A stretch of DNA of 64,000 nt, taken from contig JBKBRF010000002.1 in assembly GCA_046292385.1 (NCBI GenBank), forward strand, positions 96,001 through 160,000. The letters are read 5' to 3'. The DNA is from Armatimonadota bacterium. GTDB taxonomy: Bacteria; Armatimonadota; SYMT01. Of this stretch, positions 1 through 64,000 are shown one piece after another. The translations under genes and the position numbers were made by a program. The first letter of the stretch is position 1. Every line of letters starts with the position of its first letter. The notes below the pieces were generated by a model. It was not told where the DNA came from, made no database searches, and saw nothing but the letters and a program-made list of their open reading frames with translations.

Positions 1-91
1 GGCTGAGCGCCAGCAGGAGAAGCAGCGCACGGCAGGAATGCCGCGCCGCTGCCGGAGCGGCGGTGCCGCAGGCTCGGTTCCGAGGTTTCAT
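1..91 (-). CDS. 5' end of a probable exported protein (runs off the left edge)
   Basis: Minus-strand ATG at 91 preceded by GGAGAG; reads MKPRNRACGTAAPAAARHSCRALLLLLALS, a signal-peptide-like start; same strand as the efflux operon. Confidence 0.5.
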   Translation of the reverse strand, partial: MKPRNRACGTAAPAAARHSCRALLLLLALS

Positions 92-136
92 CCGTGTCTC
101 TCCTGCCCGCAGCAGCGTGCCGCGCCGGCTGATCTT

Positions 137-250
137 CTAATGTTCATGTCGGTGATGGAGGTCCGGATAGTGCGGGTGGGTGTGGGTGAGCGGCTCGTGG
201 CGGTGCCGATGCGTGTGCGGCTCGCGCTGGCGCGGCAGTCGTGGGATCCT
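137..250 (-). pseudogene. His-rich fragment resembling the C-terminal tail of metal-associated EamA/DMT transporters
   Basis: Minus frame reads ...EPHTHRHRHEPLTHTHPHYPDLHHRHEH-stop (TAG 137-139); in-frame TGA at 251-253 upstream and no ATG/GTG start. Confidence 0.5.
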
Positions 251-346
251 TCATACCGCTTCATCTCATCGATCGGGAACCCTTATCCCGATGCCATTCG
301 CCGCCACGCCGATACCCGGCCGCCGCACTACTGACCGCGGCGACCG

Positions 347-3300
347 CTACTTCCAGGCCGGCAGCGGCTCTCCCGGAGAAGCGGGAACGGGGTCCGGTCC
401 GGCGTCTCCGGTCTCCGGACGGGGAGCGCCCTTGCCGAGCTCCCGAGCCCCCACCCGATAGAAGAGCGCCGGGGTGACCACCTGGTCGAGGAGCGTGCTG
501 CTGATCAGACCGCCCAGGATCACCACGGCGATCGGCTGGAGCAGCTCTTTGCCGGGTTGACCCGCCGAGAGCGCCAGCGGCAGGAGGCCGAAGGCGGCCG
601 TGAGGGCGGTCATCAGCACCGGCGCCAGCCGCTCCAGCGTCCCGCGCACGATCATCGCCTCTCCGAACGGCTCCCCTTCTTCGCGCATCAGGTGGACGTA
701 GTGGGAGATCATCATGATCCCGTTGCGAGTGGCGATCCCGAAGAGCGTGATGAAGCCGACCAGCGACGCCACCGAGAGCACGCCGCCAGTCAGGAAGACC
801 GCCACCACGCCCCCGACCATCGCGAGCGGCAGATTCACCATCACCTGGAGCGCCAGCCGCCAGGAGCCGAGCGCGACGAAGAGCACCAGGAAGATCCCGA
901 AGACGGTAAAGCCGCCCAGGAAGACGATCTGCCCCATGGCGGACTGCTGGCTCTCGAACTGGCCGCCGTACTCCACGAAGTAGCCGGGCTGCCAGTCCTC
1001 CTGGACCTCTCTCATCCGGGTCTGGAGCTCGCCGACCACGCTGTCGAGGTCGCGTCCTTCCACGTTGGCCTGCACCACGATGCGGCGCGAGACGTTCTCC
1101 CGGTTGATCGTGTTCGGCCCCGTGCCGGTGCGGATCTCCGCCAGCTGTCCCAGCGGAATCCGGGGGCCGACCGGCGTATCGATGAGCGTGCGGCGGATGA
1201 CGTCGACGTTGCCGCGAGCCTCCTCGTCGAACCAGACCACCAGGTCATAGGTCCGCTGCCCGTCCATCACCTTGGAAAAGGAGTGTGCGTTGAACGCCGT
1301 CTCCAGCGTTTCCGCCACCGCCCCGGGAGTGAGGCCGTAGCGGGCGGCCGCCTCCCGGTTAAGGCTGACCCGCACCTGCGGCACCTCCACCTGCGGCTCC
1401 ACCTGCAGATCGACCACTCCCCGGATACCCGCCAGCACCTCCCGCACCTCCTCCGCGTGCCGCCGCAGCACGTCGAGGTCGGAGCCGTAGACCTTGACCG
1501 CGAGCGCCGCTCGCACGCCGGAGGAGAGGTGGTCGAGCCGGTGCGAGATCGGCTGCCCCACGGCGATCACCACCCCCGGGACCCGTCCCAGCTTCTCCCG
1601 GATCTCCGCCTGGATCTCCCGCATGGAGCGCTGCGAGGGCTTGAGGCCGACGTCGATCTCGGAGACGTTCACCCCTTCCGCGTGCTCGTCCAGCTCCGCC
1701 CGGCCGGTGCGGCGGCCGGTGTGCGCCACCTCCGGCACCGTGAGCAGCTGTCGCTCCAGCACCGTGCCGATCCGGTTCGACTCCGCGAGGCTCGTGCCCG
1801 GCGGCAGAATGGCGTTGATCGAGAGCGAGCCCTCGTTGAACGGCGGCAGGAACTCCCGCCCCATCAGCGGGAAGAGCGCCGCCGCGCCGAGGACCAGCAC
1901 CATCGCTCCCGCGAGGACCACCCCCGAGCTCCCGACCGCCCACCGGACCAGCGGCGCGTCCCACCGCTTGAGATAGCGCACCAGCGGCCCGTCCTCCGGC
2001 TCCCCGGAGCCGAGCAGGCGCCGCAGCAGCGGGACGCGTGCGGCGCGCCCAGCTCCGGACGGTCGCGCCAGCAGGTAGGCGCAGAGCGCGGGCGTGACGG
2101 TGAGGGAGACGAGCAGCGACGCGGAGAGCGCCGTAATGTAGGCGAGGCCGAGCGGCATGAAGACCCGGCCTTCCATCCCTTCCAGCGAGAGCAGGGGCAG
2201 GAAGACGAGGGCGATGATGATCGTCGCGAAGACGATGCTGTTCCGGACCTCCGCGCTCGCCCGGTAGACCACCTGCAGCGGCGGGTCGGGGTTCGGCTTC
2301 AGCCGGTTCTCCTTCAGGCGCCGGAAGACGTTCTCCACGTCGACGATGCTGTCGTCGACCAGCTCCCCGATCGCCACCGCCAGGCCACCGAGCGTCATCG
2401 TGTTGATGCTGATGTCGAAGCGGTGCAGCACCAGCATGGCGATCACGAACGAGAGCGGGATGGCGGTGAGGGAGATCACCGTCGTCCGCAGGTTCAGGAG
2501 GAATACGAGCAGGACCAGGAAGACGAGGAAGCTCCCGTCCCGCAGCGCCTCCTCCACGTTGTGGATCGCCGTCTCGATGAAGTCGCTCTGCCGGAACAGA
2601 TGGCGGTTGATCTCGACGTCCCGGGGCAGAGAGGCTTCCACCTCCTCGAGGGCGCGGTCGATCTGCCGGGTGAGTGCGAGCGTGTTCGCGTTCGGCTGCT
2701 TCTGGATGGAGAGGATGACCGCCGGGCTGCCGTTCTCGCTGGCGTCGCCGCGGGCGAGCGCCGGCCCGAACCGCACGTCGGCGACCTGCTCCACCGTCAC
2801 CGGGACCCCGTTCCGCACCGCCACCACCGTGCGGCCGATGTCCTCCAGGGTCCGGGCGCGGCCCATGATCCGGATCACCGCCTCGCGCTGGGGGCTCTGC
2901 AGGAAGCCTCCGGCGGTGCTCTGGTTGGACCCGCGCACCGCTTCCGTAAGCTGGTTCAGCGTCACCCCGTACTGCTGGAGGCGGGTCGGATTGGTCAGCA
3001 CCTGGAACTGCTTCACGCCGCCGCCGATCGGCACCGCCTGCGAGACGCCGGGGATGGCGAGGAGCCGCTGCCGCACCACCCAGTCGGCGTAGGAGCGGAT
3101 CTCGATCGGCTCCGTCTCTCCGCTCTTGCTCTGGAGCGAGATCAGCATGATCTCCCCCATGATCGAGGAGACCGGCCCCATCGTTGGGATCGCCTCCTCC
3201 GGCAGCCGTGCCTGCGCCAGCTGGAGCTTCTCGGTGACGATCTGCCGCGCCCGAAGGATCTCCGCGTCCCAGTCGAACTCCACCCAGACGATCGAGAGCC

Positions 3301-3565
3301 CGGCGCTGGAGGCGGACCGCACCCGCTCCACCCCCGCCGCGCCGTTCATCATCGACTCGATCGGAAAGGTGACGAGCGTCTCCACCTCCTCCGCGGCGAG
3401 GCCGTGCGCCTCCGTGAGGATCGTCACCACCGGGCGGTTCAGGTCCGGCAGCACGTCGACCGGCATCTTCGCCACCGCCGCCGCCCCGTAGACGAGGAGG
3501 AGCGCGGCGGCGCAGACGACCATGAAGCGCTGGCGGATGCAGAACTGGATCAGGTGGTTCAGCAT
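347..3565 (-). CDS. CusA/CzcA-family heavy-metal efflux RND permease
   Basis: 1072 aa; N-terminal VDVLPDL, TM4 GGLAVAIGELVDDSIVDVEN, C-terminal RLAPVLMTAL. Confidence 0.93.
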   Translation of the reverse strand: MLNHLIQFCIRQRFMVVCAAALLLVYGAAAVAKMPVDVLPDLNRPVVTILTEAHGLAAEEVETLVTFPIESMMNGAAGVERVRSASSAGLSIVWVEFDWDAEILRARQIVTEKLQLAQARLPEEAIPTMGPVSSIMGEIMLISLQSKSGETEPIEIRSYADWVVRQRLLAIPGVSQAVPIGGGVKQFQVLTNPTRLQQYGVTLNQLTEAVRGSNQSTAGGFLQSPQREAVIRIMGRARTLEDIGRTVVAVRNGVPVTVEQVADVRFGPALARGDASENGSPAVILSIQKQPNANTLALTRQIDRALEEVEASLPRDVEINRHLFRQSDFIETAIHNVEEALRDGSFLVFLVLLVFLLNLRTTVISLTAIPLSFVIAMLVLHRFDISINTMTLGGLAVAIGELVDDSIVDVENVFRRLKENRLKPNPDPPLQVVYRASAEVRNSIVFATIIIALVFLPLLSLEGMEGRVFMPLGLAYITALSASLLVSLTVTPALCAYLLARPSGAGRAARVPLLRRLLGSGEPEDGPLVRYLKRWDAPLVRWAVGSSGVVLAGAMVLVLGAAALFPLMGREFLPPFNEGSLSINAILPPGTSLAESNRIGTVLERQLLTVPEVAHTGRRTGRAELDEHAEGVNVSEIDVGLKPSQRSMREIQAEIREKLGRVPGVVIAVGQPISHRLDHLSSGVRAALAVKVYGSDLDVLRRHAEEVREVLAGIRGVVDLQVEPQVEVPQVRVSLNREAAARYGLTPGAVAETLETAFNAHSFSKVMDGQRTYDLVVWFDEEARGNVDVIRRTLIDTPVGPRIPLGQLAEIRTGTGPNTINRENVSRRIVVQANVEGRDLDSVVGELQTRMREVQEDWQPGYFVEYGGQFESQQSAMGQIVFLGGFTVFGIFLVLFVALGSWRLALQVMVNLPLAMVGGVVAVFLTGGVLSVASLVGFITLFGIATRNGIMMISHYVHLMREEGEPFGEAMIVRGTLERLAPVLMTALTAAFGLLPLALSAGQPGKELLQPIAVVILGGLISSTLLDQVVTPALFYRVGARELGKGAPRPETGDAGPDPVPASPGEPLPAWK

Positions 3566-3566
3566 G

Positions 3567-5984
3567 CTACTTCCCGAGCTTCGCGAGGAGCTGATAGGCG
3601 CCGCGGGTCACCACCGGCTCCCCCGGCTTCAGTCCCGCCTCGATCACCACCTGGTCGCCCAGCGCCGGTCCTACCCGGACGACCCGCCGTCGGTAGGCGC
3701 CCTCCGCTTCCCGCACGAAGACGAGCTGCTCCCCGCCTCGCTCCTGGAGCGCTTCCACCGGGATCACCACGGCGCTGCCGGTCCCGGAGGAGATCACCAC
3801 TCGCACGAACATGTTCGGCTTGAGCAGGCCGTTCGGGTTCGGCACCACCGTCCGCACGTGGACCGCCCGGGTCTCCGGGTCGACCTCGTACTCGATCGAG
3901 CTGACCGTCCCCGCGAAGGTGCGGCCGGGCACCGCATCCGCAGCGATCGTCACGCGCTGACCCTCCCGGATCCGCGGCAGGTCTTTCTCGAAGACGTCGC
4001 TCTCCACCCAGACCGTCCCGGTGTTTACGACGGAACAGAGCGTCTCCCCGGCGCCCACCACCTGGCCGGTGTTCACCGGGCGGCTGTGGACCTCGCCCCC
4101 GATCGGCGCGGTGATCCGCACCTGGCTGCTGCCGGAAGGAGAGCCGCCGAGGAGCTGCAGCCGGTTCAGCGCGGCACGGACCGCCTGCCGCGCGCCGCCC
4201 GCCGCCGCCTCGGCCGCCTGCGTCTCGGCCCGAGCGCCCGCCACCTGCTCCCGCGCGGTCTCCACCGCCCGCCGCTGGGAGGCGACCAGCGCCTCCGCCG
4301 CCTCGGCCGACCGCACCCGGCGCGTGACCGCCGCCTCCGCCGAGCGGGCCTGCAGCTCCGCGCTTTCCACCTCGGCGCGGGCCGCCTGGACCTCCCGGGC
4401 GTCCCGCAGGCTCTCCCGCTGAATCCGCTCCTCCCGGGCGAGCGCGGTCCGGGCGAGCTGGAGCTGCCGCTCGGCGGTCCGGACCCGGGTCCGCCCCTGG
4501 GAGGCCGCACTCTGCGCCGCTTCCAGCTCCTTGCGGGCGACCACGCCGTCCTTCAGTCCCTGCTCCAGGCGCCTCGCCTGCGCTTCCACATTGGTGAGCG
4601 CCGCCTGGCCCTCCTGGAGCTCCCCCTCCGCCGCCGCGACGGCCGACCGCGCCGTCTCCACGGGTCCCTGGGCGAACGCCCCGGCCGCCGCGAGCTGCTG
4701 CTGGCGCTGCAGCGCCTGGCGGGCGCTCTCCACCTTGCCGCGAGCCACCGCGAGCTCCGCCCGCTCGTGCTCCGCCTCCGCCCGCGCCTCGGCGAGCTGC
4801 GCTTCGGCGCGGGCGAGTGCCGCCTCGGCCTCGCCGACCTGCGACTGGACCCGGCGCACCTCCGCCCGGGTGCGGACCCGGACCGCCTCCGCGCTCCGCT
4901 GCTCCGCCTGCGCCCGCGACAGCGCCGCCTGCGCCTCTGCGATCTCGGTGCTGTCGATCACCGCCACCAGGTGGCCGGCGGGAATCCGCTGTCCCGGCGT
5001 GACGTAGACCCGCAGCACCCGGCCGCCCACTCGCGTGTTTACCGTGACGGCCCCGTTCGGGTTGGGGCGCACCTGTCCGGTCGTAGAGAGACCGCCCGCG
5101 AGGGGCCGGCTCGCCGCCGGGACGGTCTGCAGCCCCAGCAGCTCCGCCGCGTCGTGATCCAGGCTCACCAGGTCCGGATCCTGCTCCAGCTCCTCGTTCT
5201 CGATCGAGAGCGTGAACCGGTAGCGGTCCCGCTCCAGCACCGCCTCCGTCTCGCCGTTCGGCCCGAGGTAGGCGCGGAGCGGCGTGCCGGCTTCTCCGAA
5301 CGTCTCCGCGACCGCGATGTGTCGCCCGTCCGGCCCGTGCATGTGCCCGGCCTCTTCCCCGTCCGCCCGCACGCCGCCGAGCGGCGCCAGGGCAAACGCG
5401 AGCCAGAGCAGGGAGAGCTTCGCCGCGGTCTTGCGGCCGCTCCGCCGCCCGAGCAGGAACGCCGCCGCGAGCAGCAGCAGCACCGCCAGCCCGCCCGCCG
5501 CGTAGAGTAGCGGAGACGTGGAGGCAGCCGCCGCGGTCCCGCCCTCCGGATCCGGCACCCAGATCGGGAACTCCAGCGTGTACTGCTTCCCGCCCGGCAG
5601 CGTCACCGTCTCGACGATCACGTACTCGCCCGGCTCCCGGTACATCATGTGGCTGCCGTAGACCCCGTGCTCCGGCTCGTAGGCGTTCGCCTCCCGGTGA
5701 ACGACCGCCTGGGGGTCGCCCTTGCGGTGGATCACCGAGTGGACTTCGGCCCCTTCCACCACCGCCCCGTTCCCGTCGGGGCCCTTCCGGCTCGTATCGG
5801 TGATCCGCAGGTCATGGTGCGAGAGGACCTGGGCGCCGGCAGAGCCGCCCTCCGGAGCGACCGCGATGTGGCGGCCATCCGGCCCGTGCACGTGACCCGG
5901 GCCTTCCTCGTCCGCCCGCGCCGCGGGAGCGAGGACGCTCAGGCCCGCCAGCATGGCGGCCAGGTAGAAGTGAGGTCGACTCAT
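3567..5984 (-). CDS. RND periplasmic adaptor (CzcB/CusB-like) with a long His-motif N-terminal extension
   Basis: C-terminal lipoyl/beta-barrel motifs (ITAPIGG, VDPETRAVHVR, LKPNMF, GLKPGEPVVTRG) and long coiled coil; about 260 aa extra N-terminal region. Confidence 0.9.
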   Translation of the reverse strand: MSRPHFYLAAMLAGLSVLAPAARADEEGPGHVHGPDGRHIAVAPEGGSAGAQVLSHHDLRITDTSRKGPDGNGAVVEGAEVHSVIHRKGDPQAVVHREANAYEPEHGVYGSHMMYREPGEYVIVETVTLPGGKQYTLEFPIWVPDPEGGTAAAASTSPLLYAAGGLAVLLLLAAAFLLGRRSGRKTAAKLSLLWLAFALAPLGGVRADGEEAGHMHGPDGRHIAVAETFGEAGTPLRAYLGPNGETEAVLERDRYRFTLSIENEELEQDPDLVSLDHDAAELLGLQTVPAASRPLAGGLSTTGQVRPNPNGAVTVNTRVGGRVLRVYVTPGQRIPAGHLVAVIDSTEIAEAQAALSRAQAEQRSAEAVRVRTRAEVRRVQSQVGEAEAALARAEAQLAEARAEAEHERAELAVARGKVESARQALQRQQQLAAAGAFAQGPVETARSAVAAAEGELQEGQAALTNVEAQARRLEQGLKDGVVARKELEAAQSAASQGRTRVRTAERQLQLARTALAREERIQRESLRDAREVQAARAEVESAELQARSAEAAVTRRVRSAEAAEALVASQRRAVETAREQVAGARAETQAAEAAAGGARQAVRAALNRLQLLGGSPSGSSQVRITAPIGGEVHSRPVNTGQVVGAGETLCSVVNTGTVWVESDVFEKDLPRIREGQRVTIAADAVPGRTFAGTVSSIEYEVDPETRAVHVRTVVPNPNGLLKPNMFVRVVISSGTGSAVVIPVEALQERGGEQLVFVREAEGAYRRRVVRVGPALGDQVVIEAGLKPGEPVVTRGAYQLLAKLGK

Positions 5985-7297
5985 CGAGGGTTCTCCGGCG
6001 GCTCCGGCGCGAGACCCGGGGCGGTGCCCAGAGCCCGGTCGAGGGCGATGCGGGCGCGGACCGCATCGAAAAGGGCGTTCTGATACTCGGTGCGGGTCTG
6101 CCGCACCACCCGCTGGGCCTCCAGCACCTCCAGGAAGGAGGTGAGGCCGGCCTCGAACCCGGCGCGGGTGGAGCGCAGCAGCTCCTCCGTCTGCGGCAGG
6201 ATCGCCTCCCGGTAGCTCTGCGCCACCTGGCGGGCGGCGGTCAGCTCCGCGGCGGCCCGTTCAATCTCTACGCGCACCGCCCGGCGCGTGGCCTCCACCT
6301 CCGCTTCCTGCTCGCGGACGCCCGCCCGGGCACGGTCCTCCTCCGCGCGGAGCCGGCCGCGGTCAAAGAGCGGAAAGCTGAGCCGCGCCTGGAGACCGAG
6401 GTTGCGGGAGTTGAACGGGTCGCGGTCGAGGCTCCAGGTATCCGCCGCCAGCTCGGCAAACAGCTCCGGCCGCCGGGCCGCGCGGGCGACCGCCACCGCC
6501 CCCCGCCGGGCGGCGAGCACGGCGCGGGCGGCGGCCAGCTCCGGCCGGGCCTGCTCCGCGCGGTCGAGCAGCTGCTCCCGCGGCGCCGGGGCCTCGGGGA
6601 TCTCCAGGCTCTCCGCCGGAACGACGGCGGTGTCCGCCGGGCGGCCGAGGATCAGGTTCAGGGTCGCCGCCCGGGCACGGGTCTCTCCGGCGGCGCGGAC
6701 CGCGTCCTGCTCCGCCCGGGCGAGCTCGATCCCGGCGCGGGTCTGCTGCACCAGGGGCGCCTCCCCGATCTCCACGCGCCGCTTCACCGCGTCCCGCAGC
6801 TGCCGCGCCAGCTCCGCCGTCTCCCGCGCCGCCTCCTCCACGGCCCGAGTCCGTACCAGGTCGTAATAGGCGGCCCGCGTCTCCGCCGCGGACTGCAGCT
6901 GCGCCAGCCGGAGCTCCGCCTCCGCCGCCTGCCGGAGCCCCGCGGCCGCCTCCGCCTGGGCCGAGCGCCGGCCGCCGAGGTCGATCTGCTGGGAGAGGAG
7001 CGCGTTGCCGTTGGTGAAGCCGACCCCCGGCGCCAGCTCCGCCTGCGGGTTGAACGGGGCGCGGGCGCCGCGGAGGCCGGCACTCGCCGCCTCCAGCCGG
7101 GCCGCCGCCGCCGCGACCGCGGGACTCTGCGCCAACGAGAGCCGCACCGCTTCCTCCAGGGTGAGCGGGGCCGGCTCTGCCTGCGCCGCCGCGGCGGCGG
7201 AAGCCGCCAGTGCCGGCAGCAGTGCGGCGAGCCAGGCGGTCCGACGGAGAGCGCCTGCGACTGTCAGTAGTAATTGCGGGGCGGTGGAAAGGAGCAC
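5981..7297 (-). CDS. TolC/CzcC-family outer membrane efflux protein
   Basis: Signal peptide, LTLEEAVRLSL, LSFPLFDRG, FEAGLTSFLEVLEAQ; 4-nt overlap with the adaptor gene. Confidence 0.9.
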   Translation of the reverse strand: MLLSTAPQLLLTVAGALRRTAWLAALLPALAASAAAAAQAEPAPLTLEEAVRLSLAQSPAVAAAAARLEAASAGLRGARAPFNPQAELAPGVGFTNGNALLSQQIDLGGRRSAQAEAAAGLRQAAEAELRLAQLQSAAETRAAYYDLVRTRAVEEAARETAELARQLRDAVKRRVEIGEAPLVQQTRAGIELARAEQDAVRAAGETRARAATLNLILGRPADTAVVPAESLEIPEAPAPREQLLDRAEQARPELAAARAVLAARRGAVAVARAARRPELFAELAADTWSLDRDPFNSRNLGLQARLSFPLFDRGRLRAEEDRARAGVREQEAEVEATRRAVRVEIERAAAELTAARQVAQSYREAILPQTEELLRSTRAGFEAGLTSFLEVLEAQRVVRQTRTEYQNALFDAVRARIALDRALGTAPGLAPEPPENPR

Positions 7298-7316
7298 GGG
7301 AGTCTCTCCGGCAGGA

Positions 7317-8261
7317 TCAGTGGTGGACGAGGAGCTCGACCAGGTGCCGCACCCAGAACCCGGCGGCCAGCATCACCACGAGCGAGACGCCGAGCGGGGC
7401 CAGCGGGAGCGCGGCCCGGTGCTCCGGGCGCTGGAGGAGCGCCGCGACGCGGCCTTCCAGGTCGTCTTCCGCCTCGGCGAAGGCGCTCGCGCCCACGAGC
7501 GGTCCCGGCATCGGCTGGGAAAGCTGCGCGACGCGGAGGAGGGTTGCCGCCACGTCCTCGCGGCTGCTCACCACCGCGGCCGCGTGGGCATCGCACGCCC
7601 GCTCAGCACTCCGGCGCCAGTCGCGGAGCAGGCGCCCGGTGCCGGGGAGCGGCACCAGGGCATAGAAGCAGGCGAGCGACGTCTCGACGAGACGATCCCG
7701 GCGGCGCAGATGCGCTTCCTCATGCGCCAGGACGACCGCCAGCTCCTCGGGGTCGAGCTGCTCCCACAGGGCGCTGGTGATCACGATCCTCGGACGTGCC
7801 ACCCCGAGGGTGAAGCACCCGGGCCAGGAGGAGGGAAGCCGGTAGACCGGCCGCTCTTCCCCCGGAAGACGGACGACCGCCTGGGCCAGCGCGGCCCCGA
7901 ACGCGTGCTGTCGGGAGAGCCGAAAGACCAGTCGCACCACCAGCACGGAGAAGAGCCCGAGCAGCGCCAGGTTCGCGGCGTGGAGGGCGACGTGGATCTC
8001 GTGGACGCGGAGGAGCGCCTGCTGCACCGAGTGCCAGAGAGCGTGCCAGGCGGAAAGGAGACCCGGGCCGCTGGGGTGGAAGGCGGCAGCTACCGGCACC
8101 ACCAGGACCGCCAGGATCGGGAGGTAGACCGGCCAGTCAGCTCGCGGCTGCGTCCGGCCCTCCGGCAGCCATCGACGGACGAGGCGCGCCAGGGCGAGCC
8201 CGACCAGCGCGGCCGCGTAGAAGGTCGCGATCCCGCCGATGAGGCCCGGGAGCTCAGGCAT
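7317..8261 (-). CDS. M56/BlaR1-like membrane zinc metallopeptidase without a penicillin-binding domain
   Basis: AVVLAHEEAHLRRRD zinc motif, ERACD, FTLGVARPRIV; overlaps the BlaI-like gene. Confidence 0.88.
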   Translation of the reverse strand: MPELPGLIGGIATFYAAALVGLALARLVRRWLPEGRTQPRADWPVYLPILAVLVVPVAAAFHPSGPGLLSAWHALWHSVQQALLRVHEIHVALHAANLALLGLFSVLVVRLVFRLSRQHAFGAALAQAVVRLPGEERPVYRLPSSWPGCFTLGVARPRIVITSALWEQLDPEELAVVLAHEEAHLRRRDRLVETSLACFYALVPLPGTGRLLRDWRRSAERACDAHAAAVVSSREDVAATLLRVAQLSQPMPGPLVGASAFAEAEDDLEGRVAALLQRPEHRAALPLAPLGVSLVVMLAAGFWVRHLVELLVHH

Positions 8262-8691
8262 CGCGCTGCTCCCGGCTGCGCTCCACCGCTTCCCGGAGCA
8301 GGGCCAGCTTCTCGTCCGAGAGCACCGAGCCCGGCTGGACGAAGAACGACGCCACCGCTTCCGGGAACTGCTCCACCAGCCGGTCGAGAGCCGTCGCCAC
8401 GATCCGCTGCTCCAGCTCCTGCCGGGAGACGAGCGCGGCGTAGAGGTAGGCCTTGCCTTCTTTCTCTCGGGAGAGGATGCCCTTCTCGGAGAGCCGCTCC
8501 ATCGTCGTCTTCACGGTGTTGTAGGCGACCGACGCGTCAGCGGGAAGGGCGGCGTGAACTTCACCGACGTTGAGCGGAGTCTCGTGAGCCCAGACCACTT
8601 CCATGACGGCAAGCTCCAGGTGCCCGAGAGGAGTCGATTCACCGGTCCGGCCCGGGACGAAACGGCGGAGTAGCTGCCGGGGATGCTGCAT
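8254..8691 (-). CDS. BlaI/MecI/CopY-family transcriptional repressor
   Basis: LGHLELAVMEVVW...AYNTVKTTMERLSEKGIL...GKAYLY; ATG 8691 chosen as start because it follows a promoter. Confidence 0.9.
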   Translation of the reverse strand: MQHPRQLLRRFVPGRTGESTPLGHLELAVMEVVWAHETPLNVGEVHAALPADASVAYNTVKTTMERLSEKGILSREKEGKAYLYAALVSRQELEQRIVATALDRLVEQFPEAVASFFVQPGSVLSDEKLALLREAVERSREQRDA

Positions 8692-8697
8692 ATCCGG

Positions 8698-8734
8698 AGT
8701 ATATGGCTGCGGATCTACTACCGTCAATCGTAGT
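8698..8734 (-). promoter_or_regulatory. Sigma70-like promoter with an inverted repeat over the -35 box (candidate BlaI operator)
   Basis: Minus strand TTGACG (8727-8722), 18-nt spacer, TATACT (8703-8698); ACTAC-N8-GTAGT at 8717-8734. Confidence 0.65.
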
Positions 8735-8779
8735 TTCAGCGCCGAAGCGTGCGCCTGCTAGCCGCACGCTCCGCGGACT

Positions 8780-10741
8780 TCAGCGGCCGAGGGCGCGCTT
8801 TCCCGCCTCCAGCAGCTCCAGGATCGCGTCGACGTCGTAGACGCAGCCGCCCCAGGTGCCGCCGCCGGCCTGCTGGAGCGCCGCCCAGAGGCGGGTGTCG
8901 TCCGGCAAGTCGGGGTCCGGGGAGAGGTCTTCGCGCGGGGGCCGCGCCGCCAGCACCCGCGCGCCCTCTTCCGGGGTGAAGCGGCGGTCGCCCTCACCGA
9001 CCAGGTCGAGCGAGCCTTCCAGCCGGTTGCGGTCGACCACGATCCGGACCCGGTCTCCCTCGCGCAGGCGGCCGATCGGTCCGCCCGCCAGCGCCTCCGG
9101 GCCCACGTGGCCGATGCAGGCGCCGGTGGAGACGCCGGAGAAGCGGGCGTCGGTGATCAGCGCCACCTCTTTACCGAACGGCAGGTGCTTCAGCGCGGAG
9201 GTGAGCTGGTAGGTCTCCTCCATGCCGCTGCCGAGCGGGCCGCGGCAGATCAACACGAGGATGTCGCCCGGCCGGATCTCCCCCGCCTTCACCGCGGCGA
9301 TGGCGGCGGCTTCCCGCGTGAAGACCCGGGCAGGCCCTTCTTTGCGGTAGACGCCGTCCGCGTCGACCACCGACGGGTCGATGGCGGTGCTCTTGATCAC
9401 GGAGCCTTCCGGCGCGAGGTTTCCGAGCGGGAAGGTGACCGTGCTGGTGAGGCCGCGCTCGCGGGCCACGTCCGGCGCCATGATCACGTCGTCCGGGTGC
9501 ACCCCGTCCTTCTCCAGCAGCACCTGCCGCAGCCGCGCGCGCCGCTCGGAGGTCTCCCACCAGTCGAGCAGGTCGCCCAGGCGCTGACCGGCCACGGTGA
9601 TCGCCTCCAGTTCGAGCAGGCCCATCCGCCGCAGGTGCAGCATCACCTCCGGCACCCCACCCGCCAGGAAGAAGCGGACGGTCGGGTGGCCGCTCGGGCC
9701 GTTCGGGAGGACGTCGACCAGCCGCGGCACCTGCCGGTTGATCTCGGACCACTCCGCGACCGTCGGCCGGGGCAGCCCGGCGGCGTGCGCCACCGCCGGC
9801 AGGTGGAGCAGCAGGTTGGTGGAGCCGCCGACCGCCGCGTGGACCACCATCGCGTTCCGGATCGCGCCCGGCGTCAGGAGGTCGCGCGTGCGGAGGCCCT
9901 TCGCCTCCAGCTCGGTCAGCGCCTGCGCGGAGCGGACCGCCGCGTCGACCCAGATCGGCTGTCCGGACGGCGAGAGGGCGGCGTGCGGCAGCGTCATGCC
10001 GAGCGCTTCCGCCACCACCTGGGCGGTCGCCGCCGTGCCGAGGAACTGGCAGCCACCGCCCGGGGTGGCGCAGGCGCGGCAGCCGAGCTCCGCCGCTTCC
10101 TCCAGCGAGAGGACGCCGTGCGCGTAGCGCGCGCCGATCGTCTGCACCTTCCCCGCGTCCTCACCCCGCTCCGGCGGGAGCGTCACACCGCCGGGGACCA
10201 GGATCGTCGGGAGGTCGTGCATCGCGGCGAGCGCGATCATCATCGCCGGCAGACCCTTGTCGCAGGTCGCCACCCCCATCACGCCGGCGCGGGTCGGCAG
10301 CGAGCGGATCAACCGGCGGAAGACCATCGCGGCGTCGTTCCGGTAGGCGAGGCTGTCGAACATCCCGGTGGTGCCCTGGGAGCGGCCGTCGCACGGGTCG
10401 GAGACGAAGCCGGCGAACGGGATCGTCCCCCGCCGCCGCAGCTCGTGCGCCGCCGCCTGCACCAGCAGCCCGATCTCCCAGTGGCCGGTGTGGTAGCCGA
10501 GCGCGATCGGGCGGCCGTCCGGCGCGCGGATGCCGCCCAGGGTACTCAGGAGCAGGTACTGCTTCCGGTCCAGCTCCGACGGCTCCCAGCCCATTCCCGC
10601 GTTCTGGGTCAGGCCGAAGATGTCCCCGCTGGGACGCTGGATCAACATCTCGCCGGTGAGCGGCAGCTTACCCTGCGGTCCGGGGGCGCAGGTCTGGACG
10701 TCGAAGAGCTCCGGACTGGTACTGGTGAGGAGGTCTGACAT
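8780..10741 (-). CDS. YjhG/YagF-family D-xylonate dehydratase (IlvD/Edd family)
   Basis: [50 protein letters not shown]; start at ATG 10741 (the track's extension lies in a repeat). Confidence 0.88.
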
Positions 10742-10775
10742 GTCGAAGCTAGTGGTGGGTCCGGGTACTTCTGGT

Positions 10776-10868
10776 GAGTGGGAGTGGGAGCAAGGGAGAG
10801 TGGGGGAATGGGAGAGCCATTCCCGAGAGCAGCTTCTTATGCTCGCCCTCTCCCCCACTCTCCCTTGC
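10776..10868. repeat. Palindromic GGGAGAGT-type intergenic repeat
   Basis: gcaagggagagtggggga ... tcccccactctcccttgc inverted arms; relatives at 17931-18023, 49307-49523, 61944-61975. Confidence 0.7.
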
Positions 10869-10902
10869 CAAGTTCACCCAGCAATCGCGGACTGACAGAG
10901 TT

Positions 10903-11712
10903 CTAATAACGGAGGACTTCCTGGCCCGCCTGGTTGGGGGCGGCGCCGCGCTCGGTGCGGCTCAGCTCCGCCTGGGCGCCGGCGACGAGGAAGCGCGCGT
11001 CCGAGGCGACCGCCATGAAGCGGAAGCCCTGGGCGACGCGGCGGTTGCACGCCTCGTGGTTGGCGGTGTGGATGCCCGCGGCGACGCCGCAGCGGGCGGC
11101 AGTGTCGACGATGTGCTGGAGCGCGTGGACGAACTCCGGGTCGTCGGTCTCCATCTTCGGAGTGCGGCCCATCTGGCAGAGGAGGTCGTTCGGCCCGATG
11201 AAGCAGGCGTCGACTCCCGGCACGCTCAGGATCTCCGCCGCGTTGCTGACTCCCTGGGGGCTCTCCGCCTGGACCACCACCAGCACCTCGTCGTTGGCGC
11301 GGGAGTAGTAGGTCGCCGGATCGGTCCCGAAATTGAGCGCGTGGAGCGCCCCGCCGACGCTGCGCATCCCCAGCGGCGGGTACTTCGCCGCGCGGACCGC
11401 GGCCTCCGCCTCTTCGCGGGTGTTGACCATCGGCACCACGATGCCGTAGGCGCCGCAGTCGAGCACCCGCTTGATGTTCTCGGCGGTGTTCCACGGGATG
11501 CGCGCCAGCGGCACCACCCCGCTCTGCGCGATGACGGCGAACATCGCGGAGGCGGTCTCCAGGTCGATCGGCTGGTGCTCCATGTCGACGCAGAGGTAGT
11601 CGAACCCGAGCTGCGCCATGAAACGAGCGGAAACGACGGAGGGGATGCCGAGCCAGGAGCCGATGGCCGGCTCCCCCGCGCGGAGGCGCGCTTTGACGCG
11701 GTTCTGGATCAT
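10903..11712 (-). CDS. HpcH/HpaI class II aldolase
   Basis: GFDYLCVDMEH, IKRVLDCGAYGIVVPMV, YPPLGMRS, FIGPNDL. Confidence 0.9.
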   Translation of the reverse strand: MIQNRVKARLRAGEPAIGSWLGIPSVVSARFMAQLGFDYLCVDMEHQPIDLETASAMFAVIAQSGVVPLARIPWNTAENIKRVLDCGAYGIVVPMVNTREEAEAAVRAAKYPPLGMRSVGGALHALNFGTDPATYYSRANDEVLVVVQAESPQGVSNAAEILSVPGVDACFIGPNDLLCQMGRTPKMETDDPEFVHALQHIVDTAARCGVAAGIHTANHEACNRRVAQGFRFMAVASDARFLVAGAQAELSRTERGAAPNQAGQEVLRY

Positions 11713-11748
11713 GGGGTTCTCCGAAAAGCCAGGACCTCCGAGGCGAAG

Positions 11749-11889
11749 GCTCCTACTCCTACTCGTTCTCCCACTCCTACTCAGAGGCCTGCCGAGTTAC
11801 AGGAGCGCCTACGGCGGAGAGTACGCTTCGAGCAAGAGGAGTCCCCGCACCCGAGGTTCGGCTTCTGCCTTTAGCCTTTAGCCTTTAGC
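11749..11889. repeat. Composite repeat of TACTCC hexamers and GCCTTTA heptamers
   Basis: ctcctactcctactcg...ctcctactc, then gcctttagcctttagcctttagc. Confidence 0.65.
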
Positions 11890-12343
11890 TGCCGTCCGCA
11901 GCAAGGTTCGCCAGGTAGCCCTCGCCGATCAGCACCGCAGCATAGTCGTCTACCGGCACCGGCGGCGTGAGGAGCCCGCGGGGGATCAGGCGGCGCCAGC
12001 CTCGGGGCGGGTTCTCCTGGAAGTAGCGCTCCCGGGCGCGGCGGGTGGTGTGCTCCTCCGCCATCACCTCCAGCGGCAGGTCGAGCGCCTGGAGGTCGGC
12101 GCGAACTTTCCGCGGCGCGGTGCCGCTGCCGACCACCAGCAGCTCCGCGCGGTGCTCCGCGGCCCACTTACGGGCGATGGTGCCGATGACGCCGGCGGGG
12201 ACCACGCCCCGGGCCAGGATGCCTTTGCGCGCGTCGACGACGGCGATCCCGCACTTGTCGCGGCCGGGATCGATGGCGAGCACACGGGGAAGGTCGGCGG
12301 GGGCGAGACGGGGATTACTGAGCGAAAGCTGCCGGGCGGCCAA
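11885..12343 (-). CDS. YqgF/RuvX-family nuclease (pre-16S rRNA processing type)
   Basis: VLAIDPGRDKCGIAV, EEHTTRRAR, VDDYAAVLI. Confidence 0.85.
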   Translation of the reverse strand: MAARQLSLSNPRLAPADLPRVLAIDPGRDKCGIAVVDARKGILARGVVPAGVIGTIARKWAAEHRAELLVVGSGTAPRKVRADLQALDLPLEVMAEEHTTRRARERYFQENPPRGWRRLIPRGLLTPPVPVDDYAAVLIGEGYLANLAADGS

Positions 12344-13601
12344 CGGAGCGTACCTCCAGCTCGAAGTGGAGAGGGCCCAACCGGGGGGTGTCCCGCTTGG
12401 CGCGGGCGACGACGGTGACCCGGCCTCCGATCGCCTTGACGCGGTCCGCCATGTCCAGCAGGTGATCCCAGCTCGGCTTGCTGATCACCTCGTCGGACGC
12501 CGGCATGGAGCGGGGCGGCTCGGTCGCCTTGGCCCGCACGCGCGCCTCCACGATGAGAAGCTGCTGCAGGATATCACCCCGGCTGGCGGCTCCGTCCACT
12601 TCTCGCCGCGTAATCTCTTCTCCGCGGAGGAAGACGAGGTCGTTGGCGTAGAGATGCACCACCGCGGGAATCGGCCGCCCCGCCACGCAGTTCTCCTGCG
12701 CCAGCACCAGCACCCGCAGCGGGCGGTCGCGCAGCTCCGGGCGCTGTGCCTGCTGCAGCAGCCACTGGCGGATCGGCTCCATGGCGGGCGACGAAGCGAT
12801 GCGGCCGTCGCCGGAGGCGAGCTCCACCACCGGCGGCTGCTCGCGGAGCTGGGCGCCCTGACGGCTGGCTTCCTCCCGGAACTTCTCCTGCACGTCCGCC
12901 ACCAGCGCCCCCAGCAGGCCGGCCAGCACCTCCGCGGGCGGATTGGCGGGCACCGGCCGGAAGCAGATCTGCTGGTCCCTGCGGAAGATATAGCTCCCCG
13001 CCCGGTACTGGTCGCTGATCTCGCGGAGACCGGCGACCTGCGTTCTCAGCCCCTTCAACTTCCTCGAGAGCTGGTTCTGATGCGCCAGCAGCCGGCGGTT
13101 CCCGCGCTCCAGCCCCTCGTTGGCGGCACGGAGGCTGCCGTTCTCTCCGGAGAGCTGCCGGTTCTGCGCGGTGAGCTTCTGGTTGGCGCCGCTCAGGCGG
13201 GAGTTGTCCTTCTCCAGGCGGGAGTTGGCGGACTCCAGGCCGGCGTTCGCGCTCTGCAGACGCGTGTTTTCCGCCGCCGCCGCCTGGTTTTCCCGGATCA
13301 GCGCCGCGTTGTCGTTCCGCCGCCGGGTATTGTCCTTCTCCAGCTCCCGGTTCTCCGCCTGCAGCGACTCTCCGCGCGTCACCGCTTCCCGGAACCAGGG
13401 GACGGTCACCAGCGCCGCCCCGAACGTGACCCCGGCGATCAGCACGCCGGTGACGATCGTGAGGACGATGGCGGTGTGCTTGGGCCGCAGCCCGAACAGG
13501 CTGAGGCGCTTCTTGCCCAACCGGCGGCCGAGGAGGTCGCCGATGTAGGCAATGAAGCCGCAGAGCGCCAGGAGCAGAAGGATGAGTAACGCGGTGCCCA
13601 T
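12315..13601 (-). CDS. DUF3084-family membrane-anchored coiled-coil protein
   Basis: GFIAYIGDLLGRRLGKKRLSLFGLRPKHTA signature, two TM helices, then a heptad coiled coil. Confidence 0.85.
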   Translation of the reverse strand: MGTALLILLLLALCGFIAYIGDLLGRRLGKKRLSLFGLRPKHTAIVLTIVTGVLIAGVTFGAALVTVPWFREAVTRGESLQAENRELEKDNTRRRNDNAALIRENQAAAAENTRLQSANAGLESANSRLEKDNSRLSGANQKLTAQNRQLSGENGSLRAANEGLERGNRRLLAHQNQLSRKLKGLRTQVAGLREISDQYRAGSYIFRRDQQICFRPVPANPPAEVLAGLLGALVADVQEKFREEASRQGAQLREQPPVVELASGDGRIASSPAMEPIRQWLLQQAQRPELRDRPLRVLVLAQENCVAGRPIPAVVHLYANDLVFLRGEEITRREVDGAASRGDILQQLLIVEARVRAKATEPPRSMPASDEVISKPSWDHLLDMADRVKAIGGRVTVVARAKRDTPRLGPLHFELEVRSVGRPAAFAQ

Positions 13602-13777
13602 GGGAAACCCGGGAACTGCCCGCTGCGAAGGCGAACGGAGTCTCCCTCTCTCTCATGACGAGCGAACGGCCGCTCGGGTTGCGACCGGTCCGCCGCACGG
13701 GCGCGGGGCGAGCGCGGGAGGGGAGATGGAGTAAGTATACTCCTGCCTACGAGCGGGAGGCGGGGCGGCGTTCCGCT

Positions 13778-14150
13778 CGTATTCCGTATCGCGTATTGCG
13801 TAGCGGAGTGCTTACTCCGCTTTACGAAGCATCCTGCCGGGCGTGGCGCTGGCGGCCGGTGTTGGCAATCGTGGGCCGTACTGCCGCCCGGGAGCAGTCA
13901 TTCTGACCGCAGGGAAGAATCTCGGCAGCCGTCTCGGCATGGATTACGCATGCCGTGACGAGGAGCCGGAAAGCGCTGGCGGCTACTTCTTTCGCGGCCT
14001 CACCCCCGGCCCCTCTCCTGAGAGGCGAGGGGAGCTATGGGTGTAAGGCAGGCTGACTCCCCCTTCCATACCTTCCCGGTCCGGCAGCGCCCCGCCCGGC
14101 AGGATTTCCCGACACGAGGGATCAGCCCCTCGCTACGCAATACGCAATAC
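13778..14150. repeat. Nested palindromic composite intergenic element
   Basis: Outer arms cgtattgcgtagcg (13792-13805) / cgctacgcaatacg (14131-14144); inner ~30-bp imperfect arms at 13831-13859 / 14076-14105; REP-like modules inside. Confidence 0.65.
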
Positions 14151-14440
14151 TACGGAAGCTCTTCCACGTCCTGGCAGAGCATCGTAATGCCCGGCTTCAG
14201 GCGGTAGCTGTTCTGCAGGCGGCGGACGGCGCGGTGGATCCGCGGCACCTCTTCGTCCGGGAGCGAGATCAGGGCGATGTGGTTGGTGCCGGGGAAGACG
14301 GGGCTGTTCATCTTGGGGCCCCGCCCGCCCCGGCCGGGCACGTCCCGGATCCAGGTGACGCCGGGCACCTCGAGTGCCCGGAGCAGCTCGTCGAGCGACT
14401 CTTCGATGCCGCTGTCGTAGATGATGGTGAGCAGCTTCAT
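14150..14440 (-). CDS. Small PII-like (GlnB-fold) transporter-associated protein
   Basis: 96 aa MKLLTIIYDSGIEE...VPGRGGRGPKMNSPVFPGTN...; ATGA overlap with the RND permease stop. Confidence 0.75.
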   Translation of the reverse strand: MKLLTIIYDSGIEESLDELLRALEVPGVTWIRDVPGRGGRGPKMNSPVFPGTNHIALISLPDEEVPRIHRAVRRLQNSYRLKPGITMLCQDVEELP

Positions 14441-17400
14441 TCCGCGCCTGCCGGTTCCGGAGCCTCGATCGGAGCGGCGGGGGCCGGCTCCGCCAGCGCC
14501 TGCTCCACCAGGGCGCTGCGGCGGCCCTTCTTCAGCAGCCGCGCCACCCACGCCTGCACGTCGTCGAAGACGCTGTAAATGCAGGGGATGATGATGAGCG
14601 AGAGGATCGTCGACATGATGAGGCCGCCGATTACCGCCGTTGCCAGCGGGGCGCGCGCCTCGTTGCCGCGGCCGACCGCCAGCGCGATCGGCAGCATGCC
14701 GAAGATCATGGCCAGCGTCGTCATCAGGATCGGGCGCAGGCGGGTCTGGCCCGCCTCAACGATCGCCGCGTCTCGCTTGTAGCCGCGCTCCCGCAGCGTG
14801 TTGGAGTAGTCGATCAGCAGGATCGCGTTCTTCTGCACGATACCGGCAAGCATGATGAAGCCGGTCACCGAGATGATGGAGAGCTGCTGGTCCATATAGA
14901 CCAGCGCCATCACGGCGCCGATCACCGCCATCGGCAGCGAGAGCTGGATGGTAAGCGGGTGGATCAGGTTGTCGAACAGCAGCGCCATCAGGAGGTAGAC
15001 GAGCACGCAGGAGAGCAGCAGCGAGAGGATCAGGTGCGGGTACTCCGTGCGGGCGCGGTCGGCGTCACCGCCGGCGGAGACTTTGATGTCGCCCAGCGGC
15101 ATCTTGCTGATCTCCGCCTCGATGGCGCGGTTGATCTCCAGCGGGACGATACCGGGCAGCACGTAGGCGCTCACCGTCGCCTTGCGGAGGCGGTTCTTGC
15201 GCTCGATCTTATTCGGGCCCTCACCCATGCGGATGTCGGCCACCTGGCTCAGCCGGATCGCCTGCGGCCCGTGGTCGGTCATCACTCGCCCGACCACCAC
15301 CGCGCCGACCTCGTCGATGCGGGAGCGGTCGAACTCGGCGAACTGCACGCGGATGTCGAACTGCTCCCCCGCCTCGCGGAACTTGGCGTCGATGTTCCCC
15401 TCGTAGGCGCTGCGCAGCGCGGTGCCGATCTGCGTGACGTCGAGCCCCAGCTCGGAGGCCTTCTCCCGGTCGACCGTCACCTGCGCTTCCGGCTTCCCGG
15501 GGCGGAGGGAGAGGTCCGGGTTGATGACGCCCGGCATCGCCGCCAGGCGGTCGCGGATCTGCTCCGAGACCCCCTTCATCTGGTCCAGGTCGAAGCCGAG
15601 GAGCTCCACCTGCACCGGCGCGGAGATGCCGCCGAAGCCGCGGACCGGCACGATCACCAGCTTTCCGCCCGCGATGCCGCCGATCTTCTCCCGGATCTCC
15701 GCGGCGATGTCGGAGTCGGCCCGCTGGCGCCAGTCCATGATCCGCTTGTGCTCCTCGGTGAACGGGTTGATCGTCTCGAGGAGGTCCGGCTTCTCATAGA
15801 GCTGGATGGAGAGCTGCGCGTACTGGCGCCCCGTCTCCGGCGCGCCGCGCGAGCCGCCCTGGATCCGGCCCACGGTGGTGAAGACCGCGGCGACTTCCGG
15901 GGTATCGGCCACCACCTCTTCCACCTGCTTGGTGATGCGGTCGGTCTCCTCCAGGCTGGCGCCGGCCGGGAGCTCCAGCGTGAGTCCCAGCTTGCTCTGG
16001 TCGTAGACCGGGATGTAGCCGATCTTCATGTGCGGCCCGATCGTCTGCATCGTGAAGACGAAGAAGAGCGCCCCCAGGGCGAAGATCGCCATCCGGCCGG
16101 CGGTCTGCCACCATCCCGCCAGGATGAAGGCGGCCAGCGCGGCGACGCAGATCAGCAGCGTGCCGAACCAGCCCCAGCTGGTGCTGTCCGCCGGCAGCCC
16201 GCCGCGGAGCATCCAGAGCACGGTGCCCGCCAGCACCGCCACGGCGAACCAGCGGGGGGTGTTGAGCGCCCGCTCCAGGACCCGCCGGTAGCCTCGCTCG
16301 ACCCAGTTGAACATCCGCTCCAGCAGCAGGAAGCCGCCGGTCTTGTGCTCCAGGTTCTCGCCGAGCTTGTACCAGCGGGAAGCGAGCCACGGCGTGACGG
16401 TGAAGGAGACGAGGAGGGAGAAGAGGGTCGCCACCGCGACGGTGAGGCCGAACGCCCGCAGGAACTGGCCGATGATGCCGCCCATCCAGAGCATCGGCAG
16501 GAAGACGACCACGTCGACCAGCGTGATGATCACCGCCGCGTGGCCGATCTCACCGCGTCCGTTCAGCGCCGCTTCGGTGGGGGTCTCGCCCTTGTGGAGG
16601 TGCCGGTAGATGTTCTCCAGCACCACGATCGAGTCGTCGACCAGGATGCCGACCACCAGCGAGAGGCCGAGCATCGTCATGCTGTTCAGCGACTGCCCCA
16701 GGAAATACATGGGGATGAACGCCGCGATCAGCGAGAGCGGGATCGCCACCGCGCAGATCAGGGTGCCGCGCAGGTTGTGGAGGAAGAGGAAGACCACCCC
16801 GACCGCCAGGAGCGCGCCGAGGATGAGACTGACGTTGATGTCTTCCAGCGCGTAGCGGACCCGGAGCGACTCATCCTGCGTCACCTGGAAGCGGATGTTC
16901 CCCGGCATCTCCTGCTCGATCCGGGCCAGCTCCTTGTGGATGTTGTCGACCACCTCCACCGTGTTGGCGTCGGAGAGCTTGGAGATGGTGAGACCGACGG
17001 TGTCGGCGCCGACCATCTCTTCACCCGGGTGGTCGCGCATCCAGACGCGGGTAACGGTTTGCCGCTCCGCTACCCCGTCTTCCACCGTCGCCACGTCGCG
17101 CAGCTTCAGCCGCACGGCGCCGGCGCCGCTGGAGACCGGCAGGTCGAGATCGCGGATCTGGTCGACGCTCTGGAACTCCCCGATCAGGCGCGCGTCGAAG
17201 TCACGCGAGCCTTCCGTCACGTGGCCGCTCGGGATGTTCGCGTTCGCGCGGTAGACGGCGCTGACCACGTCGTTGATCGACATGTTCCACGCCTCGAGCC
17301 GCCGCTTGTTCACGGCGATCCGGATCTCCCGCACGTCGCCGCCGGTCACCTCCACCTGTCCCACGCCCGGCACCTGCGCCAGGCGGTAGCGGATCTGGGT

Positions 17401-17871
17401 GTCGGCCAGGAAGCGGAGCTGCTTGCTGCTGCGGTCGCCCTTCATCCCCAGGTAGAGCACCGGGGAGGCGTTGACGTCGAGGCGGTCGACCACCGGCGGA
17501 TCGATGTCGCGCGGGAGCTTCCGCCGCACGCCCTCCACCTTCTGCCGCACTTCCTGCGCCGCCAGCTGGGAGTTGGTCCCGATGTAGAACTCGAGCTGGA
17601 CGAACGCGATCCCGTACTGGGAGCTGGAGGTGATGTTACGGATGCCGTTGACGGAGCTGACCGCGTCCTCGATCGGCTTGGTGATCAGCGTCTCCATCTC
17701 CGCCGGACCGGTGCCGGGGTAGGTGGTGGTCACCGTGACGTACGGAATGTCGACGCGCGGCCGCTCCTCCACCTGCATCTTGGACCGGGAGAAGAGGCCC
17801 AGGATCAGGAGGGTGGCCATCAGCACGATCACGAAGACCGGCCGCTGGATCGAGAGGCGTGTCAGCCACAT
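14437..17871 (-). CDS. AcrB/AcrD/AcrF-family RND permease
   Basis: 1144 aa; LSIQRPV start, GILVDDSIVVLENI, GIVQKNAILLID, RLRPILMTT. Confidence 0.93.
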   Translation of the reverse strand: MWLTRLSIQRPVFVIVLMATLLILGLFSRSKMQVEERPRVDIPYVTVTTTYPGTGPAEMETLITKPIEDAVSSVNGIRNITSSSQYGIAFVQLEFYIGTNSQLAAQEVRQKVEGVRRKLPRDIDPPVVDRLDVNASPVLYLGMKGDRSSKQLRFLADTQIRYRLAQVPGVGQVEVTGGDVREIRIAVNKRRLEAWNMSINDVVSAVYRANANIPSGHVTEGSRDFDARLIGEFQSVDQIRDLDLPVSSGAGAVRLKLRDVATVEDGVAERQTVTRVWMRDHPGEEMVGADTVGLTISKLSDANTVEVVDNIHKELARIEQEMPGNIRFQVTQDESLRVRYALEDINVSLILGALLAVGVVFLFLHNLRGTLICAVAIPLSLIAAFIPMYFLGQSLNSMTMLGLSLVVGILVDDSIVVLENIYRHLHKGETPTEAALNGRGEIGHAAVIITLVDVVVFLPMLWMGGIIGQFLRAFGLTVAVATLFSLLVSFTVTPWLASRWYKLGENLEHKTGGFLLLERMFNWVERGYRRVLERALNTPRWFAVAVLAGTVLWMLRGGLPADSTSWGWFGTLLICVAALAAFILAGWWQTAGRMAIFALGALFFVFTMQTIGPHMKIGYIPVYDQSKLGLTLELPAGASLEETDRITKQVEEVVADTPEVAAVFTTVGRIQGGSRGAPETGRQYAQLSIQLYEKPDLLETINPFTEEHKRIMDWRQRADSDIAAEIREKIGGIAGGKLVIVPVRGFGGISAPVQVELLGFDLDQMKGVSEQIRDRLAAMPGVINPDLSLRPGKPEAQVTVDREKASELGLDVTQIGTALRSAYEGNIDAKFREAGEQFDIRVQFAEFDRSRIDEVGAVVVGRVMTDHGPQAIRLSQVADIRMGEGPNKIERKNRLRKATVSAYVLPGIVPLEINRAIEAEISKMPLGDIKVSAGGDADRARTEYPHLILSLLLSCVLVYLLMALLFDNLIHPLTIQLSLPMAVIGAVMALVYMDQQLSIISVTGFIMLAGIVQKNAILLIDYSNTLRERGYKRDAAIVEAGQTRLRPILMTTLAMIFGMLPIALAVGRGNEARAPLATAVIGGLIMSTILSLIIIPCIYSVFDDVQAWVARLLKKGRRSALVEQALAEPAPAAPIEAPEPAGAE

Positions 17872-17930
17872 AAAACCAGGCTCCCGCAGCCGCCGCGCGG
17901 CGCCGTCATGGGGGGAGAAGCTTTGAAGAA

Positions 17931-18023
17931 GAGAATGGGAGAGTGGGCGAATGGGAGAGTGGGTGAAGCGCTCCGCGGGAGCCGTCTCCCATTCTCAAGC
18001 TCTCCCACTCCCCCACTCAGTCT
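17931..18023. repeat. Palindromic GGGAGAGT-type repeat inside the RND operon
   Basis: gagaatgggagagtggg...tctcccattctc...ctcccactcccccactcagtc. Confidence 0.7.
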
Positions 18024-18025
18024 TT

Positions 18026-19756
18026 TTACTCGCCCGGTAGGGAGAGCGGCGTGCCTTCGATGATGGCGGGCGAGCCGGAGGCGATCACCTTCTGCCCCTC
18101 TTCCAGGCCGGAGAGCACCTCCGCGTGCCGGTCGTCGACCAGCCCGGTCTTGATCAGCTGGCGGCGTGCCACCCAGCCCTCGCCCTCTTCCACGGGCGCG
18201 ATCAGCCAGACGAAGCGGTCTCCCGACTCGGTCTGGACCGCCGCCTTATCGACCAGCAGCGCCGCCTGGTGCCGCCCCACCCGGACGTTCGCCCGGGCGA
18301 AGCCGCCCACCGGCAGCTCCTTGCCGCCGCCGAGCACCGCGATCCGCACCCGGAAGGAGCGGCTGTCGCGGTCCGCCACCGGGATCACTTCCCGCACCAC
18401 ACCGGAGAATTTCTTGCCGGGCAGGGAGTCGACCGTCACGCTCGCCGGGGCGTTCGACCGCAGCATCGAGACTTCCAACTCCGGCACCTGCGCCTCTACG
18501 TAGACGGTGTCGAGCGCCACCAGGGTCATCAGGTTGCTGCTGGTGGTGACCATCTCGCCCGCGTGCACCTGCCGCACGGAGACGACGCCGGAGACCGGCG
18601 CGCGGATCGTGAGGTCCTCGAGCTGCGTGCGGTAGAGCGCCAGGTCGGCTTCCGCCTCCGCCAGCGCGGCGCGGGCGCTCCCGATCTCATCCTCGGAGAG
18701 CTTGCTCTGCACCAGGCCCGCTTCGGTCGCCTGGACCGCGGCCTCGGCCTGCCGCAGCGCCGCGCGGGCCGCCTCGACGTTGTCCTTCGCCAGGTCGCGG
18801 CGGCGCTCGTCGCTCACCGCAATCTCCAGCGCCCGCTCCGCAGCGGCGAGCTGGCCCTGGGCGATGCGGACTTCCTCCGGGCGCGAGCCTTCATTCGCGA
18901 GCTCGAGCTGCTGCTGGCTCGCGGCGAGGCGCGCTTCCGCAACCTTTAGCTCCGCCAGCTCCGCCTTGTGCTGGCGCTCCGCCTCGTCGACCTCTTCCTT
19001 CGCGATCGCGTCCTTCTGGAAGAGCGTCTGCCGCCGCTCCAGGACCTGACCCGCGTTCTGCGCGTCGACCTTCGCCTGCTCCACCAGGGCGCGGGCCTCC
19101 ACGATTGCCAGCTCCGCCTGCCGCAGCTCCTGCTTGCGGGTGAGCTCCTTCGCAATCGAGAGCCGCTCCGTGGCGACGCGGACGCCGGACTGGGCGCTCT
19201 CCACCTTCTTACGCGTCTCCACGTCGATCAGCTTCGCTTCGGTCTCGGCCTGCTGCAGCCGGGTCTTTGCGGTATCGAGTGCGGCGAGAGCGCGCTGGTG
19301 CTCCGAGCGGGCCGAGGTATCCTTCCAGCTCGCCTGGTTCCGCGCCAGGGAGAGCTTGGCCCGCGCGGCCGCGATGGCGCCCTGCGCCCCGGCCATCTGC
19401 GCCCGCAGCTCCCGCTCGTCGAGCTGTACCAGCACCTGCCCCTGCTTGACGCGGTCGCCTTCCTTCACGGTGACCCGGACTACCTTCCCGGCGATCCGCG
19501 ACCCGATCTGCACGTCCTCGTCCGCCTTGAGGCTGCCGGAGATCTCCAGCGACTGCTGCATGTCTCCGCGGCTGACCACCACCGGCGTTACCGGGACCGC
19601 CTGCGCGCTGCTGCGCGGCTTCTCTTCTCGCGCCGCGGCGTGGACGGCCTGGCCGCCCTGCGCCGGTCCCTCCGCGCTCCGGGAGGAGCCGAGCAGCAGG
19701 AAGCCGGCGGCGGACGCGCCGACGAGCGCGATGAGGACTGACCAACGTTTCATCAC
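18026..19756 (-). CDS. RND periplasmic adaptor (long coiled coil)
   Basis: N-terminal TM, VKEGDRVKQGQVLVQLD, IRAPVSGVV, SGLEEGQKVI. Confidence 0.9.
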   Translation of the reverse strand: MMKRWSVLIALVGASAAGFLLLGSSRSAEGPAQGGQAVHAAAREEKPRSSAQAVPVTPVVVSRGDMQQSLEISGSLKADEDVQIGSRIAGKVVRVTVKEGDRVKQGQVLVQLDERELRAQMAGAQGAIAAARAKLSLARNQASWKDTSARSEHQRALAALDTAKTRLQQAETEAKLIDVETRKKVESAQSGVRVATERLSIAKELTRKQELRQAELAIVEARALVEQAKVDAQNAGQVLERRQTLFQKDAIAKEEVDEAERQHKAELAELKVAEARLAASQQQLELANEGSRPEEVRIAQGQLAAAERALEIAVSDERRRDLAKDNVEAARAALRQAEAAVQATEAGLVQSKLSEDEIGSARAALAEAEADLALYRTQLEDLTIRAPVSGVVSVRQVHAGEMVTTSSNLMTLVALDTVYVEAQVPELEVSMLRSNAPASVTVDSLPGKKFSGVVREVIPVADRDSRSFRVRIAVLGGGKELPVGGFARANVRVGRHQAALLVDKAAVQTESGDRFVWLIAPVEEGEGWVARRQLIKTGLVDDRHAEVLSGLEEGQKVIASGSPAIIEGTPLSLPGE

Positions 19757-21225
19757 TGTTCTCCCTGTGAACCCGGGGGAGGCATGGGTGGAGCCGGCAC
19801 CGCCATGCCGGCGATCAATTCTTCAACGGTCTGGCCGGTGGCCGCCTCGAGGCGCACGCGGGCGGCTTCGTAATCGAACGTCGCGTTAGCTAGATTCTGC
19901 CCCGCCCGCGCCACCGCAACCTGCGCGTCGGTCACCTCGACGTTCGTGCCGACGCCGGCCTGGTAGCGGACGTTCGCCACGCGCAGCGCCTCGCGGGCGG
20001 CGCGCTGCTCCTGGGTGGCGGTCTGGATGCGCCGCTCGGCCTCGCGCAGGTCGAGCAGGGCGCTCCGCACATCTAACTCTACCTGTTGGCGGGCCAGCTC
20101 CAGTTCCTGGCGGGTCTCATCCACCAGTCCCTGTGCCTCTCGGACCCGATTGCGCGTGAGGCCACTATCAAAGAACGGGAAATCGAGAGTGAGGCCCAGG
20201 TTCCACCGGTACGCGGTCGAGGCAAAGCCGCCCGGGTTCGGCCGGTCGTACCCGGCGGAGAAGTCGATCTGCGGCTTGTTCTCCGCACGGCGGGCCCGCA
20301 CTTCCTGGCGGAGCCCCTCTACCGTCTCCCGGAGCGCGGCGAGCTGCGGGCGCTCCTCCAGCGCCGCCTCCCGGGCCTGCTCGAAGGTGATCGGCGGCAC
20401 CGGCGGCTCCGTCCCCAGCTCCAGCGCGATCGGCGCATCGGCCGGGCGGCCCAGGGCGGTGTTGAGAGTCGACTCCGCCAGCGCGATCTCGTTCTCCGCG
20501 TCGATCACCTCTTGCTCGGCGTTTGCCAACTCCGCCTCGGCCCGGATCACGTCGAAGCGTGGGGAGACGTCGCTCTCGAAGCGCGCCTGCGCGACCCGCA
20601 GCTGCTCCTGCGCCGACTCCCGCCGCTCCTGCGCCACCGCGAGGAGCTGCTGGCTCCGGAGCACGTTGTAGAAGCTGACCCCGACCACCAGGCGGACGTC
20701 GTTTTCGGTCTCTTCCGTGCGGAAGAGCGCGGCGTTCACGTCCCGCTCCGCCGCCCGCTGACGGGCGCTGCGCCGGCCCCAGTCGAAGACCACCTGGTTC
20801 AGGAAGACGCCGAGATCCCAGCGGTAGGCGGGAACGGCGGGGTTATCGCCCGGCCGGAACGGGGGGACGGTCGGCCCCTGCCGGATGACGAAGTTGGAGG
20901 TATTCAACTGCGGCCCCCGCTCGGCGCGCCGCTGCCCCACCCGGGCGCGCGCCTGGCGCACCTGCGCCGCCGCGCCGCCAATCCGCGGGTTGTGCTCCAG
21001 CGCGTAGCGCACCGCCTCATCCAGGGAGAACGTCTCTCCCGGACCGGGCGCCTCGCCCGGGGGCGGGGTTGGAGCTGCGGGCGGCGGGGCCGGCGCCGCC
21101 GGGTTACCGGCCTGCGCCGCGAAGGCAAGGCCGCTCCCGGAGAGGGCTCCCGCCGCGAGGAGGCCCGCCAGCACGCCGCGCGCCGTCGAAGCCGTCGCCG
21201 GAAAGCTCTGGAAGTGCTTCCGCAC
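19753..21225 (-). CDS. TolC-family outer membrane protein
   Basis: SLDEAVRYALEHNP, LDFPFFDSG, RYQAGVGTNVEVTDAQ; GTG at 21225 follows GGAAGG (start uncertain). Confidence 0.9.
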   Translation of the reverse strand: MRKHFQSFPATASTARGVLAGLLAAGALSGSGLAFAAQAGNPAAPAPPPAAPTPPPGEAPGPGETFSLDEAVRYALEHNPRIGGAAAQVRQARARVGQRRAERGPQLNTSNFVIRQGPTVPPFRPGDNPAVPAYRWDLGVFLNQVVFDWGRRSARQRAAERDVNAALFRTEETENDVRLVVGVSFYNVLRSQQLLAVAQERRESAQEQLRVAQARFESDVSPRFDVIRAEAELANAEQEVIDAENEIALAESTLNTALGRPADAPIALELGTEPPVPPITFEQAREAALEERPQLAALRETVEGLRQEVRARRAENKPQIDFSAGYDRPNPGGFASTAYRWNLGLTLDFPFFDSGLTRNRVREAQGLVDETRQELELARQQVELDVRSALLDLREAERRIQTATQEQRAAREALRVANVRYQAGVGTNVEVTDAQVAVARAGQNLANATFDYEAARVRLEAATGQTVEELIAGMAVPAPPMPPPGSQGEQ

Positions 21226-21515
21226 CAAGTCTGTCCTTCCCAACCGGTACTCCCCATCCGGGAGCCCTGAATTCTACTGCCGCCGCGCCCGGGGATCACC
21301 CGGACGCAGGCGGAGGGTTCCGCTCCCCCTGTTAAATCAACAGTTAACTAGCACCTCCAGCGACCGGCCAACGCTGCCGAAACCCAACGCGATTGGCGGA
21401 GCGCCTGACAGTCGGTGGAGAGACCGAGAAAAGCCCGAGTGGTGCCTGCCCGACGCTCCGGCAGAGGAGCGGGCGCGCGTTGACGGGTCCGGGCAAACCC
21501 GGTAAGGTGTGCTCC

Positions 21516-21965
21516 GTGAGGACGGTGGTGCAGCGGGTACTGGAGGCGCGGGTAGTGGTCGACGGCGAGACCGTCGGTCGCATCGGGCCCGGGCTGCTCG
21601 CCCTGGTGGGCGTTCGGGAGGACGACACCGCGGCGGACGTGCAGTACACCGCGGAGAAGATCGCGCACCTCCGCGTCTTCGATAACGACGAAGGGCGGCG
21701 CGACCTCAGCGCGCTCGACACCGGGGCGGAGATCCTGGTAGTGAGCCAGTTCACGCTCTACGGGGACGTGCGGAAAGGCCGTCGCCCGAGCTACTCCGAG
21801 GCAGCGCGCGGGGAGCAGGCCGAGGCGTTCTACGAGGAAGTCTGCGCGGCCCTGCGAAAGCTGAGCCTGACGGTGCAGACCGGCCGCTTCGGCGCCGACA
21901 TGCGGGTGGAGATGGTGGGGCACGGTCCCGTCACGATCCTGCTCGACAGCCGGCGCGGCTTCTGA
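21516..21965 (+). CDS. dtd: D-aminoacyl-tRNA deacylase
   Basis: MRTVVQRV start, VSQFTL, KGRRPS, Gly-Pro motif GPVT. Confidence 0.93.
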   Translation: MRTVVQRVLEARVVVDGETVGRIGPGLLALVGVREDDTAADVQYTAEKIAHLRVFDNDEGRRDLSALDTGAEILVVSQFTLYGDVRKGRRPSYSEAARGEQAEAFYEEVCAALRKLSLTVQTGRFGADMRVEMVGHGPVTILLDSRRGF

Positions 21966-22112
21966 CCGCGCGCCCACGCGCCGACAATCTCAGCGGAGAC
22001 CCGCGGGCGGAGCGGCCCGGAACCTCCTTGACCCGATAGCGTGTCAATGATACTGTTCGCTCCCCCGGTCGAGCCGCCGGGGAGCTTGCGCCCGGTCAGA
22101 GTGGGAAGAAGT

Positions 22113-22985
22113 ATGTCCACCTCCGAAGAATTCAGACCGCAGGGCGGACGGAACGCCGTCGAAGGCGAAGAGCCGCCGAGCGCGGCAGGCTTCCGGGCGA
22201 TGGGAGACGACCTCGCCGCGGAAGGCCGGCTGCAGGAGGCGATCGAGCAGTACAAGCGGGCCGTCCGCGCGGAAGGGGACAACCCGGACCACCACGCGCG
22301 GCTGGGCGATGCCTACGTCTTCGCGGAGAACAGCGGCCAGGCGCTGGCGCACTACCGCCGCGCGCTGCAGTGCAATCCGAACCACGCCGACACCCACTTC
22401 TCCCTGGCAGAGGTCTACCGGCGCTTCGGCAAGATCAAGGGCGCGATCACCCTCTACCGCAAGGCGATCGACCTCGCGCCCCGCAACCCCTACTACCGCT
22501 ACCGCCTCGCCACCGCCTTCAGCCAGCAGGGGAAGGTCGACTCCGCCATCCACGAGCTCCAGGAAGCGATCCGCCTGGCCCCGGAGGACGGCTTCTATCA
22601 TTTCTGGCTCGGCGACCTCTACCTCGACCTCGACCGCACCGCGGAAGGAGTCCGCGAGCTGGAGCAGGCGGTGAGCCACTGCCCGTTCGACGACTACTAC
22701 TGCGTCCGCCTCGGGATGGCGTACGGCATGGTGAACCGCAACGACGACGCGGTGCCGCTCTTCCAGCGCGCCATCCGTCTCCGCCCGAACAACGCGTCGT
22801 ACCACTACCTGCTAGCGGATGCCTTCGCGCGCATGGGCTACGCGCTGCGGGCGGCGATGCACTACGAGATCGCCGGCGACCTCGATCCGTACGACCGCCA
22901 GTACGTCACCCGCATGCGAGAGGGCTTCCTGAAAGGAAGCCGCCCCAGCCGGGAAGACTTCGGCCTCTCGCCGCTGGAAGACTGA
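22113..22985 (+). CDS. Tetratricopeptide-repeat protein
   Basis: Several 34-aa TPR units (AI..Y..A....P.N pattern); start may be further upstream (22041). Confidence 0.85.
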   Translation: MSTSEEFRPQGGRNAVEGEEPPSAAGFRAMGDDLAAEGRLQEAIEQYKRAVRAEGDNPDHHARLGDAYVFAENSGQALAHYRRALQCNPNHADTHFSLAEVYRRFGKIKGAITLYRKAIDLAPRNPYYRYRLATAFSQQGKVDSAIHELQEAIRLAPEDGFYHFWLGDLYLDLDRTAEGVRELEQAVSHCPFDDYYCVRLGMAYGMVNRNDDAVPLFQRAIRLRPNNASYHYLLADAFARMGYALRAAMHYEIAGDLDPYDRQYVTRMREGFLKGSRPSREDFGLSPLED

Positions 22986-23000
22986 CCCCACTCTTCCGAG

Positions 23001-23051
23001 AAAAGACCGCCGGGGAGGAGCTGATCTCTCGCTCCTCCCCGGCGGTCTTTT
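23001..23051. terminator. Bidirectional intrinsic terminator
   Basis: aaaagaccgccggggaggagc / gctcctccccggcggtctttt perfect 21-bp stem between convergent genes. Confidence 0.85.
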
Positions 23052-23067
23052 GCTTCCGGCCCGGCGC

Positions 23068-24057
23068 CTACTTCGGTGCGGGCTCCGCGCCTCGCTCCGG
23101 TCTGCGCTCCGGCAGCTTGTAGTCCGGCGGCCGCTGGTCCGGTGGCAGCCAGCGCTGCGGGTTGTAGTCGAGCCCGTAGGCGTCCGCCATCCGATTGTAG
23201 AAGGCGAAGAGCGCGGTGATGAAGCTCGCCTCGAAGATCTGCTCGTCGTTCCAGCCGGACTTCCGCAGCCGCTCTACGTGCGCGTCGGTCACCTTCGCGG
23301 GCTCCAGGGTGAGCACCTTCACGTAATCGAGCAGCGCCCGCTCGCGCTCGGTGAGGTTCGCCGCCTCGGCGTCGCCCTGGCCGATCTTGTCTACGTCTTG
23401 TTGGTCTTGTCCCTGCAACTGCAGGTTATACGCGTGCGCGCCCACTCAAAACTTGCACCGGTTGAGCGCGGAGACGTAGGTCGCGATCATCTCCTTCGTG
23501 CGGCGGTCGAGCGCGGTATCGGGCCGGTGCGCCTTGCCGTGCAGCGTCTGGATCAGCCGCAGCCACTCCGGCCGCAGGCTGAAGGTGTGCATGATCCCGT
23601 TCTTCGGCTGCCGTCCCAGGATCTGCTCCACTTCGTCGTAGCGGGGATCGCCCGGCTCGGCCCAGTCGATCCGCATCACGCCCGCGGCTTGGCGGACCAT
23701 GCCGGTGATGGCGGCCGCGGAGGAGGACCGGCCGACGAAGCGGCCGCGGCGGTCGTAGACCAGCGCCGTCGGCGTCTCCACGATGCCGTACTGCTTCGCC
23801 AGCGGCTCCGTACCGGACTTGAGGGGGATCTCCCGGAAGCCGACTTTCGCCCCCGCCTGCTGCCGGAGCTCCTGGAGGAATCCCCGCTCCAGCGTGCTGG
23901 AGGGCTTCAGGAAGACGAAGACGGTCGGCCGCTCCGCCGCCAGGTGGCGGGTCAGCGGCGCCTCGCGCGCGGCGGAGAGCGGCGCAGCCGGCGAAGGCGG
24001 GCTTCCGCCCGGCGCGGCGAGCAGCGCCGCCAGCGGTAACGCGTGGAAGGGTGACAT
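23068..24057 (-). CDS. Probable selenoprotein: signal peptide + thioredoxin-like domain + AhpD/CMD peroxidase-like domain (Sec at TGA 23446-23448)
   Basis: ORFs 23446..24057 and 23068..23445 are in frame and joined by one TGA, giving EMIATYVSALNRCKF-U-VGAH, which matches the AhpD-family VSxxNxCxxCxxxH motif; 329 aa with readthrough. Confidence 0.85.
23412..23425 (-). promoter_or_regulatory. Candidate bacterial SECIS stem-loop
   Basis: mRNA reads UGA + 20 nt + CCUGC-AGUU-GCAGG hairpin with GU in the apical loop. Confidence 0.55.
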
Positions 24058-24061
24058 CTCC

Positions 24062-24907
24062 TCAGTTCTCCTTGAACCAGGCCCGCGCCGCGGGGGCGAG
24101 GGTGCGCGACCATGCCACGCCGCTGGTGCTGCGGGTGCGCCAGGAGCTGCCGGGGCCCTTGAACCACTTCACGTGCCCGTCCGCCAGCAGGTAATTGGCC
24201 CCGCCGCTGTGGCGGTAGCGGGCGCCGCAGTAGTTCGCCGCCTGCCCGTTCGTCGGACCGGTAATCGGCGGGTAGCCGCTCTCCAGGCGGCTGCAGTCGG
24301 TGGTCCAGTCATCCCCGCCGGTGACATTGATCCAGCCCATGCCCTCTGCCGCCAGCACCACCTCCGCCGGGGCGTTGATGGTCGCCAGGCTGCTCGGCTT
24401 GCCGGGGAAATGGCCGAAGCTGGCGAAGCCGCGGTGCCACATCGGGATCAGGTTGCCGTTCGCCATGTAGCTCATCGCCGGGGAGAAGTTCTGCGCCGGG
24501 AACGGTCCGGGCGCCGGCTCGCCGGGGAGCAGCGGGACCGACCGGTTCTCCACGCTGGGACAGATCCAGAACGGAGCGTTGGCGCGCTGCGCGTTGACGC
24601 CGTTCTGGATCACGGCGCGGGCCCCGGCCCGGGCGTACGGCTCCACCAGGTCGTACCACATCTGGACCGGCTGCCCCGGCGGGTTGTAGGCGCCGAGCGG
24701 CAGCATCTCGTCGGCATCCTGCGCGTACATGATCACCGCCATGCCGATCTGCTTCATGTTGCTGGTGCAGCTCGCCTGGCGCGCTTTCTCCCGGGCCTGC
24801 GCGAAGACCGGGAAGAGAATGGCCGCCAGGATAGCGATGATGGCGATCACTACGAGCAGCTCGATCAGGGTGAAGCCGCGGCGATAGGTGGGGAATGATT
24901 GAGACAT
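24062..24907 (-). CDS. Prepilin-type N-terminal cleavage/methylation protein with H-X9-DG C-terminal motif (DUF1559-like)
   Basis: [51 protein letters not shown]. Confidence 0.92.
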
Positions 24908-25128
24908 AGTGCTCCCTACGAAACCTCTGCACGCTCCTCATCTGCGTGCCGCGGGCGGCAGCCTGGGGGCGAAAGGCTCCTTGCTGATCTAGCATGGAAC
25001 GGTAGGACACACCGTTAGAAAGGACTAAGCCGCCGCGCCCCGCGCCGAACACACGGGGCAGGAGCGAGACGCTTCGGGACAGAAGCCTTCGTAGTCACGT
25101 CTGCGCCAGACCCTCCCTTCCTGCACTG

Positions 25129-25386
25129 ATGCCACCTTCCAAGCCGGCCGACGATCCGGCCAACGCCCGTCCCGCCCCCGGAGAGATCGTGCTCCACGAG
25201 GGGCTCACCCTGCTCGAGACCGACGACCCGGTGCTCCTGGTGGAGCTGCAGTCCGACAGCCGGGTCGCCGCCTCGATCGTTGCGCTGCTCTCGCCCTGCG
25301 CCGCGGTGGTGAAAGCCGGAGACGCCCCGGCCCTCGCCGAGCGCCTGCTCAAGACCGGGCACCTGCCGAAAGTGAGCGAGCTGTGA
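25129..25386 (+). CDS. Small protein resembling the alpha/beta module that follows XPB helicase-associated domains
   Basis: LLETDDPVLLVEL...LSPCAAVV...ALAERLLKTGHLP parallels the C-terminus of the downstream protein; GTGA overlap. Confidence 0.6.
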   Translation: MPPSKPADDPANARPAPGEIVLHEGLTLLETDDPVLLVELQSDSRVAASIVALLSPCAAVVKAGDAPALAERLLKTGHLPKVSEL

Positions 25387-27716
25387 GACTCGGCTCCCTG
25401 AGCGGCGAGATCTATCCGGGCGAGCCGATGCGCTTCGACGAATTCCTCTCGCAGTTTTCCTCCGAAGAGCTCAAGCGGCTGGCGAAGCCTTTCGTCGGAA
25501 CGGAAGCGTACCGGCTCAAAAAGGACGCAGCCCTGCGGGCGATCCTCACCGCGCTGCAGAGCCCGGACGTCCTCCGCCGGCGGGCGGCGTCCCTTTCGGA
25601 GGGCGAGCGGTTCGCGCTCACCCTGGTGCGCCGGCGCGGCGGGAGCCTGCCGGCGGCGGAGCTGGCCGGCGCGATCTGCGGCTCCGGGCACACGGTGGAA
25701 GGCTCGCAGTATGACCGCGACTCCTGGACCTCTGCCCTGAACGGGTTGACCGACCGGCTGCTGTTGATGAACGTGGGGCCCTACACAGGCGGGTACGGCT
25801 ATTCGAGCTACTCGCTGGACGGAGGCCTCGGCGGGGTGGTCTCGTTCTCGGACGAGCGTCTGCTCCCCCTGGTGGAGCACACGCCCCCGAAGACGCTGGC
25901 GATCGAGCCGGCGCCGCAGCCGGAGGTGCGGGCGAGTCGCCGCCCGGCGGAAGTACTGCTGCTGATGACCGCCGTCATGGAGGCGATCGGGCGGATGGGG
26001 GGGCTCCCGCTCACCAAGAACGGCAAGCTCAGCCGTCCGGGCCTGCACCGCCTCACCAAGGCCCTGAAGGGGCGCGAGGAGTCGCCGCACCCGCTCGCGG
26101 TATCGCTCTCCTTTGACGAATTCCTCGCTTCGGAGTTCCTGACGGAGCTACTCGGCTCGTCCGCGCTGCTGAGCTGCGACGTCGAGGCGATGCGGGTGCT
26201 GCCCGGTCCTGGAGCCTGGGAGTGGCTGGAGGCGCCGTTCGAGATGCAGGCGCTCCAGTGGGCGATGGGGTACCAGGTCCTCACCGGCTGGGCGGAGTTC
26301 CTGCCCAGGCACTACTATGACCGCCGCGAGCTGGATGTCTCCGGCAAGGTCAACGCGCTCCGAGCCGCCCTGCTGACGGGCCTCGCGGCGCTGCCGGACC
26401 CCGCCCGCTGGTACCGCTTCTCCGAGCTCGCCGCCGCGCTGGAAGGAAGGCTCAAGGGAAAGCTGTCGCTCATGGTGATTCCTTCGACCTACTTCTACGG
26501 GAGAACGGAAGCGGAGCGGCAGGCGTTCGAGACGAAGCGCCAGGAAGAGCTGCGGAAGAACTGGGTGCAGTCGGAGCAGGTCTGGCTGGAGCGGGCGCTC
26601 CGCGGACCGCTGTTCCACCTGGGGCTGGTCGAGCTCGGCGCTGCCGCGGAGAGTCCCGACGACCTCCTGTTCCGGCTCACCGATCCCGCCGCGTCCGGGC
26701 TGCGCTTCTTCTTCCACAACGTCCAGATCCAGGTCGCACCGCCGCCGTCCGGTGGCTGCTGGGTGGTGCAGCCGAACCTCGACGTCGTCGTCTACATGGA
26801 CCGCGTCACGCCGGCGCGGCTGGCGTTCCTGGGACAGGTGGCGAAGACGGAGTCGGTCCAGCCGAATGCCGCCACCTACCGGCTCACCCGCGATTCGGTC
26901 TACTACGCGCTCGAGAGCGGCTTTTCCGCGGAGCAGCTGCTGGAGGGCCTGCGGGAGGGCTCCCAGGGACCGCTCTCCCCGGTGGTGGAGCGCACGCTGC
27001 GGGACTGGTCCGCCAAACGGGAGCGGATCCGGCTGCACACTTCCGCCCGCCTGCTCGAGTTCCCGGACACCGCGGCCCGGGACGCCGCGGCGGAGCGGCT
27101 GGGAAAGGCGGGCGCTCCGGTGGGAGAGCGCTTCCTCCGCCTGGAGGCGGAGACGCTGCCGAGGGAGCTGGCAGCGCGCGTGACGCAGCGGATCGACTAC
27201 CGGCTGCCGCCCCCCACCTGCCTGGAAGTGGCGGAAGACGGCACCGTCACCGCGCGCGGGTCGCTCGACCTCCCGGCGCGATCGCTGCTCCTGCGCTGGA
27301 TGGAGCCGCTCCCGGACCGGGCCAACGCCTGGAGGCTGACCGAGGCGAGCGTCCGCGGCGCGGCGGCGGCAGGACTAAGCCCGGCCTCGCTCGAGACGGT
27401 GCTGACGGAGCGGACCGCCTCCGGCGAGATCCCGGGGATCCTCCGTGTCGCGGTGCGGGCGTGGGCCTCCGGGCGCCCGCTCGAGAAAGCGACTCTCGGG
27501 GAGGCGACGCTCTTCCTCATCCAGGAGAAGGCGCTGGCGGAGGCAGTGGAGGCGAGCGAGCGGCTGCGGGCCCTCCTCGGCGAGCAGCTCTCGCCTCGCG
27601 CGTACCTCGTCCCCGATGCCAACCTGGACGCCCTCCGCGCGCTGCTGGCGGAGCTCGGCATCCAACCGAAGGAGCCCGTTCCCAGGGCGCCGCGATCCCG
27701 AAAGAAGGGCGCGTAG
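25383..27716 (+). CDS. Helicase-associated (XPB/Ssl2 N-terminal-like) domain protein without ATPase motifs
   Basis: VVQPNLDVVV...YRLTRDSVYYALESG...LRDW and a second copy ...WRLTEASVRGAAAAG...VRAW; no Walker A or DExH motif seen. Confidence 0.75.
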   Translation: MRLGSLSGEIYPGEPMRFDEFLSQFSSEELKRLAKPFVGTEAYRLKKDAALRAILTALQSPDVLRRRAASLSEGERFALTLVRRRGGSLPAAELAGAICGSGHTVEGSQYDRDSWTSALNGLTDRLLLMNVGPYTGGYGYSSYSLDGGLGGVVSFSDERLLPLVEHTPPKTLAIEPAPQPEVRASRRPAEVLLLMTAVMEAIGRMGGLPLTKNGKLSRPGLHRLTKALKGREESPHPLAVSLSFDEFLASEFLTELLGSSALLSCDVEAMRVLPGPGAWEWLEAPFEMQALQWAMGYQVLTGWAEFLPRHYYDRRELDVSGKVNALRAALLTGLAALPDPARWYRFSELAAALEGRLKGKLSLMVIPSTYFYGRTEAERQAFETKRQEELRKNWVQSEQVWLERALRGPLFHLGLVELGAAAESPDDLLFRLTDPAASGLRFFFHNVQIQVAPPPSGGCWVVQPNLDVVVYMDRVTPARLAFLGQVAKTESVQPNAATYRLTRDSVYYALESGFSAEQLLEGLREGSQGPLSPVVERTLRDWSAKRERIRLHTSARLLEFPDTAARDAAAERLGKAGAPVGERFLRLEAETLPRELAARVTQRIDYRLPPPTCLEVAEDGTVTARGSLDLPARSLLLRWMEPLPDRANAWRLTEASVRGAAAAGLSPASLETVLTERTASGEIPGILRVAVRAWASGRPLEKATLGEATLFLIQEKALAEAVEASERLRALLGEQLSPRAYLVPDANLDALRALLAELGIQPKEPVPRAPRSRKKGA

Positions 27717-27798
27717 CGCAGCGGGGGCAGGAGGCCGGGCTCCGGCGGGCGAATTCTGGCCCGGGAGCCGCGATGGTGCGGCCGGAGCGAGAGGTTTT

Positions 27799-29382
27799 AT
27801 GCGTCGTCTCATCAGTGCGCTGGCCGTTACCGCGAGCCTGGCGATCGGGGTTGTTTCCGCGGCGGAGGCCGGACGGTCCACGGGTCCGCACCGCATCTCG
27901 CGGGCGGAGCTGGAGGACCGGGTCCGGGGCGGCTGGGCGGGCCAGATGATCGGGGTCTCGTTCGGGGCGCCGACCGAGTTCCACTACCTCGGCCGCACGA
28001 TTGAAGGCGAGCTGTCGTGGTCGCCCGACCGCGTCACCAACGCGATCCAGCAGGACGACCTCTACGTGGAGATGACCTTCGCGGAGGTGATGGACCGGAT
28101 CGGACTCGACGCCACCACGGAGCAGTACGGCGAGGCGTTCAAGAATTCGAAGTACAACCTCTGGCACGCCAACGCCGGGGCCCGCCGGCTGCTGAACCAG
28201 GGGATCAAGGCGCCCTGGTCCGGCCACCCGAAGTACAACATCCACGCCAACGACATCGACTTCCAGATCGAGGCCGACTTCATCGGGCTGATGACCCCCG
28301 GGCTGCCGCGGGAGTCGAACAAGTACTGCGACCGGGTCGGCCGGGTGATGAACTACGGCGACGGCCTCTACGGCGGGATGTTCGTCTGCGGGATGTACGC
28401 GGTCGGCTACTTCGAGACCGACGTCCGCCGGGTGGTGGAGCAGGGAGTCGCCTGCCTGCCGCGGGAGAGCGGCTACGCCCAGATCATCCGGGACGTGCTG
28501 CAGTGGTCGCGCGAGCATCCGGACGACTGGCGTAAGACCTGGCAGCTCGTGCAGGACAAGTGGGACCGGGACGACTCCTGCACCGGCGGCGCCCTGCAGC
28601 CGTTCAACATCGACGCCCGCCTGAACGGCGCCTACATCGCCATCGGGATTCTCTACGGGAACGGCGACTGGGAGAAGACGCTGGAGATCACCACCCGCTG
28701 CGGCCAGGACTCCGACTGCAACCCGGCCAGCGCGCTGGGGGTGCTCGGCGTGATGCGCGGCTACCGGGCAATCCCGGAGAAGTGGAAGTCCGGCATCCCG
28801 GCGATCGCCGACAAGAAGTTCGACTTCACCGACTACTCTCTGAACGAGATCGTCCGCTCCACCATGGACCGCGCGCTGAAGATCATCCGCGCCGCCGGCG
28901 GGAGCGTCACGGAGGCGGAGGTCACCGTTCCCCGTCAGAGCCCGAAGGCGCCGAAGCTGGAGCAGTGGAGCATGGGCGTGCCGCAGCGGATGGTGCCCGG
29001 GGCGGATGCGGCCTGGAACTGGCAGGGACCGTGGGAGGCGAAGAAGGGTGCCCTGGAGTTCCGCACGCAGGCGGAGGGCCGCGTTGCCACCCGGGCCGGC
29101 GCGGAGGGGACGCTCACCTTCGAGGGAACCGGTGTGGTGCTGGTGGGGCCGCACTCCCCCGCGGGAGGCCGCGCCGATGTGTGGGTCGACGGCAAGAAGG
29201 CGGGGATGATCGACTTCTACATCGTCCCCCGCACCACCGACGACTCGCTCTGGCACGTCTACGGCCTGAAGCCGGGCCGCCACACCGTGCGGCTCGTCAC
29301 CCGGGACGACGCCGACCCCCGCTCCACCGGCCGCGAGTGCTTCGTCCTCGGCGCCCTCACCTACGGCCCGGAGCGGAAGTAG
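27799..29382 (+). CDS. Exported ADP-ribosylglycohydrolase-family protein with C-terminal beta domain
   Basis: Signal peptide; GQMIGVSFGAPTE, QQDDLY, CGQDSDCN; ATG 27799 follows GAGG. Confidence 0.85.
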   Translation: MRRLISALAVTASLAIGVVSAAEAGRSTGPHRISRAELEDRVRGGWAGQMIGVSFGAPTEFHYLGRTIEGELSWSPDRVTNAIQQDDLYVEMTFAEVMDRIGLDATTEQYGEAFKNSKYNLWHANAGARRLLNQGIKAPWSGHPKYNIHANDIDFQIEADFIGLMTPGLPRESNKYCDRVGRVMNYGDGLYGGMFVCGMYAVGYFETDVRRVVEQGVACLPRESGYAQIIRDVLQWSREHPDDWRKTWQLVQDKWDRDDSCTGGALQPFNIDARLNGAYIAIGILYGNGDWEKTLEITTRCGQDSDCNPASALGVLGVMRGYRAIPEKWKSGIPAIADKKFDFTDYSLNEIVRSTMDRALKIIRAAGGSVTEAEVTVPRQSPKAPKLEQWSMGVPQRMVPGADAAWNWQGPWEAKKGALEFRTQAEGRVATRAGAEGTLTFEGTGVVLVGPHSPAGGRADVWVDGKKAGMIDFYIVPRTTDDSLWHVYGLKPGRHTVRLVTRDDADPRSTGRECFVLGALTYGPERK

Positions 29383-29393
29383 GCACATGCGGT

Positions 29394-29512
29394 GCGGAGT
29401 AAACTCCGCGCGTTGGCTCCGCCGGCAGTCAACTGCCGGCGATCCCGGTCTCGCGTGGCGGACTCATCGGCGGGAGGGATTCCGAACCTGCAACATGCAA
29501 CCTGCTAACCTG
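29394..29512. repeat. Two REP-like hairpins followed by AACCTGC heptamers
   Basis: gcggagt-aa-actccgc; gccggcagt-ca-actgccggc; aacctgcaacatgcaacctgctaacctg. Confidence 0.55.
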
Positions 29513-29537
29513 AGAACCGGACGCTGAAGTCGACCGC

Positions 29538-30848
29538 ATGGAGCCCACTACCGCCGGCCCCGAGCGCGAGACGTTCGACTACACCCCGGAAGAGCACGCC
29601 GCCGCCTCGACCGGGGACTACGTCTTTCACCAGCTCATCCCGTACATCGGGAACAAGCGGAAGCTGCTGGGCCTGATCGGCGAGGCGCTGGCGCGGACCG
29701 GGGGCACGCGGGAGGGCACTTTCCTCGACCTCTTTGCCGGCAGCGGGGTCGTCTCCCGCATGGCGAAGCGGCTGGGGTACCGCGTGCTGGCGAACGACTG
29801 GGAGCCGTACGCCCTGGAGCTCAACCGCTGCGCCGTGGAGTGCAGCACCCCGCCGCCGTTCACCGCCCTCGGCGGCTACCAGGCGGCGATCCAAACGCTC
29901 AACACCCTCCCGCCGGCGGAGGGGTGGGTCACGCGGCATCTCTGCCCCCGCGACGACCGCGCCTGCGACCCGCGCGTGGAGCGGATGTTCTACACCCGCG
30001 CCAACGGGATGCGCCTCGACGCCATGCGGGAGCAGGTGGCGCAGTGGGAGCGGGACGGCCTCCTGGATCCGGCCGAGCGGGCCTGCCTGCTGGCGCCGAT
30101 GCTCTACCAGGCGAGCTACACCAGCAACACCAGCGGCGTCTTCAAGGGCTTCCATCACGGCTGGGGCGGCCAGACCGGCACCGCGCTCTACCGCATCCTC
30201 TCCCGCCTCACACTGCGCCCCGCCCTCTTCCACGAGAACGGCCGGGAGAACCGGGTCTATCGGACGGATGCGACGGCGCTGGCGCGGAAGCTGCGGGAAG
30301 AGCGGGTGGAGGTTGACGTCGCCTACCTGGACCCGCCGTACAACCAGCACCCGTACGGCAGCAACTACCACGTGTTGAACACGGTGGCGCTCTGGGATCA
30401 CCCGTCCCTCTCGGAGCGGATCGAGGGTCGGAACAAGGCCGGCATCCGGCTCGACTGGCGCACCGAGCGGCGCAGCGCCTACAACCACCGCGGCGACGCG
30501 GAGCGGGCCTACCGGGAGCTGCTGGGCGAGCTGGAGGCGCGCTGGATCCTGACCAGCTACAGCACCGACGGCATGATCCCGCTGCCGAAGCTGCTCGCCG
30601 CCTGCCTGGAGCGCGGGCGGACCGAGGTGGTGCTGCGCCGCTACAAGCGCTACCGGGTCAGCACCCAGCGCTACTCCCGCAAGCCGCTCAACATCGAGCT
30701 GGTGGCCGTCATCGACACCCGCCGCCCCCACCGCGGCCCCTCCGCGGAAGAGCTTTGCACCCAGATCCGCCGCGAAGAGGCCGCGGCCTTGAGCGAGCAC
30801 GCGGGGAGTCCGAACGTGGAAGAATCCGAACGTGTAAAAAGGGGATAG
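29538..30848 (+). CDS. N6-adenine DNA methyltransferase (D12 class), apparently orphan
   Basis: YIGNKRKL, FLDLFAGSG, AYLDPPYN. Confidence 0.88.
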   Translation: MEPTTAGPERETFDYTPEEHAAASTGDYVFHQLIPYIGNKRKLLGLIGEALARTGGTREGTFLDLFAGSGVVSRMAKRLGYRVLANDWEPYALELNRCAVECSTPPPFTALGGYQAAIQTLNTLPPAEGWVTRHLCPRDDRACDPRVERMFYTRANGMRLDAMREQVAQWERDGLLDPAERACLLAPMLYQASYTSNTSGVFKGFHHGWGGQTGTALYRILSRLTLRPALFHENGRENRVYRTDATALARKLREERVEVDVAYLDPPYNQHPYGSNYHVLNTVALWDHPSLSERIEGRNKAGIRLDWRTERRSAYNHRGDAERAYRELLGELEARWILTSYSTDGMIPLPKLLAACLERGRTEVVLRRYKRYRVSTQRYSRKPLNIELVAVIDTRRPHRGPSAEELCTQIRREEAAALSEHAGSPNVEESERVKRG

Positions 30849-30849
30849 G

Positions 30850-31168
30850 GGGATGGAATGGGGATGAGGGGATGGGAACCTTCCGAACTCAGCTCCTTCT
30901 CATTCTCTTTCTCTTACTCCTACTCAAGAGACCAGCCGAACCGAAAGAAGCCGATCGCTTTGCGTTCGGCTTCCCCCCGCCAGAGGCTCGGATTCATCCC
31001 TCATCCTTCCGCCTTCATCCCTCAGAAACGCGCTTGGAGCGAGCTTCCGTGGACGTGCCGGAGAGCGAAGGTCGCCAGCGAGCAGGAGCAGGACCTCCCG
31101 TACACGGAGGGTCCCACTTTAGCCTTCTGCCTTTAGCCTTTTGCCTTTAAAGGCCTTCATCCTTTAGC
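30850..31168. repeat. Composite intergenic repeat mosaic
   Basis: GGATG/TCATCC tandem arms, TACTC run, a ~85-bp unit shared with 58708-58792, and GCCTTTA heptamers. Confidence 0.7.
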
Positions 31169-32192
31169 TGTCTCGTCTCCTGAACAGCGGCTCGGCTACC
31201 TGGAGGGGCGTCAGCGTGACGGCGCGGAAGTCGATGGGGCCGTGGTCGCCCTGGAGCATGATGGGGCCGGGCTGCCCTTCACGGCTGTCGAGCGCGCCGC
31301 CGGTGATGCCGGGGATCTCCTGGCGGCAGATGATCTCCTGGCCGTTCAGCTCCACCGTCAGCTCCCGGCCCACCAGGGTGATCTCCATCGTCTGCCATTG
31401 ACCCGCCGGCTTGGCCGCGTTGACGCGCGGCTTGATGAAGCCGTACACGCCGCCGATGCCGTGCGCGTCCGGCGGGCGGCCGTGGTCGTCCTGCACCTGG
31501 ACTTCGTGACGGCCGCGCAGGTAGATGCCGCTGTTGCTGCCCTTGGGATAGCGGAACTCCACGTGCAGCTTAAAGTCGCGGAAGCTGCGGGTGGTGACGA
31601 GGTCGACCCGCGGCCGGCGGTTGCGGAGCAGGCCGTCCTCCACCACCCAGCCGTGCGGCTCCCGCGTGTGGCGCGGCTTCCAGCCGGAGAGGCTCTCCCC
31701 GTTGAACAGCTCGATCGGGCTGCCGGCCGGGCGGGGCTCGCCCTGGCGCGCCAGCGTGGGCGCGCGGGTGCCGGTGAAGTTGAGCCAGTCACCGTCGATC
31801 GTGCGGGTGCGGCCGGTGATGCGGTCGCCCTGGACCCGGCCTTCCCAGCGCAGCTCCTTCAGCTTGCCGTGCTCCCACTGCGGCGGGAGGGTGAATTCGA
31901 AGCGCCCGTTCGTATGGTGCACCTCCGCGATCGGGCGAGCGCTGCCGCTCCGGTGGACGAACCGCCCCACCAGCGCGCTGTACCCGGAGCGCTCCACCTC
32001 CAGCCAGGAGGGATACGCCCCGTCCGGCGCCTGCACCGTCAGGTCCCAGCGCCCCGCCAGCGGCGGAGTCGGCTGCATCACCGGCCGCTGTGCCGGCCGC
32101 TGCGCCGCCGCGCTCACCGCGGCTCCCAGCGCCAGGGTTCCCAGCAGCACGCCGCGCCGCGTCCCCCGCCAATTCGTTATCTCGTTCTTCAC
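31164..32192 (-). CDS. DUF1080 (3-keto-disaccharide hydrolase-like) protein, probably Tat-exported
   Basis: ELFNGESLSGW, DFKLHVEF, GSNSGIYLRG, GPIMLQGDHG; TRRGVL signal; GTG 32192 follows GGAGG. Confidence 0.85.
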   Translation of the reverse strand: MKNEITNWRGTRRGVLLGTLALGAAVSAAAQRPAQRPVMQPTPPLAGRWDLTVQAPDGAYPSWLEVERSGYSALVGRFVHRSGSARPIAEVHHTNGRFEFTLPPQWEHGKLKELRWEGRVQGDRITGRTRTIDGDWLNFTGTRAPTLARQGEPRPAGSPIELFNGESLSGWKPRHTREPHGWVVEDGLLRNRRPRVDLVTTRSFRDFKLHVEFRYPKGSNSGIYLRGRHEVQVQDDHGRPPDAHGIGGVYGFIKPRVNAAKPAGQWQTMEITLVGRELTVELNGQEIICRQEIPGITGGALDSREGQPGPIMLQGDHGPIDFRAVTLTPLQVAEPLFRRRDS

Positions 32193-32256
32193 GTGTCCTC
32201 CGACAGCTGTCACAAACAATCTCAAGTCGCCACCATCCGGCTACACCTCGGTTGGC

Positions 32257-32685
32257 CTATTCACCCGACTCGGTGATCAACTCCAGGCCGGTAACACCGA
32301 GAAAGTGGCGAGCGTTATGCGTAACAAGCGGAACCCCGAGACTGAGCGCAGTCGCGGCGTGCCAGGCATCGCCCGCTGAGATCTGGAAACCACGGCTCCG
32401 CGTATCAGCGACTAATTCCCCATAGATCCGGCAGATACGGTCATCCGGGTACTCAATCACGTAGGAACGGAGACTATGCTCCAACGCCTCTCGGCGAGGA
32501 CGACCCCAGTTCCGCAGTAGCGGCCAGGTGTAAAGCTCGGCACGGCTCTGGGCCGAGAGCACCAAGACCTTTCCAATCAGGTGAGGCGCGTATCGAGCCG
32601 CTCGGGAGTCTTGCTTGAATAGGAAGGAGGCGACGTCAGTGTCGACGACGATCAAGCTTAACTGTCCAGGTGAGAGCGAGGGCAT
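32257..32685 (-). CDS. PIN-domain VapC-like toxin
   Basis: IVVDTDVAS, GDAWHAATA, LVTHNARHF. Confidence 0.88.
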   Translation of the reverse strand: MPSLSPGQLSLIVVDTDVASFLFKQDSRAARYAPHLIGKVLVLSAQSRAELYTWPLLRNWGRPRREALEHSLRSYVIEYPDDRICRIYGELVADTRSRGFQISAGDAWHAATALSLGVPLVTHNARHFLGVTGLELITESGE

Positions 32686-32697
32686 CGTGGCCGCGTC

Positions 32698-32904
32698 TTA
32701 TTCTGTCTCCACGTCATCCGTGACCCGCACTGGTTGACGCTGCTCCTCCAAGAACGCGAGGAACTCCGCAAGATCATTCGGATCGTTTCGGACCGAGTCC
32801 GGCCCGGCTAGCTCGTCGATGGAGCGGATCGGCTGACCTATCATGAGAACTCGCCGTACCGCTCGCTCGCGCTCTTCTTCATCACGGCACTGGATGGTCT
32901 GCAT
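32698..32904 (-). CDS. Putative antitoxin (68 aa, acidic)
   Basis: Immediately upstream of the PIN gene; GGAGG RBS; DLAEFLAFLEEQR helix. Confidence 0.6.
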   Translation of the reverse strand: MQTIQCRDEEERERAVRRVLMIGQPIRSIDELAGPDSVRNDPNDLAEFLAFLEEQRQPVRVTDDVETE

Positions 32905-32997
32905 GGTACCTCCGCGATCAGTTCCACTCTATTATTCCGTGCCGTCGCTATCATGCCGACTCACACGGTCGTTCAATCTTCCACCGAAAGCTCACTG

Positions 32998-35900
32998 CTA
33001 CGATACCGGCGACTCGTTCTCCAGGCGGGCGATGCCGTGGTCGAACATCAGCCGGTTCAGGGCGGGGATTTCCTTCTCGATGATGCCGTTCAGCGTAACC
33101 ACGAACGCGCCCAGCTCCCGTGCCGCGCGCTCCATCTGCGCCCGCTGCTGCGGGGTGGGCGGGGCGGTGTAAGAGCCGAAGAGGAAGTAGGGACGTGAGG
33201 CGCGGCTGGAGATCGGGTCCGGCTCGTCCGCCAGCGGGGCGCCGGCGAAGCCGAGCGGCGTGGGAAGGCCAAACATCTGCTCGTTCAGCTTCGCCACCCG
33301 CTCCTGGAGCGAGTTGACCGTGTCGAGCACCTCTTTCGGGGTGCCCTCGCGTCGGGCGAGGGAGGTCTTCAGCTCCGTCAGGCGGGTATGGAGGGTGCGG
33401 ACCGCGTCCCCGGCCATGCCGGCCCGGACCCAGAGCTTTCCGGCCTCGTCCAGCGCCTGCCGCCAGGCGGCACGCTCCGCGGGGGTGATCTCGAGGCGCG
33501 GGTCCTCTTCCACCACCACCGGCCCGCTGGCGCTCTGGTCCCCGGCCGTGACGGTGACGGTGTAGGTGCCCGGGTCGACCCACACCCCGCGCCCGCCGCC
33601 CTGGCGCGCGGTCCCGGCGGCGGCCGAGCGGCCCGGCCGCGCCGGCGCGGTGCCGCGCAGGTCCCACAGCACGCGGTTGACCCCCGCCGCTCCGGAGCCG
33701 GGAAGCTCCCGCACCACCCGGCCCGCCGCGTCCTTCACGGTGACGCGAACCGGGGTGGCGCGCGGGACTGCCTTCTTCAGGTGGTACTGCACCAGCGCGC
33801 CGACCGGCAGGTTCGGCGCCTCGAAGAGCTTGTCGCCGGTGCTGCCCTTGCGAGAGGTGAGCCGGTACATCGCGGCGGGACGCATGTCGAAGAGGTGCAG
33901 CTCCGCCTCCCGCACCTTCGGCGTCAGGGCGCTGATCGGCTCGATGTCGTCCAGGATCCAGATCCCGCGGCCGTGGGTGCCGAGGATCAGGTCGTTCTCC
34001 CGCGGGTGGATCTGAATGTCATCCACCGGCACCGTCGGCAGGTTGCTCCGGACCGCGTGCCACTGCCCGCCGCGGTTCCAGCTCACCCAGAGGCCGCGCT
34101 CCGTGCCGGCGAACAGCACGTCGGGATTCCGCGGGTGCTCCCGGACCACGCTGACGGTGCCCCCCTCCGGCAGGTTGCCGCGCACGCTCTTCCAGCTCTT
34201 GCCGAAGTCGTCCGTACGGTAGAGATAGGCGTGGAAGTCGTCCGACCGGTGCCCGTCGAAGGCGACGTAGGCAGCTCCGTCCCCGGTGCGGCTCGCCTCC
34301 ACCCGGCTCACGTAGGTGCCCTTCGGCAGGCCGGGAACGCGGGAGACCACGTTCTCCCAGGTAGCGCCCCCGTCCCGCGAGACCTGCAAGTTGCCGTCGT
34401 CGGTGCCGGCCCAGAGCACGCCCGCCCGCACCGGCGACTCCGCCAGCGTGGTGACGGTGCCCCAGTGGACCACGCCGTCGTTGCGAGAGAGCATCTCCTT
34501 CGCCTTCTTGCCGAAGATCGTCAGCTCGTCCCGCTTCTCCCCGCGGGTCAGGTCGGGAGAGACGAGGGTCCAGGTCTCCCCGCGGTCCCTGGAGCCGAAG
34601 ACCCGGTTGCCGCCGTAGTAGACGGTCTTCGAATCGTGCGGGGAGAGCAGGATCGGGGAGTTCCAGTTGAACCGGTACTTCTCGTCGTCCGGCGGCTCCG
34701 GCCGGATGATCCGGGCCTGGCCGGTGCGCTGGTCCAGCCGCCGCAGGTTGCCGTCCTGGCTCTCCAGGTAGACGACGTGGTGGTCGGAGGGGTCGACCAC
34801 CGTATGGAAGCCGTCGCCGCCGCCGATCACCTCCCAGTCGTCGTTGGTGATCCCCTCGGTCCAGAGGGTGCGGCTCGGCCCCGCCCAGGTGCCGTTGTCC
34901 TGCAGGCCGCCGTAGACCCAGTACGGCTTCCGGTTATCCGCGCTGACCTCGTAGAACTGTGCCAGCGCCAGGGTGTTGACGTAGTCCCAGTTGCGCCCCT
35001 GGTCGTAGCTGATGTGGATTCCGCCGTCGGAGCCGGCGAGCACGTGATTCGAGTTGGCCGGGTTCACCCAGAGCGCGTGGAAGTCGACGTGGATCCGCCG
35101 GTAACGGTCGTTCAGCCAGCTCTTGCCCCCGTCTTCGGAGAGGTAGAGCGGCGCGCCGAGCAGCCAGACCCGCTGGTCGTTGTTCGGGTCGACGTGGATC
35201 TTGCTGTAGTAAGAGGGGCGGGGGTTGGTGTCGGAGACCTTCCGCCAGCTCTCGCCGCGGTCGTCCGAGCGGTAGGTGCCGCCCTGCGCCTGGTGCTCCA
35301 CCGTGCAGTAGAGGATGCTCGGGTCCTTCCGGTAGAGGTTCACCCCGATCCGGCCCACGTCGCCCTGGGTTGGCAGCCCGTTCGTCAGCTTCCGCCAGGT
35401 GGCGCCGCCGTCGGTCGTCTTCCACAGGCCGCTGCCGGGCCCGCCGCCGTTGAAGCCGAAGGCGGTCCGCCGCCGCTGGTAGCTCGCCGCGTAGAGGGTG
35501 TTCGGGCTGCGCGGATCGATCGCCACGTCGACGAAGCCGGTGTCGGCGTCGATGAGCTTCGTGTTCTTCCAGCTCTTGCCGCCGTCGGTCGACTTGTAGA
35601 GCCCGCGCTCCTTGTTCGGCCCCCAGAGGTGCCCCAGCGCCGCCACGTAGACCGTCTCCGGATCGGTAGGGTGCACCACGATGCGACCGATGTGGTGGGT
35701 GTCTTCCAGCCCCAGGTGGGTCCAGGTGCGGCCGGCGTCCGAGCTGCGGTAGACGCCGTGTCCCCAGGACGAGGACTGCCGGTTGTTCGGCTCCCCGGTG
35801 CCGACGTAGACGATCGACGGGTCGGAAGGGGCCAGCGTCACGTCGCCGATGCTGGAGACCAGCTCCCGGTCGAAGATCGGCCGAAAGGTGGTGCCGTGGT

Positions 35901-36153
35901 TCTCCGTCTTCCAGAGCCCGCTGGCGGCGGTGGCGACGTAGAAGGTCGACGGGTTCGACTCGTCCACGGCGAAGTCGTCGATGCGGCCGCCCATGGCGCC
36001 GGGACCGATGTTCCGGAAGACGAGCTGCCGGAACGGGTCGTAGGCGGAGTCTGCCTCCTCCTGGGCCACCGCGCCCGCGCCGAGCGTAGCGGCGAGCGCG
36101 AGCAGCAGGAGGACGGCCCGGGAGCTCCGGCGGGGAGAGCAGGCGCAGAGCAT
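32998..36153 (-). CDS. Exported BNR/Asp-box (VPS10/sortilin-like) beta-propeller glycosyl hydrolase-like protein
   Basis: Many SxDxGxTW repeats; FRNIGPGAMGGRI; GGLQDNG; GGDGF; start approximate. Confidence 0.85.
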   Translation of the reverse strand: MLCACSPRRSSRAVLLLLALAATLGAGAVAQEEADSAYDPFRQLVFRNIGPGAMGGRIDDFAVDESNPSTFYVATAASGLWKTENHGTTFRPIFDRELVSSIGDVTLAPSDPSIVYVGTGEPNNRQSSSWGHGVYRSSDAGRTWTHLGLEDTHHIGRIVVHPTDPETVYVAALGHLWGPNKERGLYKSTDGGKSWKNTKLIDADTGFVDVAIDPRSPNTLYAASYQRRRTAFGFNGGGPGSGLWKTTDGGATWRKLTNGLPTQGDVGRIGVNLYRKDPSILYCTVEHQAQGGTYRSDDRGESWRKVSDTNPRPSYYSKIHVDPNNDQRVWLLGAPLYLSEDGGKSWLNDRYRRIHVDFHALWVNPANSNHVLAGSDGGIHISYDQGRNWDYVNTLALAQFYEVSADNRKPYWVYGGLQDNGTWAGPSRTLWTEGITNDDWEVIGGGDGFHTVVDPSDHHVVYLESQDGNLRRLDQRTGQARIIRPEPPDDEKYRFNWNSPILLSPHDSKTVYYGGNRVFGSRDRGETWTLVSPDLTRGEKRDELTIFGKKAKEMLSRNDGVVHWGTVTTLAESPVRAGVLWAGTDDGNLQVSRDGGATWENVVSRVPGLPKGTYVSRVEASRTGDGAAYVAFDGHRSDDFHAYLYRTDDFGKSWKSVRGNLPEGGTVSVVREHPRNPDVLFAGTERGLWVSWNRGGQWHAVRSNLPTVPVDDIQIHPRENDLILGTHGRGIWILDDIEPISALTPKVREAELHLFDMRPAAMYRLTSRKGSTGDKLFEAPNLPVGALVQYHLKKAVPRATPVRVTVKDAAGRVVRELPGSGAAGVNRVLWDLRGTAPARPGRSAAAGTARQGGGRGVWVDPGTYTVTVTAGDQSASGPVVVEEDPRLEITPAERAAWRQALDEAGKLWVRAGMAGDAVRTLHTRLTELKTSLARREGTPKEVLDTVNSLQERVAKLNEQMFGLPTPLGFAGAPLADEPDPISSRASRPYFLFGSYTAPPTPQQRAQMERAARELGAFVVTLNGIIEKEIPALNRLMFDHGIARLENESPVS

Positions 36154-36260
36154 CGCGTGAATCCGGAAAGGGGTACCGGTGAACAAGGAAGATACCGCCC
36201 GCTTGTTCCGCGTGCCGCACCCTGAATCCTCGGCAGCAGTATGCCCAGCCGTGTGACCCG

Positions 36261-37193
36261 CTAGCGCTCGAAGTGCTCCCGCGCAGCCTGCACGTCGCGG
36301 GCGATCTGCGCGCGCAGCGAGTCGAGGTCGGCGAAGCGCTGCTCGCCGCGCAGGCGCTGGAGGAACTCCACCTGCACGCGCTGACCGTAGAGGTCGCCGG
36401 ACCAGTCGAGCAGGTGCGCCTCCAGCACGCGGCGGGTGCCGTCCCGCGTGGGGCGGACGCCGAGGTTGACCGCGGCGGGAACCGGCGCTGGGTGGCCCGG
36501 CAGGCGGACCTGCGCCACGTAGACGCCGTCGGCCGGCAGCATCCGCTCCGTGGGGACGCGAATGTTGGCGGTCGGGAAGCCGAGGCGGCGGCCTACCTGT
36601 TCCCCCGCGACCACCTCTCCGGGAACCGAGTAGGGCCGGCCCAGCAGGCGCTCGGCGGAGGCGACGCAGCCCTCTTCCAGGCAGGCGGCGACCCGGCTGC
36701 TGCTGATCGGATGGCCGCCCTCCAGCACCGGCTCGACCGCCGTCACGGTAAAGCCGAGCTCCGAGCCGATGCCCCGGAGGAGATCGAGATCGCCGCGGGC
36801 GCCGCGGCCGAAGCGGAAGTTGGCGCCGGCAAGCACCTCCACGGCGCCGAGCTGCCGCACCAGGATCTCCCGCACGAACGCCTCCGGCTCCTGCGACAGG
36901 AACTCCGGCGTGAGCGGGATGACGAGGGCGATCTCGATCCCGAACCGCTCGATCAGCTCCAGCCGCTCCTCCAGGCCGGCGAGCACCGGAACCTGCGTGC
37001 CCGGCCGGAGCAGCTCGATCGGATGGCGGTCGAAGGTGAGGACGACCGAGCTGGCCCGCTGCCGCCGCGCCGTCTCCGCGGTGCGGCGCAGCAGCTCCTG
37101 GTGACCCCGGTGGATGGCGAAGAACTTGCCGATGGTGACGACGGAGCGCGCGAGAGGCTCGCCGAGCTGCTCAAGACCCAGAACGCGCCGCAT
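36261..37193 (-). CDS. ribF: Bifunctional riboflavin kinase / FAD synthetase
   Basis: HRGH, ISSSRV, GRRLGFPTAN, LRGEQRF; directly downstream of truB. Confidence 0.92.
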   Translation of the reverse strand: MRRVLGLEQLGEPLARSVVTIGKFFAIHRGHQELLRRTAETARRQRASSVVLTFDRHPIELLRPGTQVPVLAGLEERLELIERFGIEIALVIPLTPEFLSQEPEAFVREILVRQLGAVEVLAGANFRFGRGARGDLDLLRGIGSELGFTVTAVEPVLEGGHPISSSRVAACLEEGCVASAERLLGRPYSVPGEVVAGEQVGRRLGFPTANIRVPTERMLPADGVYVAQVRLPGHPAPVPAAVNLGVRPTRDGTRRVLEAHLLDWSGDLYGQRVQVEFLQRLRGEQRFADLDSLRAQIARDVQAAREHFER

Positions 37194-38082
37194 CAGGTTC
37201 GGAAAACACTTTCTCCGGCGTCAGCAGCCGGTTCTCGCCGTGGCCCCGGGCACTGGCGATGGCGAGGAGCCGCCCTTCATTATCTACCACGCAGATCGGG
37301 CCGTCGGGCAGGCCGTCCGGCGCGGAGAGGAACTGGCCGTGCGCCAGCCGCACCGCCTGCTCCGGCTGCGCCGTCATCCGGGGCAGGTGCCGCAGCGCCT
37401 CCGCGGGAGGGATCAACGGCGTCTCGGGGGTCAGCTCGTCGAGCGGCACCGCCTCGGCGAGGGTGAAGTGGCCGACCGCCTCGCGCTCCAGCGCGCTCAT
37501 CGCGGCGCCCGGCCCCAGCAGGCGGCCGAGGTCGTGACAGAGGGTGCGGACGTAGGTGCCGGCGGAGCAGCGGACCCGCAGCTCCGCCGCCGCGCGAGGG
37601 CCGGAGACGAAGTCGAGCAGCTCGATCGAGTAGATCGTAACCGGGCGCGCCTCCCGCTCCACCGTCTGGCCCGCCCGGGCAAGCTCGTACAGCTTCTTCC
37701 CGCCGACCTTCAGCGCGGAGACCATCGGCGGCACCTGGAGGATCTCCCCCTCGAACTGCCGCAGCGCCTCGCGCAGCCGCTCCTCGGTGATCTCGGAGGC
37801 ATCGGCTTCCGCCAGCACGCTCCCGGTGGTGTCCTGGGAGTCGGTCTCCAGGCCGAAGCGCACCGACGCCCGGTAGGTCTTCGGCAGCCCCTGCGCGTAC
37901 TCCAGGATGCGGGTCCCCTGCCCCACCCCGATCACCAGCACGCCGGTCGCCATCGGATCGAGGGTACCGGCGTGACCCACCCGTCGGGTGGAAAGCACGC
38001 GGCGGACCCTCGCCACGCAGTCGTGGGAGGTCGGCCCCGCCGGCTTATGGAGGTTCAGGATCCCGCTGGGAGCGTCGCTCAC
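37171..38082 (-). CDS. truB: tRNA pseudouridine(55) synthase
   Basis: VGHAGTLDP, PPMVSALK, CSAGTYVRTL. Confidence 0.95.
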   Translation of the reverse strand: MSDAPSGILNLHKPAGPTSHDCVARVRRVLSTRRVGHAGTLDPMATGVLVIGVGQGTRILEYAQGLPKTYRASVRFGLETDSQDTTGSVLAEADASEITEERLREALRQFEGEILQVPPMVSALKVGGKKLYELARAGQTVEREARPVTIYSIELLDFVSGPRAAAELRVRCSAGTYVRTLCHDLGRLLGPGAAMSALEREAVGHFTLAEAVPLDELTPETPLIPPAEALRHLPRMTAQPEQAVRLAHGQFLSAPDGLPDGPICVVDNEGRLLAIASARGHGENRLLTPEKVFSEPDAARSGS

Positions 38083-38367
38083 CTCTGGCTCATCCTCGGC
38101 ATGCTTCGCGCTGGAAGCTCCAGGTCAATCGGTCGGGCGCCTTCCGGCGGCACCATGGCAGGGTAGGCCATGCGGTCGGCCGCCGTCAATTGCCGCGCTC
38201 ACACGAGCGTTTCGCGCGAATTGGGCCGCGTGGAGTGCACCTCCGCTCCCGCTAAGCTACGTATACCTTCAGGACACGGTCGATTCCGACCTGGCGGCAG
38301 GAAGCCGGGTGTCGGTCCCGGAATCGAGATGGGGCGATCTCGGCGCTCTCCTTCTTCAAGCACCTCT

Positions 38368-40053
38368 ATGAAACGAATCTTCTGGCTGCCGCTTGCCGCG
38401 GCGGCGCTGGCGCTCGGCGCCCTCAGCGACGCGCCTCGACTGGAGGCGGCGCAGGAGCGGCCGGCTCCCCGCGTGGCTCCGGCGGTCCGCCAAGCGCTCG
38501 AGGCGATCGACGCGCAGAGCATCCGCGCCCACGTGCGGTTCCTCTCGGACGACCTGCTCGAGGGCCGGGACACCTCGGAGACCGGCGGGTTCCTGGCGGC
38601 GCGCTACCTGGCGGCGGAGCTGGAGCAGCTCGGGCTGAAGCCGGCGGGCGACAACGGCAGCTATTATCAGCAGGTCCCGTTCGAAGACGGGCGCATGGAC
38701 TTCGCCGCTTCTCGCCTCACCCTGGTCCGCGGCGGAAACGAGATTCCGCTGCGCATGGGCGAGGAGTTCTTGCTGAACGGCGGCCGCAGCCAGTCGGCCG
38801 AGCTGCAGGCGCCGCTGCTCTTCGTCGGCTACGGGATCACCGCGCCGGAGTATCGGCACGACGACTACGCCGGGCTCGATCCGAAGGGCAAGGTGGTGGT
38901 GGTGCTGACGGGAGAGCCCGAGTCGGATCGCGACGACTACTTCGAAGGCAAGCGGGACACCCGCCACGCGCAGGGCGGCGCCAAGGTGCAGCTCGCCGCC
39001 TCTAAGGGCGCCGTCGGCGTGATCACGATCCTGGCGGGAGAGCGCGCCGCCTCGTTCCCGTGGGACCGGTTCCGCAGCTTCCAGGACCGCCCGTCGTTCC
39101 GCCTGGCGGACGAGCGCGCGCCTCTCCCGGCCCTGGTCGTGCGGGAGGAGGGAGCGAAGCAGCTCTTCTCCGGCGCGGGGCGCGACTGGGAGAAGGTGCG
39201 GGCGGAGATCCCGGCCGGGAAGGTCGCCCCGCAGGCGCTGCCGGGCACGATCCGGGTGGTGCTGAAGGAAGAGCGGGTCCCCCGCCCGGCGCCGAACGTG
39301 CTCGCCATGCTGGAAGGCACCGATCCGGAGCTGAAGAAGCAGGTGGTGGTCTACAGCGCGCACTACGACCACGTCGGCCAGCGCCCGCAGGGCGAGGGCG
39401 ACCGGGTCTTCAACGGCGCCTGGGACAACGCCAGCGGCACGGCGGGCGTGCTGGAGGTGGCGCGCGGCTTCGCTCACCTGAAGCCGGGGCCGCGCCGCTC
39501 GATCCTCTTCCTGTTCGTGACGGGTGAGGAGAAGGGGCTGCTCGGCTCGCAGTACTACGTCCGGAACCCCGCCGTCCCGATGGAGCAGACCGCCGCGAAC
39601 ATCAACCTCGACATGACCGACATCTTCGGCGTGCCGAAGGAGCTGGTCGCCCAGGGCGCCGAGTTCAGCAGCATCGGCACGGACGCGGAAGTCGTCGCCG
39701 GAGAGCTGGGGGTGCGCGTCGGTAAGGACCCCACCCCGGAGCTGGGGGTCTTCACCCGGTCCGACCAGTTCAGCTTCGTGCAGGCGGGCGTGCCGAGCGT
39801 CTTCATGCGCTGGGCGAACGAGCACGAGGGAATGACCCCGGAGCAGAGCCGGCAGATGTGGCAGCAGAAGATGCAGACGATCTACCACAAGCCGGCCGAC
39901 GAGTTCGACCCGTCCTGGAGCTGGGAGGGGATGCGACACCACGCGCAGCAGTCGTTCCTCCTCGGCCTGCGCCTCGCCAACGAGGCGCAGATGCCGCGCT
40001 GGAACGAGGACTCCCGCTTCAATCGCCCGCGAGGCCTGCCCGGCGGTGATTGA
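38368..40053 (+). CDS. M28-family aminopeptidase with PA domain, exported
   Basis: SAHYDH, GAWDNASG, GEEKGLLGS, RSDQ, YHKPAD; signal peptide. Confidence 0.9.
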   Translation: MKRIFWLPLAAAALALGALSDAPRLEAAQERPAPRVAPAVRQALEAIDAQSIRAHVRFLSDDLLEGRDTSETGGFLAARYLAAELEQLGLKPAGDNGSYYQQVPFEDGRMDFAASRLTLVRGGNEIPLRMGEEFLLNGGRSQSAELQAPLLFVGYGITAPEYRHDDYAGLDPKGKVVVVLTGEPESDRDDYFEGKRDTRHAQGGAKVQLAASKGAVGVITILAGERAASFPWDRFRSFQDRPSFRLADERAPLPALVVREEGAKQLFSGAGRDWEKVRAEIPAGKVAPQALPGTIRVVLKEERVPRPAPNVLAMLEGTDPELKKQVVVYSAHYDHVGQRPQGEGDRVFNGAWDNASGTAGVLEVARGFAHLKPGPRRSILFLFVTGEEKGLLGSQYYVRNPAVPMEQTAANINLDMTDIFGVPKELVAQGAEFSSIGTDAEVVAGELGVRVGKDPTPELGVFTRSDQFSFVQAGVPSVFMRWANEHEGMTPEQSRQMWQQKMQTIYHKPADEFDPSWSWEGMRHHAQQSFLLGLRLANEAQMPRWNEDSRFNRPRGLPGGD

Positions 40054-41635
40054 CGCCCCGTCCGACGGCGCCGCCGGAGTCGATCCGGCGGCGCCCCCGT
40101 CTCCCAAGCGGGCCGCCGGGCAGCTCTGGCCCGCCTTCGCGGTCCCGGTGCTCCTGCTCCTGCCGACCCTCCTCTTCGCCTGGGGCCGCGACCCGGCCAC
40201 CTTCGCCTACGTGGGGCAGGTGATCGTCGACGGCGGCATGCCGTACCGCGACGCCTGGGACATCAAGCCGCCCGGCATCTACCTGCTCTACGCCGCGCTG
40301 CGCCTCCTCTCGCCGGACGGCGGGTGGGGCTACATGGCGACGGTGCGGAGCTTCGACGTCCTGCTCGCCGGCGTCACCGGCCTGCTCCTCGCTCAACTGG
40401 TGCGCCACTGGGGACGGCCGGAGTGGGGAACCGCCGCGGCGGCCTGGTACGCGGCGCTCTACCTGAGCGGCACCTACTGGAGCCTGGGACAGGCGGAGGC
40501 GTGGGCGAACCCGCTGGTGCTCGGGGCGGCGCTCCTGCTGCTGCAGGCGGGCGCCTCCGACCGGATCGATACCGCGCGCCTCTGCGGCGCGGGTCTGCTG
40601 CTCGGCGCTGCGGCACTGCTCAAGTTCACCGCCGTCCTGCCCGCGCTGCCGTTCCTGATCCCCGCCCTTTACCGCAAGCGCCTGTTCCGCGCCGCGGCCC
40701 TCGTTCTGGGCGGGCTGCTGCCGCTCCTCGCCGCGTTCCTCTGGCTGCGCGCGGGGAACGCCTGGGACGCGTACCTGGAGATCCAGCGCGACTTCGTGGT
40801 CCCGTATACCCGGCTCACCGCTCCCGGCGCGGCGGAGGGGCTGCTCGGGATCGCGGCCCAAACCGGCCGCTGGCTGCTGAAGGTCTGGCCCGCCGCGCTG
40901 CTGGGACTGGCGGGCGCCTGGCTCTGGCGGAGCGCCGGCCGGGGGCTGGTCGTCGGTGCCTTCACCGCCGGATTGCTCACCGTCTGGGTGCAGCACAAGT
41001 ACTTCGCCTACCACTGGCAGCCCGCGCTCCCCTGGCTGGCGCTGCTCGCCGCCGCGGGAGGTGCGTCCGTGCTGCGGCAGAGGCCGCGGTGGTCCGCCCT
41101 CGCCCCTACCCTCGCCGCCGCGGCCTGGCTCCTGGCGATGTACGGCGGCACCTACCTGGACGCCGCCCGCTACGCCGCCGGGCTGCTCCCGCGCGACCAA
41201 TGGTACGCCCGCTTCGGCCGTCCGCACGGCGGCGACTACTCATTCCTGGCCGGCGTCTGGGCCGCGGAGTACGTGCGGGAACACACCAAACCGGGAGAGA
41301 CGGTCCTGGTGTGGGGCTTTGAACCGAACGTCTACCTCTTCTCGGACCGCCGTGCCTCCAGCCGCTACTTCTTTAATGTGCCGCTTACCGCGCCGTTCGC
41401 GCCCCCCGGCTGGCAAACCGAGTACTTCGACGGCATCGTTGCCAAAGAGCCGCAACTGCTCCTGGTGCTTCGGAACGACGAGATTCCATGGGCGAGCGGC
41501 ACTCGAGCTGATTCCGAGGAGATGCTGAACTTTCCACAATACCGAATGCCCCCCATCCGCGACTTGTTTGAGGATCGCTACGTGCAGGTGGAAGACTTCA
41601 CCATCCATCCCCGTTGGGTGCCGCCACCGTTCTGA
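40046..41635 (+). CDS. GT39/ArnT-like membrane glycosyltransferase
   Basis: MPYRDAWDIKPPGIY motif and many TM segments. Confidence 0.75.
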   Translation: MIDAPSDGAAGVDPAAPPSPKRAAGQLWPAFAVPVLLLLPTLLFAWGRDPATFAYVGQVIVDGGMPYRDAWDIKPPGIYLLYAALRLLSPDGGWGYMATVRSFDVLLAGVTGLLLAQLVRHWGRPEWGTAAAAWYAALYLSGTYWSLGQAEAWANPLVLGAALLLLQAGASDRIDTARLCGAGLLLGAAALLKFTAVLPALPFLIPALYRKRLFRAAALVLGGLLPLLAAFLWLRAGNAWDAYLEIQRDFVVPYTRLTAPGAAEGLLGIAAQTGRWLLKVWPAALLGLAGAWLWRSAGRGLVVGAFTAGLLTVWVQHKYFAYHWQPALPWLALLAAAGGASVLRQRPRWSALAPTLAAAAWLLAMYGGTYLDAARYAAGLLPRDQWYARFGRPHGGDYSFLAGVWAAEYVREHTKPGETVLVWGFEPNVYLFSDRRASSRYFFNVPLTAPFAPPGWQTEYFDGIVAKEPQLLLVLRNDEIPWASGTRADSEEMLNFPQYRMPPIRDLFEDRYVQVEDFTIHPRWVPPPF

Positions 41636-41640
41636 CTCAC

Positions 41641-42453
41641 ATGCCTGAGCTTCCTGAAGTTGAGATCCACGCCCGGAACCTGCGCGCGTGGCTGGTGGGG
41701 CGCCGCATCGAGCGGGTGGAGGTGCTCGATCCGAAGCTGCTGGACGACCCCGGCCCGCTCCCGCTGGAGACGGCGGCCGGGCAACGCGTGGAGGCGGTCC
41801 GGCGTGACGCGAAGTACCTCTTCCTGGACCTCGAGGGCGGCGTCACGCTGGTGGCGCACCTGCGGATGACGGGTCGGTTCGTCCGCGACGCCTACGTCGC
41901 CGGACCCTACCCGAAGTTCAGCCGCCTGGCGCTCTACCTCGACAGCGGGGAGGTGGTCCGCTTCGAGGACCGGCGCCGCTTCGGCCGGGCCTGGCTGGTG
42001 CCGGCCGGTGAGGAGCGGTCGCTGCCGGAGCTGCGAGAGCTCGGGCCGGACGCGCTCCTGCAGCCGATCTCCGTGGAGCGGCTCACGGAAGCCGCCGGGA
42101 AGACCCGCCGCCCGATCAAGGTGCTGCTGATGGACCAGACGCTCCTCGGCGGGCTGGGGAACATCTGCGTCATCGAAGTGCTCTACCGCGCGCGCATCGC
42201 GCCGGAGCGCCCCGCGAACAGCCTGACGCCGGAGGAGCTCCGCCGCCTCGCGGAGGGCATACCGCTCTTTCTGGAGTGGGCGATCGAGGCGCAGAGCCGC
42301 CGGGAGCTGATCTATCTGGGCGAGAAGGGCGCGGAGAACGTCTTCACCATCTACCGCCGCGAAGGCACCCCCTGCCCCACCTGCGGCGGCGCTATCGTCT
42401 ACACCACCCTCGGCGGACGAGGGACCTACGCCTGCCCCTCGTGTCAGAGTTGA
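41641..42453 (+). CDS. mutM: Fpg/MutM DNA glycosylase/AP lyase
   Basis: MPELPEVE, HLRMTG, LGPDAL, GLGN, C-terminal CPTC...CPSC zinc finger. Confidence 0.9.
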   Translation: MPELPEVEIHARNLRAWLVGRRIERVEVLDPKLLDDPGPLPLETAAGQRVEAVRRDAKYLFLDLEGGVTLVAHLRMTGRFVRDAYVAGPYPKFSRLALYLDSGEVVRFEDRRRFGRAWLVPAGEERSLPELRELGPDALLQPISVERLTEAAGKTRRPIKVLLMDQTLLGGLGNICVIEVLYRARIAPERPANSLTPEELRRLAEGIPLFLEWAIEAQSRRELIYLGEKGAENVFTIYRREGTPCPTCGGAIVYTTLGGRGTYACPSCQS

Positions 42454-42456
42454 TTT

Positions 42457-42546
42457 GTTAGCAGGTTGCAGGTTAGCAGGTTGCAGGTTCCGAACCCCGC
42501 CTCGCGTGTTTCCAACCTGTAACCTGCAAACCTGACAACCTGCAAC
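42457..42546. repeat. Palindromic GCAGGTT/AACCTGC heptamer array between convergent genes
   Basis: Four gcaggtt units, a spacer, then four aacctg units. Confidence 0.8.
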
Positions 42547-43568
42547 TACCCCAGTTGATTGTGCTCGCGGGCGGCTTGCTGCGTGAGGCCGGTGAGCCAG
42601 GAGCGGGTGAGCGGCGTCTCGCTCTCGGCACCGCGGACCTTCTGCTCGCCGATGCCGCCGGGGCCGGGGAGCATCCGGTTCACTAGGCCGAGGAGGTCCG
42701 CCGTGACGCCGGGGAAGAGGCCGTGGAACCGCACGGCGATCTCCGCCGGCAGGGAGAGGATCAGCTCCGCGTCGCCGCGTCGGCAGGCCGCCACGATCTG
42801 CCGCGCCGCCTTCTCCGCGCTGATGGAGCTGCCCGGGAGGGAGTCGGCGAGCTTGAACCAGGCGTACTCCGCCTCGTGCTGCCCCTTGAACCAGGCCTGG
42901 CGCGGGCTCCCGGTGCGCATCAGGCCGGGGCAGACGGTGGTGACGCGGATGCCGTCCTTCAGCAGCTCCGCCCGCAGTCCCTCCGAGAAGCCGACCAGCG
43001 CGAACTTGCTGGCGCAGTAGGGCAGCAGGTGCGGGACGGAGATCTTGCCGCCGATGGAGGAGATGTTGACGATCCGCCCTTCCCGCCGCTCGCGCATCCC
43101 CGGCAGCACCGCGGTCACGGTGTTCAGCGGCCCCCAGAAGTGGACCCGCATCGCCTGCTCGTAGTCGGCGCGGGTCATCACCTCCATCGGTCCGACCTCG
43201 ATGATCCCGGCGTTGTTGATCAGCACGTCGACCCGCCCGAACCGGACCTCCGCCGCTTCCACCATCCGGGCCACCTGGTCCGGCTCGGTGACGTCGCACG
43301 GCACCGCCAGCACCTCCGCGCCCCGGGACGCCAGCTCTTCCCGCGCGCGCTCCAGCTCTTCGGGACCGCGGGCACAGATCACCAGGCGGGCGCCCTGGCG
43401 GGCCAGCTCTCGCGCCAGTACCAGGCCGAGTCCCCGCGAGCCGCCGGTAACCAGCGCCACCTTCCCAGCCAGCGGGTAGCGGCGCGCCTGCCGCACCATC
43501 CAGCCCGCTCCGAGCGCCGCCGCGATCCCGGCGCCCGCCAGCAGCGTGTTCCGCGTTCGGTGTTCCAT
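42546..43568 (-). CDS. SDR-family oxidoreductase
   Basis: TGGSRGLG, NNAG, YCASK. Confidence 0.92.
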   Translation of the reverse strand: MEHRTRNTLLAGAGIAAALGAGWMVRQARRYPLAGKVALVTGGSRGLGLVLARELARQGARLVICARGPEELERAREELASRGAEVLAVPCDVTEPDQVARMVEAAEVRFGRVDVLINNAGIIEVGPMEVMTRADYEQAMRVHFWGPLNTVTAVLPGMRERREGRIVNISSIGGKISVPHLLPYCASKFALVGFSEGLRAELLKDGIRVTTVCPGLMRTGSPRQAWFKGQHEAEYAWFKLADSLPGSSISAEKAARQIVAACRRGDAELILSLPAEIAVRFHGLFPGVTADLLGLVNRMLPGPGGIGEQKVRGAESETPLTRSWLTGLTQQAAREHNQLG

Positions 43569-43786
43569 GGGTGCTCCTCCGGAATCGACCGGCACCGCGC
43601 CGGCTGTTCCTGGACTCCCCCGAAAGCGCGGGGCTCGAAACCGGGCGAGCTTACGGGAGCTGCGCCGCGTGTGAGCCACGCCCTGGCAGCGGGTAAAACG
43701 GAGTAAGATGGGAGTGCTACCGGGTGCCAGCCCCCGCTCCGAACAAGCGGGAAGCGCGGCGCCCGGCGATAGGAAGGGAAAGAGCC

Positions 43787-44218
43787 GTGGACAAACAGTC
43801 GCTCATCGACGCGCTGAACGAAGACCTCGCCAACGAGTACGCCGCCATCATCCAGTACACCCAGTACGCGGCCAAGATCCGCGGCCCCTGGCGGACGGAG
43901 CTCCGCAACTTCTTCATGGCGGAGATCCCGGACGAGCAGACCCACGCCCAGTACCTGGCGGACAAAATCGCCGCCATGGGCGGAAACCCGACCACGCAGG
44001 CGGCGCCCGTCACCGCGGCCGACGCGGCGGAAGACATGCTCCGCGCCGTGCGGGACGCGGAGGAGCGCGCCGTGCGGAACTACACCCAGCGCGCGCAGCA
44101 GGCGGATGCGCTGGGCGAGATCGCCCTGAAGGTGCAGATCGAGAACTTCATCGCGGACGAGCAGACCCACATGCAGGAAGTGGACCAGATCCTGGCGGAG
44201 TGGCCGGCGCAGTCGTAG
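43787..44218 (+). CDS. Bacterioferritin-like / ferritin-like protein
   Basis: LNEDLANEYAAIIQY and two DEQTH diiron motifs. Confidence 0.85.
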   Translation: MDKQSLIDALNEDLANEYAAIIQYTQYAAKIRGPWRTELRNFFMAEIPDEQTHAQYLADKIAAMGGNPTTQAAPVTAADAAEDMLRAVRDAEERAVRNYTQRAQQADALGEIALKVQIENFIADEQTHMQEVDQILAEWPAQS

Positions 44219-44231
44219 CGGCGCACGGCTC

Positions 44232-44289
44232 CAGGTTCGCAAGTTCCAGGTTGCAGGTTGGGAACCCCGCTTTCCGGATCCCAACCTGC
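44232..44289. repeat. GCAGGTT-family palindrome
   Basis: caggtt units; gcaggttggga ... tcccaacctgc. Confidence 0.65.
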
Positions 44290-44362
44290 TTCTGGCTCCT
44301 CGCCTGCGGGCTTCAGCTCGGTGCCCGGTGGAGGTTTTCTCGCGCTATTCCCCTTCGGGGAA

Positions 44363-44469
44363 GCGAAAGCAAGCATTCGCACTCCACAGACTGCACCGAG
44401 GCAGTCTCCCTCTCGGCAAGAGGGAATCTCTCCCGAGCCGGCCTGTGGAGTGCGAATGCTTGCTTTCGC
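44363..44469. repeat. REP doublet-like element with a perfect 27-bp inverted repeat
   Basis: gcgaaagcaagcattcgcactccacag / ctgtggagtgcgaatgcttgctttcgc. Confidence 0.8.
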
Positions 44470-44763
44470 GCCCCGCGCCAGCGGGGCCGCGACCTTATCT
44501 CGGATTCCGCAGGCCGACGGCCATCCGCAGGCACAGGTGCCACCAGCCCGGAAAAAATCCTTGCGGCCAATTGCTTGCTTAGCAGGAAATGTAGCGGGTT
44601 TCCGGTGAACTCACCTGCAATCTGGGCGTCGATTACGACCCGGAGCAGAATCAGCAGTGTCGCGGCGCTTGATTGCCGTCAGGCAGGTCGTATCCCAGGC
44701 CCTCCGGGGCTCTTGCTTCGTACCTGCGCCGTACACTGCGGTATGGCAGGAGGAGGACTGGTC

Positions 44764-44979
44764 ATGCCGGAAGGCAAAGTAAAGTGGTTTAACAATGCCA
44801 AGGGATACGGCTTCATCGACGGAGGCGAGGGGGGCGACATCTTCGTCCACTACTCCGTGATCCAGAAGGATGGATACCGCACCCTGCGTGAAGGGGAGCC
44901 GGTCCTCTACGAGGTGACGGACGGTCCGAAGGGGCTGCAGGCGACGCACGTCTCGCCCACCGAAGCGGTCACCGCCTGA
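44764..44979 (+). CDS. Cold-shock protein (CspA family)
   Basis: GKVKWFNNAKGYGFI, DIFVHYS, GPKGLQA; GGAGG RBS. Confidence 0.95.
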   Translation: MPEGKVKWFNNAKGYGFIDGGEGGDIFVHYSVIQKDGYRTLREGEPVLYEVTDGPKGLQATHVSPTEAVTA

Positions 44980-45011
44980 GCCCGTCCGGCCACGGCAGCA
45001 CACTTCCCGCA

Positions 45012-45040
45012 GCGGCGGTCCTTTCGGGGACCGCCGTTTG
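45012..45040 (+). terminator. Intrinsic terminator after the csp gene
   Basis: gcggcggtcc-tttcgg-ggaccgccgt hairpin followed by a short T run. Confidence 0.7.
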
Positions 45041-45211
45041 CGTTGCTCGCCTTGTCGCCCGGTTGAGAGTTGGTGCCGGAACAGGTGCCGGCGCGGCGCG
45101 CGCGTAATATGCGCTCTGGATCGGTCGCGCTTCGGAACAGTGGGATCGCCGGGAGAGCTGCTCCGGAAGGCGGGCCTCTCTGCGGAGCGATCCGCGGGCC
45201 CGGAGCGCTGC

Positions 45212-45252
45212 CGAGTAAGAGTAGGATGACGAGTAGGAGTGGGAGTCCCGTC
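45212..45252. repeat. GAGTAG-hexamer repeat unit
   Basis: Near-identical ~40-bp copy at 49403-49444. Confidence 0.7.
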
Positions 45253-45285
45253 TACGAAGGGCTCCTGAAACGAAGGTGACTAGCT

Positions 45286-47100
45286 TTGAGTGCACAGGAT
45301 AACAGCGGCGCGCAGGGCGGAGGCTGGCGGCTGCGCGGCTCGCTTCCGAAGATCGGGATCCGTCCCGCCATCGACGGCCGCTACGGCGGAATCCGCGAAT
45401 CGCTGGAGGGCCAGACGTTCGGCATGGCGCAGGCCGTGGCCGACTTCCTGCGGGAGAACGTGCGCCACGCCAGCGGTGAGCCGGTGGAGGTGGTGATTGC
45501 CGATACCTGCATCGGCGGCGCCTCCGAGGCGGCGAAGTGCGCGGAGAAGTTCCGCCGGGAAGGCGTGGGCGTCTCGCTGACCGTCACCCCCTGCTGGTGC
45601 TACGGCGCGGAGACGATGGACATGGACCCGCTCATGCCGAAGGCGGTCTGGGGCTTCAACGGCACGGAGCGGCCGGGCGCCGTCTACCTGGCGGCGGTCC
45701 TCTCCGCCCACACCCAGAAGGGCGTCCCGGCCTTCGGGATCTACGGGCGGGACGTGCAGGAAGTGACCGATGCGACGATCCCGGACGACGTGCGGGAGAA
45801 GCTGCTCCGCTTCGCCCGCGCCGGCCTCGCCACCGCCACGATGCGCGGCACCTCCTACCTGGCGATGGGCGGCGTCTCCATGGGGATCGCCGGCTCGATC
45901 GTCGACCACCCATTCTTCCAGAACTATCTGGGCATGCGGGTCGAGACGATCGACATGACGGAGTTCATCCGTCGCATGGAGCTGGAGATCTACGACCGGG
46001 ACGAGTACCGGCGGGCGCTGGCGTGGGTGCGGGAGAACTGCCCGGAAGGGGCCGACCGCAACCCGCCGGAGAAGCAGCGGACCCGGGAGCAGAAGGACGG
46101 CGACTGGGAGACCTCCGTCAAGATGGCGCTGATCGCGCGCGACCTGATGGTCGGCAACCCGAAGCTGGCGGAGCTCGGCTTCCCGGAGGAGGCGGAGGGG
46201 CACAACGCCCTCGCCGGCGGCTTCCAGGGTCAGCGCCAGTGGACCGACCACTTCCCGAACGGCGACTTCCTGGAGGCGATCCTCACCAGCTCCTTCGACT
46301 GGAGCGGCATCCGCCAGCCCTACGTGGTGGCGACCGAGAACGACGCCCTGAACGGCGCCTCGATGCTCTTCGGACACCTTCTCACCGGCGGCGCCCAGCT
46401 CTTCGCGGACGTGCGCACCTACTGGAGCCCCGAAGCGGTGCAGCGGGTGACCGGGCACCGGCTGGAAGGCCGCGCGGAAGGCGGCATCCTCCACCTGATC
46501 AACTCCGGCCCCGCCGCGCTCGACTGGACCGGCGAGCTCTCCCAGGACGGAGAGCCGGCGGTGAAGCCGTGGTGGGAGATCGCCCCCGAGGAAGCGGAGC
46601 GGTGCCTGCAGGCGACGAAATGGTGCGCCTCCAGCCTCGGCTACTTCCGCGGCGGCGGGTGGTCGACCGACTTCCTCACCCGCGGCGGCATGCCGGCCAC
46701 GATCTACCGCCTCAACCTGGTGGCGGGGCTCGGCCCGGTGCTGCAGATCGCGGAAGGCTGGACGGTCGACCTGCCGTCGGAGGTCCACGACACCCTCGAC
46801 GCCCGCACCGACCCGACGTGGCCGACCACCTGGTTCGCGCCGCGGACGACCGGCAGCGGCCCGTTCCGGGACGTCTACTCCGTGATGAACGCCTGGGGCG
46901 CCAACCACTGCGCGGCCGCCTACGGCCACGTCGGCGCGGACCTGATCACGCTGGCGTCGCTCCTGCGCATCCCGGTCGACATGCACAACGTGCCGGAAGA
47001 GAAGGTCTTCCGCCCCAGCTCCTGGGACCGCTTCGGCGCCCAGGATCCGCAGGGCGCGGATTACCGGGCGTGCGCCGCCTACGGCCCGCTCTATCGGTAG
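45286..47100 (+). CDS. fucI: L-fucose isomerase
   Basis: [48 protein letters not shown]. Confidence 0.95.
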
Positions 47101-47113
47101 CAACTGTCTGTCA

Positions 47114-47194
47114 GCAGGTTGGCAGGTTGCAAGTTGCAGGTTAACTCCCCGGAACACGGGGTTCCAAACCTGAAACCTGGAACCTGCTAACCTG
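47114..47194. repeat. Palindromic GCAGGTT/AACCTG heptamer array
   Basis: Four gca(g/a)gtt units and four aacctg units around a central hairpin. Confidence 0.8.
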
Positions 47195-47206
47195 AAACAG
47201 CTTCCC

Positions 47207-48643
47207 ATGTCACACTCCGCCTCCGCCGCGCTCGCCGGACCGGCGGCCGGGCTCTGGCTCCGGGCGCTTACCTGCGCTCGCGGCCCCGCCCTCTGCCTCC
47301 TCGGGCCCGGGGGAGAGCTGCTCGACGCGAGCGCCTCCGCCCGGTCGCTCTACGGGTGGGGCAGCGGGCCGCTGCCGGAGTGGTCGTTCCCCGGGTTCTT
47401 CCCTCCGGAGGAGCGCCGGCGGCTCGACGGGACGCTCGCCGCGGCCGCGGCCCTGGGCGTGCTGGAGACCGGGGCGACCCACCGCCGCGCCGACGGCAGC
47501 ACCTTCCCCGCCCGGATCACGCTCACCGCCCTCCCGGACGGAGGGGCAGCGGCGGGCTTCCTGATGCAGACGGTCGACGAGACCGCCTCCGCCCGCCGGG
47601 AGGCGGTGCGGGCCGCCGCCGAGGAGCGCCTGCACGACCTGCTGCGGAGCCTGCCGGACACGCTGCTCGTCTTCGACCGGGAGCCGCGGCTGCTCTCCGT
47701 GACTCCGGAGGACGGCTGCCCGTTCGGGGCGCCGGGAGAGCTGCTCGGAAGGGGCTCGGACGATCCTGCCTGGCGCCTCGCGGGCGCTGACCCGCTGGGG
47801 GTGCGGCGGGTGCTGCGGACCGGCGGCCCTCTCGCCCCCTGGGAAGCGGAGTGGACCGGCAGCCGGGAGCCGCGCACCCTCTCCCTCGCGGCCGCCCCGC
47901 TGCAGGGCCCCGGCGGGCAGCCTCTCGGGGTGGTGGTCGCCGCGCGGGACGTAACCGGGCTCCGCGGCCGGGAGGAGGAGCGGGAGGCGCGAGAGCGGCT
48001 GGAAGAGCTTTCCCGGCGCCTGGTCGAGGAGCTGGAGGCGGAGCGCGCCCGGCTCTCGCGGGAGCTGCACGACGCGGTCGGCGGCGGCCTCGCGGCGCTC
48101 GGGCTGCTCCTCGCCGGGGACGCGGAGCCCGGCGCGAGAATTGCGGATGCGACCGCCGCGGTCCGGGAGCTGCACGCGCGGGTGCGGGAGCTGGCCCAGG
48201 AGCTGCGCCCGAAGGTGCTGGACGAGCTGGGGCTGCTGCCGGCGCTCTGCTGGCTGGCCCACCGGTACCGCGCGGCCGGCCTGGAGGTCGCGGTGACCCA
48301 CCGGAACACCGGCGAGCGCTGGGAGCCGGAGGTCGAGACCGCCTGCTTCCGCATCGCGCAGGAGGCGCTGGCGAACGCCGCCCGCCACGCGGGGGCCGCC
48401 GCCGTAACGCTCCACCTGGAGGGAACCCCCTCCAGCGCGCGGCTGTGGGTCCAGGACGACGGCCGCGGCTTCGACCCGGACGCTCCCCGCCCCCGGAGCA
48501 CCGGCCTGGCGGGAATGCGGGAGCGGGCGCGGCTACTGGGGGGAGCCCTGGTGGTGGAGAGCGCGCCGGGCGCCGGAACGTACGTGGAGGTGGAGCTCCC
48601 GCTGCTCCGCCAACCGGGAGCCGGAGGAGATCGATGCCCATGA
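47207..48643 (+). CDS. Cytoplasmic PAS-domain histidine kinase (HisKA_3/NarX type)
   Basis: RELHD, QEALANAARHA, DDGRGF, GLAGMRER; two PAS/PAC-like segments. Confidence 0.88.
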   Translation: MSHSASAALAGPAAGLWLRALTCARGPALCLLGPGGELLDASASARSLYGWGSGPLPEWSFPGFFPPEERRRLDGTLAAAAALGVLETGATHRRADGSTFPARITLTALPDGGAAAGFLMQTVDETASARREAVRAAAEERLHDLLRSLPDTLLVFDREPRLLSVTPEDGCPFGAPGELLGRGSDDPAWRLAGADPLGVRRVLRTGGPLAPWEAEWTGSREPRTLSLAAAPLQGPGGQPLGVVVAARDVTGLRGREEEREARERLEELSRRLVEELEAERARLSRELHDAVGGGLAALGLLLAGDAEPGARIADATAAVRELHARVRELAQELRPKVLDELGLLPALCWLAHRYRAAGLEVAVTHRNTGERWEPEVETACFRIAQEALANAARHAGAAAVTLHLEGTPSSARLWVQDDGRGFDPDAPRPRSTGLAGMRERARLLGGALVVESAPGAGTYVEVELPLLRQPGAGGDRCP

Positions 48644-49305
48644 ATCTGGAGCTTCCAGTGCGGGTACTGCTGGCGGACGACCATCCGCTGGTGCTGGACG
48701 GTCTGCGCCTGCGGGTGGAGGCGGACCGCCGCTTCCAGGTGGTGGGGCAGCTCACCAACGGACTGGAAGTGGTGCCCGCGGTGCAACGGCTCCGCCCGGA
48801 GCTCCTGCTGCTCGACCTCACCATGCCGGGCCTCACCGGCGGGGAGATCCTGCGCCAGCTCAACCGCCGCTTTCCGCGCACCCGGGTGATCGTCGTCTCC
48901 ATGTGGGCCGACCCGGTCACCGTCGCGGAAGCGCTGCGCAACGGCGCGTGGGGTTACGTCGTTAAGGAAGCGGGAGCGGAGGCGGTATCGCAGGCGCTCG
49001 CGGCGGTGCTGCGGGACGAGCAGTACCTGAGCGCGCCGCTGGACGAGCACGAAGTGCGGTGTCAGCTGGCACGGCTCCGGGCGCAGGTGCCCCGCGCCGA
49101 GACGCTGACCCCGCGGGAGCGGGAGGTGCTGAAGCTGAGCGCGGAAGGCCTCTCGAACCCCCGGATCGCGGAGCGGCTCTTCCTGAGCGTCCGCACCGTG
49201 GAGAGCCACCGCGCGCGCGTGCTGCGGAAGCTGGAGCTGACCGACCAGACCGACCTGGTGAAGTACGCCATCCGGAGCGGCCTGATCCCGCCGCCGCAGG
49301 AGTAG
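48634..49305 (+). CDS. NarL/FixJ-family response regulator
   Basis: LADDHP, LDLTMPG, LTPREREVL...SVRTVESHR; start at 48634 or 48640. Confidence 0.92.
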   Translation: MPMNLELPVRVLLADDHPLVLDGLRLRVEADRRFQVVGQLTNGLEVVPAVQRLRPELLLLDLTMPGLTGGEILRQLNRRFPRTRVIVVSMWADPVTVAEALRNGAWGYVVKEAGAEAVSQALAAVLRDEQYLSAPLDEHEVRCQLARLRAQVPRAETLTPREREVLKLSAEGLSNPRIAERLFLSVRTVESHRARVLRKLELTDQTDLVKYAIRSGLIPPPQE

Positions 49306-49306
49306 A

Positions 49307-49523
49307 GACTGAGTGGGAGAGTGGGCGCAAGGGGGAGTGGGAGAAACCGACCGCGTGGGCGGTGATCCATTGGCGCAGAGCACAACTATCCCCGAGCGCC
49401 ATCGAGTAAGAGTAGGAGCACGAGTAGGAGTAGGAGTCCCCGTCCCGTGAGGTTCGGATTCATCCCTCATCCTTCATCCCTCATCCCTCGACCTCCCCCA
49501 CTCTCGCGCTCTCCCACTCAGTC
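49307..49523. repeat. Nested composite repeat
   Basis: Perfect 15-bp arms gactgagtgggagag / ctctcccactcagtc enclosing a GAGTAG unit and TCATCCC heptamers. Confidence 0.75.
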
Positions 49524-49544
49524 AAATTCGACGGAGTCGATCCG

Positions 49545-50678
49545 ATGTCCGAGCTAGTTACCGGTCCGACGCAGCCGGCAGACCGCGTGCGGAAGTTCCC
49601 CTGCAAGCAGTGCGGGGCGAACCTGGAGTTCGCGCCGGGGCAGCAGGTGCTGGAGTGCCCGTACTGCGGCTTCCGGGAGGAGATTCCGGTCACCCCGGAG
49701 GCGATCCGGGAGTACGACCTGGAAGACGCGCTCCTGCGACTGCCGCACACGGAGGGCTGGGGGACGGAGCGCCGCTCGCTCCAGTGTGAGAACTGCGGCG
49801 CCGTCACCACCTTCGAGGAAGGGCAGGTGGCGGGCGACTGCGCCTTCTGCGGGTCGAGTAAGGTGGTCGAGCGCGACTCCGCCACCAACGTGATCCGGCC
49901 GGAGAGCCTGGTGCCGTTCTCCGTGAGCCGCGAGCAGGCGGTCGGGATGTTCCGGAAGTGGATCTCCGGCCTCTGGTTCCGGCCCAACAACCTCCAGCAT
50001 GCCGGCCAGCTCGCCAAGATCACCGGCGCCTACCTGCCGTTCTGGACCTACGACGCCTTCTCCAGCGCCTACTGGACGGCCGACGCCGGCTACCACTACT
50101 GGGAGACGGAGACCTACTGGGAGACGGGACCGGACGGCAAGCAGGAGCAGCGGACGCGCCAGGTGCAGAAGACCCGCTGGGTCCCCGCCTCCGGCCAGCG
50201 GCAGGACTTCTTCGACGACGAGCTGGTCTGCGCCTCGAAGGGCCTGCCGCCCAACCTGATCGGGGGGATCGCCCCGTTCGACCTCGGCCGCCTCGCCCCG
50301 TATGAGGCGAGCTTCCTGGCCGGCTTCACCGCGGAGGAGTACCAGATCGACCTGAAAGGCGGCTGGCTGGTCGCCCGGGAGCGGATGGAAGGGGAGGTCT
50401 ACCGCCGCTGCGCGGGCGACGTGCCGGGCGATACCCACCGCAACCTGAGCGTGAACACCGCCTTCAGCCAGATGACCTTCAAGCACCTGCTCCTGCCGGT
50501 CTGGGTAGCGGCCTACCTCTACGAGAACCGCAGCTACCGCTTCCTGGTCAACGGCCAGACCGGAAAAGCCTCCGGGGAGGCCCCGCTGAGCTGGTGGAAG
50601 ATCGCCGGCTTCACCCTGCTGATGGTCCTGCTCGGCCTCGGCATCTGGGGACTGGTGCAGCTCTTCGGCGGCCGCTAG
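49545..50678 (+). CDS. Double zinc-ribbon membrane-anchored protein
   Basis: CKQC/CPYC and CENC/CAFC pairs; YLPFW, LLPVW, VNGQTG; C-terminal TM. Confidence 0.8.
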   Translation: MSELVTGPTQPADRVRKFPCKQCGANLEFAPGQQVLECPYCGFREEIPVTPEAIREYDLEDALLRLPHTEGWGTERRSLQCENCGAVTTFEEGQVAGDCAFCGSSKVVERDSATNVIRPESLVPFSVSREQAVGMFRKWISGLWFRPNNLQHAGQLAKITGAYLPFWTYDAFSSAYWTADAGYHYWETETYWETGPDGKQEQRTRQVQKTRWVPASGQRQDFFDDELVCASKGLPPNLIGGIAPFDLGRLAPYEASFLAGFTAEEYQIDLKGGWLVARERMEGEVYRRCAGDVPGDTHRNLSVNTAFSQMTFKHLLLPVWVAAYLYENRSYRFLVNGQTGKASGEAPLSWWKIAGFTLLMVLLGLGIWGLVQLFGGR

Positions 50679-50685
50679 CCGACCT

Positions 50686-50941
50686 TTCACCGCGGGGATT
50701 CCGAACCATTTTTCACCACAGAGCGCACGGAGCACACAGAGACTCCGAACCGTTATTCACCGCAGAGGACGCGGAGAGCGCAGAGGGAACGCAGAGGAGA
50801 GGAACCAGAGGATTGGGCTTTCTCCGCTCCACGTGAGCCGGCCAGCGTCCCCGGGGATTCTCCTTCTGGTTCCCCTTTGCGTCCTTTGCGTTCTTGGCGG
50901 TGAATTCTGGTTCGGACTCCTCCACGCGTCTCTGCGGTGAA
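50686..50941. repeat. TTCACC(A/G)CAGAG nonamer-based palindromic element
   Basis: Three ttcacc heads and inverse gcggtgaa tails; internal blocks shared with 57703-58008. Confidence 0.8.
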
Positions 50942-51006
50942 AAAGTTTCGGAGCTCACCGCAACCAGGGCCTCGCCTGTCCGTTTGGTGCAGGAGAGGGG
51001 TTCTCC

Positions 51007-52227
51007 ATGCCGAGCTATTTGGTGGAAGTGCGCGCGCCGGACGGAGAGCTGGTGATCGGGCCGGTGACGGCGCCCAGCCTGCCTTCTCTGGCGCAGCGGC
51101 TTCGCGCAGAGGGGCAGACGCTGACCCGCGTCTTTCCGCAGCGGCAGGACCGCTCGCTCGGCGCCTACTGGCGGCGGATCAGTGAAGCGGAGCTGACGAC
51201 GGCGCTGCGGCAGCTCTCTACGATGCTGCAGAACCGGGTCGGCGCGGCGGAGGCGCTGGCGCTGCTCTCCCGCGAGGCGGCGAACCCGACGCTGAAGGCG
51301 CTGCTGCTTTCGGTGGAGCGGGCCGTGCGGGAAGGCGACACGCTTTCCCACGCGCTCTCCGCTTACCCGCGGCTCTTCGGAGCGGCGCAGCTCCGCCTGC
51401 TGGAGGCGGGCGAGAGCGGCCACCGGCTGCCGGAGGTGCTCCTGCACCTGGCGGACACGATCGAGCGCTCCGGGCAGGCGGCGCTGCGGGTGCGGACCGC
51501 GCTGATCTACCCGCAGACGGTCGGGATCTTCACGCTGCTGATGCTCGCCGGGACGCTGGGCTTCGTCACCCCGCGATTCATGGAGCTGTTCCGGGAGCTG
51601 GGACTCACCGACGAGCAGCTTCCCCTCGTGACGCGCTCGCTCCAGTGGGCGGTGACGGTCCTGGTGCCGCTGCTTGGCGCGCTGCTGCCGCTCGCGCTCC
51701 TGGCCGGCGCGGCAGCGTGGTGGTACGTCCGCCGGCGGGATCCGGTGCGAGGCGCCTACTGGAAGCTCCGGATCCCGGTGGTCGGCGCCCTCTATCACCA
51801 GCTCGCGCTGCTGCGACTCACGCGCCTGCTGGCGGCGCTGCTGCGCGGAGGGGTCCCGCTGCTGGAGGCGCTGCGGCTCGCCGGCCAGGGCGCGGGCGAT
51901 CCGCTGCTCCAGGCGGCGATGTGGGACGCGATCCCGCACGTGGCCGCCGGGGAGCCGCTCTCCGCCGCCTTCTCCCACGCCGGCATCCTCCCGCCCAGCT
52001 TCTGCGGGCAGGTCGCCGCGGCGGAAGGCGGCGCGGCGCTGCCGGACGCGCTCCTGCGGGCTTCGGAGTGGTACGGCGCCCGGGTCGATTACCTGGCGGC
52101 GCGGGTGAGCGCGCTGGTGGAGCCGTTCTTCATCGTGCTCCTCGCCCTCCTGGCCGGCTGGGTGGCGCTCGGGATGTTCGCGCCGCTGATCGCGATCATC
52201 CGCGGGCTCTCCGGGGCCGGCTTCTGA
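51007..52227 (+). CDS. Type II secretion / type IV pilus platform protein (GspF/PilC family)
   Basis: RQLSTML, GESGHRL, ALIYP, GGVPLLEAL, LVEP; three TMs. Confidence 0.9.
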   Translation: MPSYLVEVRAPDGELVIGPVTAPSLPSLAQRLRAEGQTLTRVFPQRQDRSLGAYWRRISEAELTTALRQLSTMLQNRVGAAEALALLSREAANPTLKALLLSVERAVREGDTLSHALSAYPRLFGAAQLRLLEAGESGHRLPEVLLHLADTIERSGQAALRVRTALIYPQTVGIFTLLMLAGTLGFVTPRFMELFRELGLTDEQLPLVTRSLQWAVTVLVPLLGALLPLALLAGAAAWWYVRRRDPVRGAYWKLRIPVVGALYHQLALLRLTRLLAALLRGGVPLLEALRLAGQGAGDPLLQAAMWDAIPHVAAGEPLSAAFSHAGILPPSFCGQVAAAEGGAALPDALLRASEWYGARVDYLAARVSALVEPFFIVLLALLAGWVALGMFAPLIAIIRGLSGAGF

Positions 52228-52255
52228 TGAAAGTGCTTCGGACGGAAACCATGCG

Positions 52256-53773
52256 ATGGAAACGGTAATCGAGGGCCGCTGGAAAGGGCGCGGCGGGGCG
52301 CGGCTGTTCGTCGCTCCGGAAGGGCTGACGCTGGTCGACCACGCCGGGGCGGTAGTCGGGGCGGTCGCCTACCCCGAAGTGGCGGGAGTGAGCGCCGGGC
52401 GCCGCGGGCGCGGCTCGCTGCTGCGCCTGGAGCTGCAGAGCCGGGAGCAGTGGGTCCTGGAGGGGCTGCACCCGCTCCAGGCGCGGTTCGCGAGCGAGCT
52501 GGTGCAGGAGCAGCTGGTGGCGCTGCAGCGGCGGCAGATGCCGCTCTACGCGCAGGCGCTGCCGCTGCCGCAGCTGGTGGAGGCGGCGCGCTCGATTCTC
52601 TCCGGCTCCCAGCGCGGCGTGATCGAGCTTCTCGACTTCCTCCTGGCACAGGCGGCGCACCACGGCGCCAGCGACCTGCACCTGGAGCCGTTTCCCGCCT
52701 CCGTCCGCGTACGGTTCCGCCGGGACGGCGTGCTGCTCGACGTCCTGGAGATCCCGGCGCTCTGGCTGCCCCGGCTCCTCGCCCGGCTGAAGATCCTGGC
52801 GGGCCTGGCGATCTACCGGTCCGACGTCCCGCAGGAGGGCCGCATGCCGCTGCGCCTGCCGGACCGCACCGTCGACCTGCGCGTGACGCTGCTCCCGACG
52901 CTGCACGGGGAGAAGGCGGTGCTGCGGCTCTTCGACCCGGCGCGGGCGCTCCTGCGGCTCGACCAGCTCGGCATGGCGCCGGAGCTCCAGGAGCGCTGGC
53001 AGCAGCTCCTCCAGCAGCCGCAGGGGATGCTTCTCCTCACCGGGCCGAGCAACCACGGCAAGACGACCACCCAGTACGCGAGCCTCTCGTTCCTCCACGA
53101 GCACCGGCGCGATCTCTCCAACCTCTGCACGGTGGAAGACCCGGTGGAGTACGACCTCCGCGTGGTGAACCAGACACAGGTGAACGACGCCGTCGGCCTC
53201 ACCTTCGCGGCGGGGCTCCGGACCGTCCTCCGGCAGGACCCGGAGGTCATCATGATCGGCGAGATCCGGGACGAGGAGACCGCCGGCATCGCGATCCGGG
53301 CAGGGCTCACGGGCCACCTGATCCTGAGCACCGTCCACGCGCGTTCGTCCCCTGGCGTCTTCCCCCGGCTGCTCGATCTCGGCTGCGAGCCGCATCTCGT
53401 CGCCGGCGCCGTGTCCGCAGTCCTGGCGCAGCGCCTGGTGCGGACGATCTGCGGCGAGTGCCGCGCGCCGGCGGAGGCGACGGCGCGGCAGCAGGAGCGG
53501 CTCGGGTTGGGAGCGGAGCCGCGGGAGTGGTCGCGCGGGGCCGGCTGCGGCGCGTGCGGCGGGACCGGCTACCGGGGCCGCACCGGGCTCTTCGACCTGC
53601 TGGAGGTGGACGAGAAGATGCGGGACGCGGTACTGCGCGGGAGGTCGGTCGACGAGCTGGAAGCGCTCGCGGGAGGCGACGGCCTGCGGGCCGACGGGGT
53701 GGCGAAGGCGGCGGCGGGGATCACTTCCCTCGACGAGCTGGAGCGGGTGCTGGGGAGCCGGCCGTGGAGATAG
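52256..53773 (+). CDS. GspE/PilB-family assembly ATPase
   Basis: ASDLHLEP, PQEGR, TVEDPVEY, LRQDPEVIMIGEIRD, TGHLILSTVH, Cys4 zinc motif; Walker A GPSNHGKT. Confidence 0.92.
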   Translation: METVIEGRWKGRGGARLFVAPEGLTLVDHAGAVVGAVAYPEVAGVSAGRRGRGSLLRLELQSREQWVLEGLHPLQARFASELVQEQLVALQRRQMPLYAQALPLPQLVEAARSILSGSQRGVIELLDFLLAQAAHHGASDLHLEPFPASVRVRFRRDGVLLDVLEIPALWLPRLLARLKILAGLAIYRSDVPQEGRMPLRLPDRTVDLRVTLLPTLHGEKAVLRLFDPARALLRLDQLGMAPELQERWQQLLQQPQGMLLLTGPSNHGKTTTQYASLSFLHEHRRDLSNLCTVEDPVEYDLRVVNQTQVNDAVGLTFAAGLRTVLRQDPEVIMIGEIRDEETAGIAIRAGLTGHLILSTVHARSSPGVFPRLLDLGCEPHLVAGAVSAVLAQRLVRTICGECRAPAEATARQQERLGLGAEPREWSRGAGCGACGGTGYRGRTGLFDLLEVDEKMRDAVLRGRSVDELEALAGGDGLRADGVAKAAAGITSLDELERVLGSRPWR

Positions 53774-54267
53774 TGCTCGGAGCGCTGCTCATCGCCGGCT
53801 TCGGCGCGCTGGGCCTCTACCTCCTGGTGCGGACGATCCTCGCCTGCCTGCCGTTCCGGCCGTGGGTGCTCCTCTCGGTCGTGGCGATTGACCTCTTCGT
53901 CTTCGGAGGCGCCGCCTTCGTGCTGCTGCTGGGATCCGCCGCCGTCGCCTGGATCCTGGAGGGGCTGCAGCAGGCGGCGATCGCGCTGGAGTGGGGCTCC
54001 CTGGCGGGGTCTCTCAACCGTTTGCTGATGGAGAGCGCGGAGGAGCCGCCGTCCGGCGCCGGCGACACGAGCTTCGTGGCGCTGCCGCTCCTCTTCGTGG
54101 CGTGGAAGATGTGTCTCCTCTTCGCGCTCGCGCGCTGGGAGCCGGTGCGCGGCCAGGGAGCAGCGCCCCGGCGTCCGGCTTCCGGCGTCACGCGGGGCGC
54201 CCGCCGGCCCCGCTACCGCGAGTTTCCGGAGCCCTCGCCGTGGCAGCGGGGCCCGCTCTCCTATTGA
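53764..54267 (+). CDS. Hypothetical multi-TM membrane protein
   Basis: GTG start overlapping the gspE end; 3-4 hydrophobic segments. Confidence 0.65.
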   Translation: MEIVLGALLIAGFGALGLYLLVRTILACLPFRPWVLLSVVAIDLFVFGGAAFVLLLGSAAVAWILEGLQQAAIALEWGSLAGSLNRLLMESAEEPPSGAGDTSFVALPLLFVAWKMCLLFALARWEPVRGQGAAPRRPASGVTRGARRPRYREFPEPSPWQRGPLSY

Positions 54268-54270
54268 GGA

Positions 54271-54672
54271 ATGGTCGTGGGAGCCAGTCGAAGCGATTCA
54301 ACAGGGACCCACCGGAGGAGGCGCCGCGGCGGCGCGCTGCTCTGGACGGTCGGCGCGCTCGCGGTGGTCGCCGCGGTGACGCCGCTCTACGTCTCGCTCT
54401 GCACCTCCATGGCGCGCGCCACCGGCCGCGGCGCGCACCGCCTGATCGCCACGCGCCGCGGCTCCGCCGAGCTGGAGCGGCTGCGGGAACGGCCGCAGGA
54501 GAGGCGCTTTGCGGTTCCGGAGCTGCCGGACGGGCGCGGCGAGGTGAGCCTGCGTCCCGGACCGGCGCCGCGGCTGCGGGAAGCGCGGCTCGCGATCACC
54601 TGGGACGAGCGGGGAGTCCGCGCCCGCGCCGAATGGACCACGCTCGTCGCCAGCCAGGGAGACACCCGATGA
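54271..54672 (+). CDS. Atypical minor pseudopilin-like protein
   Basis: RRRRGG followed by hydrophobic ALLWTVGALAVVAAV; no Glu5. Confidence 0.55.
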   Translation: MVVGASRSDSTGTHRRRRRGGALLWTVGALAVVAAVTPLYVSLCTSMARATGRGAHRLIATRRGSAELERLRERPQERRFAVPELPDGRGEVSLRPGPAPRLREARLAITWDERGVRARAEWTTLVASQGDTR

Positions 54673-55136
54673 GCGCGCGGCGAGGGATGCTGCTGACCCA
54701 GTGGATCGGCGCGCTGTTCGTCGGCGGGCTCGTCCTCGGCACGGCGGTGCCGCTCTACCTGACCGCGCAGCGAGAGGCCGCGCTCGGGGTCCGCCGGGCA
54801 CGCCTCGTCGCGGCCGGACGCGAGGCCGCGGCGCGGATCGAGCAGGACCTCCGCGAAGCGAGGGCGGCGCAGGTCTCCGCCGACGGGCGCTCCCTCCGCC
54901 TCACTTCCCGCGGAGCCGTCCGGTACGCTTCCACGGCGGAGGGGCTGCTGCGCGAGCGCCGCGATGCCTCCGGCACGATGCGGGAGCGGGCCTGGCTCGG
55001 CGGCGCGGCGCTGGAGACGCGCTTCCGGCGAGAGGGCCGGGCGGTAGCCGCGCACCTGCGGCTGCGGGATGAGCTGGAGGGGCGGCGCTCAGCGCTCGAC
55101 CTCCAGGTGCTCGCGACCCCGAGGGCCGCGCCATGA
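54669..55136 (+). CDS. Minor pseudopilin-like protein (GspJ/PilW-like)
   Basis: RRG-MLLTQW hydrophobic helix; [13 protein letters not shown] overlap. Confidence 0.6.
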
Positions 55137-55525
55137 AGCGCAGGCTGCACGGCCGGCGGGGCGGGACGCTCGCGCTGGTGCTGGCGCTCTACCTGGCGCT
55201 CGGCGCGGTGCTGCTCGGCGCCGTGAGCCTGGCCGCCGCCTCCGCCGGCGCGGCGGAGCGAGACTACCGCCGATCGCAGGCCCTGGCACTCGCCGAGGCC
55301 GGCCTGGCGGAAGCGATTGCCGGCGCGGAGCCGCACCAGTCGCGTCCGCTCGGGCTCGGCCGCTACGCCTGGAGCGTCCAACCGCAGGACCCCGGCCGGC
55401 TGGTGACGGCGCGCGGGGAGGTCGAGTCGGTCTCGGGAGCGGTGGTCACGCGGACGGTCCGCGCGCTCCTGGCGCGCTCCGGCCCCGGCTGGAAGATCGT
55501 CTCCTGGGAGGAAGGAAGCCGATGA
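55133..55525 (+). CDS. PilX/GspK-like minor pilin
   Basis: [24 protein letters not shown]-terminal IVSWEE. Confidence 0.65.
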
Positions 55526-56235
55526 ACCCGCCTGCTCGCCCCCGGCGCGGCTTCACGCTCGTGGAGCTGACGGTGGTCGTTGCCGTGATCGCTATCCTCG
55601 CCGCCATCCTCTTCCCGGTCTTCGCGCAGGCTCGCGAGGCGACCCGCCGCGCCTCCTGCACGGCGAACCTCCACCAGATCGGGATGGCGCTCCATCTCTA
55701 CGGGCGCGACCACGACGGCCGGCTCCCGCCGGGCCACCACGACCTGACGCCGCTCCTCGGGCTCTACCTGAACTCGTGGGGAGTGTTCAATTGTCCCAGC
55801 AGCCCCCACCGGATCGACCTCTCTCCGCTGCCGGCGCCGCGGTCCGGACCGATCCCGCCCGTGGGCCCCGGCCTGCTCACCGAGAAGCCCGCCGGACGGT
55901 ACTCGGCGTTCCAGTACCGGGGCGGACTGACCCTGGAGGAGCGGGGAGAGACGCCGATCGCGGCCGACTGGGCGTTCTGGCACCAGGGCCGGTCGCACGT
56001 GCTGCTGCTGGGAGGCCGCGTGGAGGGAGTGCCGCCCGAGCGCTGGAAGCCGATCGCGCCGCCGCTCTTCTGGCGGCCCGGGCTCTCGATGGAGTGGCCC
56101 GACAACATCACCCCTTTCTTGCACGGCAAGCCGCCCCGCACACCGAAAGCCGCGGAGAGGCCGCCGGAGCAGTGGGCACGCCCCGGGGTACCGGTCGGCG
56201 GCCCGCCGGTGACCCCCGGGAGCGGCAGGCCATGA
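55522..56235 (+). CDS. Prepilin-type DUF1559-like protein (H-X9-GG variant)
   Basis: RRG-FTLVEL...[30 protein letters not shown]. Confidence 0.85.
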
Positions 56236-56771
56236 GACGACCGCGCGCAGGCTTTACCTTGGTGGAGCTCACCGTCGTCTTCGCCGTCATCGGCATCCTC
56301 GCCGCGATCCTCTTCCCGGTCTTCAACCAGGCACGAGAGGCGGGGCGGAAGGCAGACTGCCAGACGCGGCTCTACCAGCTCGGCGCCGCGCTGCAGCTCT
56401 ACGCGCGGGACCACGACGGCAAGCTGCCGCCGGCACACAACGACTTCCGGCCGCTGCGGGGCGTCTACGTGACCGACGAGCAGCTCTTCCGGTGCCCTAC
56501 CGACAGCGGGAAAGGCGCCAGCTACCAGTACCGCGGCGGCCTCTCCCTGGAGGACCGCCCGGACATTCCGCTCGCCGCGGACTGGGACTTCCGCCACGGC
56601 GGCGGCGGCTCTGTGCTCTACCTGGACGGGCACGTCAAGTGGATCAAGGACACCAACTGGCAGCCGGTGGCGCCGGGGCCGCGGCCGGGCGGACCCACGC
56701 CGGGAGCTACGCCGATGCCGTACCTGAACGACTGGCAGTCCACACCGGCCCCGGCGGAGGAGGCGGAATGA
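56232..56771 (+). CDS. Prepilin-type DUF1559-like protein with H-X9-DG
   Basis: [31 protein letters not shown]. Confidence 0.87.
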
Positions 56772-57256
56772 GCGGGATGCACTCCACAACGCGGCGGGGG
56801 TTTACGTTCCTGGAGCTGGTGGTGACGCTGGCGATCGTCCTCACGCTTGTCGCGCTCCTGCTGCCCGCGTTCGTCTCCGGCCGCGAAGGCGCCCGCCGGA
56901 CCAACTGCGGCAGCAACCTGCAGCAGCTCGGAGCGGCGCTGCAGCTCTACGCGCTCGACCACAACGGGCGCTACCCGCCGGAGCACGACCGGTGGGAGCC
57001 GCTCGCCACCTACACGAAGAACGAGGGCATCTACCGCTGTCCGACGGCAGAGCTCCGGAAGCTCTCACCGGAACACTACCGCTACCGGGGTGGGCTGGCC
57101 AACGACCAGCGGTCCGACCTCTCGCTCGCGTGGGACCGCACACCACTGCATGAGGACGGCGCCAACCTGCTGCAGCTCGGCGGGAGCGTCCGCTGGGTGC
57201 CGCGGAATCGGCTCCCGGCCCTGCCGGGGAGAGGACCGCAGGAGACCGCGGAATGA
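56768..57256 (+). CDS. Prepilin-type DUF1559-like protein (H-X9-GG variant)
   Basis: [30 protein letters not shown]. Confidence 0.83.
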
Positions 57257-57690
57257 GACCCGCACGACGAGGCTTCACGCTGATCGAGCTGCTCGTGGTG
57301 ATCGCCATGATCGCGATCCTCGCCGCGATCACGCTCCCGATGATCCCGGGAGTGAACGACCAGGCGCGCATCGCCACCTGCGAGTCCCGGCTGCAGCAGA
57401 TCGGCGTCGCGCTGCGCCTGTACGCGGAGGACCACCACCGCTACCCCGCGCGGCTGGCGGAGCTGTACGACGGCCGCTACCTGGAGCAGCGGAGCCTGCT
57501 GCGGTGCGACAAGGCGGAGACGGAGTACTTCTACCGCCCTCCCTCGCTCACCGCCGAGCGGGAGCAAGTGGTCGCCGCCTGCGTCGACCCCGCCACACCC
57601 CCGGGCCGGCGCCCGCACCGCCACGGCACCACGCTGGTGCGCCTGCACGTCCACGGCGGCGCTTCCCTGGCCCAGGAGCGACCGGAATAG
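57253..57690 (+). CDS. Prepilin-type (GspG-like / degenerate DUF1559) protein
   Basis: [36 protein letters not shown]. Confidence 0.83.
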
Positions 57691-57702
57691 CCCGAATCTT
57701 AA

Positions 57703-58008
57703 TTCACCACAGAGCGCACTGAGGGCACTGAGAGGAACCAGGGGGAGGGCTGCTCCGCTTCGCGTATGCCGTACTGCGGCCCCGCTCTGAACCCGATTTC
57801 ACCGCAGAGGCCGCTGAGGGCGCAGAGGGGAACCAGAGAGGGTTGGGCCTGGTCCGCCTCACCGGTCTCAGACTGCGGCCCCGGAGATTCTCCTTCTGGT
57901 TCTCCTCTCTGCGTCCTCTGCGCTCTCCGCGGTGAATTCCCGTTCCGGTTCCTCTCCGTGTCCTCTGTGCGCTCTGTGGTGAAACAGGTCCGGAGAGCCT
58001 GCGGTGAA
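57703..58008. repeat. Nested TTCACC(A/G)CAGAG palindromic element
   Basis: Perfect 17-bp outer arms at 57703-57719 / 57967-57983; inner arms at 57798-57809 / 57925-57936. Confidence 0.85.
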
Positions 58009-58692
58009 TTACGGTTCGGAATCGGTCCGCATCGCCCAGCGGATACCGCCGAGGAGGTGGCGGTGGAAGCGCTCGTCTGTCCAGGTTGGCATCCCGTGGC
58101 CGAGGGCGGTGTAGAAGACGCGGCCCTCCCCGTAGGGGTGGCACCAGGCCATGGCGACGTCGCCGTCCGGCCGCTTCTCCAGGCCTTTCTCGAGCTCCAC
58201 GCTGGCCGGATCGAGGCGCAGCAGCACGTGGGTCTTCTCCCGCGACCAGCTCCGGTGGGTGTAGACCTCGTCGTGGATGCGGAAGCTGGAGTCGAGGTGG
58301 CGGGTGGACGGATGGTCGGGGTCTTCCACCAGGATGCCGACCTCCTGGTGCCACGGATGTCCGTTGAAGTAGCCGCCGATCAGCTCTCCGTACGGCTCCC
58401 ACTCGTAAAGGGTGTCGGTGGCGTTGTGGATGCCGATAAAGGCCCCGCCCTCGCGCGCCCAGCGGAGCAGCTCCGCGCGGCCCGCCTCCGGGATCGGGAG
58501 CTCCCCGGTGGTGCAGAACGCAATGGCGCTCCAGCGGCGGAGGTCGGTCCAGTCGACCGTGCTCACGTCGTCGGTGCAGGTCGCCTCGAACGCGCCCGAC
58601 TCCGCCCCGAGCCGCGCCAGCACTTCCTGCGAGTAAGGCAGCACCTCATGCCGGTAGCCACACGATTGCGTCACATACAGTAGCTGTCTCAC
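58009..58692 (-). CDS. ThuA-domain (class I glutamine amidotransferase-like) protein
   Basis: GYRHE, GGAFIGIHNATDT, FNGHPW, GRVFYTALGH; GTG start approximate. Confidence 0.88.
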   Translation of the reverse strand: MRQLLYVTQSCGYRHEVLPYSQEVLARLGAESGAFEATCTDDVSTVDWTDLRRWSAIAFCTTGELPIPEAGRAELLRWAREGGAFIGIHNATDTLYEWEPYGELIGGYFNGHPWHQEVGILVEDPDHPSTRHLDSSFRIHDEVYTHRSWSREKTHVLLRLDPASVELEKGLEKRPDGDVAMAWCHPYGEGRVFYTALGHGMPTWTDERFHRHLLGGIRWAMRTDSEP

Positions 58693-58707
58693 AAAAACCC
58701 TCACTGA

Positions 58708-58890
58708 AAGGCTAAAGCCGAACCCTCCGTGCACGGGAGGTCCTGCTCCTACTCTTGCTCTTGCTCGCTGGCGATCCTCGTGCTCCGGCACGGCTTCGGC
58801 AGCCAGCCCTGTGCTGTTTCCGGTACCACGTAGAGCCCACCGGGTCCAGGGCTCGGAACCTGACAACCCGCAACCTGCCAACCTGCAACC
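58708..58890. repeat. Dispersed ~85-bp unit plus AACCTGC heptamers
   Basis: Reverse complement of 58708-58792 matches 31054-31126; aacctg units at 58857-58890. Confidence 0.7.
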
Positions 58891-59019
58891 GGAGCCGTCC
58901 GCCAGGCTCTTCGCCGTGGGACCGAGCCGGCCCTTCTGCCGGCGAGCCGTCCCGGAGAAAAGCCCGGGAACCGGCGCGGCGGGAGTGGGTCTCTCTTCCG
59001 GAACCGGGAGAGAGAAGCC

Positions 59020-59832
59020 ATGAAACGAAACTCTGTGATCCGCCTGTTTGCCGCCCTGTCCGCGTCCGCGCTCCTCGCGGCGTTCGCGCCGCCCGCCGCC
59101 GCGGTCGACCTGAAAGACTTCGGGATCGACCTGGGAGACCTGGGAACGATCCTCGGCGGCGGGAAGAAGGGGGGCGACGCCCTCGGCCTGGTGGAGAGCA
59201 TCCTGGAGAGCGAGATGCCGCGCCGGGTGGGCCCCGCCCGCAGCTACGAGGTCACGCTCGGCCGGACCGGCAACGACCTCCTGAAGGGGCGTCTCGGCCG
59301 CGCCGACATCGTAGGGCTGGACGTCCGCACCAGCGACGGCCTGGTGATCCCGAAGATGGCGCTCAACCTGCAGGAGGTGCAGGTGGGCCTCGGCTCCCGG
59401 TCGCTGGAGAGCGTGGGCAAGGGGCTCTTCTCCGCCGCGCTGGATGAGAACGTGGTGAGCCGCTTCATCAGCAAGCGCGCCGGAGCCAGCGTGAAGGACG
59501 TCCGCGTCGCCTTCCGAGACGGCGAGCTCCAGGTGAGCGGAACGCCGGAGATCATGGGCTTCGGGGTGAAGTCGGAAGTCGCCGGGCGGCCCGTGCTGAG
59601 CGGTCGCGACGCCGTCAACTTCGAGGCGAGCAAGGTCTCCGTGCTGGGGCTGCGGCTGCCCGGCTTTGCGGTGGACGAGCTGGAGAAGCGGATCAACCCG
59701 GTCGTCGATCTCTCCGGCCTCAAGCTGCCGGTCCGCATTACCGAGCTGGACGTGCGCGGCGACCGCCTCCACGCGGATGGCACGCTCGACTTCGGCAAGC
59801 TGACGAAGAGCAAGCCCAAGCGACGACGGTAG
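59020..59832 (+). CDS. Exported DUF2993/LmeA-like protein
   Basis: Signal peptide; DLLKGRLGRADIVG and INPVVDLSGLKLPV patterns. Confidence 0.65.
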   Translation: MKRNSVIRLFAALSASALLAAFAPPAAAVDLKDFGIDLGDLGTILGGGKKGGDALGLVESILESEMPRRVGPARSYEVTLGRTGNDLLKGRLGRADIVGLDVRTSDGLVIPKMALNLQEVQVGLGSRSLESVGKGLFSAALDENVVSRFISKRAGASVKDVRVAFRDGELQVSGTPEIMGFGVKSEVAGRPVLSGRDAVNFEASKVSVLGLRLPGFAVDELEKRINPVVDLSGLKLPVRITELDVRGDRLHADGTLDFGKLTKSKPKRRR

Positions 59833-59967
59833 CACGCCGGTCACGAGAGCAGCGGTGGGGAGCGGGACGCGAGTCCGGCTCCCCTTCGTGCGTTAGAGGC
59901 GCTGGGAACGCGGCTCCCCTTCCGTACAATGGAGTTGGGGAGCGGCCGAGCCCGGACAGGAGGGACG

Positions 59968-61596
59968 ATGCGCGTAGCGGAGTACCTGTTCCAGCGTCTG
60001 CGGGAGTGCGGGGTGGAGGTGACCTTCGGCATTCCGGGCGACTTCGCGCTGCCGCTCTACGCGGCGCAGGAAGCGTGCGGCATGCGGACCGTGGTGATGA
60101 CCCACGAGCCCTCGGCGGGCTACGCCGCGGACGTCTACGGCCGGCTGCGGGGACTCGGCGTGGCGATGGCGACCTACGGAGCAGGGGCACTGAACATGGT
60201 GAACCCGGTCGCCATGGCGTACGCGGAGGAGTCGCCGGTACTGGTGCTCTCCGGCGCCCCGGAGGCGCGGTCCCGCCTGGGCGAGGTGCTGTTCCACCAC
60301 CGGGTCAAGAGCGTGGAGACGCAGCACCGGGTCTACCAGGAGATCACCGAGGCTTCCGCGGTGCTGAACGACCCCCGCCGCGCCGCCTACGAGATCGACC
60401 GCGTCCTCGACGTGATCCTCACGCGCTCCCGGTCCGGGTACCTGGAGATCCCGCGCGACATGGTCAACGCCCCGCTCGATCCGGCGGGGCCGCGCTACGA
60501 GCGCCAGGAGCCGGAGCGGTCCGGCCTGGAGGAGGCGCTGGACGAGATCGCCGCCCGTCTGAACGGGAGCGACCGCGCCGTCATCTACGCCGGGCAGGAG
60601 GTGGAGCGCGCCGGGCTGATGAGCAAGTTCCTGCAGCTCGTGGAGAAGCTCAACCTGCCGGTCGCCACCTCGCTGATGGGCAAGTCGGTGGTGCCGGAGC
60701 GGCATCCGAACTTTATCGGCAACTACCTGGGACAGATCAGCGATTCCGGCGTGCGGCGGCTGGTGGAGGAGGCCGACTGCATCCTGGCGCTCGGCATGCT
60801 CTTCACCGACATGGACACGGGCGGCTTCAGCGCCAACCTCGACCCGCGGCGGGTGATCCAGGCGACGCTCTCCTCCGTCCGCATCAGCCACCACGTCTAT
60901 CCGGAGCTGACCCTGCGGGACGTGATCGGTGGCCTACTCGCGCGAGAAGGCCTCCGCCGCCCCGACTCGGTGCCGCGGGTGGAGCCGGACCCGCGCCCGG
61001 CGCCCGGCGGCGCGGAGATCACGATGAGCGGCATCTTCGCGGAGCTGAACCGCTTCCTCCAGCCGCATCACGTGGTGCTGGCCGACGTGGGCGACCCTCT
61101 CTTCGGCGCGCTGGAGCTGCGGGCGGACCGCTTCATCGGGGCGGGCTACTACGCCAGCATGGGGCTTGCCGTCCCCGGGGCGATCGGCGCGCAGCTCGCG
61201 GACCCCTCCCGCCGGCCGGTCGTCCTGGTGGGAGACGGCGCCTTCAAGATGAACGGCGTGGAGCTCGCCACGGCGGTCGATCACGGCCTGAACCCGATCG
61301 TGCTGGTGATCAACAACGGCACCTTCGCCACGCTGCGTATCCTGGACCGGGACCGCGACTACATGCGCGTCCGGCCGTGGGACTACGTCGGGCTGGCACA
61401 GTCGCTCGGCGTCTCCGGAGAGCGGGTGGAGACCCAGGCGGAGCTGGCGCCGGCGCTGCGGCGGGCGGCGGCGGCGCCCGGGGCCTACCTGATCGAGGCG
61501 GTCACTCCGGAAGAGGACGCCTCGCACGCGCTCCAGCGAATGGGAGAGCAGTTCGGCCCGCGCATCCGCCGCCTGATCGACGAGGGAAAGCAGTAG
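59968..61596 (+). CDS. ThDP-dependent alpha-keto acid (indolepyruvate/phenylpyruvate-type) decarboxylase
   Basis: FGIPGDF, THE, LFHH, GDGAF...NN. Confidence 0.88.
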   Translation: MRVAEYLFQRLRECGVEVTFGIPGDFALPLYAAQEACGMRTVVMTHEPSAGYAADVYGRLRGLGVAMATYGAGALNMVNPVAMAYAEESPVLVLSGAPEARSRLGEVLFHHRVKSVETQHRVYQEITEASAVLNDPRRAAYEIDRVLDVILTRSRSGYLEIPRDMVNAPLDPAGPRYERQEPERSGLEEALDEIAARLNGSDRAVIYAGQEVERAGLMSKFLQLVEKLNLPVATSLMGKSVVPERHPNFIGNYLGQISDSGVRRLVEEADCILALGMLFTDMDTGGFSANLDPRRVIQATLSSVRISHHVYPELTLRDVIGGLLAREGLRRPDSVPRVEPDPRPAPGGAEITMSGIFAELNRFLQPHHVVLADVGDPLFGALELRADRFIGAGYYASMGLAVPGAIGAQLADPSRRPVVLVGDGAFKMNGVELATAVDHGLNPIVLVINNGTFATLRILDRDRDYMRVRPWDYVGLAQSLGVSGERVETQAELAPALRRAAAAPGAYLIEAVTPEEDASHALQRMGEQFGPRIRRLIDEGKQ

Positions 61597-61656
61597 CGGC
61601 GCGCTCAGACCGCCGGGCCGCAAACCGAAGCATGGGACCGGCGCTTCGAGCCGGCA

Positions 61657-61797
61657 TGTGGAGTGCGGAAGCTCGCTTCCGCTTTGTGGAGCATTTCCGC
61701 TCTGATTGCTTCTTGTAAGCGAAAGCAAGCTTCCGCAGCTAGCGGCGGTTCGGACACGAAGTCAGCGGCGAAAGCGGTAGCAAGCTACCGCACTCCA
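61657..61797. repeat. GGAGTGCG-headed REP-like cluster
   Basis: tggagtgcggaagctcgcttccgcttt ... aaagcggtagcaagctaccgcactcca; related to 44363-44469. Confidence 0.7.
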
Positions 61798-61969
61798 ACG
61801 ACTCTACCGGTAAACTGCGCCCGCTTCCGACTCTCTGACGCGCGTGCCGGTAGGATGAGCTGCCGCGGAACGAGAGATCCTCGGGTGCTTCGGCCCCAAC
61901 CAGAGCAGAAGTGGGAGACGCGCTCCTGTTCGCAGCTACTCAAGCTCTCTCACTCTCCCACTCTCCCAC

Positions 61970-62833
61970 TCAGTCGCCCGCCGGCCGAGGCAGGTCGTCC
62001 GCGTCCGGCTCGGGCGGAGTGCCGGGCCGGGGAAGCTGCTCCGCGTCAGCGCTGCGCTCGGAGGGGATCGGAAACCGGGCCAGCGCGTCGAGGTCGGGCC
62101 GCAGCGCCCGTTCGAACACCTCCCGCAGCGCAGCCAGGTCGCGCTCCGGCACCAGGAACGGCGTGGGGCGACGGTCGGCCCGGGCCAGCGAGCGGACCAC
62201 GTCCCCCAGCGACCGCTCCTGGGGGTTCACCACCACTTCCCCGCGCACCATCGCGCCCTCGCGGAACAGGTCGAGGGTAATTCCGTCCAGCACCGCGTGC
62301 GCCTCGGGGTCGCGCGGCTTCAGGATGGCGCGCACGCCGGTGCCGGCGCGGACCGCCCAGCCGGAGACGGCGAGGTGGGAGAGATCCTCGAGCTCCGAGA
62401 TGATCCGGAGGAAGCCGGGCGGGGGCAGGAGCTTGAAGGTGGCGCGCGCGCCGCGGTCGACCGCCCGCGGGATCTGGGCGGTCGCTCCGATGAACCAGGT
62501 GTGCTCGAACGGCCCGCCCCACGGCGCGGGGAGCCGGAACGGCAGGCGGTGGTGCTCCCCGGGGCCGATCTCCAGGCCCCGGGCCAGCTCCGCCGCTGCG
62601 TGTCCCTGGTAGTGGTGCTGGGGGACCGGCGTGCGCCCCACCATCGTCATCGTCACCCAGTGCTGCACTACCGTGGCGGTGAGGCACGCCACCGGCTGCG
62701 GCACCGAGCCGCCGCGCAGGTGGACGGCGCCGACCGCCTCCTCCGTCCACCCGACCGCCGGCGTCTCCAGCTCCACCTCCAGCGTACACGCCCCGATCCC
62801 GACCGAAGCACCGACTTCCTGCCAGAATGACAT
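61970..62833 (-). CDS. SpoOM-like (arrestin-fold) protein
   Basis: ASVGIGACTLEVEL, GAVHLRGGSVPQ, IPRAVD. Confidence 0.7.
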   Translation of the reverse strand: MSFWQEVGASVGIGACTLEVELETPAVGWTEEAVGAVHLRGGSVPQPVACLTATVVQHWVTMTMVGRTPVPQHHYQGHAAAELARGLEIGPGEHHRLPFRLPAPWGGPFEHTWFIGATAQIPRAVDRGARATFKLLPPPGFLRIISELEDLSHLAVSGWAVRAGTGVRAILKPRDPEAHAVLDGITLDLFREGAMVRGEVVVNPQERSLGDVVRSLARADRRPTPFLVPERDLAALREVFERALRPDLDALARFPIPSERSADAEQLPRPGTPPEPDADDLPRPAGD

Positions 62834-62869
62834 GGCTCTCCTCCCGGGACCGGGGCTCGGCAGACCTGG

Positions 62870-64000
62870 CTACCGGCTGATGGTCCCGCCGCTGTACCGG
62901 GCGGAACGCACCCACTCGTATCCCCCGCCCGACTCCTGCAGCGCCCAGAAGTCGTAGTTCCCGATCGCCCGGTCGCCCGCTTCGTTCAGCACGGTCCAGC
63001 CGGTGGCGCCGAAGAAGCGGCTCGCGGTATCGGAGAGCACCTTCCGCCGGACGGCAATCTTCCCGCTGCGCGCGGTCCGGTCCGCCAGGAAGGCGACCCA
63101 GAGCGCGTCGGAAGCGGCGAGGCCGAAGGCGTCCGGAGCGATCCCGGCGCGCGCCTCGATCTCCGTGGAGAGCGGCTCCCAGATCGGCCGCGCGTCCTCC
63201 GGGAGCCCCATCGTGGGCGCGGAGAAGCCGACCGCCACGGCGAACGCCGCCGCATCGGCATCGGTGAGAATCGCGGCGCTCCGCGCGACCCCGTCGGTGC
63301 CGTACCACTTCACGCCGGCCAGCGTCGGGTCGAGCCGCGCGGCGCGGAACAGGGCGACGAGCTCATCGAAGGAGGCGAGGAATACCGCCACGTCGTTCCC
63401 GAAGGTCGCCTGGGCGTCCAGCACCTGCTGGCGGGCGTCGGCCACTACCTGGCTGAAGTCGCTCGTCTCCGTGGAGTACTCCAGTCCCGCCGAGACCGTC
63501 CCGCCGGCGGCAGTGAAGTGCTGCCGGAGCGAGGTGGCGAGGCCCTGGTTCCCGGCGTCCGCCCGCCACAGCGGTACGGCGGCGCGGATTCCGTCGGCGC
63601 GCATCAGGGCGGCGATCGCCTCGCCTTCCGGGCCGTCGCTGGGGCAGAAGCGGAACACGTTGTCCCCCGCCACGGCGAGAGAGCCCGCGGTGCTGCCCTG
63701 GCTCAGGAGCAGAATGCCCCGCCGCTCCGCGTACGGCTTCAGCGCGGCCAGCTCGGCGCTCGACTGCGGGCCGATCACCGTCCGCACGCCCCGCGCGGCG
63801 AGCCGCTTCAGCTTCTTCAGGGCGAGGGTCGAGTCGAGCTTCGTATCCTCGACCAGCAGCTTCACGCGGTCCCGCGAGCCGGCGGCGCGCAGCTCGTCGT
63901 TGATGCGGGAGACCCCGATCTCCAGCGCCGCCTGGCTGGTGACGCCGAGGGACTGCCACTCGCCGGTCAGCGAGAGGAGCGCGCCGACGAGCAGCGTCTT
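62870..64000 (-). CDS. Branched-chain amino acid-type ABC substrate-binding protein (5' truncated by window edge)
   Basis: Frame stays open to 64000 (KTLLVGALLSLTGEW...); VIGPQSS, NVFRFCPSD, GATG...GDR. Confidence 0.85.
   Translation of the reverse strand, partial: KTLLVGALLSLTGEWQSLGVTSQAALEIGVSRINDELRAAGSRDRVKLLVEDTKLDSTLALKKLKRLAARGVRTVIGPQSSAELAALKPYAERRGILLLSQGSTAGSLAVAGDNVFRFCPSDGPEGEAIAALMRADGIRAAVPLWRADAGNQGLATSLRQHFTAAGGTVSAGLEYSTETSDFSQVVADARQQVLDAQATFGNDVAVFLASFDELVALFRAARLDPTLAGVKWYGTDGVARSAAILTDADAAAFAVAVGFSAPTMGLPEDARPIWEPLSTEIEARAGIAPDAFGLAASDALWVAFLADRTARSGKIAVRRKVLSDTASRFFGATGWTVLNEAGDRAIGNYDFWALQESGGGYEWVRSARYSGGTISR

Follow-up and report, generated by a model that had tools for sequence, protein, structure and literature searches.

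The 64,000-nucleotide stretch of Armatimonadota DNA analysed here (the window) contains two minus-strand open reading frames, 24057–23446 (203 aa, ending ..NRCKF) and 23445–23068 (125 aa, starting with GTG), that abut in frame with a lone TGA (23446–23448) between them. Is this TGA a stop, or does it encode selenocysteine (Sec) within a single gene, and what protein would the joined frames make? Read through the TGA, the gene (23068–24057, minus strand, stop codon TAG at 23070–23068) yields a product of 329 residues with Sec at residue 204, in the sequence VSALNRC-K-F-U-VGAH. A preliminary description drawn from the DNA letters had pointed, without giving a strand, to two frames split only by the TGA and to a 329-aa read-through product with a CxxU motif. 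Both points are borne out, the frames lying on the minus strand and the joined translation placing the motif at C201-K-F-U204. The plus-strand reading of 23068–24057 was rejected because the plus frame is a shadow frame.

The in-frame TGA and its hairpin

Third-position GC content is 0.93 before the TGA and 0.90 after it. A contig of sequencing run X1 shows 0 differences from 22900–24881 at a depth of 54.5, X1 being a possible source of the window sequence and hence not independent of it. The window genome (7.04 Mb, 69% GC, 98% complete) contains selA (578 bits), selB (368 bits), selD (362 bits) and tRNA-Sec (selC, 66.6 bits), all scoring over their cut-offs. The selA, selD and tRNA-Sec genes lie together on contig C11 and selB lies on C16; selD has an in-frame TGA of its own. 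The preliminary description held that UGA is decoded as Sec and named the absence of selA, selB and selC from the genome as an objection; with all four genes present, that objection fails. A second TCA 'tRNA-SeC' called by ARAGORN (G000:C77:16947–17029, G000 being the window genome) was rejected because it is absent from the Rfam tRNA-Sec matches and reads like coding sequence.

A bSECIS-type hairpin, CCUGC-AGUU-GCAGG (23412–23425, minus strand), starts 20 nt after the UGA. The consensus bSECIS, as given in PMC13188914, has a loop of 3–9 nt, a stem of 4–16 bp, a G in the first two loop positions, a spacing of 16–37 nt and an MFE of −7.5 or lower. The hairpin here lies within all of these ranges, with a 4-nt loop, a stem of 5 bp, G at loop position 2, the loop 25 nt after the UGA and an energy of −8.4 kcal/mol. 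An equally stable structure arose in 4 of 200 shuffles, and the hairpin's energy is unexceptional against shuffles of the 60–100 nt context (z −0.3 to +1.4). An Rfam scan returned no family above its gathering score. Among the 1377 coding-like frames of the window genome that end in TGA, at least 100 further coding-like codons follow in 41, such a hairpin follows in 50, and both follow in 3.

Copies of the gene in relatives (see below) retain the hairpin to different degrees along the stem. All 159 TGA copies have a G at loop position 1 or 2, and the paired fraction was reached by 0 of 500 shuffles. Among 87 TGA copies, the outer pair is kept in all, and the second pair, the sole pair with double changes, shows three compensatory CG→UA changes. 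Covariation alone is weak, because 24 of the 87 copies do not form the innermost pair and slid controls match its score (0.048 and 0.047 vs 0.034 for the hairpin). Synonymous lock-in is a stronger hairpin signal than covariation: in 135 distinct stretches, Phe+7 is TTC in 121 of 121, Leu+10 is TTG in 55 of 55, Leu+8 is never CTC and Gln+11 is CAG in 128 of 132, while flanking codons are free to vary. TTG accounts for 2.4% of Leu codons in the window genome and occurs once in the gene. The hairpin is lost or degraded in the Cys copies examined.

The codon in relatives

We aligned 163 copies from 160 loci in genome and metagenome collections (the best 80 of 388 and the best 80 of at least 524), some loci occurring in both collections and one ending before the Sec column. 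At that column 159 of the 163 copies have TGA and 4 have TGC. Within a set of 61 genomes, 19 match the gene, and the 30 distinct copies examined comprise 26 with TGA and 4 with Cys; the 17 genomes that carry a TGA copy all have selA, and the 21 genomes lacking a selA match give no match to the gene either. Across 301 genomes of the phylum, the fused form described below occurs in 19, as 22 copies (19 TGA, 3 Cys), and selA occurs in 157 of the 301 genomes and in 18 of the 19 fusion-bearing ones. The exception, G228, has TGC and no hairpin and is only 84% complete. G300 has TGC despite the presence of selA, and G031 carries a tandem of TGA and TGT copies. Because kin are not independent, these counts of codons and selA are to be read as patterns, not statistics. 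The preliminary description had allowed that its reading would fall if close orthologues all carried TGC or TGT. The alignment of homologues gives TGA, not TGY, in close orthologues, which together with the four Sec genes supports decoding of this UGA as Sec. Decoding of TGA as Trp or Gly was rejected because TGA is the commonest stop of the genome and homologues have Cys at the column.

Among the 120 database homologues listed, 117 end exactly at N-x-C-x-x (104 found by regular expression, 13 by eye) and the remaining 3 are full CxxC proteins; named relatives are mostly Armatimonadota or Abditibacteriota records. Standard annotation thus splits the gene, as had been predicted, and the Sec reading repairs this error across nearly the whole clade.

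Two paralogues occur in the window genome, on C66 (full-length, 61%) and on C5 (short and AhpD-only, 44%), and each has TGA. The locus C66:23789–25635 is a second copy of the whole two-gene cassette (the selenoprotein gene with its DUF1559 neighbour, see below), with the same hairpin, whereas C5:193779–194333 encodes a short leaderless AhpD selenoprotein and has the loop GGUC. At L026/L041 (in G031) and at L164, TGA and Cys paralogues adjoin, the Cys copy being without the hairpin. These natural Sec/Cys pairs and the near-invariant 14-nt hairpin provide a clean set of sequences on which to test SelB recognition across Armatimonadota, Planctomycetota and Acidobacteriota. A short AhpD clade that is more distant (L030–L036, L046 and L047; several families of the phylum) has CFY-TGA-(T/V/I)ESH, followed by a hairpin of another kind.

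A quick, midpoint-rooted tree was built from the AhpD domain with 85 rows, omitting those with fewer than 150 aa in that region. All 39 rows with the fusion cluster together in it (SH-aLRT 91), separately from the short forms found in Planctomycetota and Acidobacteriota. The six fused Cys copies sit in different places of this tree, on long branches, and a topology holding them together was rejected (p-AU 0.010, the group having been named after the tree was seen). The scatter and the rejected monophyly in these sequences suggest that Sec changed to Cys repeatedly within the fused clade.

The alternative for the codon itself is that the TGA is a real stop, left by a nonsense mutation or a sequencing error or dividing a split gene that re-initiates at the next codon. 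The GTG directly after the TGA in the window would suit re-initiation, but only 25 of 159 copies have GTG or ATG as the +1 codon and a split would sever the CxxC. TGA is indeed the genome's commonest stop (1377 of 3296), yet it is kept at this one column across several phyla, the frame behind it is open for at least 87 aa in 158 of 159 copies, and the Cys copies are scattered in a tree that rejects the grouping of the six fused ones. We consider a real stop barely credible. The apparent stop codon almost certainly codes for selenocysteine, and the sequence data leave us close to certain that, in a single gene, UGA204 would be read as selenocysteine through a SelB-bound hairpin 20 nt downstream.

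Architecture of the encoded protein

An AhpD-like domain (TIGR01926 / PF02627) occupies residues ~128–300 (23158–23676, minus strand). The joined protein matches PF02627 with an E-value of 5e-16 and scores 95.9 bits against TIGR01926 (cut-off 81.8 bits; relatives 84–98), whereas the C-terminal half alone reaches 61.6 bits and the N-terminal half gives no match at E ≤ 1e-8; neither half passes by itself. In an alignment with the solved AhpD-like proteins 6k40 and 3c1l, U204 falls on the second Cys of their CxxC. The predicted structure of the whole protein has two domains (pLDDT 93.5, pTM 0.87), of which residues ~128–300 match DR1765 (6k40) with a Foldseek E-value of 1.8e-10. The family matches, the alignment to solved proteins and the structure match all uphold the AhpD assignment of the preliminary description, which had rightly pictured an AhpD selenoprotein and overlooked its unusual part, the N-terminal 125 residues.

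Cys133 is the nucleophile of Mycobacterium tuberculosis AhpD. The relay of that enzyme, Glu118/Cys130/His132/Cys133/His137 (PMC3141380), maps by position onto E189/C201/F203/U204/H208, with Glu at −12 and His at +4 in a helical hairpin. All 71 rows agree at E189, C201, column 204 and H208, and position 203, at the place of His132, is Phe, Tyr or another residue (Phe here); the same source describes PA0269 as a weak peroxidase with Tyr at the His132 position. Since E189, C201, U204 and H208 are proton-relay and redox residues by position, the Sec204 selenolate of this AhpD-type oxidoreductase would attack a hydroperoxide or disulfide, and C201 would resolve Sec204 as a selenenylsulfide. Identity as a gamma-carboxymuconolactone decarboxylase was rejected: PF02627 matches, but that enzyme is without CxxC and relay residues (PMC3141380), and both CxxU and relay are present here.

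By every feature tested in the sequence, the protein is a TIGR01926 AhpD-like selenoprotein. With the known AhpD-like selenoprotein (TIGR01926 / COG2128) it shares the CxxU, a score above the cut-off, Sec/Cys pairs and an in-ORF bSECIS; the extra 125 N-terminal residues and the DUF1559 linkage set the window gene apart. DR1765 (6k40), M. loti Mlr4105 (3c1l), PA0269 (2o4d) and M. tuberculosis AhpD have the all-helical AhpD fold and the Glu/CxxC/His relay spacing of the window protein but are Cys enzymes of 145–197 aa without a thioredoxin domain, whereas in the window protein Sec replaces the second Cys and Phe stands in the place of His132. NF041238 (AhpD_rel_CFYUT) and NF041537 (arsenite methyltransferase/AhpD selenoprotein) are, like the window protein, CxxU proteins larger than one domain. 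Their partner domains differ from those of the window protein, which scores 55.7 against the NF041238 cut-off of 175 and gives no match to NF041537 at E ≤ 1.

Residues 1–125 are a signal-like leader and a thioredoxin fold whose CxxC has turned into SxxE. The leader (residues ~1–25; 23983–24057, minus strand) is signal-peptide-like and then Pro/Ala-rich, and would direct export. The thioredoxin-fold domain (residues ~26–125; 23683–23982, minus strand), folded alone, superimposes on thioredoxin 3zzx over 99 aligned residues (Z 12.1, rmsd 2.8). The WCGPC of thioredoxin aligns to S-S-T-L-E, leaving S54-T-L-E57 at the CxxC position; T95-P96 is kept, and residues 1–200 contain no Cys. Over 121 rows, S54 is conserved in 98%, E57 in 99% and T95-P96 in 100%. 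Pfam Thioredoxin_2 matches weakly, below its cut-off, in 25 of 70. The nearest outside relatives of the domain include the leader-bearing CxxC thioredoxins P0240, P0244 and P0226. These exported thioredoxins (PF00085) have the leader, the N-terminal SxGxxV-L extension, the thioredoxin fold and the xP motif in common with the window protein, which differs in its S-x-x-E in place of CxxC and in its fusion to AhpD. In this clade an AhpD enzyme was probably fused to an exported thioredoxin, gaining the signal-like leader, with the thioredoxin CxxC lost afterwards; the cysteine-less domain would now probably act in stabilisation or docking.

The Sargasso Sea selenoproteome of 2005 already included 27 AhpD-like CxxU sequences (PMC1088965), 299 of the type 'AhpD-like 1' were counted in the GOS data (PMC2398784), and the AhpD-like selenoprotein was tabled under TIGR01926 in 2026 (PMC13188914). 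The available parts of these three papers make no mention of the leader and thioredoxin fusion or of the DUF1559 linkage. BSepDB covers Armatimonadota genomes, with at least 104 occurrences in its supplement (PMC13326102), so the genes may already sit there, unremarked, as 'AhpD-like'. In the literature searched, we found no description of an AhpD selenoprotein with a leader and a cysteine-less thioredoxin domain, and no DUF1559-prepilin/AhpD cassette. The enzyme type is known; the export-like leader and cysteine-less thioredoxin domain are undescribed in the literature found. The Sec codon alone does no more than enlarge a family known since 2005, and the architecture is the more important part: the fusion would show an enzyme relocated by joining an exported thioredoxin that then loses catalysis.

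The DUF1559 neighbour and the probable function

Upstream of the selenoprotein gene lies a gene for a 281-aa protein with DUF1559, prepilin-type N-terminal and H-X9-DG features (24062–24907, minus strand), whose stop is 4 nt before the selenoprotein ATG. On the other side, between the selenoprotein gene and a convergent TPR gene (22041–22985, plus strand), is a perfect 21-bp inverted repeat with T tracts on both strands (23001–23051; z about −7.5, 0 of 200 shuffles on each strand), which from its sequence is a probable bidirectional terminator. No sigma-70-like promoter was found in 22900–25200. RNA run X9, from a relative ~95% alike, covers 23048–24897 and not the flanks, and one contig spans both genes, a weak hint that the DUF1559 and selenoprotein genes form one transcript; X9 contigs over the TGA were not counted as bridging because they have fewer than 31 bases on one side.

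The function we favour, and think probable, is that of a Sec-containing peroxide or disulfide reductase of the envelope, acting outside the cytoplasm. The protein, presumably exported and co-transcribed here with the DUF1559 prepilin-like gene, could receive electrons from a DsbD/CcdA-type membrane protein; a DsbD_TM gene is present in the genome (93 bits). According to PMC8945050, AhpD proteins are peroxidases or reductants of AhpC recycled by lipoamide systems, and loss of DR1765 causes H2O2 sensitivity. An exported, selenium-using AhpD, if true, needs a reductant and a substrate other than in this lipoamide-recycled antioxidant case.

A cytoplasmic selenoprotein, its leader an Ala/Pro-rich extension or a membrane tether, would instead be an ordinary AhpD-like peroxidase recycled by lipoamide or thioredoxin. 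The reduction of characterised AhpD proteins by lipoamide systems (PMC8945050) agrees with this, as do the weak leader of the window copy (best 10-mer KD 2.26, no Lys/Arg n-region) and the fused copies of family f13 in G018, G031, G192 and G233, which have no hydrophobic leader from the first Met. Residues 1–20 of the model have low pLDDT. Judged by hydropathy only, 113 of 119 fused homologues nevertheless have a hydrophobic stretch, against 0 of 39 short forms, an AxA-like site follows it in 102 by a heuristic search, and each of three checked genomes (G000, G001 and G006) keeps a separate short leaderless TGA copy, making a cytoplasmic location improbable. A lipobox was seen in 0 of 119 fused homologues and RRxF in 1 of 119. 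Non-antioxidant chemistry on the AhpD fold, such as reductive dehalogenation as in Bmp8, is highly unlikely: the Bmp8 debrominase structures 6ohi and 6ohj are Foldseek matches (E 6e-6 and 2.5e-6), and in G003 a DUF1559 gene of the same subfamily as the neighbour here precedes an ORF with a motif we take to be deiodinase-like, but the peroxidase-related structures are far better matches (E 2e-10; 27% vs 20% identity) and there are no conserved biosynthetic or catabolic neighbours.

The selenoprotein might also be dedicated to the co-encoded DUF1559 protein, as its thiol-disulfide catalyst or redox partner, with the thioredoxin domain as docking site. Of 32 fused loci, 6 of which had less than 1 kb of upstream DNA, 14 have a DUF1559 gene immediately upstream, and for all 14 neighbours the best match among 44 prepilin-motif ORFs is one of the genome's two cassette copies (44–83% identity, vs at most 33% to the other prepilin-motif ORFs). 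Four Cys are invariant in this DUF1559 subfamily (14 of 14 rows), G000 and G005 each have the whole cassette in duplicate, and the two genes are 4 nt apart. Against such a partnership, the neighbour was present in 8 and missing in 12 of the 20 fused copies tested in the phylum sample, the subfamily occurs in 22 of 301 genomes with the fusion in only 11 of these, and a sister clade precedes presumably glycosyltransferase-like or other genes; we regard a dedicated partnership as unlikely. The idea of a selenium-dedicated DUF1559 subfamily, prompted by the copy in G040 that diverges from selA-selD, was weakened, since 4 of the 22 carrier genomes have no selA match and the sister clade has other neighbours. 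A complex prediction for a natural Cys-form fusion and its DUF1559 neighbour gave a score of 0.00 and a mark of 0.32, was run without controls and was used neither for nor against.

The envelope reductase we favour can be extended, tentatively, to a hitherto undescribed clade of exported AhpD selenoenzymes that took over an exported thioredoxin, silenced its CxxC and now use it for docking, and that form two-gene envelope redox units with a specific DUF1559 protein. The DUF1559 linkage is a testable lead, and such a redox unit, if true, would give a first functional handle on the large DUF1559 family.

Members of the DUF1559 subfamily and their sister clade occur in other settings. At L222:6582–10444 (G040) a subfamily member is divergent from selA and a selD-like gene, and G040 has no fused AhpD match. 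At L225:5012–7473 (G003) a subfamily gene immediately precedes a frame of ~530 codons that contains small repeated domains and, at its C-terminus, a presumably deiodinase-like motif; this frame has an in-frame TGA 16 codons after SCTC, which could be a nonsense mutation, an error or an unusual Sec site. The sister clade (L228–L233, L235, L241 and L215) precedes a conserved ~425-aa gene starting ..GSFYCGxCMRDN, which we take to be glycosyltransferase-like. The database protein P0090 has the DUF1559 gene and the N-terminal half of the selenoprotein in one 479-aa frame, either a real fusion or a frameshift error. Elsewhere in the window, a 436-aa ORF with a DPPY motif (29538–30848, plus strand) is presumably DNA-methyltransferase-like, with no obvious nuclease partner noted, and at 25129–27716 (plus strand) an 85-aa ORF overlaps a 777-aa ORF with a weak XPB-helicase-associated match (E 1.6e-6), diverging from the cassette.
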